This document shows, piece after piece, positions 1 through 64,000 of a stretch of DNA of 64,000 nt (the first letter of the stretch is position 1; every line of letters begins with the position of its first letter). Location of the stretch: assembly GCA_965248695.1 (NCBI GenBank), contig CBDFKD010000002.1, forward strand, positions 192,001 through 256,000, written 5' to 3'. The notes below the pieces were generated by a model. The model ran no database searches. It was not told where the DNA came from and was given only the letters and a program-made list of their open reading frames with translations. A program made the position numbers and the translations under genes. The stretch comes from Acidobacteriota bacterium. Lineage in GTDB: Bacteria > Acidobacteriota > UBA890 > WLXD01.

Positions 1-645
1 CATCGGCCCGACGCCGCCGTACAACCGATACGGCAGATACAGCCCCAGGCCCCAGGCCAGCACCATCATGAAGACTCCCTGGAACGTATTGGTCCAACCG
101 ACCCCCATCACACCGCTGGCCAACACGTAGATCAGCACCACGCCGTAGGCGATCGCGGCGCCGAGCCAGTGGGGAATCCGTCCCTCGGTAACGACGCTGA
201 AGACATAGCCGGCGCCCTGCATCTGCAGCACCAAGTAGGGAATGAATGCCACCAGGCTGAGCAATGCCAGCGCCGCCGACAGCCAGCGACTGTCGAAACG
301 GTGGGCGAACAGCTCGGCCTGCGTGACGTAGCCGAACCGCCGACCGAGCCGGGCCACTCGTGGTCCATAGGCGTACCAAGGGATCAACCCGACGGTGGCG
401 TACGACAGGATGTAGAAGGCGGCCGCGCCGCGCGAGTACGCCCAGCCCGGTCCGCCGAGAAAGGAGAACGCCGAGAAGATCGACGCGCCCATGATGAAGT
501 ACATCAGCACGAAGCCGAGCGTGCGGTCGCCGGCGATGTAGCCTTCAGGGCCGCTGCTCGCGCGCCGCCCCGAGATCAGGCCCACCGCCAGCGACGCCAG
601 CAGGTAGCCGAGCGTCACGCTGAAGACCACCACCCAGGCCGGCAT
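1..645 (-). CDS. Sodium:solute symporter (SSS) family protein, runs off the left edge of the window
   Basis: Manual translation from ATG at 645: MPAWVVVFSVTLGYLLASLAVGLISG...YIAGDRTLG...ASIFSAFSFLGGPGWAYSRG...FAHRFDS...QMQGAG, typical SSS motifs. TGATG overlap with the upstream small gene. Not in the ORF track. Confidence 0.88.
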   Translation of the reverse strand, partial: MPAWVVVFSVTLGYLLASLAVGLISGRRASSGPEGYIAGDRTLGFVLMYFIMGASIFSAFSFLGGPGWAYSRGAAAFYILSYATVGLIPWYAYGPRVARLGRRFGYVTQAELFAHRFDSRWLSAALALLSLVAFIPYLVLQMQGAGYVFSVVTEGRIPHWLGAAIAYGVVLIYVLASGVMGVGWTNTFQGVFMMVLAWGLGLYLPYRLYGGVGPM

Positions 646-944
646 CAGTCGGCAAGGTCCCGGTCGGGAGTCCGCTGGTCGGGAGCATCCTCATCGAGCA
701 CTCCCTGGCGGACTTCCCATCGATACAGCGCCAGGCCGGCCAGAAACGACACCCCTACCAGTGCAGCAAGAAACGCCAACGCGAACGGCATTCCGAACAC
801 GAACGGACGGATGCGAGCGAACGGCACGTGCAGCGGCCAGACAAGGGCCGCCGACACGATCACGAACCAGCAGGTTGCAGCCCGGTAGACGCGCCGCTCC
901 CGACTGGTCAGCCGACGCGAGAAGAACCTCGGGGCGAGACGCAC
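645..944 (-). CDS. Small two-TM membrane protein (DUF3311-like partner of SSS symporters)
   Basis: Two hydrophobic segments around RIRPFVFGMPF; translationally coupled to the symporter. Start uncertain. Confidence 0.65.
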   Translation of the reverse strand: MRLAPRFFSRRLTSRERRVYRAATCWFVIVSAALVWPLHVPFARIRPFVFGMPFALAFLAALVGVSFLAGLALYRWEVRQGVLDEDAPDQRTPDRDLAD

Positions 945-951
945 GGCAGCG

Positions 952-1377
952 CTATTCCTTCCGACCGCGAACCGAACCTCGGTCGCGCTTCACCTTGGAT
1001 CGATGCCGTTTGTCGTCCAACCGACGGCGCTTGGCCGCACCGCTGGGCCGCGTCGGTCGACGCTTCTTCGGCCGCCGCAGGGCGTTTTCCAGCAGCACGC
1101 GGAAACGCTCGATGACTTCGACCCTGTTCGCCGCCTGCGAGCGCGCCGCATGTGACGAGATCTGCAATACACCGTCGTTCGATAGGCGCGCCGTCAGAGT
1201 CGATAGCAGGCGTTCGCGGTCTTCGTCGCCAAGGCTCGGAGAGCCCGTGACGTCGAACCGCAATGTGACCCGACTGGACACCTTGTTCACATGCTGGCCA
1301 CCCGGGCCACCGCCGCGAGAAGCCACAAAGCTCAGCTCCTCAGCGGGAATGGTCACCCGTTCGTTGATCTTCGGCAT
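952..1377 (-). CDS. arfB: Alternative ribosome rescue peptidyl-tRNA hydrolase ArfB (YaeJ)
   Basis: SRGGGPGGQHVNK (GGQ motif), RSQAANR, and basic C-terminal tail PKKRRPTRPSGAAKRRRLDDK. Confidence 0.95.
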   Translation of the reverse strand: MPKINERVTIPAEELSFVASRGGGPGGQHVNKVSSRVTLRFDVTGSPSLGDEDRERLLSTLTARLSNDGVLQISSHAARSQAANRVEVIERFRVLLENALRRPKKRRPTRPSGAAKRRRLDDKRHRSKVKRDRGSVRGRKE

Positions 1378-1416
1378 GGCACAAGGATAGACCGGGACGG
1401 ACTATGATCTGGCCCC

Positions 1417-2496
1417 ATGCGCGTCCGTCACGCTGAGACCTGGCGACACGACTTCACGCTCCGTGAGCCGTACACCATCGCCTACGATACCTATGACAGC
1501 GCCACCAACTTCTTCGTCCGGCTCGATACCGACACTGGCCTCAGCGGCTACGGTTGCGCCTCGCCAACGTCGGAGATAACCGGCGAGTCGATCTCCGATT
1601 GCGAGGAAGCCTTGGCGCTCCTGGCAAACGGGACGGTCAACGTCGATCCACAGCAAGGGCGCGGGCCGGCGCTGGGGAGCGAGACCACTCGCACGCCCGC
1701 CGCCGTCGCCGCCGTCGACATGGCGCTGCTGGACCTTCGAGCGCGCGCTGCCGGTGTGCCCCTTTGCGTCCTGCTCGGCGGTGCCCCGGGGAGCCTGAAC
1801 ACCTCCGTGACGCTGGGCATCGACTCGCTCGACGCGACCCTCGAGCGCGGCCGCGATCAGGTCGCCCAGGGCTTCCGTGCCTTGAAGGTCAAAGGAGGAA
1901 ACGATGTCGACGCCGATATCGCCCGTATTCGCGGCCTGCGCGAAGTGCTCGGACCTGATATCGAGATTCGATTCGACGCCAACCAGGGCTACGACGCCGA
2001 GGCTGCGCTGCGATTCGCACGCGGTGTGGCGCAAGCGGACGTAGTTGTCTTCGAGCAACCCACCACGGCGGCCGACAGCCGCGGCCTGGCTGATCTCACC
2101 GCCACCCTAGGGGCATTGCGGAAGGAGGACCCCGGCATTCCTCTCGTGCTGGCAGACGAGAGCCTGCTGGGCGTCGCCGACGCGCTGGAGTTGGTAGCCG
2201 GCGGGGTTGTCGACGGCTTCACGATGAAGCTGATGAAGGCCGGCGGTGTAACGGCCTTGCAGGCGATCGATGGCGTGGCCGCGACCGCCGGCATGCCGTG
2301 CATGTTGAGCTGTATGGACGAGGCCGCCCTCGCGATCGCAGCCGGGCTCCATTTCGCGCTGGCCGCGAGAACCATCCGCTGGGTCGATCTCGACGGCCAC
2401 CTCGACCTGCTGGACGATCCCACCGCCGCGGCGCTCAGCCTGCGCGACGGACGGCTGGCACCAGCCCCCGGGCCGGGCCTAGGGGTCCAGCTGTAG
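1417..2496 (+). CDS. Dipeptide epimerase (L-Ala-D/L-Glu epimerase-like), enolase superfamily
   Basis: KVK motif, FDANQG, FEQP, ADES, KLMKAGG and DLDG motifs. Confidence 0.88.
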   Translation: MRVRHAETWRHDFTLREPYTIAYDTYDSATNFFVRLDTDTGLSGYGCASPTSEITGESISDCEEALALLANGTVNVDPQQGRGPALGSETTRTPAAVAAVDMALLDLRARAAGVPLCVLLGGAPGSLNTSVTLGIDSLDATLERGRDQVAQGFRALKVKGGNDVDADIARIRGLREVLGPDIEIRFDANQGYDAEAALRFARGVAQADVVVFEQPTTAADSRGLADLTATLGALRKEDPGIPLVLADESLLGVADALELVAGGVVDGFTMKLMKAGGVTALQAIDGVAATAGMPCMLSCMDEAALAIAAGLHFALAARTIRWVDLDGHLDLLDDPTAAALSLRDGRLAPAPGPGLGVQL

Positions 2497-2576
2497 GCCT
2501 TTTCGGGTTACGTCAGGATTGATCAATAACGGTCAATCGCGTCCTTTAACTAATTTAAGAATGTATTTCTTTCTTC

Positions 2577-2605
2577 TTCGAACTGATGATAGGCATTCGT
2601 ATAAT
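2577..2605 (+). promoter_or_regulatory. Putative sigma70 promoter for the sensor kinase
   Basis: Perfect TATAAT at 2600-2605 in an AT-rich gap; weak -35 (TTCGAA) 17 bp upstream; GAGG before the gene. Confidence 0.4.
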
Positions 2606-2638
2606 TTCCTTGGTCTGTCCTACTGAGGATGCCTCATC

Positions 2639-4813
2639 ATGAATTCAACTCTCCAAAGTCGCCGTCGGATCGTCACGCTGCTCCGCTGGGTGATGTTCAT
2701 CGCCCTTGCGTATCTGGTCTGGGCGAGCGGCGAGGGCACCGTCGCTCTGCGCGCCGGGCTGCTCGGCGTCGTTGCGCTGTCGAACATCGTCTTGTCTCGG
2801 CTCCGACTGGCCACCTGGGAGCATCCAGCGCTACTGCCCGTCGTCGCGACGGTAGACATCAGCGTCCTGCTCGGGGCGATGGTCTCCGGGCCGGGATTCG
2901 CCCGCGACTTCTTCTTTGCGTACTTCATCATCTTGGCGGTCGTCGGACTGGCAAGTAGCCTGCGGTGGGCAATTGTCGGCACCACTCTGGCTGTGGCCGG
3001 CTACGGTGGAATCCTCGGTCTGGAACACGGCATCGTCCTGTTGCAGACGCCGAGCCTGATCGGACGCCTGGGCTTCCTGTTCAGCATCGGCGTCGGCTAT
3101 GGCGGCCTCATCGAGGCCAGCCGCGCACGCCTGCGCGAGACGCTGCTGCAGCAACAGCTACTCGGCTGGGTAGACAAGCTCCGGACAGCGTTCTCCGACG
3201 ACTTCGACGCCAACGACGTGATCCGCCAGGTCCTGGTCGACATTCAAGACGTCTACCCCGGCAATGTGCGCGCGTCGCTCGTGCAACTCGGCGACGAGAC
3301 CATGCAGGTCATCTCGTCGAGCGACGATCAGGAGGTGCGCGAGCTGGAATTGTCGGCCGAGCGATACCCCGAGCTCATGCAGGCGGTGGAGACACGTGAG
3401 CCGATCGTGATCGACGACCTTCGTAGCGATTCGTTGACCGAATCAGTTCGCGAGCTCGTCTCGGATCTGCCGTTCAACTCGCTGCTCCTGTGCCCGGTCA
3501 ACCTGGAGGATCCGACAATCGGCCATGTCGTGCTGCGTGTGGCACGCCAGAGCGGCGCCTTCAGTCCGAGCATTGTCAATACGACCCAGCACGTAGCCGA
3601 GGCGATCGGGGCGGTCTTCCGGCAGGCGAAGATGCGCGAGGCAATGGAGCGCTCCGAGAAGATGGAGATGGTCTCGCAGATCGCCATGAGCGTCTCCCAC
3701 AGTTTCAACGACATCTTGTCGACCGTGTTGCTATCGGCCGAATCACTGCGCAAGCAAGCCACTCGTCACGCTGCGTCCGGCGTCAGCGGACCCTTCGATG
3801 AGGAATCCATGTCTCGGTTCGAGACCATCGAGCTGTCCGTCAAGGAGGGTCTGACGATCGTCGAGCGTCTGGCGGCCTGGACCCAGGTCGACGGCTCGAC
3901 GCCACAGGAACTCAACGGTCAGGCGATCGAGCCGCGGGCCATCCTCGAAGAGGCCTGGAAGTACGCCCGCCCGCACTGGGCTCGGCGCGAGGCCACGCGC
4001 GGCCTCGAGCTGAAACTTGAGGTCGAAGAGACCCGTGCCGTCGAGGGCAGCCAGCCGGAGCTACGCGAAGTGCTGCTCAACCTGATGATCAACGCAGTCG
4101 ATGCCATGCCGAAAGGCGGCACCATGACGCTGCGCCTCAGGGAGGTCGGCGAGCAGGTCGTCTTCAGCGTCGAGGATACGGGCACTGGAATGTCCGAGGA
4201 GACCCTCGAGCGCATCTTCGACCCGCTCTTCACGACCAAGGGTAAGGCGGGCACCGGCCTCGGCCTGCCGACTGCCCAGTCGGTCGCTGACCGGCACGGC
4301 GGCAAGCTCTCCGCCAAGAGTCAGGAGGGCGTCGGTAGTTGCTTCACCCTGGCCTTGCCGGCGTCTTCGAAGACCGTGGGAGCCGACACACAGAGTGAGA
4401 CCGCTGGAGACGACACCGGCGCCGCCGCAAACCAGCGCGTGTTGCTGGTCGAGCCCAACGAGCTGGTTCGCGACGTGATGCTGCGCGTGCTGCAGGGCGC
4501 CGGATTGCACGTCGATGTGGTGGCCGACCTCGATGAAGCAGAGGTCATGCTCGGTACCGACCGCGCCTATTGTGGGCTGGTGGTCGACGCTGCCGTCGGT
4601 GGCGACGACCTGCCGGACTTCCTCGGCGAGATGCACACCATGGACCCTGAGCTCGCAGCGCGGGTCTTGCTCTACAGCAACGGCGGCATGACAACCGAAA
4701 TGAAGGAATTGCAGCAGACGTTCGGCGTATCGTGTGTCGACCGCTCGGCCGGCCTCGCTGTGCTGAGCGACGCGCTGGGCATCATCACGGCAAGGGACAG
4801 CGCCGCCGCCTGA
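2639..4813 (+). CDS. Membrane-bound hybrid sensor histidine kinase (TM + GAF + HisKA + HATPase + degenerate receiver)
   Basis: About 6 TM segments, a GAF-like region, H-box VSHSFNDIL, N-box LLNLMINAVDA, DTGTGM, FTTK..GTGLGL, and a C-terminal RVLLVE receiver fold. Confidence 0.9.
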   Translation: MNSTLQSRRRIVTLLRWVMFIALAYLVWASGEGTVALRAGLLGVVALSNIVLSRLRLATWEHPALLPVVATVDISVLLGAMVSGPGFARDFFFAYFIILAVVGLASSLRWAIVGTTLAVAGYGGILGLEHGIVLLQTPSLIGRLGFLFSIGVGYGGLIEASRARLRETLLQQQLLGWVDKLRTAFSDDFDANDVIRQVLVDIQDVYPGNVRASLVQLGDETMQVISSSDDQEVRELELSAERYPELMQAVETREPIVIDDLRSDSLTESVRELVSDLPFNSLLLCPVNLEDPTIGHVVLRVARQSGAFSPSIVNTTQHVAEAIGAVFRQAKMREAMERSEKMEMVSQIAMSVSHSFNDILSTVLLSAESLRKQATRHAASGVSGPFDEESMSRFETIELSVKEGLTIVERLAAWTQVDGSTPQELNGQAIEPRAILEEAWKYARPHWARREATRGLELKLEVEETRAVEGSQPELREVLLNLMINAVDAMPKGGTMTLRLREVGEQVVFSVEDTGTGMSEETLERIFDPLFTTKGKAGTGLGLPTAQSVADRHGGKLSAKSQEGVGSCFTLALPASSKTVGADTQSETAGDDTGAAANQRVLLVEPNELVRDVMLRVLQGAGLHVDVVADLDEAEVMLGTDRAYCGLVVDAAVGGDDLPDFLGEMHTMDPELAARVLLYSNGGMTTEMKELQQTFGVSCVDRSAGLAVLSDALGIITARDSAAA

Positions 4814-4907
4814 CGACACCGAGATCTGGGACACCGGTCCGTAAGACGACCCACACCCCGCCGTCGGCCGACCCGCGTAGGCCGTATGGTCTGCCGCTGT
4901 AGTCGAC

Positions 4908-6287
4908 TCAGGTCACGACGGTGGGAATCCAGCCGTTGCGGCGCGCCAACGCGTATACGAACCCTCCGACGACGAGCGTGGCGAGCGCGGCCGTGGTCGG
5001 ACCCGGGGTCGAGATCAGACCCTGCACCCAGGCGGCGACGGTTATCGCAATGAAGATGAGCCCCGGGACCGGATGCCATGGGGTCACAAAGGCGCCCGGC
5101 GGGACCGCTTCAGCTCGCCGACGGACAACGAACAGCGTCGAGATCGTCAGTGCATTGAACAGTAGCAAGGATGACCCGATGTAGATCAGCAACGCTTCGA
5201 ACGCTCCGGTCAACGCTAGCAGCGCGGCAAGCAAGCCCTGCGCCACGATCGCGATCACGGGTACCCGGCCCGATGACGAGAGACGCCCCATGGGCTGAGG
5301 GGCAAGGCCATCGCGAGCCATCGCGAAGTAGATCCTCGGCCCCACCGCCGTCATGGCGCTCACCGAGGCAAACATCGCCAGCGCGATGATGGCGCTCACC
5401 GTCAGCGAGCCCCCGGCTCCCAGGAGACGTGCCGCCGCTACCTGGCCGACGGCGATCACGGGTTCCCAATCGGCTTCCGGAATGGCGTAGAAGAACAGGA
5501 CGTTGACTGCCAGATACAGCGCTGTCACGGCGAGCGCGCCACCTACGATCGCCCGCGGTAGGTTGCGTCCCGGCCGCTTGACCTCGCCGGCCATGTAGGC
5601 GGCGGCGTTCCATCCGGCATACGCGTAGCTCACCGGTAGCAGCGCGGCCCACCAGCTGCCCTGCGCCGTACCGACCGCGCGCAAGCCGCTCCAGTCACCC
5701 CGACCGCCGGCGAAGCCCACCGCCACGAACAGCGCAATGGCGGCGACCACCACGGTGGCCAGCGTCGTCTGGAACCAACCGCTCGATCGGACCCCGAGGC
5801 TGTGTACTACCGTCAGCGCGAGCACCACGATCGCCGCCGCGGCGGCGCCCTGCGTCACGCCCAGGTTGGCGATCAGGGCGGCATCCGAGTTCCAGCTCGG
5901 GATCAACGGCGCCACGTAGGCGGTCATCCCGAGCGCCGATGCGGCCACCGCGGCCGAGAACCCGACGATGAAGGAGGTCCACCCGCTGAGGAAGCCCCAC
6001 AGGGGACCGAAGACGCGTGCCAGGTAGCGGTACTCTCCCCCGGCTCCCGGCATGCGCGTGGCGAGTTCGGCGTAGCACAGCGCGCCACACAGACCCAACA
6101 AACCGGCGACCGCCCACACTCCGAGTGCCGCCGGCGCGCTGCCAGCCGCCACCCGGACGAAGGCCGGCAACGTGAAGATTCCTGTGCCGACCATGTTGGT
6201 CACCACGAATGCGCCCGCCCCGACGGCACTCAGGCTTCGCACCAAGCCATCGCTGGTTGGTTCGTGCTTGCTCACCCCGTCTGCCAC
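4908..6287 (-). CDS. APC-family amino acid permease
   Basis: NMVGTGIF, YAELATRMPGAGGEY, YAGW, GEVKRPGRNLPRA, PRIYFAMARDG. GTG start at 6287 is inferred. Confidence 0.92.
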   Translation of the reverse strand: MADGVSKHEPTSDGLVRSLSAVGAGAFVVTNMVGTGIFTLPAFVRVAAGSAPAALGVWAVAGLLGLCGALCYAELATRMPGAGGEYRYLARVFGPLWGFLSGWTSFIVGFSAAVAASALGMTAYVAPLIPSWNSDAALIANLGVTQGAAAAAIVVLALTVVHSLGVRSSGWFQTTLATVVVAAIALFVAVGFAGGRGDWSGLRAVGTAQGSWWAALLPVSYAYAGWNAAAYMAGEVKRPGRNLPRAIVGGALAVTALYLAVNVLFFYAIPEADWEPVIAVGQVAAARLLGAGGSLTVSAIIALAMFASVSAMTAVGPRIYFAMARDGLAPQPMGRLSSSGRVPVIAIVAQGLLAALLALTGAFEALLIYIGSSLLLFNALTISTLFVVRRRAEAVPPGAFVTPWHPVPGLIFIAITVAAWVQGLISTPGPTTAALATLVVGGFVYALARRNGWIPTVVT

Positions 6288-6489
6288 TCCATTGTCCCCA
6301 CCGCACGTGGTTGAACAGCTTCGTCGTCTGGCGCGGCTGCGACCCGCCACGCCGCGCCCTCGGGAGTCGCCAGGGTAGCCGAGGCAGCCTCAGTGTATCG
6401 GGAGCGGCTGCCGAAACGACCGATCCGGGCACCGTTGACGCGCTCCGCGAGCCTATGCGCGTTGGCGGCGCGCGGACTACTCTTGGTGC

Positions 6490-8106
6490 ATGGGCACCGA
6501 ACGTCCGGCGCGACTGGACGAACGCACGGCGAACACGCGCGTAACTCTCGTCCAGGCGACCAACGGGACGGGGGCTACCCCTGCCTCCACCCTCCTGCGA
6601 ACTCGGCTGCGGACCGTCGCCCTGCTCATCCTCGTAGCGTTGATGTTGTGGCTGCTGCGAGGTCCGTTCATCGCCGGCCAGGCGTATTCCGGCGTCCAGC
6701 TGGCGACGATCGGGGCCCTGGCGACGGCGACCGCGCTGCTGTGGTCACGCATCGTTTTCTCCCGACTCTGGCTTCGGGTCGCCGAGGGTGCCGTGTTTCT
6801 CCTCACCACCGGCGGCATCTCGGCCCATGCTTATCTGCTGGTGCGCGACCGCGCCCTGGCCGGCAATCAGCTGCTGGTACAGGGGCAGCTCTACGCCCTG
6901 GTCATCGCCACCAGCGCGCTGGTGGTAGCTCACGGCATGCTGCTGCCGAAGACCTGGAGGTCGACGCTCGCGTTCACGATTCCGATGGCGGCGATTCCTC
7001 TGGCCACGCTCGCAATGATGTCGAGGCTCGAACCCGCGGCGTTCGTCACCGTCCGGTCGATTCTGAGCTTCGAAACGGTCACCGATCTCGGCATGGTGCT
7101 GGTCGCCTCGCTGGCCGGCGGGGCGACGGGCACGCAGATTATCTACTCGTTGCGCCGAGCAGCGACCGCCGCTCGCGACCTGGGCCAGTACCAGCTGCAG
7201 GAGCGCATCGCCAGCGGTGGCATGGGCGAGATCTGGCGCGCCAGCCACCGTTTCCTGGCCCGTCCGGCCGCCATCAAGGTGATTCACCCCGACAAGGTCA
7301 GCCCGCTGGGCGGTGACTCAGCCGCGAAGGTGCTCGAACGATTCGAGAAGGAGGCCCAGACCACCGCCCGTCTGGAGTCGCTCAACACGGTGCGGATCTA
7401 CGACTTCGGCCGCACCGACAGCGGCGAGTTCTACTACGCGATGGAGCTACTCGAAGGTCTCGACCTGGAGCTCATGGTGGAACGCTACGGGCCGGTATCA
7501 CCAGGGCGCGCGATCCATTTCATGACCCAGGCGTGTGACTCGCTCTCGGAAGCACATTCCCTCGGCCAGGTACACCGCGACGTCAAACCATCGAATCTCT
7601 TCGTCTGCAAGGTCGGCCTTACCTACGACGTGCTCAAGGTGCTCGACTTCGGCCTGGTGACCCGGGCCGGCAGCGAGAAAGCGCGCGATCTGCGGCTCGA
7701 AGGCTCCGAAGGCCTGGCCGGGACGCCTGCCTACATGGCCCCCGAGCAGGTGCTCGCTGACACCACCATCGACGAGCGCGCCGACATCTACGCCCTGGGC
7801 TGCGTCGGATACTGGCTGCTGAGCGGTCACACCGTGTTCGACATCGACCGCCCGCTGGCGATGGCAGTGGCACACGTCAAGGCGCCCCCGATGTCCCTGT
7901 CTCGACGCACCGAGATCGCTGTACCTGCCGACCTTGAAGCGTTGATCATGCAGTGCCTCGAGAAAGATCCCGCCGCTCGACCTCAAAGCGCCGAGGCCCT
8001 CGCCGACCAGCTGACCGCGTGCGGCGACGCCACCGGGTGGTTGCCACCACAAGCGCGCGAATGGTGGCGCCGACATCGGCCGTTGGAGGGCGACCCGGGC
8101 ACGTAG
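6490..8106 (+). CDS. Hanks-type Ser/Thr protein kinase with N-terminal multi-TM region
   Basis: IASGGMGEIW, AAIK, HRDVKPSN, DFG, GTPAYMAPE, DIYALG; about 6 TM helices before the kinase domain. Confidence 0.93.
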   Translation: MGTERPARLDERTANTRVTLVQATNGTGATPASTLLRTRLRTVALLILVALMLWLLRGPFIAGQAYSGVQLATIGALATATALLWSRIVFSRLWLRVAEGAVFLLTTGGISAHAYLLVRDRALAGNQLLVQGQLYALVIATSALVVAHGMLLPKTWRSTLAFTIPMAAIPLATLAMMSRLEPAAFVTVRSILSFETVTDLGMVLVASLAGGATGTQIIYSLRRAATAARDLGQYQLQERIASGGMGEIWRASHRFLARPAAIKVIHPDKVSPLGGDSAAKVLERFEKEAQTTARLESLNTVRIYDFGRTDSGEFYYAMELLEGLDLELMVERYGPVSPGRAIHFMTQACDSLSEAHSLGQVHRDVKPSNLFVCKVGLTYDVLKVLDFGLVTRAGSEKARDLRLEGSEGLAGTPAYMAPEQVLADTTIDERADIYALGCVGYWLLSGHTVFDIDRPLAMAVAHVKAPPMSLSRRTEIAVPADLEALIMQCLEKDPAARPQSAEALADQLTACGDATGWLPPQAREWWRRHRPLEGDPGT

Positions 8107-8315
8107 CAGGCCGTGGCGGTGGTGCCGGGTTCAACAGCAGTTTCCGGCTACGACCAGCCACCGGCAAACTAGCGACTACCGGTGTTCGCTTGCGGGACAC
8201 CGCCTTCCATTTTGCCGGCGCCACTCGGATACTTGCTGCACTCCCCTTCGGCACGTCCGTGGGGTGATCTGTGCCATGGGGGCAACAGGCGCCAACCGAG
8301 CCACGGAGGAATCTC

Positions 8316-8741
8316 ATGGCGAAGATCGAACGGAAGCACGAAGTCATCGACGGTCCTCTGACCGAGGAGCTGCTGCACTCCAAAACGGCAGACGGCTGGC
8401 GCGCCCTGGCGGTCGTGTGGGAACGCACGGTAGAGGGAGAGGAGGAGGACGCTTCGACGCAGGCGGTACCCTACGGCCTGCGAGTCGCGGCAGACTGTGC
8501 CACCCTCGAGCCGGCGGTCGACGAGATCAAGGCGATGATCCACATGCTGAAAATGATCGTCGACGACAAGGGCTTCGGACAGATCGCCCAGGAGCTAAAC
8601 GAGGCGGGGTTCCGGACACGTCGTGGCGGCGAGTGGAACCAGACTTCCGTGTTCCAGATGCTGCCGCGCCTGATCGAGGTCGCACCGAGCATCTACTCGA
8701 GCGACGACTGGTTGGCTCTCAAGCCGCATTTGACGCTCTAG
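8316..8741 (+). CDS. Stand-alone Recombinase-domain (serine recombinase DNA-binding-like) protein
   Basis: PYG...IAQELNEAGFRTRRGGEWNQTSV resembles the DNA-binding Recombinase domain; no resolvase catalytic domain. GGAGG RBS before ATG 8316. Confidence 0.7.
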   Translation: MAKIERKHEVIDGPLTEELLHSKTADGWRALAVVWERTVEGEEEDASTQAVPYGLRVAADCATLEPAVDEIKAMIHMLKMIVDDKGFGQIAQELNEAGFRTRRGGEWNQTSVFQMLPRLIEVAPSIYSSDDWLALKPHLTL

Positions 8742-8831
8742 CAGGCCCGCCTCGATCGGCCACCATCTCGACCAGGGGCATCGGGGCGAGAACGGGTGCT
8801 ACCCTGCCTCCGATCAGGAGGCCGGGCGACG

Positions 8832-10349
8832 ATGAAACAGAGCTTTTCTGCCGCGGCGGCCCAGCTCGTGCATCTGTCGGGCCCGGACCGCGGCCGTACG
8901 CGTCGCGTCTTCGGTACCACGCACCTCGTGCCAGCGAACGGTGGGCGGCTGAAGCTCGTCTACGGAGCACCACAGGTTGACGAGCGACCGATCGCCTCGC
9001 TGGTGCCCGACGACAGAGGGTGGCGCCTGGAGCTCCCCGCCGACACCGACGCGTGGGTAAACGGTACACGCGCCGGAAACCGATCGCTTGGCGCTGGCGA
9101 TCTCATCGAGATCGGTGATCCTGGCCTGCTGCTGCGCTTTCGCCCGCGCCCTCCAGGCAACGCCTACAAGAGCGTTCGCGAGGCATTCGACGACTGCATC
9201 GACTGTGTGAAGCTGGGCGGCAGCGGGATACTCGACAACCTCGGCCTGCTGCTCTGGGGGCCGATGCACGAGCTCACCACCCAAGTCCGCCCGCTGGTCC
9301 GCCTGGCGGTAGTGCTGGGGGTGGCGTCGCTGGTAGCCGGTGTCGGGGTGCTATGGAATCGCAACGCCCGGCTGGAGCGACAGCTCGACGCACAGCTGCA
9401 GCGCATCGAGGGAATGGCGGAGTTGCTGGCGGCTTCCGAGCGTGACGTCTTCACCCTCGACGACTTCACGGACGTGCGGGCGCAGCTCGACTTCCGCATC
9501 AGCGACACGCTGGCGAGGATCGAGGCACTCGAGAACCGCGCTACGGCCCGCGGTCGAGTGATCTCGGAGGCCTCGGCGGCTGTCGTATTCGTCCAGGGGG
9601 CGTACGGTTTCGTGGAGCCGCGCAGCGGGCGACTGTTGCGGTCGCCGAGCGCCGCAGGGGGCGACGTATCGGCTCCGCTCGGGATAGATGGAGACGGTTC
9701 GCCGCTCGAGCTGCGATACACCGGTACGGGCTTCGTACTCGCGGAGACGGGCCTCGTGGCCACGAATCGCCATGTAGCGCTGCCCTGGGAGTCCGAACCT
9801 GCGGCGCGGCGCCTCATCGAGCAGGGCTTCACTCCGACGATGCAACGGCTGGTCGGCTACCTTCCCGACCTCGAAGAGCCGTTCGACCTCACGGTCGTGG
9901 CCGGCCACGCGCAGGCCGACGTCGCCATCCTCCGTCGCAGTGGCACGGCCGCCAGTGGCGCCGGTCTCCGCCTTGCGGCCGATGCGCCCGAGATCGGCGA
10001 CGAGGTGCTCGTCCTCGGCTACCCAACCGGGATCCGGGCAGTCCTGGCGCGCGCCGATCCGACGTTCGTTGCCGGTCTCCTCGCCCACGGACCGGTCGGA
10101 TTCTGGGACCTCGCCGATCACCTTGCACGTGGCGGCTACGTGGCCCCGCTCGCCACCGTCGGCGGCATCGGGCAAATCACGGCGGGTGCCATCGTGTATG
10201 ACGCGGAGACAACACACGGCGGCTCAGGCGGCCCGGTGCTGGCGCTCGACGGTACTGTGGTGGCAGTCAACGCCGCCGTGCTGCCCGAGTTCAGCGGCTC
10301 CAACCTGGGCGTTCCGATTCAGCGCGTCAGAGAGCTGATAACGCCCTAG
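8832..10349 (+). CDS. Degenerate FHA + TM + coiled coil + trypsin-like serine protease
   Basis: FHA-like WVNG...LGAGDLIEIG; catalytic triad ATNRHV / DVAIL / THGGSGGP; AGGAGG RBS. Confidence 0.85.
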   Translation: MKQSFSAAAAQLVHLSGPDRGRTRRVFGTTHLVPANGGRLKLVYGAPQVDERPIASLVPDDRGWRLELPADTDAWVNGTRAGNRSLGAGDLIEIGDPGLLLRFRPRPPGNAYKSVREAFDDCIDCVKLGGSGILDNLGLLLWGPMHELTTQVRPLVRLAVVLGVASLVAGVGVLWNRNARLERQLDAQLQRIEGMAELLAASERDVFTLDDFTDVRAQLDFRISDTLARIEALENRATARGRVISEASAAVVFVQGAYGFVEPRSGRLLRSPSAAGGDVSAPLGIDGDGSPLELRYTGTGFVLAETGLVATNRHVALPWESEPAARRLIEQGFTPTMQRLVGYLPDLEEPFDLTVVAGHAQADVAILRRSGTAASGAGLRLAADAPEIGDEVLVLGYPTGIRAVLARADPTFVAGLLAHGPVGFWDLADHLARGGYVAPLATVGGIGQITAGAIVYDAETTHGGSGGPVLALDGTVVAVNAAVLPEFSGSNLGVPIQRVRELITP

Positions 10350-10432
10350 TGGACCTCTAGCAGGCCGTGGTGGAAGTGTGGCGGGCCGGGCGGTAAGGCC
10401 CGGCGACGTCATGCCGGCAGATGCCGCGACCG

Positions 10433-10993
10433 CTAGTCTGAGCCCCCCGAGGCAGCGTTGACACCGGCAATGAACACGTCGGTCACATCGAGTGAGCTCG
10501 AGTAGTGCAGCATGCTGCCCGTCTGTACGAGCCGCGCATCGAAGACCAGGTCCCACCCCTGCTCGCTTGCGAGCCTTTCCAGCACCGGGATCAGAACCTG
10601 ATTGATGCGCTGCTGACCATCGGTCTGCAGACGATCGAGCTGGCGGCGAGCATCGTCCTGTAGACGTTCGATGGCCACCTGTTTGGTCTCGATCTCCGTG
10701 TTCAGCGAGGCCATCGCCTGCGCGCTGAGCGTCAAGGACTGCTGCTGCCGGCTGGTCACCAGATTCTGCAGCTCGGCCTGCAGTTGGTCCGATTGCGACT
10801 GCCAGTTGGTGGCGGCCGCCTCAACCTCGGTGCGAACGTCACGTCCCACCTGTGTTTCGGCGGTGACACGGTCACCGTTGACAACCACCACGCGTCCCGA
10901 CGCGGCGTTCTGGGCATTCAACGGTAAGGCTGCACCGACCATCACCGCGATCGTCAGGCTGACCGACTGTAACAGGATATTGCGGATCTTCAT
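10433..10993 (-). CDS. OmpH/Skp family periplasmic chaperone
   Basis: Signal peptide, coiled coils, LASEQGWDLVFD and LDVTDVFI C-terminus; GAGGAG RBS before ATG 10993. Confidence 0.85.
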   Translation of the reverse strand: MKIRNILLQSVSLTIAVMVGAALPLNAQNAASGRVVVVNGDRVTAETQVGRDVRTEVEAAATNWQSQSDQLQAELQNLVTSRQQQSLTLSAQAMASLNTEIETKQVAIERLQDDARRQLDRLQTDGQQRINQVLIPVLERLASEQGWDLVFDARLVQTGSMLHYSSSLDVTDVFIAGVNAASGGSD

Positions 10994-11198
10994 GGAAGCT
11001 CTCCTCGGAGAAAAGTACCCTCGGAGCGTCAGACGCGGGAGCATCCCGATTCGTCGTCGCTCGCGATCAGAATTCGTCGCCGTTCAGGTTAGCGGATCAA
11101 TGGCGGCCACGTCTCGTGCCGGGTCAGTGTCGGCCGTGGCTGGCCCTCTTTGTGTATGCTTGTAGCGCCAATCCCCTGTCGCCCTGAGGATTCCGATC

Positions 11199-12002
11199 AT
11201 GAAGCGACTGCGGCCGCTCTTGGCGGCAGCCCTGCTGGCACTCACGCCGTCGTCAACGGGACTCGGCGCACCCGGCGTCGACAGCGCAGCTGCGGCTCGC
11301 TGCACCTGTATGTCACCGAAGCGTCCCGCCTGCGAGGTGTGGTGGCAGACGGCGGCGATCTTCGTCGGACGTGTGACTCGCCTGGACACCGTGACGGAAG
11401 AAGTGGACGGCGATACCCAGATCAAGATCTTGGCGACCATCCGAGTGCAGGAACGCTGGCGTGGCGCCGAAGGACAGCGTGACGTCGTCGTGGCTACGGG
11501 AGCCGGCGGCGGCGATTGTGGCTTCCAGTTCGCCTTGAACCGCACCTATCTCGTCTACGCCAACCAGTCGTCTCGAACAGGCCGTTATGAAACAGGGATC
11601 TGCTCACGCACCTCCTTGGCTCGGGATGCCGAGATCGATTTGACGTATTTGCGTGGACTCGAAACCGCCGACAAGGTGGTCTCGCTCTACGGGATGGTCT
11701 ATCGGGAGCGTCAACAGCTGCCTCCCGGTACCGATCGCAGCCTCGACATGCGACTGGATCCAGGCGGTCCGGTCGCCGACGTGCGCATCAGCCTGGAGGT
11801 GACGGTCGGCGAGGAACAAACCTACGTCAGCGACAATGATGGCTGGTTCGAGATCGAGGGTCTGCCGGTCGGCCTGTACGAGGTGCAGCTGGACGCGCCG
11901 CAGATCGAAGACACCGCACGCTGGCGGCTTCGGATACCCATCGCCCCCGCCTGTATCTGGCGCAACCTGATCGTCGAACCGCTGCCGCTAGACGGCGGAT
12001 AA
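11199..12002 (+). CDS. Secreted TIMP/NTR-like domain + carboxypeptidase-regulatory-like domain protein
   Basis: Signal peptide, then CTC...AIFVGRV...GDCGFQF..NRTYLVYA...ICSRT; C-terminal SDNDGWFEIEGLPVGLYEV. Confidence 0.75.
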   Translation: MKRLRPLLAAALLALTPSSTGLGAPGVDSAAAARCTCMSPKRPACEVWWQTAAIFVGRVTRLDTVTEEVDGDTQIKILATIRVQERWRGAEGQRDVVVATGAGGGDCGFQFALNRTYLVYANQSSRTGRYETGICSRTSLARDAEIDLTYLRGLETADKVVSLYGMVYRERQQLPPGTDRSLDMRLDPGGPVADVRISLEVTVGEEQTYVSDNDGWFEIEGLPVGLYEVQLDAPQIEDTARWRLRIPIAPACIWRNLIVEPLPLDGG

Positions 12003-12144
12003 CGGTCCCTGCGACGGTCCCGCGAGCGGCCAGCTTAGCGCCCGGCTTGGCAACGGTCCGGACTCCGCCGACGAAGGCGCCCCTGCGAGGCGAAGCCAGC
12101 TACTGCCAGGTTTCGCCTCGCACCCCTCGGGCCATTCCGGGTAC

Positions 12145-12208
12145 CAAAAAATTGCCCGGATGATTGCCGCGACGGCCTCCCGTGGGGTCCGGAACCCTCC
12201 GTCGCGGC
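12145..12208 (-). terminator. Possible intrinsic terminator of the candidate ncRNA
   Basis: GC-rich stem 12166-12175/12199-12208 and the terminal stem, followed on the minus strand by AAUUUUUU. Confidence 0.4.
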
Positions 12209-12605
12209 GTATCTCGAGCTTCCCTCGGCTCTACGGCTCGACTTCTGACTCTTGCGAGCCTTCCGTCGACCCTGCCACCGACATCACTCTGACGAACGTG
12301 CCGGTAACTCCGTTGCTCTCCGGCTCCCCCTTGCGGGTTTGCCTTCCAGCTCCGTCAAGGTCTCCCACTCGTCCTTGCGAACGTCTGGTCCACCTCTCTC
12401 AGGCAGTCGCCTTCCACCCTTGCGGGCTTCCAGCGCCTCCCCGGGCGTCCCGGGCTCCCTCTCGAACTCCCGGTTAGCCCCGAACCCTTTCGCATCCCCT
12501 TGCGGTTCCGCTTCCAGGCTCGTCGAGCCGTCTTCCACTCAAGGTCGTTTCACGACCTCAACAGGTTCCGAATCTCCCGTTTGGCCGGGGCAATCATCCG
12601 GACCC
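12145..12605 (-). ncRNA. Candidate large structured non-coding RNA (family unknown; GGA-rich with repeated GCAA hairpins)
   Basis: 13-bp perfect inverted repeat 12156-12168/12589-12601, extending to 15 bp with a G-U pair on the minus strand only. Nested 10-bp stem 12233-12242/12522-12531. Five CGCAAG-looped hairpins, seven GGAAG motifs and a U-tract after the 3' stem. No convincing ORF. Confidence 0.6.
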
Positions 12606-12841
12606 GACCGATCAAACTATGGACGTACTGTGGCGGCAAGCGCGACGGAGAATTTTCTTCGCCGGTCGCGCAAGAAGTTCATAAGATCATTTAATCCAAT
12701 ATGTTACGGATCCTCGCCGGCAGCTGAACGCATCTGGTGAACACCGAAATCCGGAGACAGTCAGGAACCCCCAGCGTCGCGAGATGTGTCCGGGGCCGGC
12801 GGCGCGGCGCGCGGCGGTGCTTTCCGAGCGATAATCTGCGC

Positions 12842-13429
12842 ATGAGCGTCCAAGATCCAATCGCTCGGTTCCTCGAGCTTCAACGACGCGCAGAGCGCAA
12901 CGGTGAGCCGCAGCGCGCTACCGCTATGACGCTGGCGACCGCGACGTCCAACGGACGGCCCTCGGCGCGCATGGTGCTGCTGAAGGGAGCCGACGAGCTC
13001 GGCTTTGCCTTCTACACCAACTACGGCAGCCGGAAAGCCGCCGAGCTCGAGGCCAACCCGAACGCGGCGCTAGTCTTCTACTGGCCCACGCTGTCGACTC
13101 AGATACGTGTCGAGGGCCCTATAACCCGCGTCCCAGACGCGGAGGCCGACGCTTACTTTGCCTCCCGACCGCGTCAGAGTCAGCTCGGTGCGTGGGCCTC
13201 CAAGCAGAGCGCGCCGCTCGAGGGCCGTCGCGCGCTGGTCGTGCGTTATCTCACCGAGAAAGCCCGCCGGCTGGGTCAGACGATCCCGCGACCCGAGTTC
13301 TGGGGCGGCTACCTGCTACGTCCCGTACGCATCGAGTTCTGGGAATCGCGCCTCGGGCGACTGCACGATCGCACCGAGTACACGCGCTCAGGAGATGACG
13401 AGTGGCGGCGGGCGATGCTGTACCCGTAG
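12842..13429 (+). CDS. pdxH: Pyridoxamine 5'-phosphate oxidase
   Basis: AMTLAT, RPSARMVLLKG, FYTNYGSRK, YFASRPRQSQLGAWASKQS, WGGY, EFW...RLHDR, LYP. Confidence 0.96.
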   Translation: MSVQDPIARFLELQRRAERNGEPQRATAMTLATATSNGRPSARMVLLKGADELGFAFYTNYGSRKAAELEANPNAALVFYWPTLSTQIRVEGPITRVPDAEADAYFASRPRQSQLGAWASKQSAPLEGRRALVVRYLTEKARRLGQTIPRPEFWGGYLLRPVRIEFWESRLGRLHDRTEYTRSGDDEWRRAMLYP

Positions 13430-13483
13430 GTTCTCTAAGACAAGCGATCGAACTCAGGCGGTCTGTCCATGCCTCGAACGTCT

Positions 13484-13520
13484 GCTTAACGCCGCTGCGC
13501 TTCAGCTGCCGCGGCGGCGC
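13484..13520 (-). repeat. Degenerate half attC site
   Basis: GCTTAAC...GCGCTTCAGCTGC on the plus strand matches one arm of the three complete attC sites; the other arm is missing. Confidence 0.55.
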
Positions 13521-13587
13521 CTTCGCAACCACCGACCAAGACTGCGCCAATGGCGCATGGACGCGCAAGACGCGTCGGGAGCGGTAC

Positions 13588-13655
13588 GGCTAACGGTTCA
13601 GAGGCTGAGCTGCGGACGGCGAAGCCGGCCCGACAGCTCCTGGCTCGTGTTAGCC
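13588..13655 (-). mobile_element. Integron attC site 1 (68 bp)
   Basis: GGCTAAC...GTTAGCC ends, internal imperfect palindrome with AGCTG/CAGCT arms; R'' box lies just after the stop of the 13663-14094 gene. Confidence 0.85.
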
Positions 13656-13662
13656 GGCATTC

Positions 13663-14094
13663 TCAATCGTAGTACCAGACTACTTGGAGCCCGTAGTCGT
13701 TCAGATAATCCTCGATCCGTTCCTTCAGACCAGCTGTCCTCGACGCGGTCGGGTAGATGATCCCGGCACACACGTCGAGTTGATCGGCGTCCAGGTACTT
13801 CTCGATGTATCGCCAGACCTGTCTCCTGTGGGACGCTAGGTTCCTCTGACGATTACGCGGGAGTATGCGGTCCCAATCCGTTGCCTTGATCTCAACAACG
13901 GTCACCATGTTGCCCAGTTCGTCCACGAAGATGTCCATGCGGCCGCGACGCGGGCGCCCGGTGCGGGTAAGCCCGGCGAGCAACGGGATCGTGTGCTCGA
14001 TCCTAGGGTTTCCGTCGGCCGTTTGACCCCAGTCGGTCTGGACCGTCCTCTCGAATTCCCTCCCTCGCCTCAGTTGCTCCGGTTGAACGCCCAT
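13663..14094 (-). CDS. Gene cassette: small PD-(D/E)xK-like nuclease-fold protein
   Basis: GREFE...RMDIFV...VVEIKAT...QVWRY motif pattern; lies between attC sites whose ends match (GTTAGCCGG / CCGGCTAAC). Confidence 0.7.
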   Translation of the reverse strand: MGVQPEQLRRGREFERTVQTDWGQTADGNPRIEHTIPLLAGLTRTGRPRRGRMDIFVDELGNMVTVVEIKATDWDRILPRNRQRNLASHRRQVWRYIEKYLDADQLDVCAGIIYPTASRTAGLKERIEDYLNDYGLQVVWYYD

Positions 14095-14136
14095 TCAGCG
14101 TTTCCTGGCATGGGAGGTGGCGCTGGCTGTTTGCCC

Positions 14137-14202
14137 GGCTAACGAATCAGCGCTTCAGCTGTGGGCCGCAAGGTGGACCGACAGCTGCTAGCGGTTGTTA
14201 GG
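14137..14202 (-). mobile_element. Integron attC site 2 (66 bp)
   Basis: Minus strand GCCTAAC AACCG CTAGCAGCTG...CAGCTGAAGCG...GTTAGCC, with R''-L''-L'-R' layout and extrahelical bases. Confidence 0.9.
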
Positions 14203-14243
14203 CGGCGCCGTTCATTCCGTTCCCATGCTGGGTAGATGAGAAC

Positions 14244-14762
14244 TCATCCGTTTGAGTACCTACCGCGCCGCATGTGCAGTGTGTCTGACTGGTGGGCGAG
14301 CTTGAGGCCGTAGATTCCCAGGTCGCTTCGAAGTGCCAGCTCCAAGTCCTCAGCGGCATTCAAGATTGCTTGACCCGACGCTTCAGGGATGTCTCCAGAC
14401 TCAGCCGATGTCGCCGCTTTCCGAAGAGCCTGGCGGAAGTCGTAGCAAACGTTAGTTGTTTTGGGACCAAGGAGAATCGCATACTCCGCATCCCAGGCAT
14501 CTATCTGGCCGAGAAACTCGCGCACGCGGGATGCGTTTGTTGTCCCTGATCGAGCCCGGTCCGGTAGTCGGCTGATCAAGGAGTAGAGTGCGGGATATGC
14601 AGCTAGCCGCGCAGCCACGAGCTGTTCAAGCAGCTTCTGCTCAGTGCCAATCCGGAGCTTTGCAACCTCCATGCGGATACCGAGCTTGGCGACAACCCAT
14701 GCAACTACGCCGGCTACGACGGCGCTGAGCCCCGCCGCTGCCATGGGAACGAATGAGTCCAT
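14244..14762 (-). CDS. Gene cassette: hypothetical protein with N-terminal TM anchor
   Basis: 172-aa ORF with one TM and a GAGAGG RBS, visibly lower GC, bounded by GTTAGGC and GCCTAAC. Confidence 0.75.
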   Translation of the reverse strand: MDSFVPMAAAGLSAVVAGVVAWVVAKLGIRMEVAKLRIGTEQKLLEQLVAARLAAYPALYSLISRLPDRARSGTTNASRVREFLGQIDAWDAEYAILLGPKTTNVCYDFRQALRKAATSAESGDIPEASGQAILNAAEDLELALRSDLGIYGLKLAHQSDTLHMRRGRYSNG

Positions 14763-14798
14763 ATCCTCTCGGTCACGTGTCCTGTCGGTACGACGGCT

Positions 14799-14865
14799 GC
14801 CTAACGGTTCTACGCTTCAGCTGCGGGCCGCGTAGCGGACCGTCAGCTGCTAGCGCGTGTTAGCG
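14799..14865 (-). mobile_element. Integron attC site 3 (67 bp)
   Basis: Minus strand CGCTAAC ACGCG CTAGCAGCTGA...CAGCTGAAGCG...GTTAGGC; closely similar to attC 2. Confidence 0.9.
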
Positions 14866-14952
14866 ACTCTCCAAGGTAGTCTGGAGCCTCGGTGACAACG
14901 TCGCACATCCGGACACGCACGTGATCGAAACCAGAATGACTGCTCGACGCAT
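14860..14952 (-). CDS. Gene cassette: 30-aa micro-lipoprotein or truncated lipoprotein
   Basis: Manual translation MRRAVILVSITCVSGCATLSPRLQTTLESR*; lipobox VSGC; GGAAAG upstream; stop TAA falls inside the attC3 R'' box. Below the ORF-track cutoff. Confidence 0.5.
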   Translation of the reverse strand: MRRAVILVSITCVSGCATLSPRLQTTLESR

Positions 14953-14969
14953 GGTCTTTCCGTGGGGCG

Positions 14970-14995
14970 ACCTAACTAGCATTCAATTGCGCTTG
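14970..14995 (-). mobile_element. Possible attI-like core site at the start of the array
   Basis: Unpaired GTTAGGT (minus 14976-14970), preceded by AT-rich CAATTGAATGCTA; no partner RYYYAAC arm seen. Confidence 0.4.
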
Positions 14996-15382
14996 TCGGA
15001 CGGCATACTTGCCGACGCCTGCAGCCAAAGCAATAGAAGCGAATTTCGCAGGGCGCGGGTCGGTGGACGGATGCCTTACGCGCATGGTCGTGCCGGCGAA
15101 TGACGCTCATCGAGTGGTCCGACGGTTGGCACCCATGCTGGCGACTCTGGCGGTCGCCGGCCGCGGAGGCGCGCACGTACCTCTTCGAAAAGGCTAATCC
15201 GGAAACGGTCTCGATCCGTCGACCGAGGAAACCGAGCCCGATTCCCGAGCCCCGTGTGGGCGACGACATCCCGACGGGCACGGGGTTCCGAGGCGACGTG
15301 TGAGGCGACCAAGCTCGTGGGGCCGGCTCGAAGAGGTGCTTGCGCGCCTTCGCAGCCGCCTCCAAGTCGAGCTGAAGACCCG

Positions 15383-16069
15383 CTAGAACGGCACGCCAAT
15401 GGCATCACAGAGAAGCCGCATCATCGGGGTCGCCGCCCGCCACTTGGCGGTGACGTCCTTCAGAAAGCTATCGCTGGTAACGAAGTCCTCTCCGAGCCGT
15501 GCCACGGCGATGAAGTCCTTGCGCTTCAGATCCTCGATCGCCGTATGATCGGCGTCGAAGCCGCGCGGGGGCCGTTTCAGCGAGTCACCTGCCAGCGCGA
15601 AGTGGTTGCTGAAGCGCTTGCCACCGACGGCTTTCTTCCACCCGGCGGCGTCCGCAGCGATGAGCTCACGAATCGCCTGAACGGCTGGTCCATCGGGTCG
15701 CCAGATACCCGCCGCGACGAAGACGCTCTTGGGCTCGACGTGCAAGTAGTACCCAGGACAGTGGGCGTCCTTCCCTTGCTCGTGTCGAAAATGAACGCCG
15801 GTGTGGGTCTTGTAGGGGCTCTTGTCCTTCGAGAAGCGGACGTCGCGATGGATGCGGAACAGCGAGCCACCCGATTTCTTCGCCAGCGCAATGAAGTGCG
15901 GGCTGATGGCGTGCAGCGGTGCCTCGAAATCGGCGATGAAGTCGAGCGCCGGCTCACGTACCTTGTCCTCGTAGCGGTCCTGGTTGACTTTGAACCAGTC
16001 GCGATCGTTGTTGCGCTTCAGCGCTCGAAGAAAAGCGAAGGTTGCAGGGGTGAAATATCGTTGGCCCAT
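15383..16069 (-). CDS. DUF2461 / TIGR02453 family protein
   Basis: FLRALKRNNDRDWF, FRIHRDVRFSKDKSPYKT, LKRPPRGFDADH...LKRK. Confidence 0.92.
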   Translation of the reverse strand: MGQRYFTPATFAFLRALKRNNDRDWFKVNQDRYEDKVREPALDFIADFEAPLHAISPHFIALAKKSGGSLFRIHRDVRFSKDKSPYKTHTGVHFRHEQGKDAHCPGYYLHVEPKSVFVAAGIWRPDGPAVQAIRELIAADAAGWKKAVGGKRFSNHFALAGDSLKRPPRGFDADHTAIEDLKRKDFIAVARLGEDFVTSDSFLKDVTAKWRAATPMMRLLCDAIGVPF

Positions 16070-16143
16070 GTTCCATCCGCGTCGTTGAGAAAGAGGAGCA
16101 GGCGATGGTAGCCGGCTCGGCAGCCATCCATCGCGCCGCAGTG

Positions 16144-18414
16144 CTAGAGATTCTCCAGCACGAAATCCGTCATCGTGCGCTGCAGATGCCAGACGAGCTC
16201 GCGCTGGCGGACGCCGTGACGCGACCGCGGGTACATCATGAACTCGAAGTCCTTACCCGCCTTCTGCAGCTCGTACACCAGCTGCACCGAGTTCTGGAAA
16301 TGGACGTTGTCGTCCATCGTCCCGTGCAGGATCAGCAGCTTGCCGTGTAGATCGGCCGCTGCCTTGACCACCGAGGTAGAGTCGTAGCCCTCGGGATTGT
16401 TCTGCGGCATGCGCATGTAGCGCTCGGTGTAGATGGTGTCGTACAGCCGCCAGTCAGTTACCGGCGCCCCGGCGATGCCGGCCTTGAACGACTTCGAGTG
16501 CGTCATCGCGAACGAAGCCATGAAGCCGCCGTAGCTCCAGCCCCAGATACCGAGCCGATCGCCGTCGACCCAGGACTGTTGCCTGAGCCAGTCGAGGCCG
16601 TCCTCGATGTCGCGCAGCTCGACGACGCCCATCTGCTGATAGGCATGCCAGGTGGGCCGGATGCCCTTGCCCGAGGCCGAGCGGTTGTCGCACATCCAGA
16701 TGACGTAGCCCTGCTGCGCCAGCATCTGGTGCCACATGTAGCGGGACCCGCCCCAGCCGTTGCGCACCACCGGAGAATGCGGACCACCGTAGTTGTACTG
16801 CAGCACTGGGTAGCACCTGTCGGGATCGAAGTCCGGAGGCTTGATGACCATCGCCTCCATCATGAAGCCGTCGCGCGTCGGCACCTGCAGGAACTCCACC
16901 GACCCGAGATCGAGGCTCCCGAGCGCCGCTACCCGATTCTCGGTGATCGTGCGTACCATGGAGCCGTCGGCCGCATGCAGCCGCACCTGGGACGGCGTAG
17001 TGGCATCACTCCAGGTGTCGAGGTAGTGCGTCAGAGCGGGGTTGAAGCTCGCCCGGTGATCGCCCTCGCGTGACGACAGGCGCTCGAGCCCTGAACCGTC
17101 CGTACGCACTCGATAGACCTGGTTGGCAATCGGGCTGTGCTCGGTACCGGAGAAGTAGACCCGGCCCTGATCGTCGACGCCATGCAACGTGCGCGCCTCC
17201 CAGTCGCCGCTGGTCACCTGGTGCTTCACGACCGGGATATCGAATCCGTCGAACGCATAGTGATACAGGTGCTTGAACCCCGTGCGCTCGGAGAACCACA
17301 GGAAGCTCCCATCCGGAAGCCAGCTCGGCCCGCCCATCTCCTGGACGAACGCCTCGGTGGTCTCCCGAATGAGCGTCGTGCTGTTGCCCGAGCTCGGATC
17401 GGCCATGTTGAGCTCGAGCCAGGTCTGCTCGCGATCCTGTACCTGATACACGACGCGGTCGCCGCTCGGATGCCAGCCGACGCGGACGATCAGATGCTCG
17501 ATGGGCTCGTACTTTTTGGAGTCGACCCACACCGCCTCGCCGCCAGCCGCCCTCACCACGCCGAGCCACACCTTCGGGTTCGGATCGCCGGCCTTCGGAT
17601 AATTGGTGACCTCGGTATCGAGGGTCGACGGGATGTGGTCGATGACGGTGAACTCGTTCACCGGTGACTCGTCGAGCTTGAGGAACGCCAGCGCGCTGGA
17701 ATCCGGGCTCCACCAGTAACCCTTGAAGTTGCCGCGCCCGTAGATCTCCTCCTGATAGACCCAGTCCAGGCGTCCGTAGAACAGCTCCGAGGACCCATCC
17801 GTGGTCAGCGCCCGCTCGCGACCCGAGTCGACCTCGATCAGATGAAGGTTGTAGTCGCGCACGAACGAGACGAAGCGCTCGTCCGGCGACAGCTCCTCCC
17901 CTACCTCCGGATCGGCATCGAACGTCAGCCGCTTCGCCGCCCCCGAGGCAAAGACCACGAACAGATCGTTGGCGTGGTTCAGCAGCACGGAATCTCGCCC
18001 GCGGGCGATACCGTCCGCCGCGCTCCCGGCCAGGATCGCCACATCGTCCGCTGTCAGACCCGCCAGCTCGCCGAGCGCGGCCCGGATGGCATCCGTATCC
18101 ACCGCCGCCGAGGTAGTCCCGGACACCGCGTCGATCGCCCGCCACTCGCCGCGCGCGTCGCGCTCGACGTAGCTCGTGTCATCGACCCAGGTGAGCGAAG
18201 GCACCGATCCGCTGTAGTTGACGCGCTCGCCGGCGTCGGGGCTATAGAGCGACTCCAGGGTGATCCGGCCGCTCTGCGCCAGGGTACCGCCGGGACCCGC
18301 GGCAAGTAGCCCCCCTGAACCCGTAGCGGCCCGCAGCTGCCAGGGTGCCAGGCTACTGGAAACGATAACAGCAAGGCTGATCAAGCAGGCGCGCAACAAG
18401 GTTCGACGCATCAA
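16144..18414 (-). CDS. Secreted dipeptidyl peptidase IV-like S9 peptidase
   Basis: DWVYQEE, YPKAG, GWSYGG nucleophile, HGTMDDNVH, RSRHG; signal peptide. Confidence 0.94.
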   Translation of the reverse strand: MMRRTLLRACLISLAVIVSSSLAPWQLRAATGSGGLLAAGPGGTLAQSGRITLESLYSPDAGERVNYSGSVPSLTWVDDTSYVERDARGEWRAIDAVSGTTSAAVDTDAIRAALGELAGLTADDVAILAGSAADGIARGRDSVLLNHANDLFVVFASGAAKRLTFDADPEVGEELSPDERFVSFVRDYNLHLIEVDSGRERALTTDGSSELFYGRLDWVYQEEIYGRGNFKGYWWSPDSSALAFLKLDESPVNEFTVIDHIPSTLDTEVTNYPKAGDPNPKVWLGVVRAAGGEAVWVDSKKYEPIEHLIVRVGWHPSGDRVVYQVQDREQTWLELNMADPSSGNSTTLIRETTEAFVQEMGGPSWLPDGSFLWFSERTGFKHLYHYAFDGFDIPVVKHQVTSGDWEARTLHGVDDQGRVYFSGTEHSPIANQVYRVRTDGSGLERLSSREGDHRASFNPALTHYLDTWSDATTPSQVRLHAADGSMVRTITENRVAALGSLDLGSVEFLQVPTRDGFMMEAMVIKPPDFDPDRCYPVLQYNYGGPHSPVVRNGWGGSRYMWHQMLAQQGYVIWMCDNRSASGKGIRPTWHAYQQMGVVELRDIEDGLDWLRQQSWVDGDRLGIWGWSYGGFMASFAMTHSKSFKAGIAGAPVTDWRLYDTIYTERYMRMPQNNPEGYDSTSVVKAAADLHGKLLILHGTMDDNVHFQNSVQLVYELQKAGKDFEFMMYPRSRHGVRQRELVWHLQRTMTDFVLENL

Positions 18415-18462
18415 GGTGCTCCCGGTATTAGGCGCTCGATTCCGATCGACAATGAAGTCCAG

Positions 18463-20823
18463 TTATTGCAGGTAGCCAAGGGCACGGAGGGCACGCGCCG
18501 TCTCGTCGTCGATCACCACGTCCTCCGACTCCAGCAGCGGCTTGCGAGAAGAAATCATCCTCTGCAAACCGAGGCGGAGATAGCCGGTCGACGCCGGGGA
18601 CTCGCCGAACAAGTCCTCCAACTCTCTGACATCGGTTCGCCACCGAAACAGCTGCGTCGCCCCGCCGACCTCTGGCACCCCGCGAGACCACTCCATGAGG
18701 TGGTGGTCGTACGTCAACAGGCTGTCGACGCGCCATTGGTCCAGGTCAAGGTGTGCCAGCAGGCGGCGCTCGGCAAAGTGTGGTGCATCGGCGCCTTCGA
18801 TCGCATTCTGCACCAGCGGTACCAGGCTATCGCCGTGCTGCGCCGGCAGACGAGGAGCGCCCACCAGATCGAGAATCGTCGGCAGCAGATCGACGTGCTG
18901 AACGCGGGGCTCGACGCGCGTGCCGGCTGCCCAGCCGCCCGGGAACTTGATCACTAGTGGGACGAAGATCATCTCTGGATAGAGGGTGCGACCGTGCCCG
19001 AAGCCCCCGTGGTCGTAGAACTCCTCGCCGTGGTCGGACACGAACACGATGATGGTCGAGTCGTAGATCTCCAGCTCTCGCAAGCGATCGAGCATGCGCC
19101 CGAACTGCGCATCGTTGTGGGCGATCTCGGCATCGTAGAGATCCGTTGCGAGGCTCACTTCCGCTGCAACAGAGGTTCCCGGCAACTGCTGTCGCAGATG
19201 AGGGATCAACAGCTGATCGAAGTTGCGTGCGAGCCGAGAATCGGCGACGAATCGCGATCGATACGGCTCGGGCGGCGTGTAGGGGTGGTGCGGGTCCATG
19301 GAGTGCAAATAGGCGAAGAAAGGCCGGTCGGTTTGGCGCGCTTCGAGCCAGGCGAAGAAATGGTCGTTCACCCGATCCGACAATTGGGCGGGGCCGTCGA
19401 AGTTGCCGATCGGGTCGAGGAATTCGTGGGTATCGAAGCCGATGTCAAAGCCGAACCGAGACGTCAAGTTGATGTTGGTCACTACAGCGTAGGTCTGATA
19501 GCCGTGTTGTCCGAGCAACTTCTGCATCGTGACGGCTTCGGGGGAAAAGCTGTCGTTGCGGTCGAACATTCCGTGGGCGCGAGGCGCAAGGCCTGTGAGG
19601 ATCGAAGCAACCGAGGTCTTGGTCCAGCCGGACTGCGCCATCGCGTCGTCGAAGATCACCGCCTCGGTGCTCATGGCGTCCAAGAACGGACTCGTCGGCC
19701 GCTCATATCCGTAAGCACCGAGATGGTCGGCACGGAGTGTATCGACCAGGTAGACAACGATGTTCGGCGGCCGCCCGTCCGGCGAGCTCGCTTGCATCGC
19801 GGCGCTCAGGGCTGCCGGGACACCGGCGCGTACCGGGGCACCCCGGGGCGAAGCTTCGCCGGCTTGCTGTACAACGAGCTCAGCGTCCTCGGCGCTCGGG
19901 CTGGGCGCTCCAGGGGCGATCGGCGCTGTCAGCACAGCCCGGTGGAGGCGAAGCCCCGAGCCGGGCTCGGGGACCCGCTCGGACGGCACAGCCAGGAACG
20001 ACACACGTGCCACACCTTGACCATCCAGTGGCGTCTCGAAGGGCGACTCCAGCTCTGATTCGGCGAGTTCGACAACCTGAACCGGTGGGCTTTCGTCCTC
20101 GTAGAGGACTTCGACGCGCAAGGTGCGTGTGCCACTGTCACTCGCCGCGCCCCAGACGGACACCCCATCCCAGCGCAGTGTTGTACCCGGCGCAACGTCG
20201 ACGAAGTAGTCGACTCTGGTCAGCAACGGGATCTGCAGTGACTGCGCGTTGACCCGTACCGAGCCGACGGAGATATCCCGCCCGATGGCGACTTCCCGCC
20301 AGGCGACGGTCAGCTTCGGCCGGTTCTTATCGTTCGAGGTGGGAAACTCCTCGGCTGCGTGCCTGTATCGCAGGCGCATCACGTTGCGACCCGAGCGCAG
20401 CTGTGATCGTCGAACACGCGCGCTGTATTCGTGGAAGTCGGAACGCAGCGAGAACGTGGAGACGTGGTGCCCGTTGACCAGCAGATCGACCGCAACCTCG
20501 GCACGCGCCATCGGATCGGACGGCTGGCCGCGCAATCTGATCATCGTGCCACGTCGATCGTGGGCATAGAATTCGAGAGCCGACTCGGGCCAGACGCCCC
20601 ACACGAAAGGAACTCGCCCGTCCCAGCTCTCGTCGCTGCTCCATCCATACAACAAATGGGCGCGCGCCTCCGGAGACCCGAGCCCGATGATCCGCGTCTC
20701 CGGACGGACAGTTGCATGCTCGAAGTTGGCAGCAAAGTCGAACACGACCGGGTCGGTCGCACCACAGCCCGCCGTCAGCAACAACGCCGAGCTCAACGCG
20801 GTGAACGTGTACCTTCTCAACAT
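18463..20823 (-). CDS. Lipoprotein sulfatase-like hydrolase (alkaline phosphatase superfamily)
   Basis: Lipobox TAGC after ATG 20823; PNIVVYLVDTLRADHL, MDPHHPY, SDHGEE, LRALGY. The longer ORF-track start overlaps the divergent gene. Confidence 0.88.
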   Translation of the reverse strand: MLRRYTFTALSSALLLTAGCGATDPVVFDFAANFEHATVRPETRIIGLGSPEARAHLLYGWSSDESWDGRVPFVWGVWPESALEFYAHDRRGTMIRLRGQPSDPMARAEVAVDLLVNGHHVSTFSLRSDFHEYSARVRRSQLRSGRNVMRLRYRHAAEEFPTSNDKNRPKLTVAWREVAIGRDISVGSVRVNAQSLQIPLLTRVDYFVDVAPGTTLRWDGVSVWGAASDSGTRTLRVEVLYEDESPPVQVVELAESELESPFETPLDGQGVARVSFLAVPSERVPEPGSGLRLHRAVLTAPIAPGAPSPSAEDAELVVQQAGEASPRGAPVRAGVPAALSAAMQASSPDGRPPNIVVYLVDTLRADHLGAYGYERPTSPFLDAMSTEAVIFDDAMAQSGWTKTSVASILTGLAPRAHGMFDRNDSFSPEAVTMQKLLGQHGYQTYAVVTNINLTSRFGFDIGFDTHEFLDPIGNFDGPAQLSDRVNDHFFAWLEARQTDRPFFAYLHSMDPHHPYTPPEPYRSRFVADSRLARNFDQLLIPHLRQQLPGTSVAAEVSLATDLYDAEIAHNDAQFGRMLDRLRELEIYDSTIIVFVSDHGEEFYDHGGFGHGRTLYPEMIFVPLVIKFPGGWAAGTRVEPRVQHVDLLPTILDLVGAPRLPAQHGDSLVPLVQNAIEGADAPHFAERRLLAHLDLDQWRVDSLLTYDHHLMEWSRGVPEVGGATQLFRWRTDVRELEDLFGESPASTGYLRLGLQRMISSRKPLLESEDVVIDDETARALRALGYLQ

Positions 20824-20975
20824 CACTTGGCAGCTGGAATAGAGAACCGTCGAGACCAGAACAGAAGAAACGGCAGTTGTATTACTTCGGGAGCCACGGC
20901 GCAAAGAGCGGTTCGGGCTTCCAAGGCCAACCGGCCAGGGGGCATGTAGAATGACGCCTCCCCGGATCCCGAGCC

Positions 20976-23226
20976 ATGAAGACCACCAAGCCACCGACCA
21001 GGCACGCTCGCCTGATCGTGTTCCTGAGCAGCGTTGCCGTGCTGCTTCTGCTGCCGGCCAACGCGTCAACTCAGGCGCAATCGCGTACCCAAGAGGTTTC
21101 GGGCCACACCCGCATGGTGACGTTGCTGGCGCAGCTGCACGAGCAACAACCGTTCGGTTTGGAGTACGAAAGGGCTCTCGAGCGTATCTACGATCGCGTC
21201 GAACAGCTACCGAACGACGTCGCGCTGACCCAGCAATTGGCGATGATCCAGCGACTCGCCGAGGCGCAGATCCGAGCCGGTGAGCCACTCGCCGCCATCC
21301 AGCACCTTGACGAGGTGATCCACGGCGTCCGATTGCTGCGTTCCAGTCAGCAGCTGCGGCTGACGATGAACGGCCGCTTCTGGCTCGGGGTAATCTCGTT
21401 GCGACAGGCGTTGCTGGGCAACTGCCAGGGAGCAGCGGCGGCCGTTCGCTGTACGCTGCCGATCGCTCCCGCCGGTGTGCACCAAAGCCAGGAAGCCGGT
21501 CGCGAAGCGATCGAGCATTTCCGTACCGTAGCCAACCTCACGCAGCCGGAGGCGCCCGAGCATCTCGCTGCCCAGTGGCTGCTCAACGTTGCCTTCATGT
21601 TGATGGGCGACTATCCGGGCGCAGTGCCGGCGCAACACCGAATCGACCCAGCGCATTTCCCGAGAAACGTCGCGGAAATGCGACCGTTCGAGGACATCGG
21701 ACCGCAGCTCGATGTCGACACCTCCAGTGCGGGCGGTGGCATCGCCGTCGACGATTTCGACGGTGACGGCTGGCTCGACGTGATGGTGTCGTCTGCCGAT
21801 CTGGGGGGGCAGCTTCGTTTCTTCCGCAACACGGGCGACGGCGTGCTCGTGGATGCCACGGTCGACGCCGGTCTGGAGGGAATCACCGGGGGACTGAACC
21901 TGGTACAGGCCGACTATGACGGCGATGCCGACCTGGACCTGCTCGTGCTTCGTGGCGGCTGGCTGGCGACCGGCGGGCAGCACCCCAACTCGCTGCTGCG
22001 CAACAACGGCGACCTGACGTTCGTCGACGTCACCTTCGAGGCCGGCCTGGGCGCGCGCCACTATCCCACCCAGGTTGGGGCCTGGGCGGACTACGACCTC
22101 GACGGTGACCTCGACCTGTTCATCGGCAACGAGGCCTGGTGACGAGTACAACCGCCACTCCAGCCAGCTATTCCACAACCACGGTGACGGCACCTTCACC
22201 GACGTGGCCGCGGAGGCCGGGGTGAGCAACCGGGCGCTCACCAAGGGCGCCGCCTGGGGCGACTTCAACGACGACGGCTACCCTGATCTGTACGTCTCGA
22301 ATTTCCAGGGCGCCAACCGCATGTACCGCAACGACGGCGACGGCAAGTTCACCGACGTCGCCAGCGCCCTCGGAGTGGACGGCCCCTACCATAGCTACTC
22401 GGCCTGGTTCTGGGACGTGGATAACGATGGCGCCCTCGATCTGCTGGTCAACAGCTACCGCACGCCGCAGACGAGCGTTCCGGACGTCTGGTACTACGCC
22501 GCCGACCTGCTCGGCTACGAGCATCCGGCCGAGAAGCTGGCGCTGTTCAAGGGCGACGGGGGGGGCAGCTTCGTCGACGTTGCCGCCGAGTACGGTGTGG
22601 CACGTGTCAGCCTTGCCACGGGCGCCAACTTCGGCGACCTCGACAACGACGGCTGGCTGGATTTCTATCTCGGCACCGGGTATCCCGGCTTCGAGGCTCT
22701 GTTTCCGAATCTGATGTACCGCAACCAAGGTGGAACCGGCTTCGTCGACGTCACCTATGCGGGCGGCTTCGGGCATCTGCAGCGAGGGCAGGGAGTGGCC
22801 TTCGCCGACTACGACAACGACGGCGACCAGGACGTGTTCGAGCGCATGGGCGGACTGCTGCCCGGCGACGAGGTCGTCGATGCGCTGTATCGGAATCCGG
22901 GCTTCGACAACAACTGGCTGACCCTCGACCTGCGAAGCCCACAATCCAATCGCTTCGCTGTAGGTGCAAAGATCACTGCCCAGATCGTCGACGGCGGCGT
23001 CAGCCGAACGCTGACGCGGGTTGTCGGCCAGGGTGGCAGCTTCGGAGCCAACCCGCTCCGCGTCCACCTGGGCCTGGGCGGTGCGACACGCGTCGACCGC
23101 CTGCATGTCGTGTGGCCGGCCACCCGTCAGATGCAGACGTTCACCAACCTGACGGCGAACGAGCACCTCCTGATCCAGGAGGGATTCGCCGAGCCGCGCA
23201 CGCTCCCAGCCGCGACGACCCGCTAG
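20976..23226 (+). pseudogene. CRTAC1/ASPIC-UnbV FG-GAP repeat protein, split by a one-base frameshift (pseudogene or sequencing error)
   Basis: DxDxDGxxD repeats in both ORFs and an ASPIC/UnbV C-terminus (VHLGLG...VVWP). Removing one G at 22133-22134 joins them: FIGNE-PGDEYNRHSSQLFHN. Confidence 0.85.
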
Positions 23227-23366
23227 TTGCCGGTAGCAGGCCGCCGGAGGGAGTAGAATCCGGCTCGGCCGCAGCACGGGTTGCATGACGGGTGGCTCCC
23301 GTCGGCAGCATGGGTGGCTGTGGCCGCCAGGCCCGCGCCGGAACCCCTAGGACCAAGGGAGCAAGC

Positions 23367-24011
23367 ATGAACAGTCGAGCCCTTACCGCCGAGTTCATCG
23401 GCACCTTTGCACTTATTTTCATCGGCGCTGGCGCCGGAGCCATAGGAGCCGGCGGCCTGGTTGGCGTGGCGCTGGCGCACGGCCTGGTGATCGTCGGCTT
23501 CGCCTATGCTTATGGCCACATATCCGGAACGCATATCAACCCGGCGGTAACCACCAGCCTGCTGGTGGCCGGTGAGATCGACGTCGCCACGGCGGCCTCC
23601 TACATCGTCACGCAGCTCGTGGCCGGCCTCGTCGCCGCCTTCAGCCTGGCGCAGGTGCTCGGCGGCACGAGCACGGGACTGGGTGCCACGCTGCTGGCGC
23701 CTGATGTCTCGGTCAGCCAAGGATTCGTCATCGAGGTGATTCTGACCTTCTTCCTGGCCAACGCGGTGCTCAACTGTGCCGCGTCCGGCAAAGCTGGCAA
23801 CCAGGCCGGTCTCGCCATCGGCCTGACGCTCGCCTTCGCCATCCTGATGGGCGGCCCGCTCACCGGAGCGTCGCTCAACCCGGCGCGCTCCCTAGGCCCA
23901 GCAATCGTCAGCGGCCAGACCGCAAATCTGTGGCTGTACCTCGTGGCCCCGCCGGTTGGCGGCGTGCTCGCAGCATTGGTCTACACCGGCATCCTGAAGG
24001 AGCGCAACTAG
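23367..24011 (+). CDS. Aquaporin / MIP channel
   Basis: AEFIGTF, SGTHINPAVT and GASLNPARSLGP (two NPA motifs). Confidence 0.95.
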   Translation: MNSRALTAEFIGTFALIFIGAGAGAIGAGGLVGVALAHGLVIVGFAYAYGHISGTHINPAVTTSLLVAGEIDVATAASYIVTQLVAGLVAAFSLAQVLGGTSTGLGATLLAPDVSVSQGFVIEVILTFFLANAVLNCAASGKAGNQAGLAIGLTLAFAILMGGPLTGASLNPARSLGPAIVSGQTANLWLYLVAPPVGGVLAALVYTGILKERN

Positions 24012-24080
24012 CGCAGCCGCGTCGAACGCAGAGATGTCGGGCGCAGGAGAGCAGCTACGAGGTGCGGTGCGCCTTCACGG

Positions 24081-25934
24081 CTACTCCCACTCGATCGTGC
24101 CGGGTGGCTTCGACGTCGTGTCGAGCGCCAAGCCGGACACGCCGGGAACGGCGAGCAGGTTGCGGCGCAGCTCGTCGAGGACAGCGGCGCCGAGCTCGAC
24201 GGGACGCGCGGTCATGGCGCGCTGCGAGTGCACCGGGCGCACGACAACGAGCTCGCCCAGGCGCCCGTCGCCATGATCCAGCTGCACCGGCACCAGCACG
24301 GTCGGGCACTGCCACACCTGGTCGTAAAGATCGTGGCGCCTTAGCGCTTCCATCACCAGGTGGTCAGCACGCCGCAGGATCTCCAACCGCTCGGGCGTGA
24401 CCGTTGCCGCAACGGCCCTCGCCCCGGAAGGAACGTCCGGGGCGAGGTTCCAAACGCAGCGATTGATGCCGGCGACCTCGGCGGTGATCTGCGACGTGGC
24501 GGCGATCAGATCCTCCCACGGCGCCGGCCCGCTCAACATCACCGGGTGCTCGTAAGCGCGCAGATCCGCCTTCACGCCCACGGAACGCATCGGCAACACC
24601 AGCGTGTTGAGGCCGAATCGGTCGCCGATCGCATCCAGCGTATCGGCCTGCTCGATGGCCATCGCGGCTTCGTCATCGCCGCGACTGCACAGCAGGCGCA
24701 CACCGAGCCCGGGGCCCGGAAACGGGTGCCGCCAGATCAGATGATGCGGCACGCCGAGGCGCTCTCCGAGCTCACGAACCTCGGTCTTGTACAGATCCAC
24801 CAGCGGCTCGATGACTCGACCCTCGGTGATCATCTCTTCGATGACCGGCACCCGATTGTGGTGCGTCTTGATCGTATCGGAGCGCTTGCTCGCTCCGGTT
24901 TCGATCGTGTCCGGATAGATCGTCCCCTGCCCCAACATCAATTCGTCCACCGCCAGTCGGGCGGCCTCGGCATTGAACACCTGGACAAAGGTGTCGCCGA
25001 TCACACGTCGCTTCGCCTCCGGCTCGATAATCCCGTCGAGGGCGTCCAGGAATACGCCGCTGGCGTCGACGAATTTGAGGTTGCCGGCGATCCCGAGGTC
25101 CTCGAACAGCTGCAGGACCTGGCGGCTCTCGTCGTGACGCATGAGCCCATTGTCGATGTGCAGCAGATGAAGACGCTCGGGGCCGAGCGCACGCCCCAAC
25201 AAGGCTGCCGCAACCGTGGAGTCAACTCCACCCGATGCCAGCAGAAATACCGATCGCTCTCCCACCTGAGCGCCAATGTTGGCGACCTGATCCTCGAGAT
25301 ACCCATCCATCGTCCAAGACGCTTCACAGCCACAGATGTCGAGCACGAAATTCGACAGCATGCGATCCCCGTGAACCGTGTCGTCCACTTCGGGATGAAA
25401 CTGCAATCCGTATCGACGCAGGGAATCGGATCCGATGGCCGCGAAACGGTGATCAGGAGCCCCGTCCACCGTCTGGCTGAACCCCAGCTCGGCGAACTGT
25501 GGCCCGACCGACGCCACCGAGTCGTAGTGGCTCATCCATACCGGCTCGATCGCGTCGAGGCCGTTGAAGAGCGCATGCTCTCCGGTGAGGTGGAGGTTGG
25601 CGCGACCCCATTGGCGGCCGCCGTGAACCACCTTGCCACCGTAATGCTGGGCGATCTCCTGATGCCCGAAGCACAGTCCGAGGATGGGCACGTCGAGGTC
25701 ATAGATGGACTTCGTATAGGTGGAGTCCTCGCCTTGCGAGGCAAGGCTGGGGCTGCCCGAGATGATGATCCCGCGGTAATCGGCGAACGCGTCGACCGGA
25801 TCATCGGGTTGGCGAATCTCCGCCAGGACTCCTTGACGCCGTACCTTGGTGGCGATCAGGTGGGCGTATTGCCCACCGAAATCGACCACAGCAACGGCGT
25901 CGTGGCCCTGTCGGGTGGTCGCGGCCTCGGTCAC
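24081..25934 (-). CDS. guaA: Glutamine-hydrolysing GMP synthase
   Basis: DFGGQY, GLCFGHQ, QFHPEV, SGGVDS, GQGTIYPD, IKTHHN, HPFPGPGL, TSKPPGTIEWE. Confidence 0.95.
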   Translation of the reverse strand: MTEAATTRQGHDAVAVVDFGGQYAHLIATKVRRQGVLAEIRQPDDPVDAFADYRGIIISGSPSLASQGEDSTYTKSIYDLDVPILGLCFGHQEIAQHYGGKVVHGGRQWGRANLHLTGEHALFNGLDAIEPVWMSHYDSVASVGPQFAELGFSQTVDGAPDHRFAAIGSDSLRRYGLQFHPEVDDTVHGDRMLSNFVLDICGCEASWTMDGYLEDQVANIGAQVGERSVFLLASGGVDSTVAAALLGRALGPERLHLLHIDNGLMRHDESRQVLQLFEDLGIAGNLKFVDASGVFLDALDGIIEPEAKRRVIGDTFVQVFNAEAARLAVDELMLGQGTIYPDTIETGASKRSDTIKTHHNRVPVIEEMITEGRVIEPLVDLYKTEVRELGERLGVPHHLIWRHPFPGPGLGVRLLCSRGDDEAAMAIEQADTLDAIGDRFGLNTLVLPMRSVGVKADLRAYEHPVMLSGPAPWEDLIAATSQITAEVAGINRCVWNLAPDVPSGARAVAATVTPERLEILRRADHLVMEALRRHDLYDQVWQCPTVLVPVQLDHGDGRLGELVVVRPVHSQRAMTARPVELGAAVLDELRRNLLAVPGVSGLALDTTSKPPGTIEWE

Positions 25935-27412
25935 TCACGCTCCTCGGGCGCCGACTCCAGCCGTGCCAGCATACGGTCGAGCGCGGTGCGGTCATAGAGC
26001 CGGCCGGCCGACATCACCGCCGCGATACGCTGCGTGTTGCGAATGTCATCGAGCGGATTGGCGGCCAGGAGCACGAGATCGGCCTGCATACCGGCGGCAA
26101 CTGTGCCGAGCTCGTCCTGAAGCCCGAAGTACTCTGCCGGCCGCAAAGTTGCAGCTTGCAAGACCTGCATCGGCGTCATCCCGGCCTGTACCAGAAGCGC
26201 GAGCTCCTCGTGGAGGCTGAATCCGGGTGTCAGGAAGAAGATCGGCGTGTCGGTGCCCGCCATGATGCCGATGCCGGCCTCCTGCAGGCGAGCCACCATC
26301 CCGAAGGCCCACTCGGCGTGCGCCCGTGTCGCCGACTCGGGCGCGGGCTCGGGCTGCGACTCGGCCATCGCCACGGCGTCACGCGACCACTGTGTACGCA
26401 CGGGCTCCGGGAGGTAGCGGAACGTCTGTTGCCACTCAGGTCGGGCAAACAGCCGTGTCACGCGCGCCTTGACGATCGTCAGCGTCGGTACCTGCCAGGT
26501 GTTGTTGCTCGCCAGCCGATCGATCACCCACGCACAGCGATCAGCATCGTAGGTCTCCACGGCGCGTTGGCGCTGGGCCGAGTGGATGCTGCTACGCAGG
26601 GCGCCGCCGTCCTCGTCGGCTCCGGCGGCCAACATCTCGCGACGCTCCGCCAATAGGGCCTCGGCGTCGGAGGAACACGCCAGCTCCAGGTTGCGGAGGT
26701 GCTCGAGGCTGCTGAGACCCTCGATCGCCGCATCGCCGGCATCCAGGCTCAGGGGGACGTGCCCGGTCACCGGCAGTCCATGCCGGCTGGCGCGCCGCAA
26801 AACGGCGCGGTACACGTCAGGATCGAGCATCTCGTAGGCCTTGATCAGGTCGACTCCCGCCGCCGCCAGCTCGTCCACTGCACGCTCACCCTCCTCGACC
26901 GTGCTGACACTGATTGCCAGCTCGGGCCGGAACGGCTGGCTGCCGTCGTACACCCGCGGTACTCCGTCCACCAGTGGGCCCGCGACGAACACCCGAGGAG
27001 CCACACCTGCCGCCGCTGTTGCCAAGCCGCGCCAGGCAAGCACGTCGTCAAGCAATCCACCGGTATCCCGCACGCTGGTGACCCCATTGGCGAGAAATAG
27101 CGGGAACATCACCGCTTCGAGCTCGGGAGTGAACGTCAGATGAACGTGGGCGTCCCAGAGTCCCGGGATGAGGAACTGACCCTCGGCGTCGACAACACGC
27201 GGCCCGGACGGTGAGATCTCGCCGGAGTCGGGCGCGACCTCGACGATGCGGTTGCCAGCCACCCGCACGACCATGCCCGCACGCAGCCCGTTGACCGCGT
27301 CGATCACGGCTACGTTGCGGAACACCGTCCCGTCAGTCGGCGGCGGCCCCGAGGATTGCACACAGCCAGCCAGCAGCGCTGCGACAGCAACAACGAGTCG
27401 TGTGCACCTCAT
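25931..27412 (-). CDS. Lipoprotein amidohydrolase family protein
   Basis: Lipobox LAGC; IPGLWDAHVH, GVTSVRD, AGTDTP, ADLVLLAANPL. Confidence 0.9.
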   Translation of the reverse strand: MRCTRLVVAVAALLAGCVQSSGPPPTDGTVFRNVAVIDAVNGLRAGMVVRVAGNRIVEVAPDSGEISPSGPRVVDAEGQFLIPGLWDAHVHLTFTPELEAVMFPLFLANGVTSVRDTGGLLDDVLAWRGLATAAAGVAPRVFVAGPLVDGVPRVYDGSQPFRPELAISVSTVEEGERAVDELAAAGVDLIKAYEMLDPDVYRAVLRRASRHGLPVTGHVPLSLDAGDAAIEGLSSLEHLRNLELACSSDAEALLAERREMLAAGADEDGGALRSSIHSAQRQRAVETYDADRCAWVIDRLASNNTWQVPTLTIVKARVTRLFARPEWQQTFRYLPEPVRTQWSRDAVAMAESQPEPAPESATRAHAEWAFGMVARLQEAGIGIMAGTDTPIFFLTPGFSLHEELALLVQAGMTPMQVLQAATLRPAEYFGLQDELGTVAAGMQADLVLLAANPLDDIRNTQRIAAVMSAGRLYDRTALDRMLARLESAPEERE

Positions 27413-27449
27413 AGGAGCTCCTCGGCCGTGGACTGAACCTGCTCGTGGT

Positions 27450-27824
27450 TCACCCACCAGCACGCTTGACCACCCAGCCACGCCGCTCGAGATCGGCGAC
27501 CAGCGTGTCCCGATGGTCACCCTGAATCTCGATGGTGCCGTCCTTGACGGTGCCCCCTGATCCGCACCTGCGCTTCAGCTCCTTGCCCAGCTCGATCAGA
27601 GCCGCCCCCGTCAGCGGCACGCCGGTGATGAGCGTCACCCCTTTGCCGCGGCGTCCCTTCGTCTGCCTCATGACCCGGACGACACCGTCTCCCCGGACGA
27701 CCGGCGCCGACTTGCGGCAGCTACACCGGGTTGTCGGCTGCTTGCACCTGGGACACATCTGCCCGTGTGCGGTCGAATACACCAGCCCAGCGCTCCCACC
27801 GGCCGACTTACCTGCGCGACTCAT
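27450..27824 (-). CDS. Translation initiation factor Sui1/YciH family
   Basis: LVYST, CxxC, TKGRRGKGVT, LKRRCGSGGTVKDG.IEIQGDHRD. Start at 27824 or 27845. Confidence 0.92.
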   Translation of the reverse strand: MSRAGKSAGGSAGLVYSTAHGQMCPRCKQPTTRCSCRKSAPVVRGDGVVRVMRQTKGRRGKGVTLITGVPLTGAALIELGKELKRRCGSGGTVKDGTIEIQGDHRDTLVADLERRGWVVKRAGG

Positions 27825-27841
27825 CCCCTCACCCCGTTGCT

Positions 27842-28906
27842 TCATTGTAGCTCGGCCGCCGCATGACGCTGGTACGCCGGCGTGGTACGACGCACGAAGC
27901 TGTCGCCGGCTCGAACGACGAACAAGGCGGCGATGTCTCGTTGCGTAGCCCACGCGATTCCATCGTCGGGACCCATCACCATGAGCGCGGTCGCCAGGGC
28001 GTCAGCAGTCATGCAAGCATCCGCTAGCACCGACACCGAGACTCCACCGTGCGCTACTGGGCGGCCGGTACGCGGATCCAATGTGTGGCTCACCGGCGTG
28101 TCGTCGAGAAAGTACGCGTTGCGATAGCTACCCGACGTCGCCAGCGCGCCGTCGAGCGCTACCACGAGCGGCGCGGTACCCCCGGCGCCCGGCGCCTCGA
28201 TCGCGATGCGCCAGGGGCGACCGAACGTCGTCCGCCCCCGCGTCCGCACCTCGCCGCCGATGTCGACCATCACATTGTCCCAGCCGGCGCCTGCCAGGTC
28301 GGCGACAACAGCATCGACCGCGTAGCCCTTGGCGATCCCGGACAGATCCACGTAGGCGTGCGCGTCGAGCTTGGTCACCGTGACAGCTGACACATCGAGC
28401 TTGAGCTTGTCGGCGCCCACATGACCCAGCGCGGCGGCCAGCTCGGCGTCGGACGGGAGCTCGTCGATACGTCCCGGTGGCCCGAATCCCCAGGCGTTGA
28501 CCAGCGGACCGGCGGTGACGTCGAAGGCGCCGCCGGTATCAGCCGCCATCTCGATGGCGGCCTGAAGAACCTCGGCGGTTTCCGGCGACAACCGTACCGG
28601 CTGATTCGCCGACGCCCGGTTGAGCGTCGAGATCTCCGAGTCCGCTCGATAGGTCGACATCCGCCGATCGATCCGGTCCAGCGTCTCGGTGATCCGTTCG
28701 TCGATCACCTCACGGGCACCGTGTGCGTCGACGTCGTCTACACGGACCGTATAGCGCGTCCCCATCGTAGCGCCGCTGAACAACGCCCCAGGACGCGGAT
28801 CGGAAACGGCGCCGCAGGCGATCGTTAGCACCTGGAGCACGACGGTCGTTAGGACGCGTCCGTGCCTTCCCAGCTGCCCTTCATCTCGCCACCGGTTAAC
28901 TCGCAC
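27842..28906 (-). CDS. apbE: FAD:protein FMN transferase (flavin transferase) ApbE
   Basis: TMGT, MSTYRADSEIS, FDVTAGPLVNAWGF, DLSGIAKGY, DIGGE, ATSG, DPRTG, ADALAT. Start uncertain. Confidence 0.93.
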   Translation of the reverse strand: MRVNRWRDEGQLGRHGRVLTTVVLQVLTIACGAVSDPRPGALFSGATMGTRYTVRVDDVDAHGAREVIDERITETLDRIDRRMSTYRADSEISTLNRASANQPVRLSPETAEVLQAAIEMAADTGGAFDVTAGPLVNAWGFGPPGRIDELPSDAELAAALGHVGADKLKLDVSAVTVTKLDAHAYVDLSGIAKGYAVDAVVADLAGAGWDNVMVDIGGEVRTRGRTTFGRPWRIAIEAPGAGGTAPLVVALDGALATSGSYRNAYFLDDTPVSHTLDPRTGRPVAHGGVSVSVLADACMTADALATALMVMGPDDGIAWATQRDIAALFVVRAGDSFVRRTTPAYQRHAAAELQ

Positions 28907-29460
28907 TTGTGCGGGAACTCCAGGCTGCAGTCGTCTAGCGGCTTGCGCAGCGCGGGGTCCATCAGCTCGTGGATGTCGAGCCGCATGGCCTCTCTGGAGT
29001 ACGCCGCCAAATCCAGGATGCCGGTGTCCATCCGGATGGCGTCTTCAGGGCACACCTCGACGCAGTAGCCGCAATAGACGCAGATACCCAAGTCGATGTC
29101 GAATCGCAATGGGTACTTCTCCACATGCGGATCCGGGTGCTCGCCCGGCACGATAGTGATGCACTTGGCCGGGCAGACAGTCTCGCACAGCATGCATCCG
29201 ACGCACCGGGGGGTGCCGTCGTCGCGCAGCGTGAGCCGATGCCTGCTGCGGTACCTCGACATCAGCGGTCGGAGCTCCTCGGGATACTGATAGGTCACGG
29301 CGGCCCGGATGTGCTTGAGCCGACCCAACAGGTGGGCAACGTGCAGAAAGAGGTTCCGGAAGAAGTGTCTGGAGGTGATCCTCAGCCCAGAGATGATCTG
29401 AGGCAGGTAGAGATTCTCCCAGAACGTCAACTCGCGTCGCTGGACAACTTTTACGGTCAC
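28849..29460 (-). CDS. nuoI: NADH-quinone oxidoreductase subunit I
   Basis: Two CxxCxxCxxxCP motifs and TYQYPEE; GTGA overlap with nuoH. Confidence 0.93.
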   Translation of the reverse strand: MTVKVVQRRELTFWENLYLPQIISGLRITSRHFFRNLFLHVAHLLGRLKHIRAAVTYQYPEELRPLMSRYRSRHRLTLRDDGTPRCVGCMLCETVCPAKCITIVPGEHPDPHVEKYPLRFDIDLGICVYCGYCVEVCPEDAIRMDTGILDLAAYSREAMRLDIHELMDPALRKPLDDCSLEFPHKCELTGGEMKGSWEGTDAS

Positions 29461-30551
29461 GAAGCCCCCTCGCCGAAGAACAACAGTACCAGGGCGGTCA
29501 CCACCACGTTGATCACCGCGACCGGGAACAACCCCTTCCACCCCAGCGACATGAGCTGATCGTAGCGGAAACGCGGCAAGGTCCAGCGTATTTGCATGAA
29601 CAGCCAGGAGAAGATCACGACTTTCAACGCAAAAGCCCCTACCCCAAGCAGGACGTAGACCAGGTTGGATACCGCAATCTCGCTACCCCAGGGGAACAGG
29701 AAGCCTTCCGGCGTCAGGAAGGGCACCTGCCAGCCCCCGAAGAAGAGCGTCGTCGCCAGGCAGGCGACCATGATCGTTTCGAGGAAATCGGTCAGGAAGA
29801 ACATCCCGAACTTCATGCCGCTGTACTCGACGAAGTAGCCGATAATCTCCGACTCCCCTTCCGGCAGGTCGAAAGGCAGCCGCTTGGTCTCCGCCAGCGC
29901 AGCGGTGACGAACACGAAGAAGGCCACCGGCTGGGCGACGATTCCCCACAGCGGGATCCAGCCACCGATCATCTGACCCTGTGCTCGAACCAGCTCGGAG
30001 AGGTTCATCGTTCCGTAGACCATGATCACCCCGAGGATGGCCACCCCGAGCGCGATCTCGTAGGAGATCATCTGCGCCGTGGCGCGCAAGCCACCCATGA
30101 TCGCGTAGTTGTTGCGCGACGCGAAGCCGGCCAGGATAACGCCGTAGACACCCATCGAAAGCATGGCGAACACGTAAAGCAGCGCCGCGTTGAGGTTGGC
30201 GACCTGGAGATCGATGACCAGGTCCCCCCAGATAAGTCGGTCGCCGAAGGGGATCGCTGCGAAGGCCACCAGGGCGAAGAACACCGAGAAGAACGGCGCC
30301 AGCGTGTGGAGGGTCTTGTTGGCGCCTGTCGGGACGATGTCCTCCTTGGTGAACATCTTGATGGCGTCCGCTATGCCGTGAAACAGACCCAGCATGCGGA
30401 AGCCAAAGATGGGGGCGCGGTTTGCCCCGATGCGATCCTGGATCAGCGCCGACTGCTTGCGCTCCACCCAGGTGTGCAACCCGGCGAAGTTGACCACGCC
30501 GAATAGCACCAGCGCAGCCAGCGCCAGCTTGATGAGGATCGCCTCGATCAC
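29457..30551 (-). CDS. nuoH: NADH-quinone oxidoreductase subunit H
   Basis: ERK...QDRIG, ADAIKMFTKED, AQMISYE, PFDLPEGESE, EYSG, TLPRFRYDQLM. Confidence 0.95.
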   Translation of the reverse strand: MIEAILIKLALAALVLFGVVNFAGLHTWVERKQSALIQDRIGANRAPIFGFRMLGLFHGIADAIKMFTKEDIVPTGANKTLHTLAPFFSVFFALVAFAAIPFGDRLIWGDLVIDLQVANLNAALLYVFAMLSMGVYGVILAGFASRNNYAIMGGLRATAQMISYEIALGVAILGVIMVYGTMNLSELVRAQGQMIGGWIPLWGIVAQPVAFFVFVTAALAETKRLPFDLPEGESEIIGYFVEYSGMKFGMFFLTDFLETIMVACLATTLFFGGWQVPFLTPEGFLFPWGSEIAVSNLVYVLLGVGAFALKVVIFSWLFMQIRWTLPRFRYDQLMSLGWKGLFPVAVINVVVTALVLLFFGEGAS

Positions 30552-32167
30552 GGGCTCGCCGCCTCGGGCTGCTGCCCCGGGATGGAACCCGGAACGGGGT
30601 GCGGCGACACCAGGGCAACGCCGTCCTGCCCGATCGTCTCGTAGGTCAACCCGGCGAAGGGCTCCTCGACGGCGGCGAGCGCCGCGAAGATCTCTTCCGG
30701 CTTCGTGCCGTCGAGCGGCCGCTCGAGCAGCTCGGCGAGCGACATCAGCACGCGCCAGTCCTCGCGCGACCTGCCGTAGGGCGGCATCACCCGGCCAACG
30801 CGCTGGATGCGTCCGTCGCAGTTGACGAACGTCCCGTCCTTCTCGACGTAGCCAGCTGTCGGCAGCGTCCAGTGGGCCAGCGACGCCGTAGCGTTGTCGT
30901 TGGTGCCGGAGAAGATCAGCAGGTCGACCTTCTGCGCCACCTCGGCAGCCTTGCTCTCGCCGAACAGGTCGACCAGATCGTGTCCGAAGACCCACAGAGC
31001 ATCGAGCTCTCCCGCCAATGCCGCGTCCAGGATCCCGCCTGCGGCGGGCGCATCGGGCCCGCCAAGTCCGAGCAACGTGGCGCCGTAGGTATTGGGGCTC
31101 TTGTCGGCCATGATCAGAAAATCGTCCGAGGAGCCAGGCTGCTCGGGGACGTTGGCGCTGATCTGCGCGCCGACGAAGACCTCACGGATCAGGAAGAGCT
31201 CCTCGTTGGTCAGCTGCGTCGAGGCGATCACACCGATGCGTGCCTCGTCATCGCCGACACGCGTCGCGATCGCCTGCAGGGCCTCGTCCCAGGTGGCGTC
31301 ACCCTCCGGCCCACGCACCAGATCAAGCCGCTCGTGATCCAGCCAACCGAGCCCATACCTGCCTTCGTCGCACAGCCACCACTCGTTCACGTCGGCGTTG
31401 TAGCGCGGCTTCACTCGCACCATGCGGGCGCCGTCGTTCAGGTGCGGCCGGTCGAGAATGAAGTGCATGTCGAGGTTGCAGCCACGGCTGCACCCGTTGC
31501 AGACTGTGGGGACGCTCGACAGGTACCAGACCCTTGCCTTGAAGCGGAAATCGGCCTCGGTGAGCGCACCCACTGGACAGATATCGACGACGTTCGCCGA
31601 GTACGGGTTGTCCAGCCTGGCACCCGGGTAGATACCCAGCTCGGCGCTGTCGCCGCGATTGAAGATGCCGAACTCGCCGGTATTGGTGATCTCGTCGGTG
31701 AAACGCACGCAGCGGGAGCACAGGATGCAGCGCTCCTGGTCGAGCATGACGTGCGGGCCGAGCTCGACGGCCTTCTTCTTCTTGACCTTGTGCTCACGAA
31801 AGCGCGGGTCGTAGAGCCCGAAGTTCATGTAGAAGTTCTGCAGGTCGCACTCGCCCGACTGATCGCAGACGGGGCAATCGAGAGGATGGTTGGCGAGCAG
31901 GAACTCCAGCACCGACTGACGCCCCTTCTCGGCCCGGTCGTTGGTGGTGTGCACCACCATCCCGTCGGTGGCCGGCAGGTTGCAGGCGATCTGCAGCTTG
32001 GGGTTGTTCTCGACGTCCACCAGGCAGATGCGGCAGTTGCCGGCGATCGACAGGCCGGGGTGGTAGCAGTAACGCGGAACGAAGATCCCGAGCTGTTCCG
32101 CGGCCTGGATGACCGTGGTTCCCTCGGCGACCTCGATCTCGTGGTCGTCGATGGTTAGCTTAGGCAT
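30548..32167 (-). CDS. nuoG: NADH-quinone oxidoreductase subunit G (short form)
   Basis: IFVPRYCYHP...NCRIC, NHPLDCPVCDQSGEC, RCILCSRC, DICPVGAL, CNGCSRGC. Confidence 0.93.
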   Translation of the reverse strand: MPKLTIDDHEIEVAEGTTVIQAAEQLGIFVPRYCYHPGLSIAGNCRICLVDVENNPKLQIACNLPATDGMVVHTTNDRAEKGRQSVLEFLLANHPLDCPVCDQSGECDLQNFYMNFGLYDPRFREHKVKKKKAVELGPHVMLDQERCILCSRCVRFTDEITNTGEFGIFNRGDSAELGIYPGARLDNPYSANVVDICPVGALTEADFRFKARVWYLSSVPTVCNGCSRGCNLDMHFILDRPHLNDGARMVRVKPRYNADVNEWWLCDEGRYGLGWLDHERLDLVRGPEGDATWDEALQAIATRVGDDEARIGVIASTQLTNEELFLIREVFVGAQISANVPEQPGSSDDFLIMADKSPNTYGATLLGLGGPDAPAAGGILDAALAGELDALWVFGHDLVDLFGESKAAEVAQKVDLLIFSGTNDNATASLAHWTLPTAGYVEKDGTFVNCDGRIQRVGRVMPPYGRSREDWRVLMSLAELLERPLDGTKPEEIFAALAAVEEPFAGLTYETIGQDGVALVSPHPVPGSIPGQQPEAASP

Positions 32168-33962
32168 GCACGGCCTCCACACTGTCGGCCTTGCGGCCGC
32201 TGCTGATGTACTGCTCGAACTCTTCGCGGAACTTCGCAATATAGGACTGCACCGGCCACGCCGCAGCATCGGCGAACACGCAGATCGTCGTGCCTTCCAT
32301 GTCGCCGGCTATCGCCAGCAGATCGTCGAGATCCTGCAGCCGCCCATCGCCGGCAATGATTCGGCGCATGATGCGGTGCACCCAGCCGGTCCCCTCGCGG
32401 CATGGCGAGCACTGTCCACAGGACTCGTCGGCGAAGAACTTCGAGGCGGAGTCCAACGCATCGACCATCGAAGCGGTCTCGTCCATGACGATCACGCCGC
32501 CGGAGCCCGCCATGCTGCCGGCTGCCATCAGGGAGTCGAAGTCCATCGACACATCGACCTCGTCCGCCGTCAGAACCTTGGCGGAAATACCGCCCGGGAT
32601 GACCGCTTTGAGCTTGTTGCCGTCGCGCACGCCGCCCCCGTATTCCTCGTTCTCGATTAGCGCCCGTAGCGTGACGCTCACCGGTGCCTCGTAGACTCCC
32701 GGGCGCACTACGTGGCCGCTGACGCAGAACAGCCGCGTGCCGCCCTGCCGCTCGGTGCCGATGGCGGCGAAGCTGTCGGCGCCTTCACGGAGGATGAACG
32801 GAACACAGGCGAGCGTCTCGACGTTGTTGACGATCGTCGGGCTGGCGAACAGGCCCTCGATGGCCGGGAACGGCGGCTTGAGCTTGGGGAAGCCTTTGCC
32901 GCCCTCGAGTGAGGTCAGCAGCGCGGTCTCCTCACCGCAGATGTACGCCCCGGCGCCGCGATGGATTACGACGTCGAGGTCGAAGCCGCTCCCCTGGATG
33001 TTCTTGCCGAGCCAGCCGCGCTCATGGGCCTCATCGATGGCGCGCTGCAGCCGCTGCGCCGACAGGAAGTACTCGCCACGGATGTAGACATACGCCTTGT
33101 GGCTGCCGATGGCGTAGGCGGCGATGATCATGCCCTCGAGCAAGTTGTGCGGGTCGCGCTCCATGATGTAGCGATCTTTGAAGGTGCCCGGCTCGCCCTC
33201 ATCGGCATTGACCACCAGGAACTTCGGCTTGTCGGTGTCCTTGGGAACGAAGGACCATTTCCGACCGGTCGGAAACCCAGCGCCGCCGAGCCCACGCAGG
33301 CTAGGGGCAGAGACCTCCTCGATCACCTGCTCCGGAGTCATCGACGAGAGGACCTTGGTGGCGGCGGCGTATCCACCGTCTGCGACAAACTCATCGAACC
33401 AGGCACCTTCCGGGTTGCCGAAGCGGTTCGAAAGGATGGGCCCGTCGGCGCAGATATACGGATCGGGCTCCGGTGTGATCTCCGCCGACCCCGGCTCACT
33501 GCGCGCGTCGTCGAGCACGTTGTCGACCGTGGCGCCTTCGAGCGGCCCGACGAACCGCTCATCGAGCTGCGCCATCGGCGCCATCTCACAGGCGCACAGG
33601 CACTCGGTCTCGGTCAGCAACACGGTGCCATCCGCGGTCGTCTCACCCGGCTTGATACCGAGGCTGTTCTCGATGCGCGCCAGGAGCTCTGCGCCGCCGC
33701 GTAGCAGGCAGGGCAGGCTGGTGCACACGCGTAGCTCCCGCCGACCCACCGGCTGGGTGTGGTACATGTTGTAAAAGGTGACCGCCTCATGCACCTGCGA
33801 GCGCGATACGCCCAGTACGTCACCCACCCAGGCCTCCGCGTCCTGGCTGATGTACCCCTGGTTCTGCTGCACGAGCCACAGAACCGGCAGCATCGCCGCC
33901 TTGGGGTACTCGTAGCGCTGCGCGATCTCCCGCGCCTGTCCCTCCAGGTCCGCCAACTTCAC
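32160..33962 (-). CDS. nuoF: Fused NuoE-NuoF NADH-binding module
   Basis: N-terminal CTSLPC...ECLCAC (NuoE 2Fe-2S), then GLGGAGF, NADEGEPGTFKDR, GAGAYICGEETAL, ESCGQCSPCREG, ICVF. Confidence 0.93.
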   Translation of the reverse strand: MKLADLEGQAREIAQRYEYPKAAMLPVLWLVQQNQGYISQDAEAWVGDVLGVSRSQVHEAVTFYNMYHTQPVGRRELRVCTSLPCLLRGGAELLARIENSLGIKPGETTADGTVLLTETECLCACEMAPMAQLDERFVGPLEGATVDNVLDDARSEPGSAEITPEPDPYICADGPILSNRFGNPEGAWFDEFVADGGYAAATKVLSSMTPEQVIEEVSAPSLRGLGGAGFPTGRKWSFVPKDTDKPKFLVVNADEGEPGTFKDRYIMERDPHNLLEGMIIAAYAIGSHKAYVYIRGEYFLSAQRLQRAIDEAHERGWLGKNIQGSGFDLDVVIHRGAGAYICGEETALLTSLEGGKGFPKLKPPFPAIEGLFASPTIVNNVETLACVPFILREGADSFAAIGTERQGGTRLFCVSGHVVRPGVYEAPVSVTLRALIENEEYGGGVRDGNKLKAVIPGGISAKVLTADEVDVSMDFDSLMAAGSMAGSGGVIVMDETASMVDALDSASKFFADESCGQCSPCREGTGWVHRIMRRIIAGDGRLQDLDDLLAIAGDMEGTTICVFADAAAWPVQSYIAKFREEFEQYISSGRKADSVEAVHA

Positions 33963-35344
33963 CGGTCGAGCTCCCCGCCGATCATGTTCACCGACCCGAA
34001 GGTGGGAATCATGTCGGCGATCATCTCGCCTTCCAGAAGCGTCGACAGGGCCGACATGATGGCGAAACAGGGTGGCCGCACACGCACCCGGTAGGCGTTA
34101 CCGGCGCCGTCGCTGACGACGTAGAAGCCGAGCTCACCGTTGGCGCCCTCGACCGGGAAGTAGACCTCGCCATCGGGGGGGCGGACGCCATGGCCGTGCA
34201 TGACGAGCTTGAACTGCTGCATGAGCCCCTCGATATTGCCGTACGCATCTTCCTTCGGAGGCAGGAACGCGCGCTTCTCGTCGGTGGCGATCGAGGGATG
34301 GTAGAGACGACCGGAGCCTTCCAGCGTCGGGGGGGCGACGGCGCAGCCGTCCGCAATAGCATCGATGTTGCCCATCTTGGCGAGATCGACCATCTCAGCT
34401 GCCGGAATCGGACGTCCGGTCTCCGGGTTCACCAGCACGGGCCCGCCGGGTATCTGCTCCAACGCCCTTTCTACGATGCGCATCGACTGCTCCATCTCCG
34501 CCATGCGCACCAGGTAGCGGTCCATGTTGTCGCCGCGCGTCCCGACCGGCACCTCGAACGGGATCTGGTCGTAGACCGCATAGGGGCAATCCTTGCGGAC
34601 GTCGTACTCGGCGCCTGTAGCGCGCAGGAAGGGCCCCGTAATGCCGTAAGAAATTGCGTCTTCGGGCGAGATTGCGCCGGTGTCGTTCATGCGGTCCGCG
34701 AAGATGCGGTTGCGGGTGAGGAGGGCGTCCGACTCCTCCAGCACCGTGCGGGTTTCCTTGAACGCCTCGGCGCAGGCCTCGGCAAAACCCTCGGGCAAAT
34801 CGGCCTTCACGCCGCCGACACGGCAATAGGTAATCGTCAGCCTGGCGCCGGTGACCTTTTCCACCAGCTCCCACAGATACTCGCGCGCCTTGATCATGTA
34901 CAGGAAAACCGTAAAGGCCCCCAGTTCCATGGCGGTGGCGCCGACGCAGGTGAGGTGGTCGGAAACTCTCGAAATCTCCGACATGATGACGCGCACGTAG
35001 TGGCAACGCTCCGGCACGGAGATGCCCAGAAGCTTCTCCACCGCCATGCAGTACCCCATATTGTTGATCAGCGGCGAGACGTAGTTGAGCCGATCCGTGT
35101 ACGGGATCACGCCGTTGTAGTCGACCGTCTCCGACATCTTCTCGAAGCCGCGATGCAGATAGCCGATGTCGACGTCGGCCTTCTCGATCTGCTCACCCTC
35201 GAGCTTGGCGATAATCCGAATGATGCCGTGCATGGCCGGGTGCGCCGGGCCGATGTTGAGCATCATGTCGCGCGTCTCGAGGCCAGCGGCGTCGGGCTCC
35301 GAGATCGACCGCGTCTCGACCATCGGGTTCTTCTGGACGCTCAT
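33959..35344 (-). CDS. nuoD: NADH-quinone oxidoreductase subunit D
   Basis: NIGPAHPAMHG, GYLHRGFEK, DRLNY, GELDR; no NiFe CxxC motifs. Confidence 0.95.
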   Translation of the reverse strand: MSVQKNPMVETRSISEPDAAGLETRDMMLNIGPAHPAMHGIIRIIAKLEGEQIEKADVDIGYLHRGFEKMSETVDYNGVIPYTDRLNYVSPLINNMGYCMAVEKLLGISVPERCHYVRVIMSEISRVSDHLTCVGATAMELGAFTVFLYMIKAREYLWELVEKVTGARLTITYCRVGGVKADLPEGFAEACAEAFKETRTVLEESDALLTRNRIFADRMNDTGAISPEDAISYGITGPFLRATGAEYDVRKDCPYAVYDQIPFEVPVGTRGDNMDRYLVRMAEMEQSMRIVERALEQIPGGPVLVNPETGRPIPAAEMVDLAKMGNIDAIADGCAVAPPTLEGSGRLYHPSIATDEKRAFLPPKEDAYGNIEGLMQQFKLVMHGHGVRPPDGEVYFPVEGANGELGFYVVSDGAGNAYRVRVRPPCFAIMSALSTLLEGEMIADMIPTFGSVNMIGGELDR

Positions 35345-35420
35345 GCCAGTGGCCCGTAACAGCGAGCTAGCGACTCAGGCGCGCACGCCACGACATGAAG
35401 GGGAGCACCGCTGTAGGGCA

Positions 35421-36002
35421 TCAGTTCTGGGGCCCGATCAGAGGCTGGCGTTTGTTGACGGGATAATCCTTGCGCAGCGCGTGGCCCTCGAACTCCTCGT
35501 ACATGAGGATGCGGCGCAGGTCTGGGTGCCCGGTGAAACGGATGCCGAACATGTCCCAGACCTCGCGCTCGAGCCAGTTGGCTCCGGGCCACAACGAGGT
35601 CAGCGAGTCCACCTCCGGTGCGTCTTCCTGGGCCGGCACCACCAGGCGCAGTCGGTGCTTCAGAGAGGTCGAGTAGAAGTGGTACACGACCGCGTAGCGT
35701 GCCTCGCTGGGCGGCCCCGGCCACGGGTCGGCATCGGGAATCTGCGGCGACGGCCTGACCGACACACCCGAGGAGGCGAAGAAAGCCCGTGCCGGGCTCT
35801 TCCCGAACATCGAGTAATCCACCGCCGTCACGTCGACGAGGAAGTTCATCTGTAGCGCTGCGTCCTCCTTGAGGAAACGAGCCACGTCCACCAGAGACTC
35901 CGGGCGCACCACCAGCGTGGCGTCGCCTCGATAGCTGTGTGAGGCGAGCGTGGCGTCCGGGAATCGGTCGGTGACCGATCCGATCAAGGAGTCGTTATCC
36001 AT
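35421..36002 (-). CDS. nuoC: NADH-quinone oxidoreductase subunit C
   Basis: TAVDY, ANWLEREVWDMFGI.F.GHPDLRRIL, GHALRKDYP. Confidence 0.94.
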   Translation of the reverse strand: MDNDSLIGSVTDRFPDATLASHSYRGDATLVVRPESLVDVARFLKEDAALQMNFLVDVTAVDYSMFGKSPARAFFASSGVSVRPSPQIPDADPWPGPPSEARYAVVYHFYSTSLKHRLRLVVPAQEDAPEVDSLTSLWPGANWLEREVWDMFGIRFTGHPDLRRILMYEEFEGHALRKDYPVNKRQPLIGPQN

Positions 36003-36004
36003 CG

Positions 36005-36526
36005 TCAGAAGATGTCCGGACGAGGTTCCGGTGCCGCCCGCTCGCCGGTCGTGTGCTGCATCTGGATCTTGTCCTGCAGCTTCATCAGGCCGTCGAGCAC
36101 CATCTCGGGTCGCGGCGGGCATCCCGGGATGTAGACGTCGACCGGCATGATCGTGTCGATTCCCATCACGGTGGCGTAGTTGTCGTAGAAGCCGCCGGTG
36201 CAGGTACAGACACCGAAGGCCACGACCCAGTTCGGGTCGGCCATCTGGTCGTGGATGCGCTTCAGCACCGGGGCCATCTTGTGGCTGATGGTGCCGACCA
36301 CGAACAGGACGTCGGCCTGGCGCGGCGAGAATCGTGGCAGGCCGGCGCCGAAACGGTCGACGTCGTAGTGCGAGCACGCGGTTGCCATGTACTCCATGCC
36401 GCAGCAGGCGGTGACGAACGGGTACTGGAAGATCGAGTACTTCCTGGCCCATCCGATCGCCGCGTCGAGACGGCTGGTGAAGTACGACGGTTCGCTTTGG
36501 CCGAAGTAAGACGGGTCGTTCTGCAT
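36005..36526 (-). CDS. nuoB: NADH-quinone oxidoreductase subunit B
   Basis: TACCGME, SPRQAD, PVDVYIPGCPPRPE. Confidence 0.95.
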   Translation of the reverse strand: MQNDPSYFGQSEPSYFTSRLDAAIGWARKYSIFQYPFVTACCGMEYMATACSHYDVDRFGAGLPRFSPRQADVLFVVGTISHKMAPVLKRIHDQMADPNWVVAFGVCTCTGGFYDNYATVMGIDTIMPVDVYIPGCPPRPEMVLDGLMKLQDKIQMQHTTGERAAPEPRPDIF

Positions 36527-36527
36527 G

Positions 36528-36881
36528 TCACTTCCAGTCCAGGGCGCCGTTGTCACGCGCGTAGACGTAGCCGACCATCAGGATGCCGAGAAAGATCCCC
36601 ATTTCCGTCAGACCCAGCAGCCCGAGCCGCCGGTAAAGCACGGCCCACGGATAAAGGAACACGAGCTCTACATCGAACAGGATGAACAGGATCGCAGTCA
36701 GGTAAAACTTGACCGCCAGCTTGCCGATGGGCAGGGAGATGGGGTCCTGGCCGCACTCGAACGGCGCCAGCTTCACGTCGGTGCTGTTCTTCTTGCCGAG
36801 CACCGAGCCGAGCCAGACCATGGTTCCGGCCAGACCCCCGGCGAGCACGAACATGACGGCAATACCGATGTATTCGTTCAC
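36528..36881 (-). CDS. nuoA: NADH-quinone oxidoreductase subunit A
   Basis: PFECG, FYLTAILFILFDVELVFLYPWA, GALDW. Confidence 0.95.
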   Translation of the reverse strand: MNEYIGIAVMFVLAGGLAGTMVWLGSVLGKKNSTDVKLAPFECGQDPISLPIGKLAVKFYLTAILFILFDVELVFLYPWAVLYRRLGLLGLTEMGIFLGILMVGYVYARDNGALDWK

Positions 36882-36977
36882 GCTTCAAGAACCTCGATTG
36901 CGGGCGGCTGGAGACTCACTTGCAAAGTCAGTGTCCTGTAACGGTAGTCTGCGACGTATTGTGCAACGCTCCGGGCC

Positions 36978-38399
36978 TCATGGCGAGATCGCCCAGGACA
37001 TCAGGCCGGCCGGCAGAATTCCACCGACCAGGGTGACCAGAGCGGCTACCGCAAGCGCGGCGGTTACCGCGAGCGGAAAGCGTGCCGGGGCCGGGGCCAC
37101 GGTATCGCTCATGTACATGCGGACGGCGACCCGCATGTAAACAAATGCGGTGACCACGCTACAACCGACCGCTATCAGCGCCAGCGCGATCTGACCTGCC
37201 TGCACGGCGCTCGTGATGACGACGAACTTGGCGACGAAGCCGGCGGTTGGCGGTATGCCGGTCAACGACAGCAGAAACAGCAACATGACCGCAGCGGCCG
37301 CCGGTCGTTGCGATGCCAGCCCCTCGAACCCGTCGAGCGTCTCGCCGCGCTCACCCAGCGCGATGACCACCCCGAATGCGCCCAGCGTCATGAACACGTA
37401 GAAAAACGCGTACGTCATCGTCGCCGAGGCACCGGCGGGCGTGCCAGCGATCAGACCCAGGAGCGCGTAACCGGCATGGGCAATGGACGAGTACGCCAGC
37501 AGCCGTTTCATGTTCGTCTGCGACAGCGACAGGATGCTACCGGCGAGCATGGAAAGCGCCGCCAGCCCCACCAGGATCATGGTCATCACGACCGCCTCGG
37601 TTCCGAAGGCGACCATCACCACCCGGCCAAGCGCCGCCAGACCGGCCGCCTTGGAGCCGGCCGCCAGGAAACCCGCAACGGGTGCGCTGGCGCCCTGGTA
37701 GGCGTCCGGAGCCCAGGAGTGAAACGGCACCGCCGCGATCTTGAAGGCCAGCCCGCCCACCACCATTCCGACGGCGACCGCCATCAGTGCGGGATCCACC
37801 AGACCGCGTGAGTGAAGCGCCGAGGCGATTCCTCCATAGGAGGTCGTGCCAGTGAGGCCATACGTGAGGCTGATGCCGAAGAGCATCAGCGCCGAGGCGA
37901 ACGAGCCGAGCAGGAAATACTTGATCGCCGCTTCGTTGGACGTCGGCCGCTCGACGCGAATGCCCACGAGGATGTACGAGCAGATCGTCATCAGCTCGAG
38001 CGCCAGATAGAGCGGTATCAGATCGGTCGACGACGCCGCGATCATCATGCCGGTGGCAGCCAGCAACAGCAGCACGTGGTAATCGCCCAGCGGAACACCA
38101 TCGTCCTTGCGGCGGCCGGCCGACAACAGCGTGGCGAGCACGAGGGTGGCGGCGATCAGAAGCTTGAAGAACTGTGAGTACCCGTCGACCACCAGCATGC
38201 CCGCGAAGCCGCTGCTGACCCCGCCGGAAAGCGCTTGCACCGAGGCGATCGCGGCGACCAGCCCGGCTACCGCGGTGATGGCGAAGGCTGTCGGGCCCCG
38301 TCGAATGCGGCGTGCGGCAAGCATCAGCACGAGGACGACACCGACGAGGATCAACTCCGGTACCAGCAAGGCCAGATCGGCGATGCCCGGACCCCTCAC
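36978..38399 (-). CDS. nuoN: NADH-quinone oxidoreductase subunit N
   Basis: LVPEL, SNEAAIKYFLLGS, FKIAAVPFHSWAPDAYQG, KRLLAYSSIAHAG, GIPPTAGFVAK; GTGA overlap with nuoM. Confidence 0.93.
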   Translation of the reverse strand: MRGPGIADLALLVPELILVGVVLVLMLAARRIRRGPTAFAITAVAGLVAAIASVQALSGGVSSGFAGMLVVDGYSQFFKLLIAATLVLATLLSAGRRKDDGVPLGDYHVLLLLAATGMMIAASSTDLIPLYLALELMTICSYILVGIRVERPTSNEAAIKYFLLGSFASALMLFGISLTYGLTGTTSYGGIASALHSRGLVDPALMAVAVGMVVGGLAFKIAAVPFHSWAPDAYQGASAPVAGFLAAGSKAAGLAALGRVVMVAFGTEAVVMTMILVGLAALSMLAGSILSLSQTNMKRLLAYSSIAHAGYALLGLIAGTPAGASATMTYAFFYVFMTLGAFGVVIALGERGETLDGFEGLASQRPAAAAVMLLFLLSLTGIPPTAGFVAKFVVITSAVQAGQIALALIAVGCSVVTAFVYMRVAVRMYMSDTVAPAPARFPLAVTAALAVAALVTLVGGILPAGLMSWAISP

Positions 38400-39865
38400 T
38401 GCAATCCTCCGATGGCCAGCAACTCCGCTACCGGCACACGCAGATAGGACAGCACGAGCTCCGGATACAGACCGAGACACAGGGCAAGCAACACCAGCGG
38501 CGCCAGGGTCGCGATCTCACGTCCGTTGAGCTCGAGCGCCAATCCCTCCAGACCCGCATTGGGCTTCCCCATCACCACGCGGTAGAACAGCCACACCATG
38601 TAGGTAGTACCCAGCGCGACCCCCCAGACAGCGGCGACGCCGAGCCATGCTTGCGTCTTGAACGCGCCGCTGACGATGAGGAACTCGCCGACGAAGGAGT
38701 TCAGCCCCGGGAAACCGGTGGCGGCGAGACAAAAGAACGCCAGCAACGTGCTGTAGACCGGCGCCAGCTTGGCGACCCCGCCGTAGTCCTTGATCTCGCG
38801 CGTGTGGGTGCGCTCGTAGATCATCCCGACACAGAGGAACAACGCCGCCGAGATGATCCCGTGGTTGATCATCTGCAGGATTGCGCCCTCCACCCCACTC
38901 TGCTCCAGGGTGAAAATGCCGAGCGTCACGAACCCCATGTGGCTCACGCTGGAATAAGCGATCAGACGCTTCACGTCCGTCTGTACCAGGGTCACGTAGG
39001 CGCCGTAGACGATCGCCACCGCCGACACCAGCAGCATCGGGGTGACGAACAGCTGCACGCCCTCGGGAAGAATGGGCAACGACACCCGCAGAAACCCGTA
39101 GGCGCCCATCTTAAGCAGGATGCCCGCCAAGATCACACTTCCCGCCGTGGGCGCCTCGGTGTGCGCATTCGGCAGCCAGGTGTGCACCGGGAACATCGGC
39201 ACCTTGACGGCGAATGCAGCCAGGAAAGCGGCGAAGAGCCAACCCTGCGTGGCCGGGTCCAGTTGCTGGCGCGCCAACGCGAGCACCCTGAAGTCGAGGG
39301 TGCCAGTCGCTTGGTGGAGCGCGATCATGCCCACCAGCATCAGCACGCTGCCCGCGAGCGTGAAGATGAGGAACTTGACCGAGGCGAAAACTCGGCCCGG
39401 TCCACCCCACACCCCGATAAGCAGAAAGATGGGAATGACGATGAGCTCCCAGAAAACGAAGAACAAGAAGAGGTTGGAGGCCGCGAACAATCCGATCATC
39501 GCGGTCTCGGCGACCAGCAGCGCGGCATAGAACTCACGCTGCTTCGACTGCACTGCGGTCCACGAGACGCTGACGCAGAGCACGCTCAACAGCGCTGCCA
39601 GAAAGATGAACGGTAGGCTGATACCGTCGACGCCCATGCTGTAACTGATGTTCCAGCCCGGGATCCAGGCCGCCGACTCCACGAACTGCAGCGCGCCAGA
39701 GCTCTTGTCGAAGCCCGTATAGAGCGGCGCCGAGACCGCCAAGGTTGCGAGCGTGGTCGCCAGCGCGATCCAGCGCGCCCGCCGTCCGCCGCCAATCAGC
39801 AGGATCACGGCGACGCCCACCAGCGGCAGGAACGTGGCGACCGACAACACCGGATAGTCGGTCAT
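38396..39865 (-). CDS. nuoM: NADH-quinone oxidoreductase subunit M
   Basis: GVDGIS, FFVFWE, KVPMFPVHTWLPNAHTEAPTAGSVILAGILLKMG, FVGEF. Confidence 0.94.
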   Translation of the reverse strand: MTDYPVLSVATFLPLVGVAVILLIGGGRRARWIALATTLATLAVSAPLYTGFDKSSGALQFVESAAWIPGWNISYSMGVDGISLPFIFLAALLSVLCVSVSWTAVQSKQREFYAALLVAETAMIGLFAASNLFLFFVFWELIVIPIFLLIGVWGGPGRVFASVKFLIFTLAGSVLMLVGMIALHQATGTLDFRVLALARQQLDPATQGWLFAAFLAAFAVKVPMFPVHTWLPNAHTEAPTAGSVILAGILLKMGAYGFLRVSLPILPEGVQLFVTPMLLVSAVAIVYGAYVTLVQTDVKRLIAYSSVSHMGFVTLGIFTLEQSGVEGAILQMINHGIISAALFLCVGMIYERTHTREIKDYGGVAKLAPVYSTLLAFFCLAATGFPGLNSFVGEFLIVSGAFKTQAWLGVAAVWGVALGTTYMVWLFYRVVMGKPNAGLEGLALELNGREIATLAPLVLLALCLGLYPELVLSYLRVPVAELLAIGGLQ

Positions 39866-41625
39866 CGAGCCACCACCCAGACAAGCAACGCCACGATTCC
39901 GGCCGCCATGATCAACCCGTATTGCTGCGCGTGGCCGCTAACGGCAGTCTGCACGCCGCGGCTCAACAACTGCGTCAGGCGTCCCATCCCGACGATTCCG
40001 GAGTCCACCACGATGCTGTCGAAGCTGCGCAGGATGCGCGCCGCGCCGAGAACCGGCCGCTGGATGACGAACTCGTAGATCTCGCCCACGAAGCCGTACT
40101 CGAAGCGCGTCAACGGCTTGTTGACCAGCGCCAGGAATCCGACAGAGCCACGCCGATAAAACCAGTCCGTGTCGAGGCTGATCTTGGGCTCCGGATCGAG
40201 GTGCTTGAGCAGCAGGAAGAACCCCAGCGCGGTGAACCCGAGCATGCCCAGGGTGTTGGTGACGTGCGCCAAGGTGTACGGGTGGTACTCGACCGGATTG
40301 GGGAGGTACTGGTATAGGAGGCCGGGAAACAGACCGATCACGGTGCAGGCGACCGCCGCGATGCCCATCGCGGCGAGCATGTTGCCGGGGGGCTCCTGGG
40401 CTCGCACTCCGGAGTCCTTGCCGAAAAACATGTAATACGGGAGCTTCAGACCGGTATGCAGGAAGGTGCCGGCCGAGGCCAGCGTCAGGGTCAGGAAGAT
40501 CGCCGCCATATGCGCTTCACCGGCGGCCGAGACCACCATGGATTTGCTCACGAAGCCGCTGAACAACGGCACCGCCGAGATCGCGAACGCGCCGATCATG
40601 TACAGCCCGAGCGTGATCGGCATGGTGCGGTAGAGGCCGCCCATCTCGCTCAGCTTCCGTAGACCGGTGACCTGTAGCACCGCACCCGCGCCCATGAACA
40701 ACAGCGCCTTGTACAGAATGTGCGCGAAGGCGTGGGCGGTGGCGCCGTTGATGGCGAGCGCGGTGCCGATACCTACCCCACACACCATGTAGCCCACCTG
40801 GCTGATGATGTGGTACGCGAGCAGACGGCGCGCGTCGTTCTCGAGCACCGCGTAGACCACACCATAGACGGCCATCGCCGCCCCCAGCCACACCAGCAAT
40901 TCCGTACCGGCGAAACCGCGAATCAGCACGTAGACCGCCGATTTGGTGGTGAACGCGGTCATGAAAACACCGCCGGTAACGGTCGCCTCGGGGTATGCGT
41001 CAGGCAGCCAGGCACCGAAAGGCGGAACGGCGGCGTTGATGAGAAAGGCGACAAGAATCAGGGTCCAGGCGACGCCGCCCGAGAAGGGCCCCATGTCTCC
41101 GAAAGCGAGCGTTCCGGCCGCTGACCAATGGAGCACGATCCCGGCCAGCAGGAAGAGGCCGCCGACCACATGCACCAGTAGGTAGCGGAATCCCGCCGCA
41201 ACGGCAGATTCCTCGCGTCGCAGCCACACCAGGAAGACCGACGAGACCGCCATGAGCTCCCAGAAGATGTAGAGCGACAGGAAATCACCGGCGAACGTCA
41301 CGCCGAGCGCGCCGCCGGCGTACGTTAGGGCGCTGACGTGCTGGGAGTCGTCGACGACGTGCAGCGCGTAGACCATGCCCACGAAGGCCATGATCGAGAA
41401 CACGTAGGCGAACACCAGGCTCAGGCTGTCGGCACGGCCGAACACCAGCTCCTGGCCGAGGAAGCGCACCACACCGTAGGTCCCCGGTTCCGTGGTCCAG
41501 CAGGCAATGATGGCCGCGGCGGGCAACGCCAGCATCACCGCGCGCCGAATCTGACCCTTGAGCAAGGGCAGAGCCCACGCTCCGAAGATCAGGATCAGCC
41601 CGGGGTGTACCCACTCGAGGCTCAT
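39862..41625 (-). CDS. MrpD-type antiporter subunit with a NuoL-like C-terminal extension
   Basis: WLPDAYPEATVTGGVFMTAFTTKSAVY, GFVSKS; the tail (DSIVVDSGIVGMG...VQTAVSGHAQQYGLIMAAG + TM) resembles the NuoL lateral helix and last TM. Confidence 0.8.
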   Translation of the reverse strand: MSLEWVHPGLILIFGAWALPLLKGQIRRAVMLALPAAAIIACWTTEPGTYGVVRFLGQELVFGRADSLSLVFAYVFSIMAFVGMVYALHVVDDSQHVSALTYAGGALGVTFAGDFLSLYIFWELMAVSSVFLVWLRREESAVAAGFRYLLVHVVGGLFLLAGIVLHWSAAGTLAFGDMGPFSGGVAWTLILVAFLINAAVPPFGAWLPDAYPEATVTGGVFMTAFTTKSAVYVLIRGFAGTELLVWLGAAMAVYGVVYAVLENDARRLLAYHIISQVGYMVCGVGIGTALAINGATAHAFAHILYKALLFMGAGAVLQVTGLRKLSEMGGLYRTMPITLGLYMIGAFAISAVPLFSGFVSKSMVVSAAGEAHMAAIFLTLTLASAGTFLHTGLKLPYYMFFGKDSGVRAQEPPGNMLAAMGIAAVACTVIGLFPGLLYQYLPNPVEYHPYTLAHVTNTLGMLGFTALGFFLLLKHLDPEPKISLDTDWFYRRGSVGFLALVNKPLTRFEYGFVGEIYEFVIQRPVLGAARILRSFDSIVVDSGIVGMGRLTQLLSRGVQTAVSGHAQQYGLIMAAGIVALLVWVVAR

Positions 41626-41631
41626 GGGCGA

Positions 41632-41895
41632 TCAGTCATCATAGTGATCCTCGGGGCGCATCAGCCAGGCTTTGCCGATGAGCTTCGAGACGATGATGAT
41701 GACGGCGCAGGAGACGAGCCCGTAGATCGAGCCGAACGCCGGAAAGCTCTCGAACCCGAAGTGAGGGTGGCCGGGACCGAAGATCAGCGGCAGCACGACC
41801 TCGGCCACCACGATCAATCCCAGCCCGACGTAGAACAACAGCTTGATCCGCGCGAACCGCGCCGGGTCTTCCAGCTGCCTCTCCAGGAAGCTCAT
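41632..41895 (-). CDS. Small two-TM protein of the Mrp-type D-x-D module
   Basis: 87 aa, HPHFGFESFPAFGSIYG...C...LMRPEDHYD; ATGA coupling to the upstream gene. Confidence 0.8.
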   Translation of the reverse strand: MSFLERQLEDPARFARIKLLFYVGLGLIVVAEVVLPLIFGPGHPHFGFESFPAFGSIYGLVSCAVIIIVSKLIGKAWLMRPEDHYDD

Positions 41896-43349
41896 GGCAT
41901 CGCCCTGCCGGCCAATTCCAGAACGATGCCCGGGAAGATCCCCAGGAGCAGGCTCGCCGCCGCGCTGATCAGCAGCGGGGCGACCATCCATGGAACCTCG
42001 CGAACCTCCTCATCGGTGGGGTCCGCCTCCTCGAAATACGCCTTGTAGACGATCGGCCCGAGATATCCGGCGCTCAGCAGCGAGCTCAGCAGGAGAACAC
42101 CCAGCACGACCAGGCTGCCCCTGTCGACCGCCCCGAGGGCAATATTCCACTTCGAGACGAAGCCACTGGTGAGCGGGATGCCGATGATGCTTAGCGAGGC
42201 AAGCGCAAACGCTCCCATGGTCCACGGCATGCGCCGCGCGATGCCCGACAGCTGGCTGATCTCGGTCTTGTGAGTAGAGGCATAGATCGAACCGGCACAC
42301 ATGAACAACGTGATCTTGGAGACCGCGTGGTTGGTGATGTGAGCCGCCCCGCCGAGCACGCCACTGGCGTTCAATAGCGCCGCGCCCAGAACGATGTACG
42401 ACAGCTGGCTGACGGTGGAGAAGGCCAGCCGCGCTTTGAGGTTGTCCTGGCCGAGCGCCAGAAACGACGCCGTCAGGATGGTCACCGAGGCAACCGCCAG
42501 GGCGAGCTGATCGGCACCGATCTGGCGCATGGTGTCGGCGCCGAAGACGAACAGGAAGACCCGCAGCGTCGAGAACACTCCCGTTTTGACCACCGCCACG
42601 GCGTGCAGCAGCGCGCTCACCGGCGTCGGCGCCACCATCGCGGCCGGCAGCCAACTATGAAACGGCATCAACGCGTTCTTGGCAAAACCGAACAGGAACA
42701 GTGCGAAGATCGCGAACAGCAGCGTCGGCTGCTCCGCAGCCTGTGCCGCACCGACGATGCCGCCGCTTCGGAAATCGAGCGTACCGGCGACGTTGTAGAT
42801 CAGGATGATCGCCGGCAGCAGGCAGACCTTTGCCGCGCCCAGCAGGTAGATGATGTACTTGCGCGCCCCTCCCCTCGCCTCGTCGGTTTCCTTGTGCGCC
42901 ACCAACGGGTAGGTGACGAGCGTCAGCCCCTCGTAGAAAAGGAACAGCGTGAACAGATTGGCCGAGAACGCGACCGCCACGGTAGTCGACAGCGCCAGGG
43001 CGAAGCACGCGAAGTAGCGTGTCTGGGCGTGCTCCTCGAGCGTTCGCATGTAGCCGATCGAATAGAACGACGTCAGCACCCAGAGCAACGACGCGCCCGA
43101 GGCAAACAGCAGACCGAAGGCATCGACCCGGAATGCCAACTCGACGCCCGGCAGGAGCCGGAACAGCACCCCTCCCGGCGCTCCACCGGCCAGGACCTCG
43201 GGGATCATCAGCGCGGTCAGAGCGAACATCACGACGCCGGCGGCGATCGACCAGAACTCGCGCAGGTTGGCGCGCCGTTCGCCGGTGCAGGCGATCAGCA
43301 GTGCCCCGACTGCCGGGACCAGTACGATGACTAGCGGAAGCACGTACAT
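41892..43349 (-). CDS. Monovalent cation/H+ antiporter subunit D family protein (MrpD-like)
   Basis: NLREFWS, FLFYE, WLPAAMVAPTPVSALLHAVAVVK, KARLAFSTVSQLSY, GFVSKW. Confidence 0.88.
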   Translation of the reverse strand: MYVLPLVIVLVPAVGALLIACTGERRANLREFWSIAAGVVMFALTALMIPEVLAGGAPGGVLFRLLPGVELAFRVDAFGLLFASGASLLWVLTSFYSIGYMRTLEEHAQTRYFACFALALSTTVAVAFSANLFTLFLFYEGLTLVTYPLVAHKETDEARGGARKYIIYLLGAAKVCLLPAIILIYNVAGTLDFRSGGIVGAAQAAEQPTLLFAIFALFLFGFAKNALMPFHSWLPAAMVAPTPVSALLHAVAVVKTGVFSTLRVFLFVFGADTMRQIGADQLALAVASVTILTASFLALGQDNLKARLAFSTVSQLSYIVLGAALLNASGVLGGAAHITNHAVSKITLFMCAGSIYASTHKTEISQLSGIARRMPWTMGAFALASLSIIGIPLTSGFVSKWNIALGAVDRGSLVVLGVLLLSSLLSAGYLGPIVYKAYFEEADPTDEEVREVPWMVAPLLISAAASLLLGIFPGIVLELAGRAMP

Positions 43350-43359
43350 GCCGACGGCA

Positions 43360-43665
43360 TCACCACTTGAGCTCGGTCAGATCCGCCACGCCTGCCCCGG
43401 GCTTGTTCCGGTTCAGCGCGATCACGAGCCCCAGCCCGACCCCGGCCTCGGCGGCCGCCACGGCGATCACGAAGAGGGCCAGCACCTGGCCACGTGGGTC
43501 ATCGAGGTGCCGGCTGAAGCCGGCAAGGCTGAGGTTCACGGCGTTGAGCATGACCTCGACGGAGACGAACATGAGGATGATGTTGCGCCGGGCGAGAAAG
43601 CCGAAGGCGCCGATTCCGAAGAGGATCGCGCTCAACGCGAGAATCGTGCTGGTGGCCGGAATCAA
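43360..43665 (-). CDS. nuoK: NADH-quinone oxidoreductase subunit K
   Basis: LFGIG...RRN...SVEVMLNAVNL, GQVLALFVIAVAAAEAGVGL. Confidence 0.95.
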   Translation of the reverse strand: MIPATSTILALSAILFGIGAFGFLARRNIILMFVSVEVMLNAVNLSLAGFSRHLDDPRGQVLALFVIAVAAAEAGVGLGLVIALNRNKPGAGVADLTELKW

Positions 43666-44195
43666 GACGACTCTTCCCTCTTCCGCGCCAGCACGACGGC
43701 GCCGACGATGGCCGCCAACAGCACCAAACCCGCAATCTCGAAAGGCAGCGCGAACGGACCGAACAGCGCCATCCCGATGTCCTCGAGCCCGCCGCGCGCA
43801 ACCGCCTCCGTCGCCACCGGGGTTACCGCTGCGGCACCGGCGGCGGCAACGTCAAGAGCGTCGCCCTGTGCGAGCCAGGCCAGGGCCGCGAATGAGAGCC
43901 CTACCGCGACGGCGAATGGCCAGTGCGGTCCGAATCGTGGCCGCGCCTCTTCACCGGGTAGGTCGAGCAACATCAGCACGAAGAGGTAGAAGATCAGTAT
44001 GGCGCCGGCATACACGATGACCTGCACGGCAGCCAGAAACTCGGCGCCGAGCATCAGGAAGATCCCGGCCACGTGAAGGAATAGAGCCAGCACCCAAAGC
44101 ATGCTGTGAACCGGGTTCTTCCGGGTCACGGCCAGGAGCGCGCTCGCAACGCTGGCTACGGCCATGTAGTAGAAGGTTGCCTGTGCGGCAAGCAT
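43662..44195 (-). CDS. nuoJ: NADH-quinone oxidoreductase subunit J
   Basis: KNPVHS, AEFLAAVQVIVYAGAI, PFEIAGLVLLAAIVGA. Confidence 0.94.
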   Translation of the reverse strand: MLAAQATFYYMAVASVASALLAVTRKNPVHSMLWVLALFLHVAGIFLMLGAEFLAAVQVIVYAGAILIFYLFVLMLLDLPGEEARPRFGPHWPFAVAVGLSFAALAWLAQGDALDVAAAGAAAVTPVATEAVARGGLEDIGMALFGPFALPFEIAGLVLLAAIVGAVVLARKREESS

Positions 44196-44394
44196 GTCTC
44201 GCTCGTACCGTCGCTGCAGGGCGAACTGGCGACGGTAGGCCCCGATGCGGAGCCCGCGACCCGGCGGCTGCGAAGCTTCGCGGCCGGGTATTTGTCGCCG
44301 CCGGGCGATTATCGCCGAGCCTCCGATGCGCTTCAAGTCAGGCCCTACGGGCGCCGGCCTTCCGGACCCACGGCAGACTCGACGTACTGAGCCC

Positions 44395-46554
44395 TCAGCT
44401 CACCCAGGCGCCACGATGTTCGATCATCCAGTGCTGCGAATCCAGCCTGTCGACCGCCTCGTTCGGAGGGGCGTACTCACCTTCCGCCGATAGGCACTGG
44501 GCGTTGGCTGTGTCCGACAGGTGCACCGCCAGAATCTGCTGAAGGATTGCCTTACGCATCTCGGGGTCGCGGACCGGCAACAGCACCTCGACACGGCTAT
44601 CGAAGTTCCTCGGCATCAAATCGGCGCTACCGAGGAGCAACTCCGCGTCGCCGCCGTTGCGGAAGTAGTAAAGCCGTACGTGCTCGAGGAAACGGCCAAC
44701 GATGGACGTCACCCGAATGTTGTCGCTGACACCCTCCAGACCCGGCCGCAAACAACAGATACCGCGTACCTGCAGATCGACCTGCACCCCCGCCTGAGAG
44801 GCGCGGTACAGCGCCCGGATACACTCCGCGTCGACGAGCGAGTTCATCTTCATTGCGAGATAGCCGGCTCCATGTCGCCGGTGGGTGGCGATCTCGCGCT
44901 CGATGAGGCCGAGCACTCGCTCACGCATGCCGCCAGGGGCTACCAGCAACTCCTCGTACTCGATGCCGCCGGCGTAACCTGTCAGGGCGTTGAACAGGCG
45001 AGCCGCCTCGGCGCAGATCAACGGATCTGCCGTGAACAGCCCCATGTCGGTGTACAGACGCGCCGTCGTGGCGTTGTAGTTGCCGGTGCTGGCGTGCAGG
45101 TAGTGCACGATGCCCGTTTCCTCCCGTCGCACAACGAGACACAGCTTGGCGTGCGTCTTGAGGCCCACCACCCCATAGACGACGTGCACTCCGGCATCTT
45201 CGAGCGCCCGCGCCCAGACGATGTTGTTGGCCTCGTCGAACCTCGCCTTGAGCTCGACGAGCGCCGCCACCTGCTTGCCGTTCTCCCGCGCGCGCGCCAG
45301 CGCTTCAACCACGGGTGAATCCTGTCCGACCCGGTAGAGCGTCTGCTTGATCGCCAGGACATCCGGATCCTCGGCAGCGGCACGGACGAAGTCGATCACC
45401 GGATCGAAGCTGTCGTAGGGGTGATAGAGCATCACATCGCGTTGTGCGATCGCCGCGAAGATGCCCTCGTCAGCCTGCAGTGCGGCGGGCACCGCCGGAC
45501 TGAAGCGCGGCTCCTTGAGGTCGGGTCGGTCTAGGTCGTTGAGCTCGATCACAGCCGACAGGCCGAGTCGGCCGTATGCCGAGTAGACCTGGAAAGGCGC
45601 GATTCCGAGGTTCTGGATGAGCACTTCGCGCAAGCGAGGCGGGGCCTCGTCGGTGATCTCGAGGCGAACAGCAGAGCCGAACTGACGCAGCCGCAGTCCT
45701 TGCTCGATGCTCGTGAGCAGGTCACCAGCCTCGTCGAGCTCGATCTCCTGATCAGCGTCGCGCGTGACCCGGAAAGGATAGGCAGCAACGATCTCGTGGC
45801 CCGGGAACAACCGTCCGAGGTTGGCCGCGATGACATCTTCCATCCACACGAAGCTGCACTCGGCACCGCCGCGTAGCAGGCCGAGGGACCGTCCGTCGTC
45901 GACGCTGTTCTCGCTCGGCACCGGTAGCAACCGCGGGAAGAACCCGGGAACCTTGACGCGTGCAAAGCGCTCCACGCCGTCGCCATCCTGGACCAGGATG
46001 GCGAGGTTCATGCTCAGGTTCGACACGTGCGGAAAAGGGTGCCCCGGGTCGAACGCCAGCGGCGTGAGCGTGGGGAAGATCTCCTGGCGGAAGTACCGGC
46101 GAACGAGCTTCTGCTGCTTCTTCTTGAGCTCACCGTAGGCGAGTAGGCGAATCCCCTCCGCGGCGAGCTCGTCTTCCATCGCCAGCCAGGTCTTGATGTG
46201 CCGTTCCAGCGACGGCGACAGGACACGACGGATGGCCGCGAGCTGCTCCGAGGGGGTCATTCCGTCGGGTGGGGTAGCCACGACGCCCGCCTGCAGCTGC
46301 TGGCGCAGACCGGACACACGAATCATGAAGAACTCGTCGAGATTGGAAGCAAAGATCGAGGCGAACTTGGCGCGCTCCAGCAGGGGCAGCCTGGGATCCA
46401 TCGCCTCTTCGAGGACGCGGTCGTTGAACTTCAGCCACGAGAGCTCGCGGTTGATGTACAAGCTCGGATGCCGGAGATCGATCTCGGACGATGGCTGAGA
46501 CGCGGCGCGGCGTCGTCTGAGAGACGTGGGCAATTTCGAGGACATGGGTGCCAC
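44395..46554 (-). CDS. ppk1: Polyphosphate kinase 1
   Basis: NRELSWLKFN.RVL, SNLDEFFMIRV, HHPYDSF, IKQTLYR, ELKARFDE, KTHAK, RFLEH, SADLMPRN. Confidence 0.96.
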   Translation of the reverse strand: MAPMSSKLPTSLRRRRAASQPSSEIDLRHPSLYINRELSWLKFNDRVLEEAMDPRLPLLERAKFASIFASNLDEFFMIRVSGLRQQLQAGVVATPPDGMTPSEQLAAIRRVLSPSLERHIKTWLAMEDELAAEGIRLLAYGELKKKQQKLVRRYFRQEIFPTLTPLAFDPGHPFPHVSNLSMNLAILVQDGDGVERFARVKVPGFFPRLLPVPSENSVDDGRSLGLLRGGAECSFVWMEDVIAANLGRLFPGHEIVAAYPFRVTRDADQEIELDEAGDLLTSIEQGLRLRQFGSAVRLEITDEAPPRLREVLIQNLGIAPFQVYSAYGRLGLSAVIELNDLDRPDLKEPRFSPAVPAALQADEGIFAAIAQRDVMLYHPYDSFDPVIDFVRAAAEDPDVLAIKQTLYRVGQDSPVVEALARARENGKQVAALVELKARFDEANNIVWARALEDAGVHVVYGVVGLKTHAKLCLVVRREETGIVHYLHASTGNYNATTARLYTDMGLFTADPLICAEAARLFNALTGYAGGIEYEELLVAPGGMRERVLGLIEREIATHRRHGAGYLAMKMNSLVDAECIRALYRASQAGVQVDLQVRGICCLRPGLEGVSDNIRVTSIVGRFLEHVRLYYFRNGGDAELLLGSADLMPRNFDSRVEVLLPVRDPEMRKAILQQILAVHLSDTANAQCLSAEGEYAPPNEAVDRLDSQHWMIEHRGAWVS

Positions 46555-46635
46555 TGATCGCAGGTGAGCAACGGCCGTCGCACGGGGCAGCGAATCGGCA
46601 GCCGGGCGGGGCCTTAGTGATCTGTAACAGGGGGT

Positions 46636-46911
46636 TAGTGGCCTGTAACAGATGAACGTTGCCTATCGTGGTGGCGAAATGGGTCCGGATGCCAGGCGTA
46701 CCGACGAGACGATGTTTGCCCATCTTCGAGGAGGGGCAACGCCGCAGACAGGCCGATTTCTCCATCATCCTCCGGACAGATGGGCAGTTGCGGGCGATAT
46801 CGGCGTTGCGCCTCCTCGACGATGCTCACTGCATCGCCTTCCTCGCCGCGCCTTGATCTCACCCGCAAATCCCATCTGCGATAGGTAACGTTCATCTGTT
46901 GCAGGCCACTA
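46636..46911. mobile_element. MITE-like element (276 bp) with 33-bp terminal inverted repeats
   Basis: TAGTGGCCTGTAACAGATGAACGTTGCCTATCG (46636-46668) vs 46879-46911, 31/33 match; internal palindromes; no transposase. Confidence 0.7.
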
Positions 46912-46938
46912 GTATAAGGAGCTACCGCCGGAATCACA

Positions 46939-47463
46939 TTGGCACGCGGGAAACGACGCTTGAGAACCCTGTACTTGATGCGGCATGCGAAGTCCGATTG
47001 GGGGGCAACGTTCGAGTCCGATCACGAGCGGCCGATCAATGCTCGTGGGCATGCGGCCGCTACGTCCATGGGACGCTGGATCGCAGAGACCGGGCAGGTG
47101 CCCGCCAGGGTAGTCAGCTCGACGGCCACACGAGCGCGGATGACCGCCGAGATCGCCCATGAGGCAGGTGGATGGGGCACCGACCTCCGGTTCGACGAAG
47201 CCCTCTATGAGGCGCACCCCACGGCGATCTTCCAGGTGATCGGCGCGATCGACGACAGCGTCTCGACCGCGATGCTCGTCGCACATGAGCCGGGAATGTC
47301 GGCCACCGTATCGTTGCTGCTGGGCGCCGCACCGGTGATCTTCCCGACGGCGGCGGTCGCTTGTCTCGACCTGGCGCTGGATTCCTGGTCGCAGATCGAG
47401 CCTGCCTGTGGCCGACTGCGTTGGTTTCTGCCGCCGCGTTTGCTGGCTCCACCCCGAGACTAG
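46939..47463 (+). CDS. sixA: SixA-like histidine phosphatase
   Basis: LMRHAKS, DHERP, SSTATRA, LVAHEPG, FPTA. Start uncertain. Confidence 0.88.
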   Translation: MARGKRRLRTLYLMRHAKSDWGATFESDHERPINARGHAAATSMGRWIAETGQVPARVVSSTATRARMTAEIAHEAGGWGTDLRFDEALYEAHPTAIFQVIGAIDDSVSTAMLVAHEPGMSATVSLLLGAAPVIFPTAAVACLDLALDSWSQIEPACGRLRWFLPPRLLAPPRD

Positions 47464-47489
47464 CGTGGCGCGAACGTCCTAGCAGGCTG

Positions 47490-48997
47490 TCAGGCGGCGG
47501 CGACGACGAGCTCCAGGCGACGATTGAAAGCCGATTGGAACAACGACGCCTGCTTGCGGGTTTCCCACAATTCGACCCACGGCTCGCCGTCAGCCCGCAA
47601 CTCCAGCACCACCTCGCGGTCATCGATGATCGCGCGAACGCCGTGGACGCGTCCGGTGCGCGAGCGATCGAGATACTCGGCGAGGCGCAGGCAGACCGTG
47701 AGCTGCTCCAGCAGACGGGTGTCGCCAGTACGCAGCACTGACCGATACGAAGTGCAGCTCGGACGTCCGGACCGGTGGTACCGCACCAGCAGCGCCAGCA
47801 GTGCCTGCTCGCGATGCTCGAATCCCGCCAGCGTGCTGCCGGTGAGCAAGTACTCCCCGTGCCGAGCGTGATCGCGGTGGCCGACAGTCTTGCCGATATC
47901 GTGCAGCGCTGCTGCCGCCGCCAGTAGGCTGCCCTCCGCGTCGCCATATCCGTGCAGAGGGCCGAGCGCGTCGAACGGTTGCTGCGATAGATCGACGACG
48001 CGACGATTGTGATCTGCGGGCTGCGGATAGCACCAGGCCACGTTGTCCAGGTGGAACGCGCGCACGTCCTCGAGGAGGTATGGCGGTCGGACGAACTCCT
48101 GCATCAAGGCGCCCTCGCGCATCCCGTAGGCGGAGACGATCAGACCCGGAAGCTCCGCCTGCGACAGCACGTGTCGTAGCACCTGCGCCCCGGCCAGCAC
48201 CGTATCGGCGCGGTACGGGTTAATCCCGGACACTCCGGCGCGGCCTCCGACTGACAGGGCCAGCAGACGCACCACCAGTTTCTCGAGCGCGCCCATGTCG
48301 AGGCTGTAGCCGTGCATCTGTGGCCATGGGTAAGCCACCTCGCGCTGCGCCGCCCGCGCCAGGTTGCGGACCGTGCCCCCCATGACGATGATCGGCAAGG
48401 AGTTTGAGCGCATACGCTTCAACAGCTCTCCGAGATCCCTGTCGAGGGCCGCCGTGAGCGCGTCAACGTGGGCGTCGCTTGGCGGGTCTGACCGACCGAG
48501 GTACTGCTCGGAGACGCGGATGGCACCGAAGGGATAGGCACTGCCACGTACAACGCGCGGCGGCGCATCTCCGACACCTGCATGCTGCCGCCGCCCAGGT
48601 CGACCACCCAGGCATCGCCCACGGTGAAGCCGTTGGCCACCGCCAGTACGCCCTGGGCGGCCTCGTCCTCACCGCTGAGGACCTCGATGTCGATGCCCAT
48701 CTGGCGAACCGGTCGCAGGAGCACGTCGCGGTTGCCGGCACTCCGAACGGCAGAGGTCGCCATTACGCGTGGCTCTGGCAACGACGCGGCGCGTGCGAAG
48801 TCGGAGAAAGTCCCTACAGCCGCGAGCGCGCGATCGACCGCTTCGTCGCTCAGCTCACCGCTTTCGGCGATCCCGGCACCCAGCTGAATGACCTCGCGGA
48901 TCTCGTCAAGAAGACGGAACCCTTTCCCCGGCTCGAGCGCGTAGACAACCAGGCGCGCGCTGTTGGAGCCAAGGTCGACGAGGCTTACGTACCGCAC
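47490..48997 (-). pseudogene. ppx: Exopolyphosphatase Ppx/GppA, split by a one-base frameshift (pseudogene or sequencing error)
   Basis: DLGSNS, ATSAVR, SGEDEA, DLGGGS in the first ORF; GGTVR, GMREG, LHDIG in the second. Adding one base near 48551-48553 gives RRAFVRGSAYPFGAIRVSE...LLKRMRS. Confidence 0.88.
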
Positions 48998-49000
48998 CCG

Positions 49001-51136
49001 TCAGGGGCGCCCTGCTCCGCCGCCGTCCGGCGCGGTGAACGCCACCGCGACATTGAAGATCACGTCGACCGGCACGCCGTCCCTCGTCGCCGGGTTGAAC
49101 TGCCATGTCATGACGGAATCGATCGCCAGGCGCTCGAGCTCCGGATGCACGGGCCGCACCACCTTGGCCTCGCGAACGCGCGCTTCCCGATCGACCACCA
49201 GCTCCAACAGAACGTAGTTGGGCAGGCCCATCTCCGCCGCCCAGTCCGGCAGTAGGAGCTCGGATTTGTCGACGACCTCGGGTGCCTCGATGTTGCCGCG
49301 CACCTGCACCGGATCCACCGGCGGCAGGGTCACCGGAGCGGCAACGGGCTCCGGCTCGACCGGTGTCGGAGCCGCTGGTTGCACCACCACCGGCCCCGTC
49401 ACGGCGGTCGGATCGTTGTCTACCCGGGACGCTGGGACGGCGCGCATCGGGAAAAAGAGGCGCCGGCTGACCTGCTGATCTTCCGGCAGGTCAGCTGGCA
49501 CGAACGACCAGCTCACTGGATAGTGATCCGGCTGCTCGACCAGCACGGAGTAGTACTGCGCCGGATCGAGCGGCACCGCCAATGGCGTGGTGCCTTCGAG
49601 CCGCTGCCCGTTGAGGAGAATGCTGGCGCCGTTGGGGCGCGAGACGAACTGATAGATGACCTCGCTGGCGGTAGCCTGGCTTCGCGCCTCTGCGAGAGCG
49701 AACAGTGTCGCCTCCGACAGGACCCCTCCAGGAGCCGGGGCCACCTCGACCGGCGCGTTCTCAAGGGGCGACTCTGCCTCGGCGGTGGCTACGTCAGGCG
49801 GCGGCACGTCCACGGCGACCGTCTCCTCAGCCGGCGCGCCGGAAGCCACTTCGTCGGTTGCCCGGTCGTCAAGTGCCTCGGGATCCGCGCCGCCCGTGTC
49901 AACGGCGCCGTCGAGGCTCGATGGCGGGGTTTCGGCGACCGGCTGCTGCACGGCTGGCGGCTGAACCGGGACCGCGGGAGTCCCGTCGGCCGGCGTCGAT
50001 TCCGTCCCACTGCCGGCAAAAATGGAGACCGCCAGGATCAAGAGCAGCGCGGCAGCGCCGCCGCCCGCCGCGATCTTGCCGTTCGTCGTCTGTAGGAACT
50101 CCGTAGCACTCGCCAACCAGGCGGAGACCAACTGCCCCGTTTCGCCGGACGCTTCGCTGGCGCCGGCGCCAGTGCCGCTGCTGGCGCCCGGCGTCGCCAG
50201 CTGCGTGGCAGCTTCGGGCGAGGGCGCCTTCGCCTTGCGCTTCTTCTTGTCGGCCTGTATCGCCTTGCGCTTGGCCGTCGCGCCCAGCATGACGGCCTCG
50301 TCGGCAGGCGCCGCACCCAGGACATCGCGTACCGCCTCGGCGAACTCGAAGCAGCTCGGATACCGATCAGTGGCTTCCTTCGAAAGCGCCTGCATCACCA
50401 CGCCGTTGATCTCGGCCGGAAGCGTCTTGCAAACGCTGCTCAGGTGCTCCGGATCCTCGTGCACGATCTTGTACATGATCGTGGTGGCGCCCTCGCCGAA
50501 GAACGGCTTTCTGCCGGTCAGCATCTCGTAGACCATGACCGCCAGTGAGAACTGATCGGAAGCCCCGGAAACCTTGTGCCCGGTGATCTGTTCCGGCGAC
50601 ATGTACGCCGGCGTCCCGATGATGGTTCCGGTCGTCGTCAGATTCGAGGTCGCCTCGCGGGCGACGCCGAAATCGGTGATCTTGGGCTGACCGCGCCGGT
50701 TGATGAGGATGTTCGCCGGCTTGATGTCGCGATGGACGATGCCCCGCTCGTGGGCGAAATCGAGACCGCCGCCGAGCTGAATCAGGATGTCTGCGGTTTC
50801 CTTGTACGTCAGGATCCGGTCCGATTCGATGATCGTGTCGAGCGCCTCGCCGCGGATGTACTCCATCGCCAGGTACAGGCTCTCGTCCTGTAGGCCGGCG
50901 TCGAAGATGGTCACCAGGCTGGGGTGCGACATCTTCGCAGCAGCGCGGGCCTCCACCTCGAAGCGGCGCTTGAGCTCGTGGACGTCCTTCTCGTCCAGGC
51001 CCGGGTGCAGCTGAATGACCTTGACCGCTACTTCGCGATCCAGGACCGGATCCTTGGCCAGGTAGACGATACCCATCGCACCGCGGCCCAGGATGCCCTC
51101 GATCTCGAACCGGCCGATTGATTCCGGAAGTTCCAC
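49001..51136 (-). CDS. Ser/Thr kinase + TM + PEGA + TonB C-terminal domain protein
   Basis: LGRGAMG, VAVK, HRDIKPAN, DFG, GTPAYMSPE; one TM; PEGA-like SRPNGASILLNG...GTTP; TonB_C-like ...WQFNPATRDGVPV. Confidence 0.88.
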   Translation of the reverse strand: MELPESIGRFEIEGILGRGAMGIVYLAKDPVLDREVAVKVIQLHPGLDEKDVHELKRRFEVEARAAAKMSHPSLVTIFDAGLQDESLYLAMEYIRGEALDTIIESDRILTYKETADILIQLGGGLDFAHERGIVHRDIKPANILINRRGQPKITDFGVAREATSNLTTTGTIIGTPAYMSPEQITGHKVSGASDQFSLAVMVYEMLTGRKPFFGEGATTIMYKIVHEDPEHLSSVCKTLPAEINGVVMQALSKEATDRYPSCFEFAEAVRDVLGAAPADEAVMLGATAKRKAIQADKKKRKAKAPSPEAATQLATPGASSGTGAGASEASGETGQLVSAWLASATEFLQTTNGKIAAGGGAAALLLILAVSIFAGSGTESTPADGTPAVPVQPPAVQQPVAETPPSSLDGAVDTGGADPEALDDRATDEVASGAPAEETVAVDVPPPDVATAEAESPLENAPVEVAPAPGGVLSEATLFALAEARSQATASEVIYQFVSRPNGASILLNGQRLEGTTPLAVPLDPAQYYSVLVEQPDHYPVSWSFVPADLPEDQQVSRRLFFPMRAVPASRVDNDPTAVTGPVVVQPAAPTPVEPEPVAAPVTLPPVDPVQVRGNIEAPEVVDKSELLLPDWAAEMGLPNYVLLELVVDREARVREAKVVRPVHPELERLAIDSVMTWQFNPATRDGVPVDVIFNVAVAFTAPDGGGAGRP

Positions 51137-51250
51137 TGCGACTCCAGCGGGCGCCCTCGGGCTACCTGGATAAAGGCCGGCCTGCGGACGCGGCGATAGC
51201 AGACCGGCATGGTAGTTGGCTGTACTGCCAGGGAGCAAGAGCGCTCGGCT

Positions 51251-56138
<4,888 letters not shown>

Positions 56139-56171
56139 TGGTCAGTGCTCCTGATATCGGGAGCCCCGCTG

Positions 56172-56197
56172 GCAGGCCGCGGTGAAAGTGTGGCCTG

Positions 56198-56198
<1 letters not shown>
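56172..56198. repeat. Short palindromic (REP-like) element after gdhA
   Basis: GCAGGCCGC-GGTGAAAGT-GTGGCCTGC hairpin; a 21/23 copy lies at 10360-10382. Confidence 0.45.
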
Positions 56199-57574
<1,376 letters not shown>

Positions 57575-57795
57575 TTAGCAGCCGGCGAAGGTGGAAAACG
57601 AGCTTCGTCGCGGCGCGGAACTGGATCCAAGGCGGCGGGTGCGCACTGCACCAGTGGGTGCCCCCTGCTACCGATCAACCGGTGCATGACCTTCTGCTAC
57701 CCATCAACACGTAACTTCTACCACGTTGTGGGCCGGCCGGCTGGCCGGCAAGATCGAGGTAGACTCATCAAGGAGGCTTGAATGGAGGCTGCTCG

Positions 57796-59658
57796 GTGAC
57801 GAAGCGATTGCTCGAGTTTCGGGGCCACCTGTTTGTGGCGGGGCTGACAATGCTCGCCGCCGTCGCCAGTGGCTGTGGACAAAGCGAGCGGCCCGCAGAT
57901 GACTTCGTACCGGCACGAGATCTGAGCCTGGCGGATCTCGTTCGTCATGGGCCGCCGCCGCCAGAGAACATCGCCGTCGAGTCGCCGGTACCGGCATTGT
58001 TCAACGATCTGGAGCGCCAGGTCGCCTCAGGCGAGCGAACGCGCCTTGAGGCCGATCGCCTGCTGGCGACGGCCTTGCGCGGCGAAGTGGACCGGCTGCC
58101 GCCGGAATACGCTGGCGATACCGCTGACCTGAGCATCCCCGACCGCGCGCTGGCGTGGTTGGAACGGCGCGCAGCGAGCTATCCGGACGATGTCCGCGAC
58201 GAGATCTACGCATCGTCAGAGCTCATTGGCCCGCTGCCAACGCCTCGGTTGGCGATGCTGGGCATCGGCGCCGGCGTCCCGGGCGGCCCGCCGCTGACCG
58301 CCGTGCAGTGCCAATTTCCCCCGTGCCGCGACGAGGGCATCGTCCATGTCGAATTCGGTCGCGCCAACCAATTCGCCAGCTATCCCGACTCCATCGAAGG
58401 CGCGCCTTGGACAACGATCGCCGAAGCGATCAATCGTGCCTTGAGCGTGTACCCGGCATTTCTGGAGACTCCACCGCCGGCATCGATCGTCATCTACGCT
58501 GTCGGCAGCCAGGGCGCGCTCATCGATTCCGACGAGAGTCCGATCCCGCCTGGCAGCAACCCCGCAGCGCGGATGAAGACCTGCCAGGACATCCGCATCA
58601 TGTGGACCCGTCTCTTTGGCGGTGACCCGACACGCGAGGTCGTGGTCCACGAGCTCTTCCACTGCCTGCATATGGAGAGCCAACGGCAAGCGGGGCAGCC
58701 GGGCCTGGAGCTCTGGCAGGAGGATGCCGGCACCGAGCCGCCGGCGTGGGTGACCGAGGGCATGGCCGTGTGGGCCGAGGAGCTCGCCTATCCAGACCTC
58801 AACTCGCCGTGGAGGCAGTATCAACAGTACGCCGTCGCGCCACAGCGCAGCCTCGGGCAGTTAGCGCATGACGCTGGCCTGTTCATGCGATTCCTGGAGC
58901 AATACAACGGCGTCGGTTCGCTCAAGTTGATCCTCGACACGTACCTTCCCAGCGGCCCGAAGGATCTGCCGCCCGTATCGAGTCCGGCGGGCTTCCCCAA
59001 TTCCTGGCTCGATTTCGTCGACGCGACGACCGGCTACGCGACCCTGTACGAGCAGGAGGGGCGCTTCCGAATGAGCGAGAGTCCCCCCGACTTCCCCTAC
59101 GAGTCGGCGGGTAATTTCGAGGGCACGTTTACGGTCGGACAGGACTCTCATCGGCTCCCTACACCGCTGGCGGGAGGCTCGATCGAGCGCCTGGAGGTGC
59201 CGATCCCGCCGGCGTCGGCGCTGCACAAGATCTGGAACGTCTCGGTCACCGACGACGCCTACCTCGACGTGGGCATGACGTCCGAGCTGTCGCAGGCGGT
59301 CGACTCCCGCAGCGACGACCTGAGGATCTCGGCACTGCTGACCCACGATTTCGGCGAGACACTACAGGACTGGTCCAAGTTGTGGCGTGACCGGAGGGAC
59401 GAGGCACCCGACATCGTCACGGAGGACGGGAACACCGACGGCAGCTTCCGCGTGTGCCTCCGCCGCCTAGGCTACGAATGCAGCGAGGCCGACGACGTCT
59501 TCTATGGGTTGACCGAGATCCGACTGTTCGTCGCCAACGCCGGCCTGGACGATTCCAAGAACCTGAGCGGCGAGCTGGTGCTGTTCCCGCACGCGATCGA
59601 GGGCTACCTCGCCGAGGAATTCGAGTTCGGTACCCCCGATGAGGAGGGCCAGCAATGA
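57796..59658 (+). CDS. Lipoprotein with HEXXH zinc-metallopeptidase-like motif
   Basis: Lipobox ASGC; VHELFHCLH with downstream WVTEGMA; GGAGG RBS before GTG 57796. Confidence 0.72.
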   Translation: MTKRLLEFRGHLFVAGLTMLAAVASGCGQSERPADDFVPARDLSLADLVRHGPPPPENIAVESPVPALFNDLERQVASGERTRLEADRLLATALRGEVDRLPPEYAGDTADLSIPDRALAWLERRAASYPDDVRDEIYASSELIGPLPTPRLAMLGIGAGVPGGPPLTAVQCQFPPCRDEGIVHVEFGRANQFASYPDSIEGAPWTTIAEAINRALSVYPAFLETPPPASIVIYAVGSQGALIDSDESPIPPGSNPAARMKTCQDIRIMWTRLFGGDPTREVVVHELFHCLHMESQRQAGQPGLELWQEDAGTEPPAWVTEGMAVWAEELAYPDLNSPWRQYQQYAVAPQRSLGQLAHDAGLFMRFLEQYNGVGSLKLILDTYLPSGPKDLPPVSSPAGFPNSWLDFVDATTGYATLYEQEGRFRMSESPPDFPYESAGNFEGTFTVGQDSHRLPTPLAGGSIERLEVPIPPASALHKIWNVSVTDDAYLDVGMTSELSQAVDSRSDDLRISALLTHDFGETLQDWSKLWRDRRDEAPDIVTEDGNTDGSFRVCLRRLGYECSEADDVFYGLTEIRLFVANAGLDDSKNLSGELVLFPHAIEGYLAEEFEFGTPDEEGQQ

Positions 59659-60374
59659 GCCGTCACGCAGCCGCCGTCGCCGGTCTCGTGATCGCGTCCG
59701 CCGTCGCCGCCGCCAGTGCGCCGGCAGCAGCGCTCCAAGAAGGGGAGACGCGCTACATCACTGGCGGGCTCGGCTTCCACGTCGACGACCAGGAGCCCAT
59801 CATTACTCTGCGTGCCGACTGGGTCTGGTTCCCCCTGGAGGAGGAGTATCCGTTTGACGAGATCGGTGAGGAGGGTCGGGTTCGTGTCGACCCGCGCATC
59901 CTCTCGGCCTACGTCAACTTCGGCTGTCACTTCGAGGGCTTCACGCGCTGGCGCTACGAGGAGATGGAAGTCGAGGAGCTAGACGACGGTCGTATCCGCC
60001 GCCGATTCGAGATCGAGGACGAGAACCGGGGCGGCTTCTACAACAACGAGCATCGCTTCAAGTGCGAGCTGGCCACCAAGAACCGGCGGCTCAACGAGCT
60101 TCTCGGCACGCTGGTGACGACCGGCAACGCGCCGAGCGCCGGATTCCAGTCGAGCATCGTCCAGGTCGTTTACATGCGCATGATCGATGCCATCAACACC
60201 ATGGACCGAGTGCCCGACTCATGGGGTGACTACCTCTACGACACCTTCAAGAGCATCATGACCTTCAACCTCATGGACGACACCGAGGGCGAGGTGGACC
60301 TGTATTTCGCCCCGGAGGGCAACGTCATGGAGTTCGAGATCAGTCGCCAACGTACCGTCCGCTTCGAGCGCTAA
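59655..60374 (+). CDS. Secreted hypothetical protein
   Basis: Ala-rich signal peptide; ATGA overlap with the upstream gene; GC3-rich codon use. Confidence 0.75.
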   Translation: MSRHAAAVAGLVIASAVAAASAPAAALQEGETRYITGGLGFHVDDQEPIITLRADWVWFPLEEEYPFDEIGEEGRVRVDPRILSAYVNFGCHFEGFTRWRYEEMEVEELDDGRIRRRFEIEDENRGGFYNNEHRFKCELATKNRRLNELLGTLVTTGNAPSAGFQSSIVQVVYMRMIDAINTMDRVPDSWGDYLYDTFKSIMTFNLMDDTEGEVDLYFAPEGNVMEFEISRQRTVRFER

Positions 60375-60473
60375 AGAGTCGCATGCCCCGCGTGACATCG
60401 ATTGCCCCCGCTGTCGTGAATGCGGTCGCCTCGAGCTCTACGCGCCGACGCACTCCGAGGGGTAGCGCCCCGC

Positions 60474-63353
60474 TCAGCCCTCGCCGCGATCCGGGCTGTG
60501 CAACACCGGGACCGCCACCTCGGCGGCGCCACCATTGAATTCGGTGACGTTGTAGCCGGGACCCTGGATGCCGTAGTACGTGCCGGGAAACAGCTCGGCA
60601 CGTTCGGAGTCGGTGGCTGATTCCACCCTGGTGATCTCGGCGGCGCAGACCTTGTACTCAGCCGTCTGGGTAACCGGGTCGCCGGCGTCGTTTGTGAGCA
60701 GGTTAGCGCGCGCCTCGGCGAAGTGCAGCGGCATCCAGATGCAACCGGGGCGCACCTGGCGCGAGACGATGGCGCGCACCTGGATCTCGCCGCGGCGGGT
60801 CGACACCTCGACGAGATCGCCGTGCTCGATGCCGCGCTTGCGGGCGTCGCGGCGGTGGATCTCGACGAAGGGGTCTGACTGCTTCATGTCGAGCCCGGTC
60901 TCCCGACGCGTCTGGGTGGCGCAGTTGTAGTGGTAGAGCGTGCGCCCGGTCGACAGCAGCAGGCCGTAGTCCTCGTCTTCGACTTCCATCGACGGGCGAT
61001 ACTCGGCCGGCACGAAGAGCGCCTTGCCGCGCAGCGCGCCACCCTCGTGCAGGAACTCGGTGCCGGGGTGCTCCGGATCCGGGCAGGGCCACTGGATACC
61101 GGTCTTGCCGCGGTGCGCCTCGGCGTCGATGCGAGCGTGGCTGATGCCGGCGAACTGGTGCGTGTCGCGCGCGAGCTCGTCGTAGACCTCGGCCGCCGAG
61201 TCGTACTCCCAGCCGGCCCCTGCGGCATTCGAGAGATTCCGCACGATCTCCCAGTCGGGGAGCGCCATACCAGGCGGCTCCACTGCCTTGCGGATGCGCT
61301 GCACCCGGCGCTCTGAGTTGGTGAACGTGCCCTCCTTCTCGGCAAACACCGCCGCCGGGAAGATCACGTCGGCGAAGCGCGCCGTCTCGTTTAGAAAGGC
61401 GTCCTGGTAGACGAGGAACTCGATGTTGTTGAGCCCCTCTTCGAGGTGCTTGACGTTGGGCTCCGATAGCACGATGTCCTCGCCCATCACGAACATGCCT
61501 TTGATCTGCTTGCCGACCGCTTTCATCATGATGTTGAGGTTCATGCCCGGGTCAGGCGACAGCTTCACGCCCCACGACTTCTCGTACTTGGCGTGCACCT
61601 CGGGGTCGTCGACACGTTGGTATCCCGGCAGGTAGATCGGCGTCGCCCCGGCATCGTTGGCGCCCTGCACGTTGTTCTGACCGCGCAGCGGGTTCATGCC
61701 GGCCGACGGCTTGCCCAAGTGGCCGGTCATCAGCACCAGGTTGGCGAGGCAGTAAACGTTGTCGGTGCCGTGCGAGTGCTCGGTGATGCCGAGCGTGTAG
61801 TAGATGCCGGCCTTCTCGGTGGTGGCGTAGCGCCGCGCCGTCCAGCGGATGTCTTCGGCCGGGATGCCGGTGACCTTCTCGGCCTCCTCGGGAGTGTACT
61901 TGAGCACCGTGTCGCGCACCGACTCCCAGTCCTCGGTGTTGGAGTCGATGAACTCCTGATCGACCAGCCCCTCGGTGACGATGACGTTGGCCAGGGCGTT
62001 GAGCAGCCAAACGTCGGTGCCCGGCCGCAGCTGCAGGTGCTTTTCGGCGATCGACGTCATCCAGATCGAGCGCGGGTCGGCGACCACCATGGTGGCGCCG
62101 CGGCGCACCGCCTGTTTCATCTCCATGGCGATGATCGGATGCGCTTCAGAAGTGTTGCTACCGATGACGAACAGGAAGTCGGCGTCGCGGATCTCGCCGA
62201 TGGAGTTGGTCATCGCCCCGGCGCCGAACGTCGTGACCAGACCGGCCACGGTGGGCGCGTGTCAGGTGGCAGCACATTGATGCACGTTGTTCGTACCGAA
62301 CACCGCTCGGGCCATCTTCTGCACCAGGAAGTTCTCTTCCATGGTACAGCGCGACGAGGAAACAAAGCCGAGGCTATCGGAACCGTGGCGCTCCTTGACG
62401 CCCAGCAGCCCGGCTGCTGCCGCTTGTAGGGCTTCGTCCCAGGTGACCGCGTGCATCTCGCCGTCGTCACCGCGCACCATGGGAGTATCGAGGCGATCCT
62501 CGTGGTGCACAAAGTCGTAGGCGAAGCGCCCTTTTACGCAGAGGTTGCCGTCGTTGGTGGTGGTACCGACCGGCGGGCTGGAGACCTTGACCAGACTCCC
62601 CTTGCCGTCGCGACCATCCGGGTCGACGTTGAGGTCGAGCTGGCAGCCGACGCCGCAGAAGTTGCAGGTACTGCGTACCTTGGTGAGCTCACGCTCGGGC
62701 TTGTGGCCGCGGATGAGGGGCATCTTCTCGCCCATCGCCCCGGTCGGGCAGACGTCGATGCAGCCACCGCACAGCTCGCAGCTGGTGTCCATCAACGACA
62801 GCTCGTCGACCGTCGAGATGGTGGTCTCGGAGCCGCGGTTGGCCAACGTGATCGCATTGACCCCCTCGATCTCGTCGCAGTAGCGCACGCAGCGAGCGCA
62901 AAGAATGCACAGATCCGGGTCGAAGTTGACGTAGGGATTGCGGTCGTCGGGGCGCGCCGTGCGCACCGGGGCGAGGTACCCCCAATCGGTAGGCGCTTCG
63001 TACTTCGCCGCCATATCGAACAGCTCGTTGCGAACGCCGGGCTCAGCCTCCTCGCGGGTACCGGGGTGGTCGGTCATGTAGAGACCGAGCAGGGTCTTGC
63101 GATGGCGGTCGATGCGCGGGTTCTCGGTGGTGACGTCCATGCCCGCCTTGGCCGCGGTGGCGCATGCAGGGGGAAGGCGTCCCCAGCCGTCGATCTGGAC
63201 CAGGCAGGTACGACAGGCGCCGGCCGGATCGAGGCGCGGATCGTGGCACAGCGTCGGGATGTAAATGTCGTGTCGGGCCGCGACGTCGAGCACGGTCTCG
63301 CCGGGCGTGAACGCGTACTCGCGACCGTTGAGCTTGATCGTGTCGTCGCTCAT
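60474..63353 (-). CDS. fdhF: Formate dehydrogenase alpha subunit (FdhF/FdsA-like), selenocysteine-containing, 959 aa
   Basis: The two track ORFs are in frame across TGA 62264-62262: NNVHQCAAT-U-HAPTVAGL. N-terminal Fe-S motifs, CNFCGVGC, LRGQNNVQG and a molybdopterin-binding C-terminus. Confidence 0.93.
62232..62264 (-). promoter_or_regulatory. UGA Sec codon and bacterial SECIS hairpin
   Basis: UGA + 11 nt (CACGCGCCCAC) + CGUGGCC-GGUCU-GGUCACG; same spacing and GGUCU apex as E. coli fdhF. Confidence 0.88.
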
Positions 63354-64000
63354 GCCTCGAAGTCCTCTGGGAAGTGTTTCATCGCCAGCGTCAGCGGCAG
63401 CGGGGCCGCCTGGCCCAACCCGCAGATCGACCCTTCGTTCATCTGCCAGGCCGCATCGGCGACGTGAAGCAGCGCGTCGGCTGAGGCGCCGTTACCGTCC
63501 ATGTGCTTGTCCAATCCTACACGTAAATAGCGGGTTCCGATGCGACATGGGGCACACTGACCGCAGCTTTCTGCTTCGAAGAAGACGAGCTGCGAACGCA
63601 CCGCGTCGCGCATGTCGACCGTGTCGTTGAGCACCACGACGCCGGCCGACCCCAGCATGGAGCCGACCTCGCCAAGAGGCTTGAAGGCAAGCGGGCGGCC
63701 GCGCTCCGACGCCGGCAGGAACCCGGAGCTGGCACCGCCGGGACTGAAAGCCTTGAGCTCCCCCACGTAGCCGCCGGCGGCATCGACCAGCTCGTCGAGG
63801 GTCACCCCGAGCGGCAGCTCATAGGTTCCCGGCTTGGCGACGTGGCCGCTGATGCAATAGAGCTTGCTGCCCGCCTCGTCACGGCCGAGCTCACGGAACC
63901 ACTCTCCGCCGCGCTCGATGATCGACGGCACGCAGGCGATCGTCTCGACGTTGTGCATCAGCGTCGGCTTGTTCCACAGCCCGATCTCGACCGGGAACGG
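63350..64000 (-). CDS. NuoF/FdsB-like NADH-binding subunit of formate dehydrogenase, 5' part outside the window
   Basis: PTLMHNVET, ISGHV..PG.YE, LGSAGV, ESCGQCAPCRIG, SICGLG; ATGA overlap with the FDH alpha gene. Confidence 0.9.
   Translation of the reverse strand, partial: PFPVEIGLWNKPTLMHNVETIACVPSIIERGGEWFRELGRDEAGSKLYCISGHVAKPGTYELPLGVTLDELVDAAGGYVGELKAFSPGGASSGFLPASERGRPLAFKPLGEVGSMLGSAGVVVLNDTVDMRDAVRSQLVFFEAESCGQCAPCRIGTRYLRVGLDKHMDGNGASADALLHVADAAWQMNEGSICGLGQAAPLPLTLAMKHFPEDFEA

Follow-up and report, generated by a model that had tools for sequence, protein, structure and literature searches.

Positions 12146–12603 on the minus strand of the window, by which we mean the whole 64-kb stretch of DNA that was analysed, hold a structured, stand-alone non-coding RNA with a predicted length of 458 nt and predicted ends. 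Comparison across genomes indicates that it belongs, as the expanded form, to a new, undescribed RNA family that is restricted, as far as we searched, to one small class of Acidobacteriota. On the same comparative evidence, the ancestral form of the family is an irregular rod of ~180 nt, and the long form has demonstrably been derived from this small RNA by module duplication. Our leading reading of its function, to which we give a probability of roughly one in three, is that the family may be the functional 6S substitute of this class, a 6S/Ms1-like decoy that would bind RNA polymerase.

The minus strand folds with a minimum free energy (MFE) of -223.9 kcal/mol (z = -7.23), and none of 100 shuffled sequences folds as well; the plus strand reaches -169.9 kcal/mol (z = -3.17). 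The first-pass annotation had proposed at this site an undescribed, structured minus-strand RNA built from GGAAG and GCAA-tetraloop modules. The Rfam searches, the predicted fold and the covariation described below uphold that proposal, as does the difference in z-score between the strands. A script run on the window recovered every feature on which it was based: a closing stem (P1) of 15 pairs between the ends, with the AAUUUUUU tail directly after it; one U.G pair in P1 that favours the minus strand, the plus strand having a C.A mismatch in its place; five hairpins capped by GCAA (loop starts at 12503, 12423, 12378, 12334 and 12255); seven copies of GGAAG; and 26 GGA triplets, for which a hand count had given ~25. 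Two further pairings can form, but the MFE and comparative structures favour others. One is a hairpin at 12166–12208, which by eye in alignments is perfectly complementary only in the genus of the window and in genome G008; P2 and P4 in the basal rod, whose pairings covary, compete with it, and we set it aside. The other is a stem joining 12233–12242 to 12522–12531, in place of which both structures have CGGCUC/GAGCCG at 12530–12525/12231–12226. The RNA is 63% purines, and its GGAs sit in symmetric GGAA/GGAA-type internal loops of the predicted fold; stacked purine-purine pairs seem to us likelier in these loops than open binding sites. The features are collected in Table 1.

Table 1. Features of the RNA gene, in window coordinates
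Feature	Position	Strand	Basis or remark
A-rich stretch GAAGAAAA, candidate UP element	12653..12660	-	upstream of -35 hexamer; putative function
Candidate sigma-70-type promoter TTGCCG, 17 nt, TTTGAT	12611..12639	-	7 nt to first P1 base
ncRNA	12146..12603	-	z-score, same-genus homologues, covariation, RNA-library contigs
P1 closing stem, 5' strand GUCCGGAUGAUUGCC	12589..12603	-	covariation
P1, 3' strand GGCAAUCAUCCGGGC	12154..12168	-	pairs with 12603-12589
AAUUUUUU tail	12146..12153	-	with P1, presumed intrinsic terminator
P2, 5' strand CGGCC, inside near-invariant CCCCGGCC	12583..12587	-	invariant in long forms
GGA, then P2 3' strand GGCCG, part of invariant GGGAGGCCGUCGCGG	12173..12180	-	invariant alignment columns
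P4, 5' strand UUCGGAACCU	12563..12572	-	pairs with 12197-12188; last bases form kink-turn-like C-stem
P4, 3' strand GGGUUCCGGA	12188..12197	-	covariation
Kink-turn-like motif, bulged strand: GUU bulge, G-A, G (3b), NC strand GUCGUG	12551..12562	-	
Kink-turn-like motif, opposite strand: NC strand CGCGAC, G (3n), G-A	12198..12206	-	
Alternative local hairpin GGUCG-UGAAA-CGACC	12543..12557	-	rival of NC helix
Expanded apical domain: CGGCUC/GAGCCG helix around seven hairpin arms	12226..12530	-	
Arm 1: GCAA loop, GGAA/GAAA internal loop	12481..12522	-	
Arm 2: GAGA loop	12443..12480	-	alignment helices 10-11
Arm 3: GCAA loop, symmetric GGAA/GGAA internal loop	12401..12442	-	
Arm 4: GCAA loop	12357..12396	-	covariation, helices 16-17
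Arm 5: GCAA loop, GGAA/GGAG internal loop	12311..12354	-	
Arm 6: GUCA loop, long stem	12274..12308	-	covariation, helix 22
Arm 7: GCAA loop, GGAA/AGAA internal loop	12235..12272	-	helices 23-24

No described family accounts for this RNA. Covariance models of Rfam 15 (4227 families) gave no match at gathering score across the 64-kb window, and a scan of the 1 kb around the RNA returned only three chance-level matches (E 1.7–6.9); the short forms likewise matched nothing, including in a 231-nt scan at E ≤ 10. A literature search, which extended to the text of one 2026 preprint, turned up no account of an RNA of this kind from Acidobacteriota; supplementary files, and possible motif lists, were outside its scope. 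RNase P, tmRNA and SRP RNA are each present elsewhere in the genome, in line with the earlier view that the locus is none of the three. Protein coding by an 84-aa minus-strand ORF is rejected as well: substitutions show no preference for a codon position (4/2/4 and 9/7/8), two genomes of the genus have a 1-nt insertion that brings two stops into frame, and a Pfam search gave no match.

Full-length homologues with 91–96% identity are present in all four same-genus genomes, the RNA being single-copy in its own genome, and 23 of 26 genomes of the class have a family member. A 24th (G010) has a pattern match only. That 19-nt pattern, allowing one mismatch, matched 180 of 401 genomes of the phylum with non-zero counts for reversed-pattern controls; it is too noisy for other use and served solely for the G010 match. 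The short form of the family is a rod of 176–185 nt with a 5'/3' stem and a U-run. The core of the family combines a kink-turn-like motif and conserved purine-rich internal loops with an invariant basal block (CCCCGGCC... / GGGAGGCCGUCGYGG). In the family as a whole, conservation is highest in the basal stem, its internal loops and the kink-turn-like motif, not in the modules, and peaks in GGGAGGCCGUCGCGG, which a DNA search still detects at order level (query 440–476). Genomes of the sister family each carry two ~180-nt paralogues (types A and B). A type-C paralogue of ~100 nt keeps the basal block, which is common to all four forms (A, B, C and long), and lacks the central region. The lineage is known here mainly from samples labelled as sponge or sediment.

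In the long forms of the window's family (351–510 nt) the apical half is enlarged, and the ~180-nt ancestor, a 351-nt intermediate and expanded forms of 448–510 nt coexist in related genomes. Where the ~180-nt forms have a simple helix tip, 13 of 14 long forms have seven arms and the remaining one (G008) has four; 3–6 arms per MFE fold are GNRA-capped (six in 9 of 14). A typical arm runs stem, GGAA, stem, GCAA, stem, GGAA, stem, and the seven apical loops of the window RNA are GCAA (five times), GAGA and GUCA. Arm order is conserved in the two largest long-form lineages. Duplications and deletions alter the number of arms but leave the module design intact: arm 5 holds a 26-nt copy of the arm-1 module (73% identity), and the arm-1 tip is deleted in a metagenome variant (L221).

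Covariation among homologues supports the fold. In 13 distinct long forms 84.7% of cells are paired, against 78.4% in shuffles and 33–45% with partners slid, and 50 of 146 pairs have changed on both sides where 32.3 ± 3.2 are expected, a count reached by none of 500 shuffles. The 26 short forms behave alike, with 90.1% of cells paired against 75.2% and two-sided changes in 36 of 56 pairs, which again none of 500 shuffles reaches. P1 and P2 together make 21 pairs in the long forms, with 98.9% of cells paired and two pairs changed on both sides; in the short forms 8 of 17 have so changed, and among seven type-C paralogues P2 itself has two two-sided changes (C-G to U-A and G-C to C-G). The corresponding figures for P4 are 5 of 10 pairs and 96.7% of cells. 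Among the arms, covariation is best in arm 4 (two-sided changes in 7 of 13 pairs, 93–94% of cells paired); arm 6 has such changes in 7 of 14 pairs, yet only 69.5% of cells paired.

The motif in the conserved rod is kink-turn-like by rule: a three-nucleotide bulge, then tandem G.A and A.G pairs, between the C and NC helices, as formulated in PMC5061560. At the homologous site, 28 of 33 family members conform to this rule (type A, 3 of 8; G005, 1 of 1; type B, 10 of 10; long forms, 14 of 14). Some site passes it by chance in 388 of 1650 shuffles, and the weight lies in the conserved position. In the NC helix, 4 of 6 pairs have changed on both sides, and in the short forms 7 of 10 pairs in the flanking helices 6–7 have done so. 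Kink-turns are described as protein-binding sites and architectural elements in PMC5061560 and PMC4316175, and those with 3n = G, the base found in most family members, are predicted to fold with metal ions alone according to PMC4382518. The strand that forms the NC helix has a second possible partner in the GGUCG/CGACC hairpin, in which 93.8% of cells are paired and 2 of 5 pairs have changed on both sides. At alignment column 53, a substitution is matched by compensating changes in both alternative partners. Such a pair of covarying partners for one strand would fit a structural switch.

All 25 sister-family genes have GTTGACA, a spacer of 16–17 nt and TAnnnT, ~7 nt before P1, and all nine of nine long forms keep this layout with weaker hexamers; the match of the window's own candidate promoter to the consensus is weak. 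By eye, an A-rich run lies at the matching place in most of the 25 sister-family genes, as well as in G008 and five same-genus long forms. In each of the 35 family members compared, P1 is followed by a U-run. Promoter and terminator were both read by eye from alignments, against consensus hexamers, and a consensus scan of 11900–12950 returned no promoter or terminator sites, the latter because the P1 stem is long-range. RNA-library contigs cover 12156–12596 at 85–99+% likeness in all four metatranscriptome runs examined (three studies), with word depths of hundreds to thousands in three runs and 2–9 in the fourth; such contigs show no strand, ends or level, and may come from DNA contamination. 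The flanks (11000–12110 and 12616–14000) have no cover in the four runs; this carries no weight as evidence, since the runs had been picked with this very stretch and gaps can occur in contigs. The X9 and X10 contigs stop matching at 12592–12594 and continue with 28 and 255 unlike letters, and the match of one X16 contig ends at 12596, beyond which it has ~30 letters that do not align. These breaks near 12592–12596 may stem from chimeric contigs, from strain difference or from template switching at a 5' end that had been processed. One X7 contig has a joint that goes back 153 nt (depth 6.8).

The RNA is flanked by a CarboxypepD_reg-like gene and pdxH; it converges on its downstream gene and diverges from pdxH, and the genes beside the RNA vary from one paralogue or family to another (pdxH, citrate synthase/HtrA-like protease, SNF transporter). 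Could the locus, instead of being an independent RNA gene, be a small protein gene, the remnant of a mobile element, or a leader or 3' UTR acting in cis? Type A does lie on the same strand between the genes for citrate synthase and the HtrA-like protease, and the 84-aa ORF exists. We find this hardly credible: every copy has its own promoter and U-run, type B is divergent from its neighbour, the window RNA is oriented as described above, the RNA is single-copy in the window's genome, and the ORF is frameshifted within the genus and free of codon-position bias.

What might such an RNA do? We favour a 6S/Ms1-like decoy because the class is without canonical 6S RNA and the zapA-6S-rny site is empty. 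The 6S model RF00013 (positive control, 101.7 bits on another Acidobacteriota genome) matches in 95 of 151 Acidobacteriota genomes and in none of six genomes of the window's family or five of the sister family. At E ≤ 1 it finds nothing in the window's whole genome or in the type A, B and C loci, nor at E ≤ 10 in the 231-nt short-form scan. In four of five loci examined, canonical 6S is flanked by zapA and rny. In the window's genome these genes are adjacent, and the 196-nt spacer between them is unstructured (z = +1.61), free of Rfam matches and fast-evolving (73–88% identity within the genus); the gap is ~67 nt in G005 and ~127 nt in G006. The short forms fall within the 160–200 nt of 6S rods and have paired ends, whereas the 458-nt seven-arm form falls outside. 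The near class-wide presence of the family, its two ~180-nt paralogues per sister-family genome and the two covarying alternative pairings are also consistent with a 6S-like RNA. In the mechanism we propose, the RNA's own sigma-70-type promoter would drive it, P1 and the U-run would terminate it, and the product would accumulate as a stable RNA. It would act through a protein on the conserved rod. Base-pairing with mRNAs would play no part, since the conserved positions lie in helices or internal loops. That this protein would be RNA polymerase is the weakest step. The extra arms might stiffen or bundle the apical end, the primary contact being elsewhere.

Several observations argue against the decoy. 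The large central bubble that is a hallmark of 6S and Ms1 is absent from the predicted consensus folds; the largest central loop has ~6–7 x 3–5 nt, beside a covarying 2–3-bp helix, and reads better as a kink-turn. It is the centre that matters most in 6S RNA, whereas conservation here peaks in the basal stem block, which type C keeps without the centre. Model R1 fails to recognise 30 canonical acidobacterial 6S loci, with only three weak co-located matches when filters are off (9.0, 6.4 and 5.0 bits; E 0.6–6), and zapA/rny synteny is not kept. Moreover, other Acidobacteriota families without an RF00013 match also lack this RNA (0/4, 0/3, 0/10, 0/3 and 0/9); missing 6S matches are common in the phylum and therefore do not by themselves point to it. 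We regard as unlikely the fuller scenario in which the class dropped canonical 6S for an unrelated kink-turn rod RNA and one family grew it to a ~0.5-kb seven-armed particle by serial duplication of a tetraloop/tandem-G.A hairpin module, perhaps with a two-pairing switch.

Only a little less probable than the decoy is a role as subunit or scaffold of a ribonucleoprotein with a partner other than RNA polymerase, possibly a class-specific protein on the basal block, the kink-turn-like motif or both. The paralogues A, B, C and long would then be different apical parts on one platform. That the basal block persists even in the ~100-nt type C, that the kink-turn-like motif could serve as a protein site, and that no conserved base lies in an open loop all agree with a ribonucleoprotein. 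On the other hand, no candidate partner gene adjoins the RNA, its neighbours are not conserved, genes for L7Ae (the protein that usually binds kink-turns), Ro/TROVE and CsrA were not found in the window's genome, and the metal-ion folding predicted from 3n = G requires no protein. The RNA may also serve as a scaffold or multivalent binder. Some large orphan bacterial RNAs are reported to form multimers, and a protein-independent architectural RNA is conceivable, in which GNRA loops would dock in helices or in the tandem purine-purine loops, of the same molecule or of another, to give a compact or multimeric particle. The GNRA-capped arms in conserved order, the recurring GGAA/GGAA-type symmetric loops, the shifts in arm count under a constant module design and a kink-turn-like motif that could fold the rod back on itself would suit such a particle. 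However, the ancestral and most widespread forms have a single apical hairpin, and the function of the family therefore cannot depend on many arms; nor is loop-receptor covariation among its support. We consider it improbable. The first-pass annotation had likened the RNA to CsrB/RsmY, which titrate CsrA/RsmA through GGA motifs, and its purine bias and GGA content are of that kind. This analogy did not survive: CsrA (PF02599) has no match in the 96.4%-complete genome where control genomes are positive, none of the seven apical loops contains GGA, the short ancestral forms are GGA-poor, and no Rfam Csr/Rsm family matches. A CsrA sponge is largely refuted, and we give it next to no credence.

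New conserved bacterial RNA classes hundreds of bases long are rare, and in almost none can the origin be traced. Here the coexisting sizes let us read directly how a large RNA grew by duplicating modules. The lineage, in which the nearly universal 6S is undetectable, offers a concrete candidate for a replacement regulator of RNA polymerase, comparable to Ms1. If 6S was indeed replaced and its substitute then enlarged, this would be a rare visible passage from a small regulatory RNA to a large structured one. Whatever the partner, the basal block, the kink-turn-like motif and the two-partner helix are well-defined targets.

How does the family compare with known RNAs? Like 6S RNA (SsrS, RF00013), the short forms are ~180-nt irregular rods with paired ends, encoded by stand-alone, class-wide genes that in some genomes occur as paralogue pairs. 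Unlike 6S, they have a basal block and a kink-turn-like motif; there is no covariance-model match in either direction, the genomic neighbours are others, and the window copy has 458 nt and seven arms. Ms1, which PMC9130861 describes as replacing 6S in Actinobacteria, as ~300 nt long where 6S has ~180 nt and as not findable by sequence, resembles the present RNA in being lineage-specific, longer than 6S, without 6S sequence similarity and in the niche of a missing 6S. It differs in having a central bubble and binding the RNA polymerase core, where the fold predicted here lacks the bubble, and in belonging to a different phylum; homology to Ms1 was compared through Rfam scans only, which were negative. 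CsrB, RsmY and RsmZ share the many GGA triplets and repetitive hairpins, whereas the GGAs here are in internal loops and the genome has no CsrA gene. Bacterial Y RNAs have a stem that is formed by the ends and carries the conserved element, a variable apical part and several paralogues, as this family does; an identity as Y RNA is rejected, with no TROVE/Rsr gene (PF05731, no match in the genome) and no Rfam Y-RNA match. Finally, OLE, GOLLD, ROOL, HEARO and raiA, all included in Rfam, are similar in their length of several hundred nucleotides, their many GNRA arms and their narrow lineages, whereas the RNA described here matches no Rfam family and derives from a small RNA of ~180 nt.

A predicted 458-nt RNA on the minus strand of the window belongs to a family that is absent from Rfam, and a literature search, with supplementary files outside its reach, returned no description of it. 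Rfam 15 (4227 models) gave zero matches at gathering score across the 64-kb window, and a sensitive scan of 1 kb around the RNA gave three chance-level matches only (E 1.7–6.9). RNase P RNA, SRP RNA and tmRNA, from which the first-pass annotation had distinguished it, are all located elsewhere in the 5.9-Mb, 96%-complete genome. The elements that annotation described are present at their positions: a 15-bp terminal pairing whose single U·G pair is workable only on the minus strand, AAUUUUUU directly after it, five GCAA-capped hairpins and seven GGAAG motifs; GGA triplets number 26, against an estimate of about 25. The minus strand folds at −223.9 kcal/mol, 7.2 SD below dinucleotide shuffles, and the plus strand at −169.9 (z = −3.2). 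The coding alternative, an 84-aa minus ORF, is not kept as a reading frame: substitutions fall evenly across codon positions, a 1-nt insertion creates in-frame stops in two same-genus genomes, and there is no Pfam match.

Two small-SRP RNA matches (69.9 and 52.8 bits, over the Rfam cut-off) lie outside the window. The two agree almost completely over the ~45 nt upstream and the 5ʹ half and differ in the 3ʹ half, which looks like partial duplication of the SRP RNA gene.

The proposed search for homologues identified full-length copies in all four same-genus genomes (91–96% identity) and ~70% identical copies of 351–510 nt, the long forms, in four more genomes of the family. In the sister family, DNA matches are limited to the two RNA ends, spaced ~180 nt. 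R1, a covariance model made from four of these ~180-nt short forms, detected three paralogue types there. The genes flanking type A encode citrate synthase and an HtrA-like protease; type B adjoins an SNF-family transporter. Sister-family genomes (loci L060–L088) hold up to three paralogues each, of ~180, 183 and 108 nt, with one promoter layout common to all. R1 also found a short form in G005, a genome of another genus (g2) in the window's own family; since a CarboxypepD_reg-like gene is the downstream neighbour of both, this is the positional orthologue of the window RNA. The divergent upstream neighbour is pdxH in four of five genera with long forms. Overall, 23 of the 26 species genomes in this two-family class have a member; for one genome, G010, a pattern match is the sole family evidence among the searches of class genomes. 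A broader model (R2), run on 151 Acidobacteriota genomes, matched 5/5 sister-family genomes and, among 139 genomes outside the class, one marginal 68-nt stretch. In the window's genome it matched the window locus alone. Five further complete loci came from metagenome contigs scanned with a pattern: four new long forms (448–469 nt) and one identical to that of genome G006. A Trypsin_2-domain protease gene lies ~2 kb from the window RNA, and the HtrA-like protease directly downstream of type A has Trypsin_2/PDZ domains; the former may be a remnant of synteny common with the type A locus.

Coordinates of the RNA, its elements and related loci
Feature	Position	Strand	Detail
Window RNA	12146-12603	-	458 nt, predicted
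GGUCGUG strand	12557-12551	-	long forms; two possible partners
Distal partner CGCGAC	12206-12201	-	makes NC helix of kink-turn-like motif
Adjacent partner CGACC	12547-12543	-	alternative pairing
Candidate promoter		-	TTGCCG, 17 nt, TTTGAT, 7 nt; GAAGAAAA upstream
Trypsin_2-domain protease gene	8796-10349	+	
Small-SRP RNA match	G000:C2:2283459-2283558		L020; window's genome
Small-SRP RNA match	G000:C2:2816376-2816463		L021; window's genome
zapA-rny spacer	G000:C2:5091840-5092035 (L199:1245-1440)	-	outside window
Type A	G011:C1:2569540-2569721		example; ~176-185 nt; sister family, R1
Type B	G011:C1:2336177-2336359		example; ~183 nt; sister family, R1
Type C	G011:C1:512541-512648		example; ~108 nt; sister family, R1

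The short forms are predicted to fold as an irregular rod. In an alignment of 26 sequences, 90.1% of cells are paired, compared with 75.2% when shuffled and 31–41% when slid, and 36 of 56 pairs have two-sided changes, figures favoured by fitting the alignment to the covariance model. Read upward from its base, the rod comprises the closing stem P1 (11–15 bp) and the U-run after it, a short helix in which a pyrimidine is bulged, an invariant helix P2 (CGGCC/GGCCG) set within CCCCGGCC and GGGAGGCCGUCGYGG, a 3 × 3 purine loop, further helices, and the conserved strand pair YYN-GUU-GA-R... / ...G-GA-RRR. A rule-based scan for a kink-turn-like motif passed at the homologous site in 28 of 33 members, most with G at position 3n. 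PMC4382518 links G at 3n to kink-turn folding in metal ions alone; such folding, expected here, is consistent with the absence of an L7Ae gene from the window's 96%-complete genome. Long forms retain the whole rod, and helices 1–4 are well paired and covarying. A covariation check with the window's MFE fold projected onto 13 distinct long forms gave two-sided changes in 50 of 146 pairs (vs 32.3 ± 3.2) and 84.7% of cells paired (78.4% shuffled, 33–45% slid), somewhat favoured by taking the structure from one of the aligned sequences.

In long forms, both possible pairings of the GGUCGUG strand are preserved across the family, and where U becomes C at alignment column 53, either partner carries the compensating base (U-A 7 / C-G 5 each). 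A structural switch between them may exist; with 5–6 pairs each, the numbers are small, and this is a lead rather than a finding.

Long forms have seven hairpin arms beyond the junction helix (four in G008). Five window arms have one common design (stem, GGAA, stem, GCAA, stem, RRAA/GGAG, stem), and hence the GGA triplets lie mostly in symmetric purine-rich internal loops, which we infer form stacked purine-purine pairs. The window RNA contains 26-nt module copies with 73% identity, and judged from their sequences the arm modules of long forms are paralogous. Together with module repeats in genome G007 (four to five, spaced 91–100 nt, one exact 35-nt duplicate included), loss of the arm 1 tip in one metagenome variant, and the single terminal hairpin of the same kind in type A, this suggests duplication of the apical hairpin as the simplest history of enlargement. 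In one low-depth metatranscriptome contig (run X7, depth 6.8), 12515 is connected back to 12363 through 15 letters of other sequence; the contig may come from a relative whose arms are arranged differently, or from an error of assembly.

A candidate promoter precedes each of the 25 sister-family genes: GTTGACA, 16–17 nt, then TAnnnT ~7 nt ahead of P1, most with an A-rich run upstream. Long forms keep the spacing with weaker hexamers, and an automatic scan did not call the window's version. Logan contigs from four metatranscriptome runs in three studies (labelled sponge, sediment and marine sediment metagenome) cover 12156–12596 at 85–99+% likeness; three of the runs reach word depths in the hundreds to thousands, the fourth 2–9. 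What this indicates is occurrence in RNA libraries rather than a mapped transcript: contigs give no strand, ends or level, and libraries can hold DNA. Matches in the X9 and X10 contigs end at 12592 and 12594, beyond which each continues with unlike sequence of its own (28 and 255 letters, respectively), and that in X16 ends at 12596 with ~30 unaligned letters of its own. These ends, 7–11 nt inside the predicted P1 strand, could reflect processing of the 5ʹ end, template switching or a chimera made in assembly.

What is the function of this RNA? The suggested analogy to CsrB/RsmY-type sponges fails: the window's genome has no CsrA gene, and none of the apical loops contains GGA. A Y-RNA-like role was rejected, Ro protein not being found in that genome. 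The conserved bases are mostly paired or in internal loops, making action by base-pairing unlikely; the general reading is therefore of a protein-bound or architectural RNA. We tentatively favour a 6S/Ms1-like RNA with RNA polymerase as its partner (probability about 0.35), on circumstantial evidence. The Rfam 6S model, RF00013, has a match, almost always a single one, in 95 of the 151 Acidobacteriota genomes, and none in the 11 class members sampled or in the window's genome. Canonical 6S lies between zapA and rny in four of five loci checked. The corresponding spacer of the window's genome is an unstructured (z = +1.61), poorly conserved, fast-evolving 196-nt stretch, so canonical 6S appears to have disappeared from this ancestral position; two further genera of the family have a zapA–rny gap too small for a 6S gene. 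ZapA (PF05164) was found in 3/3 window-family genomes searched, and not in G011 and G012, the two most complete sister-family genomes.

Beyond this vacancy, a 6S/Ms1-like role is favoured by the length and rod shape that short forms share with 6S. However, the predicted consensus fold lacks the large central bubble of 6S, and the most conserved part is the basal block, not the centre, type C keeping that block alone. Moreover, covariance models of 6S and the new family do not cross-recognise, and other Acidobacteriota families without an RF00013 match also lack this RNA. A different partner protein is only slightly less probable than RNA polymerase, and would make the family a new class outright. 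Architecture by RNA alone is improbable, and minor or other options take the remaining weight.

A role in place of 6S would have a precedent in Ms1 of Actinobacteria, described in PMC9130861 as a longer RNA, unrelated to 6S, that replaces it. The family is similar in kind to housekeeping small RNAs that are rod-shaped and stand alone; what is new is the kink-turn-like core and the documented enlargement to a seven-armed RNA of ~0.5 kb.
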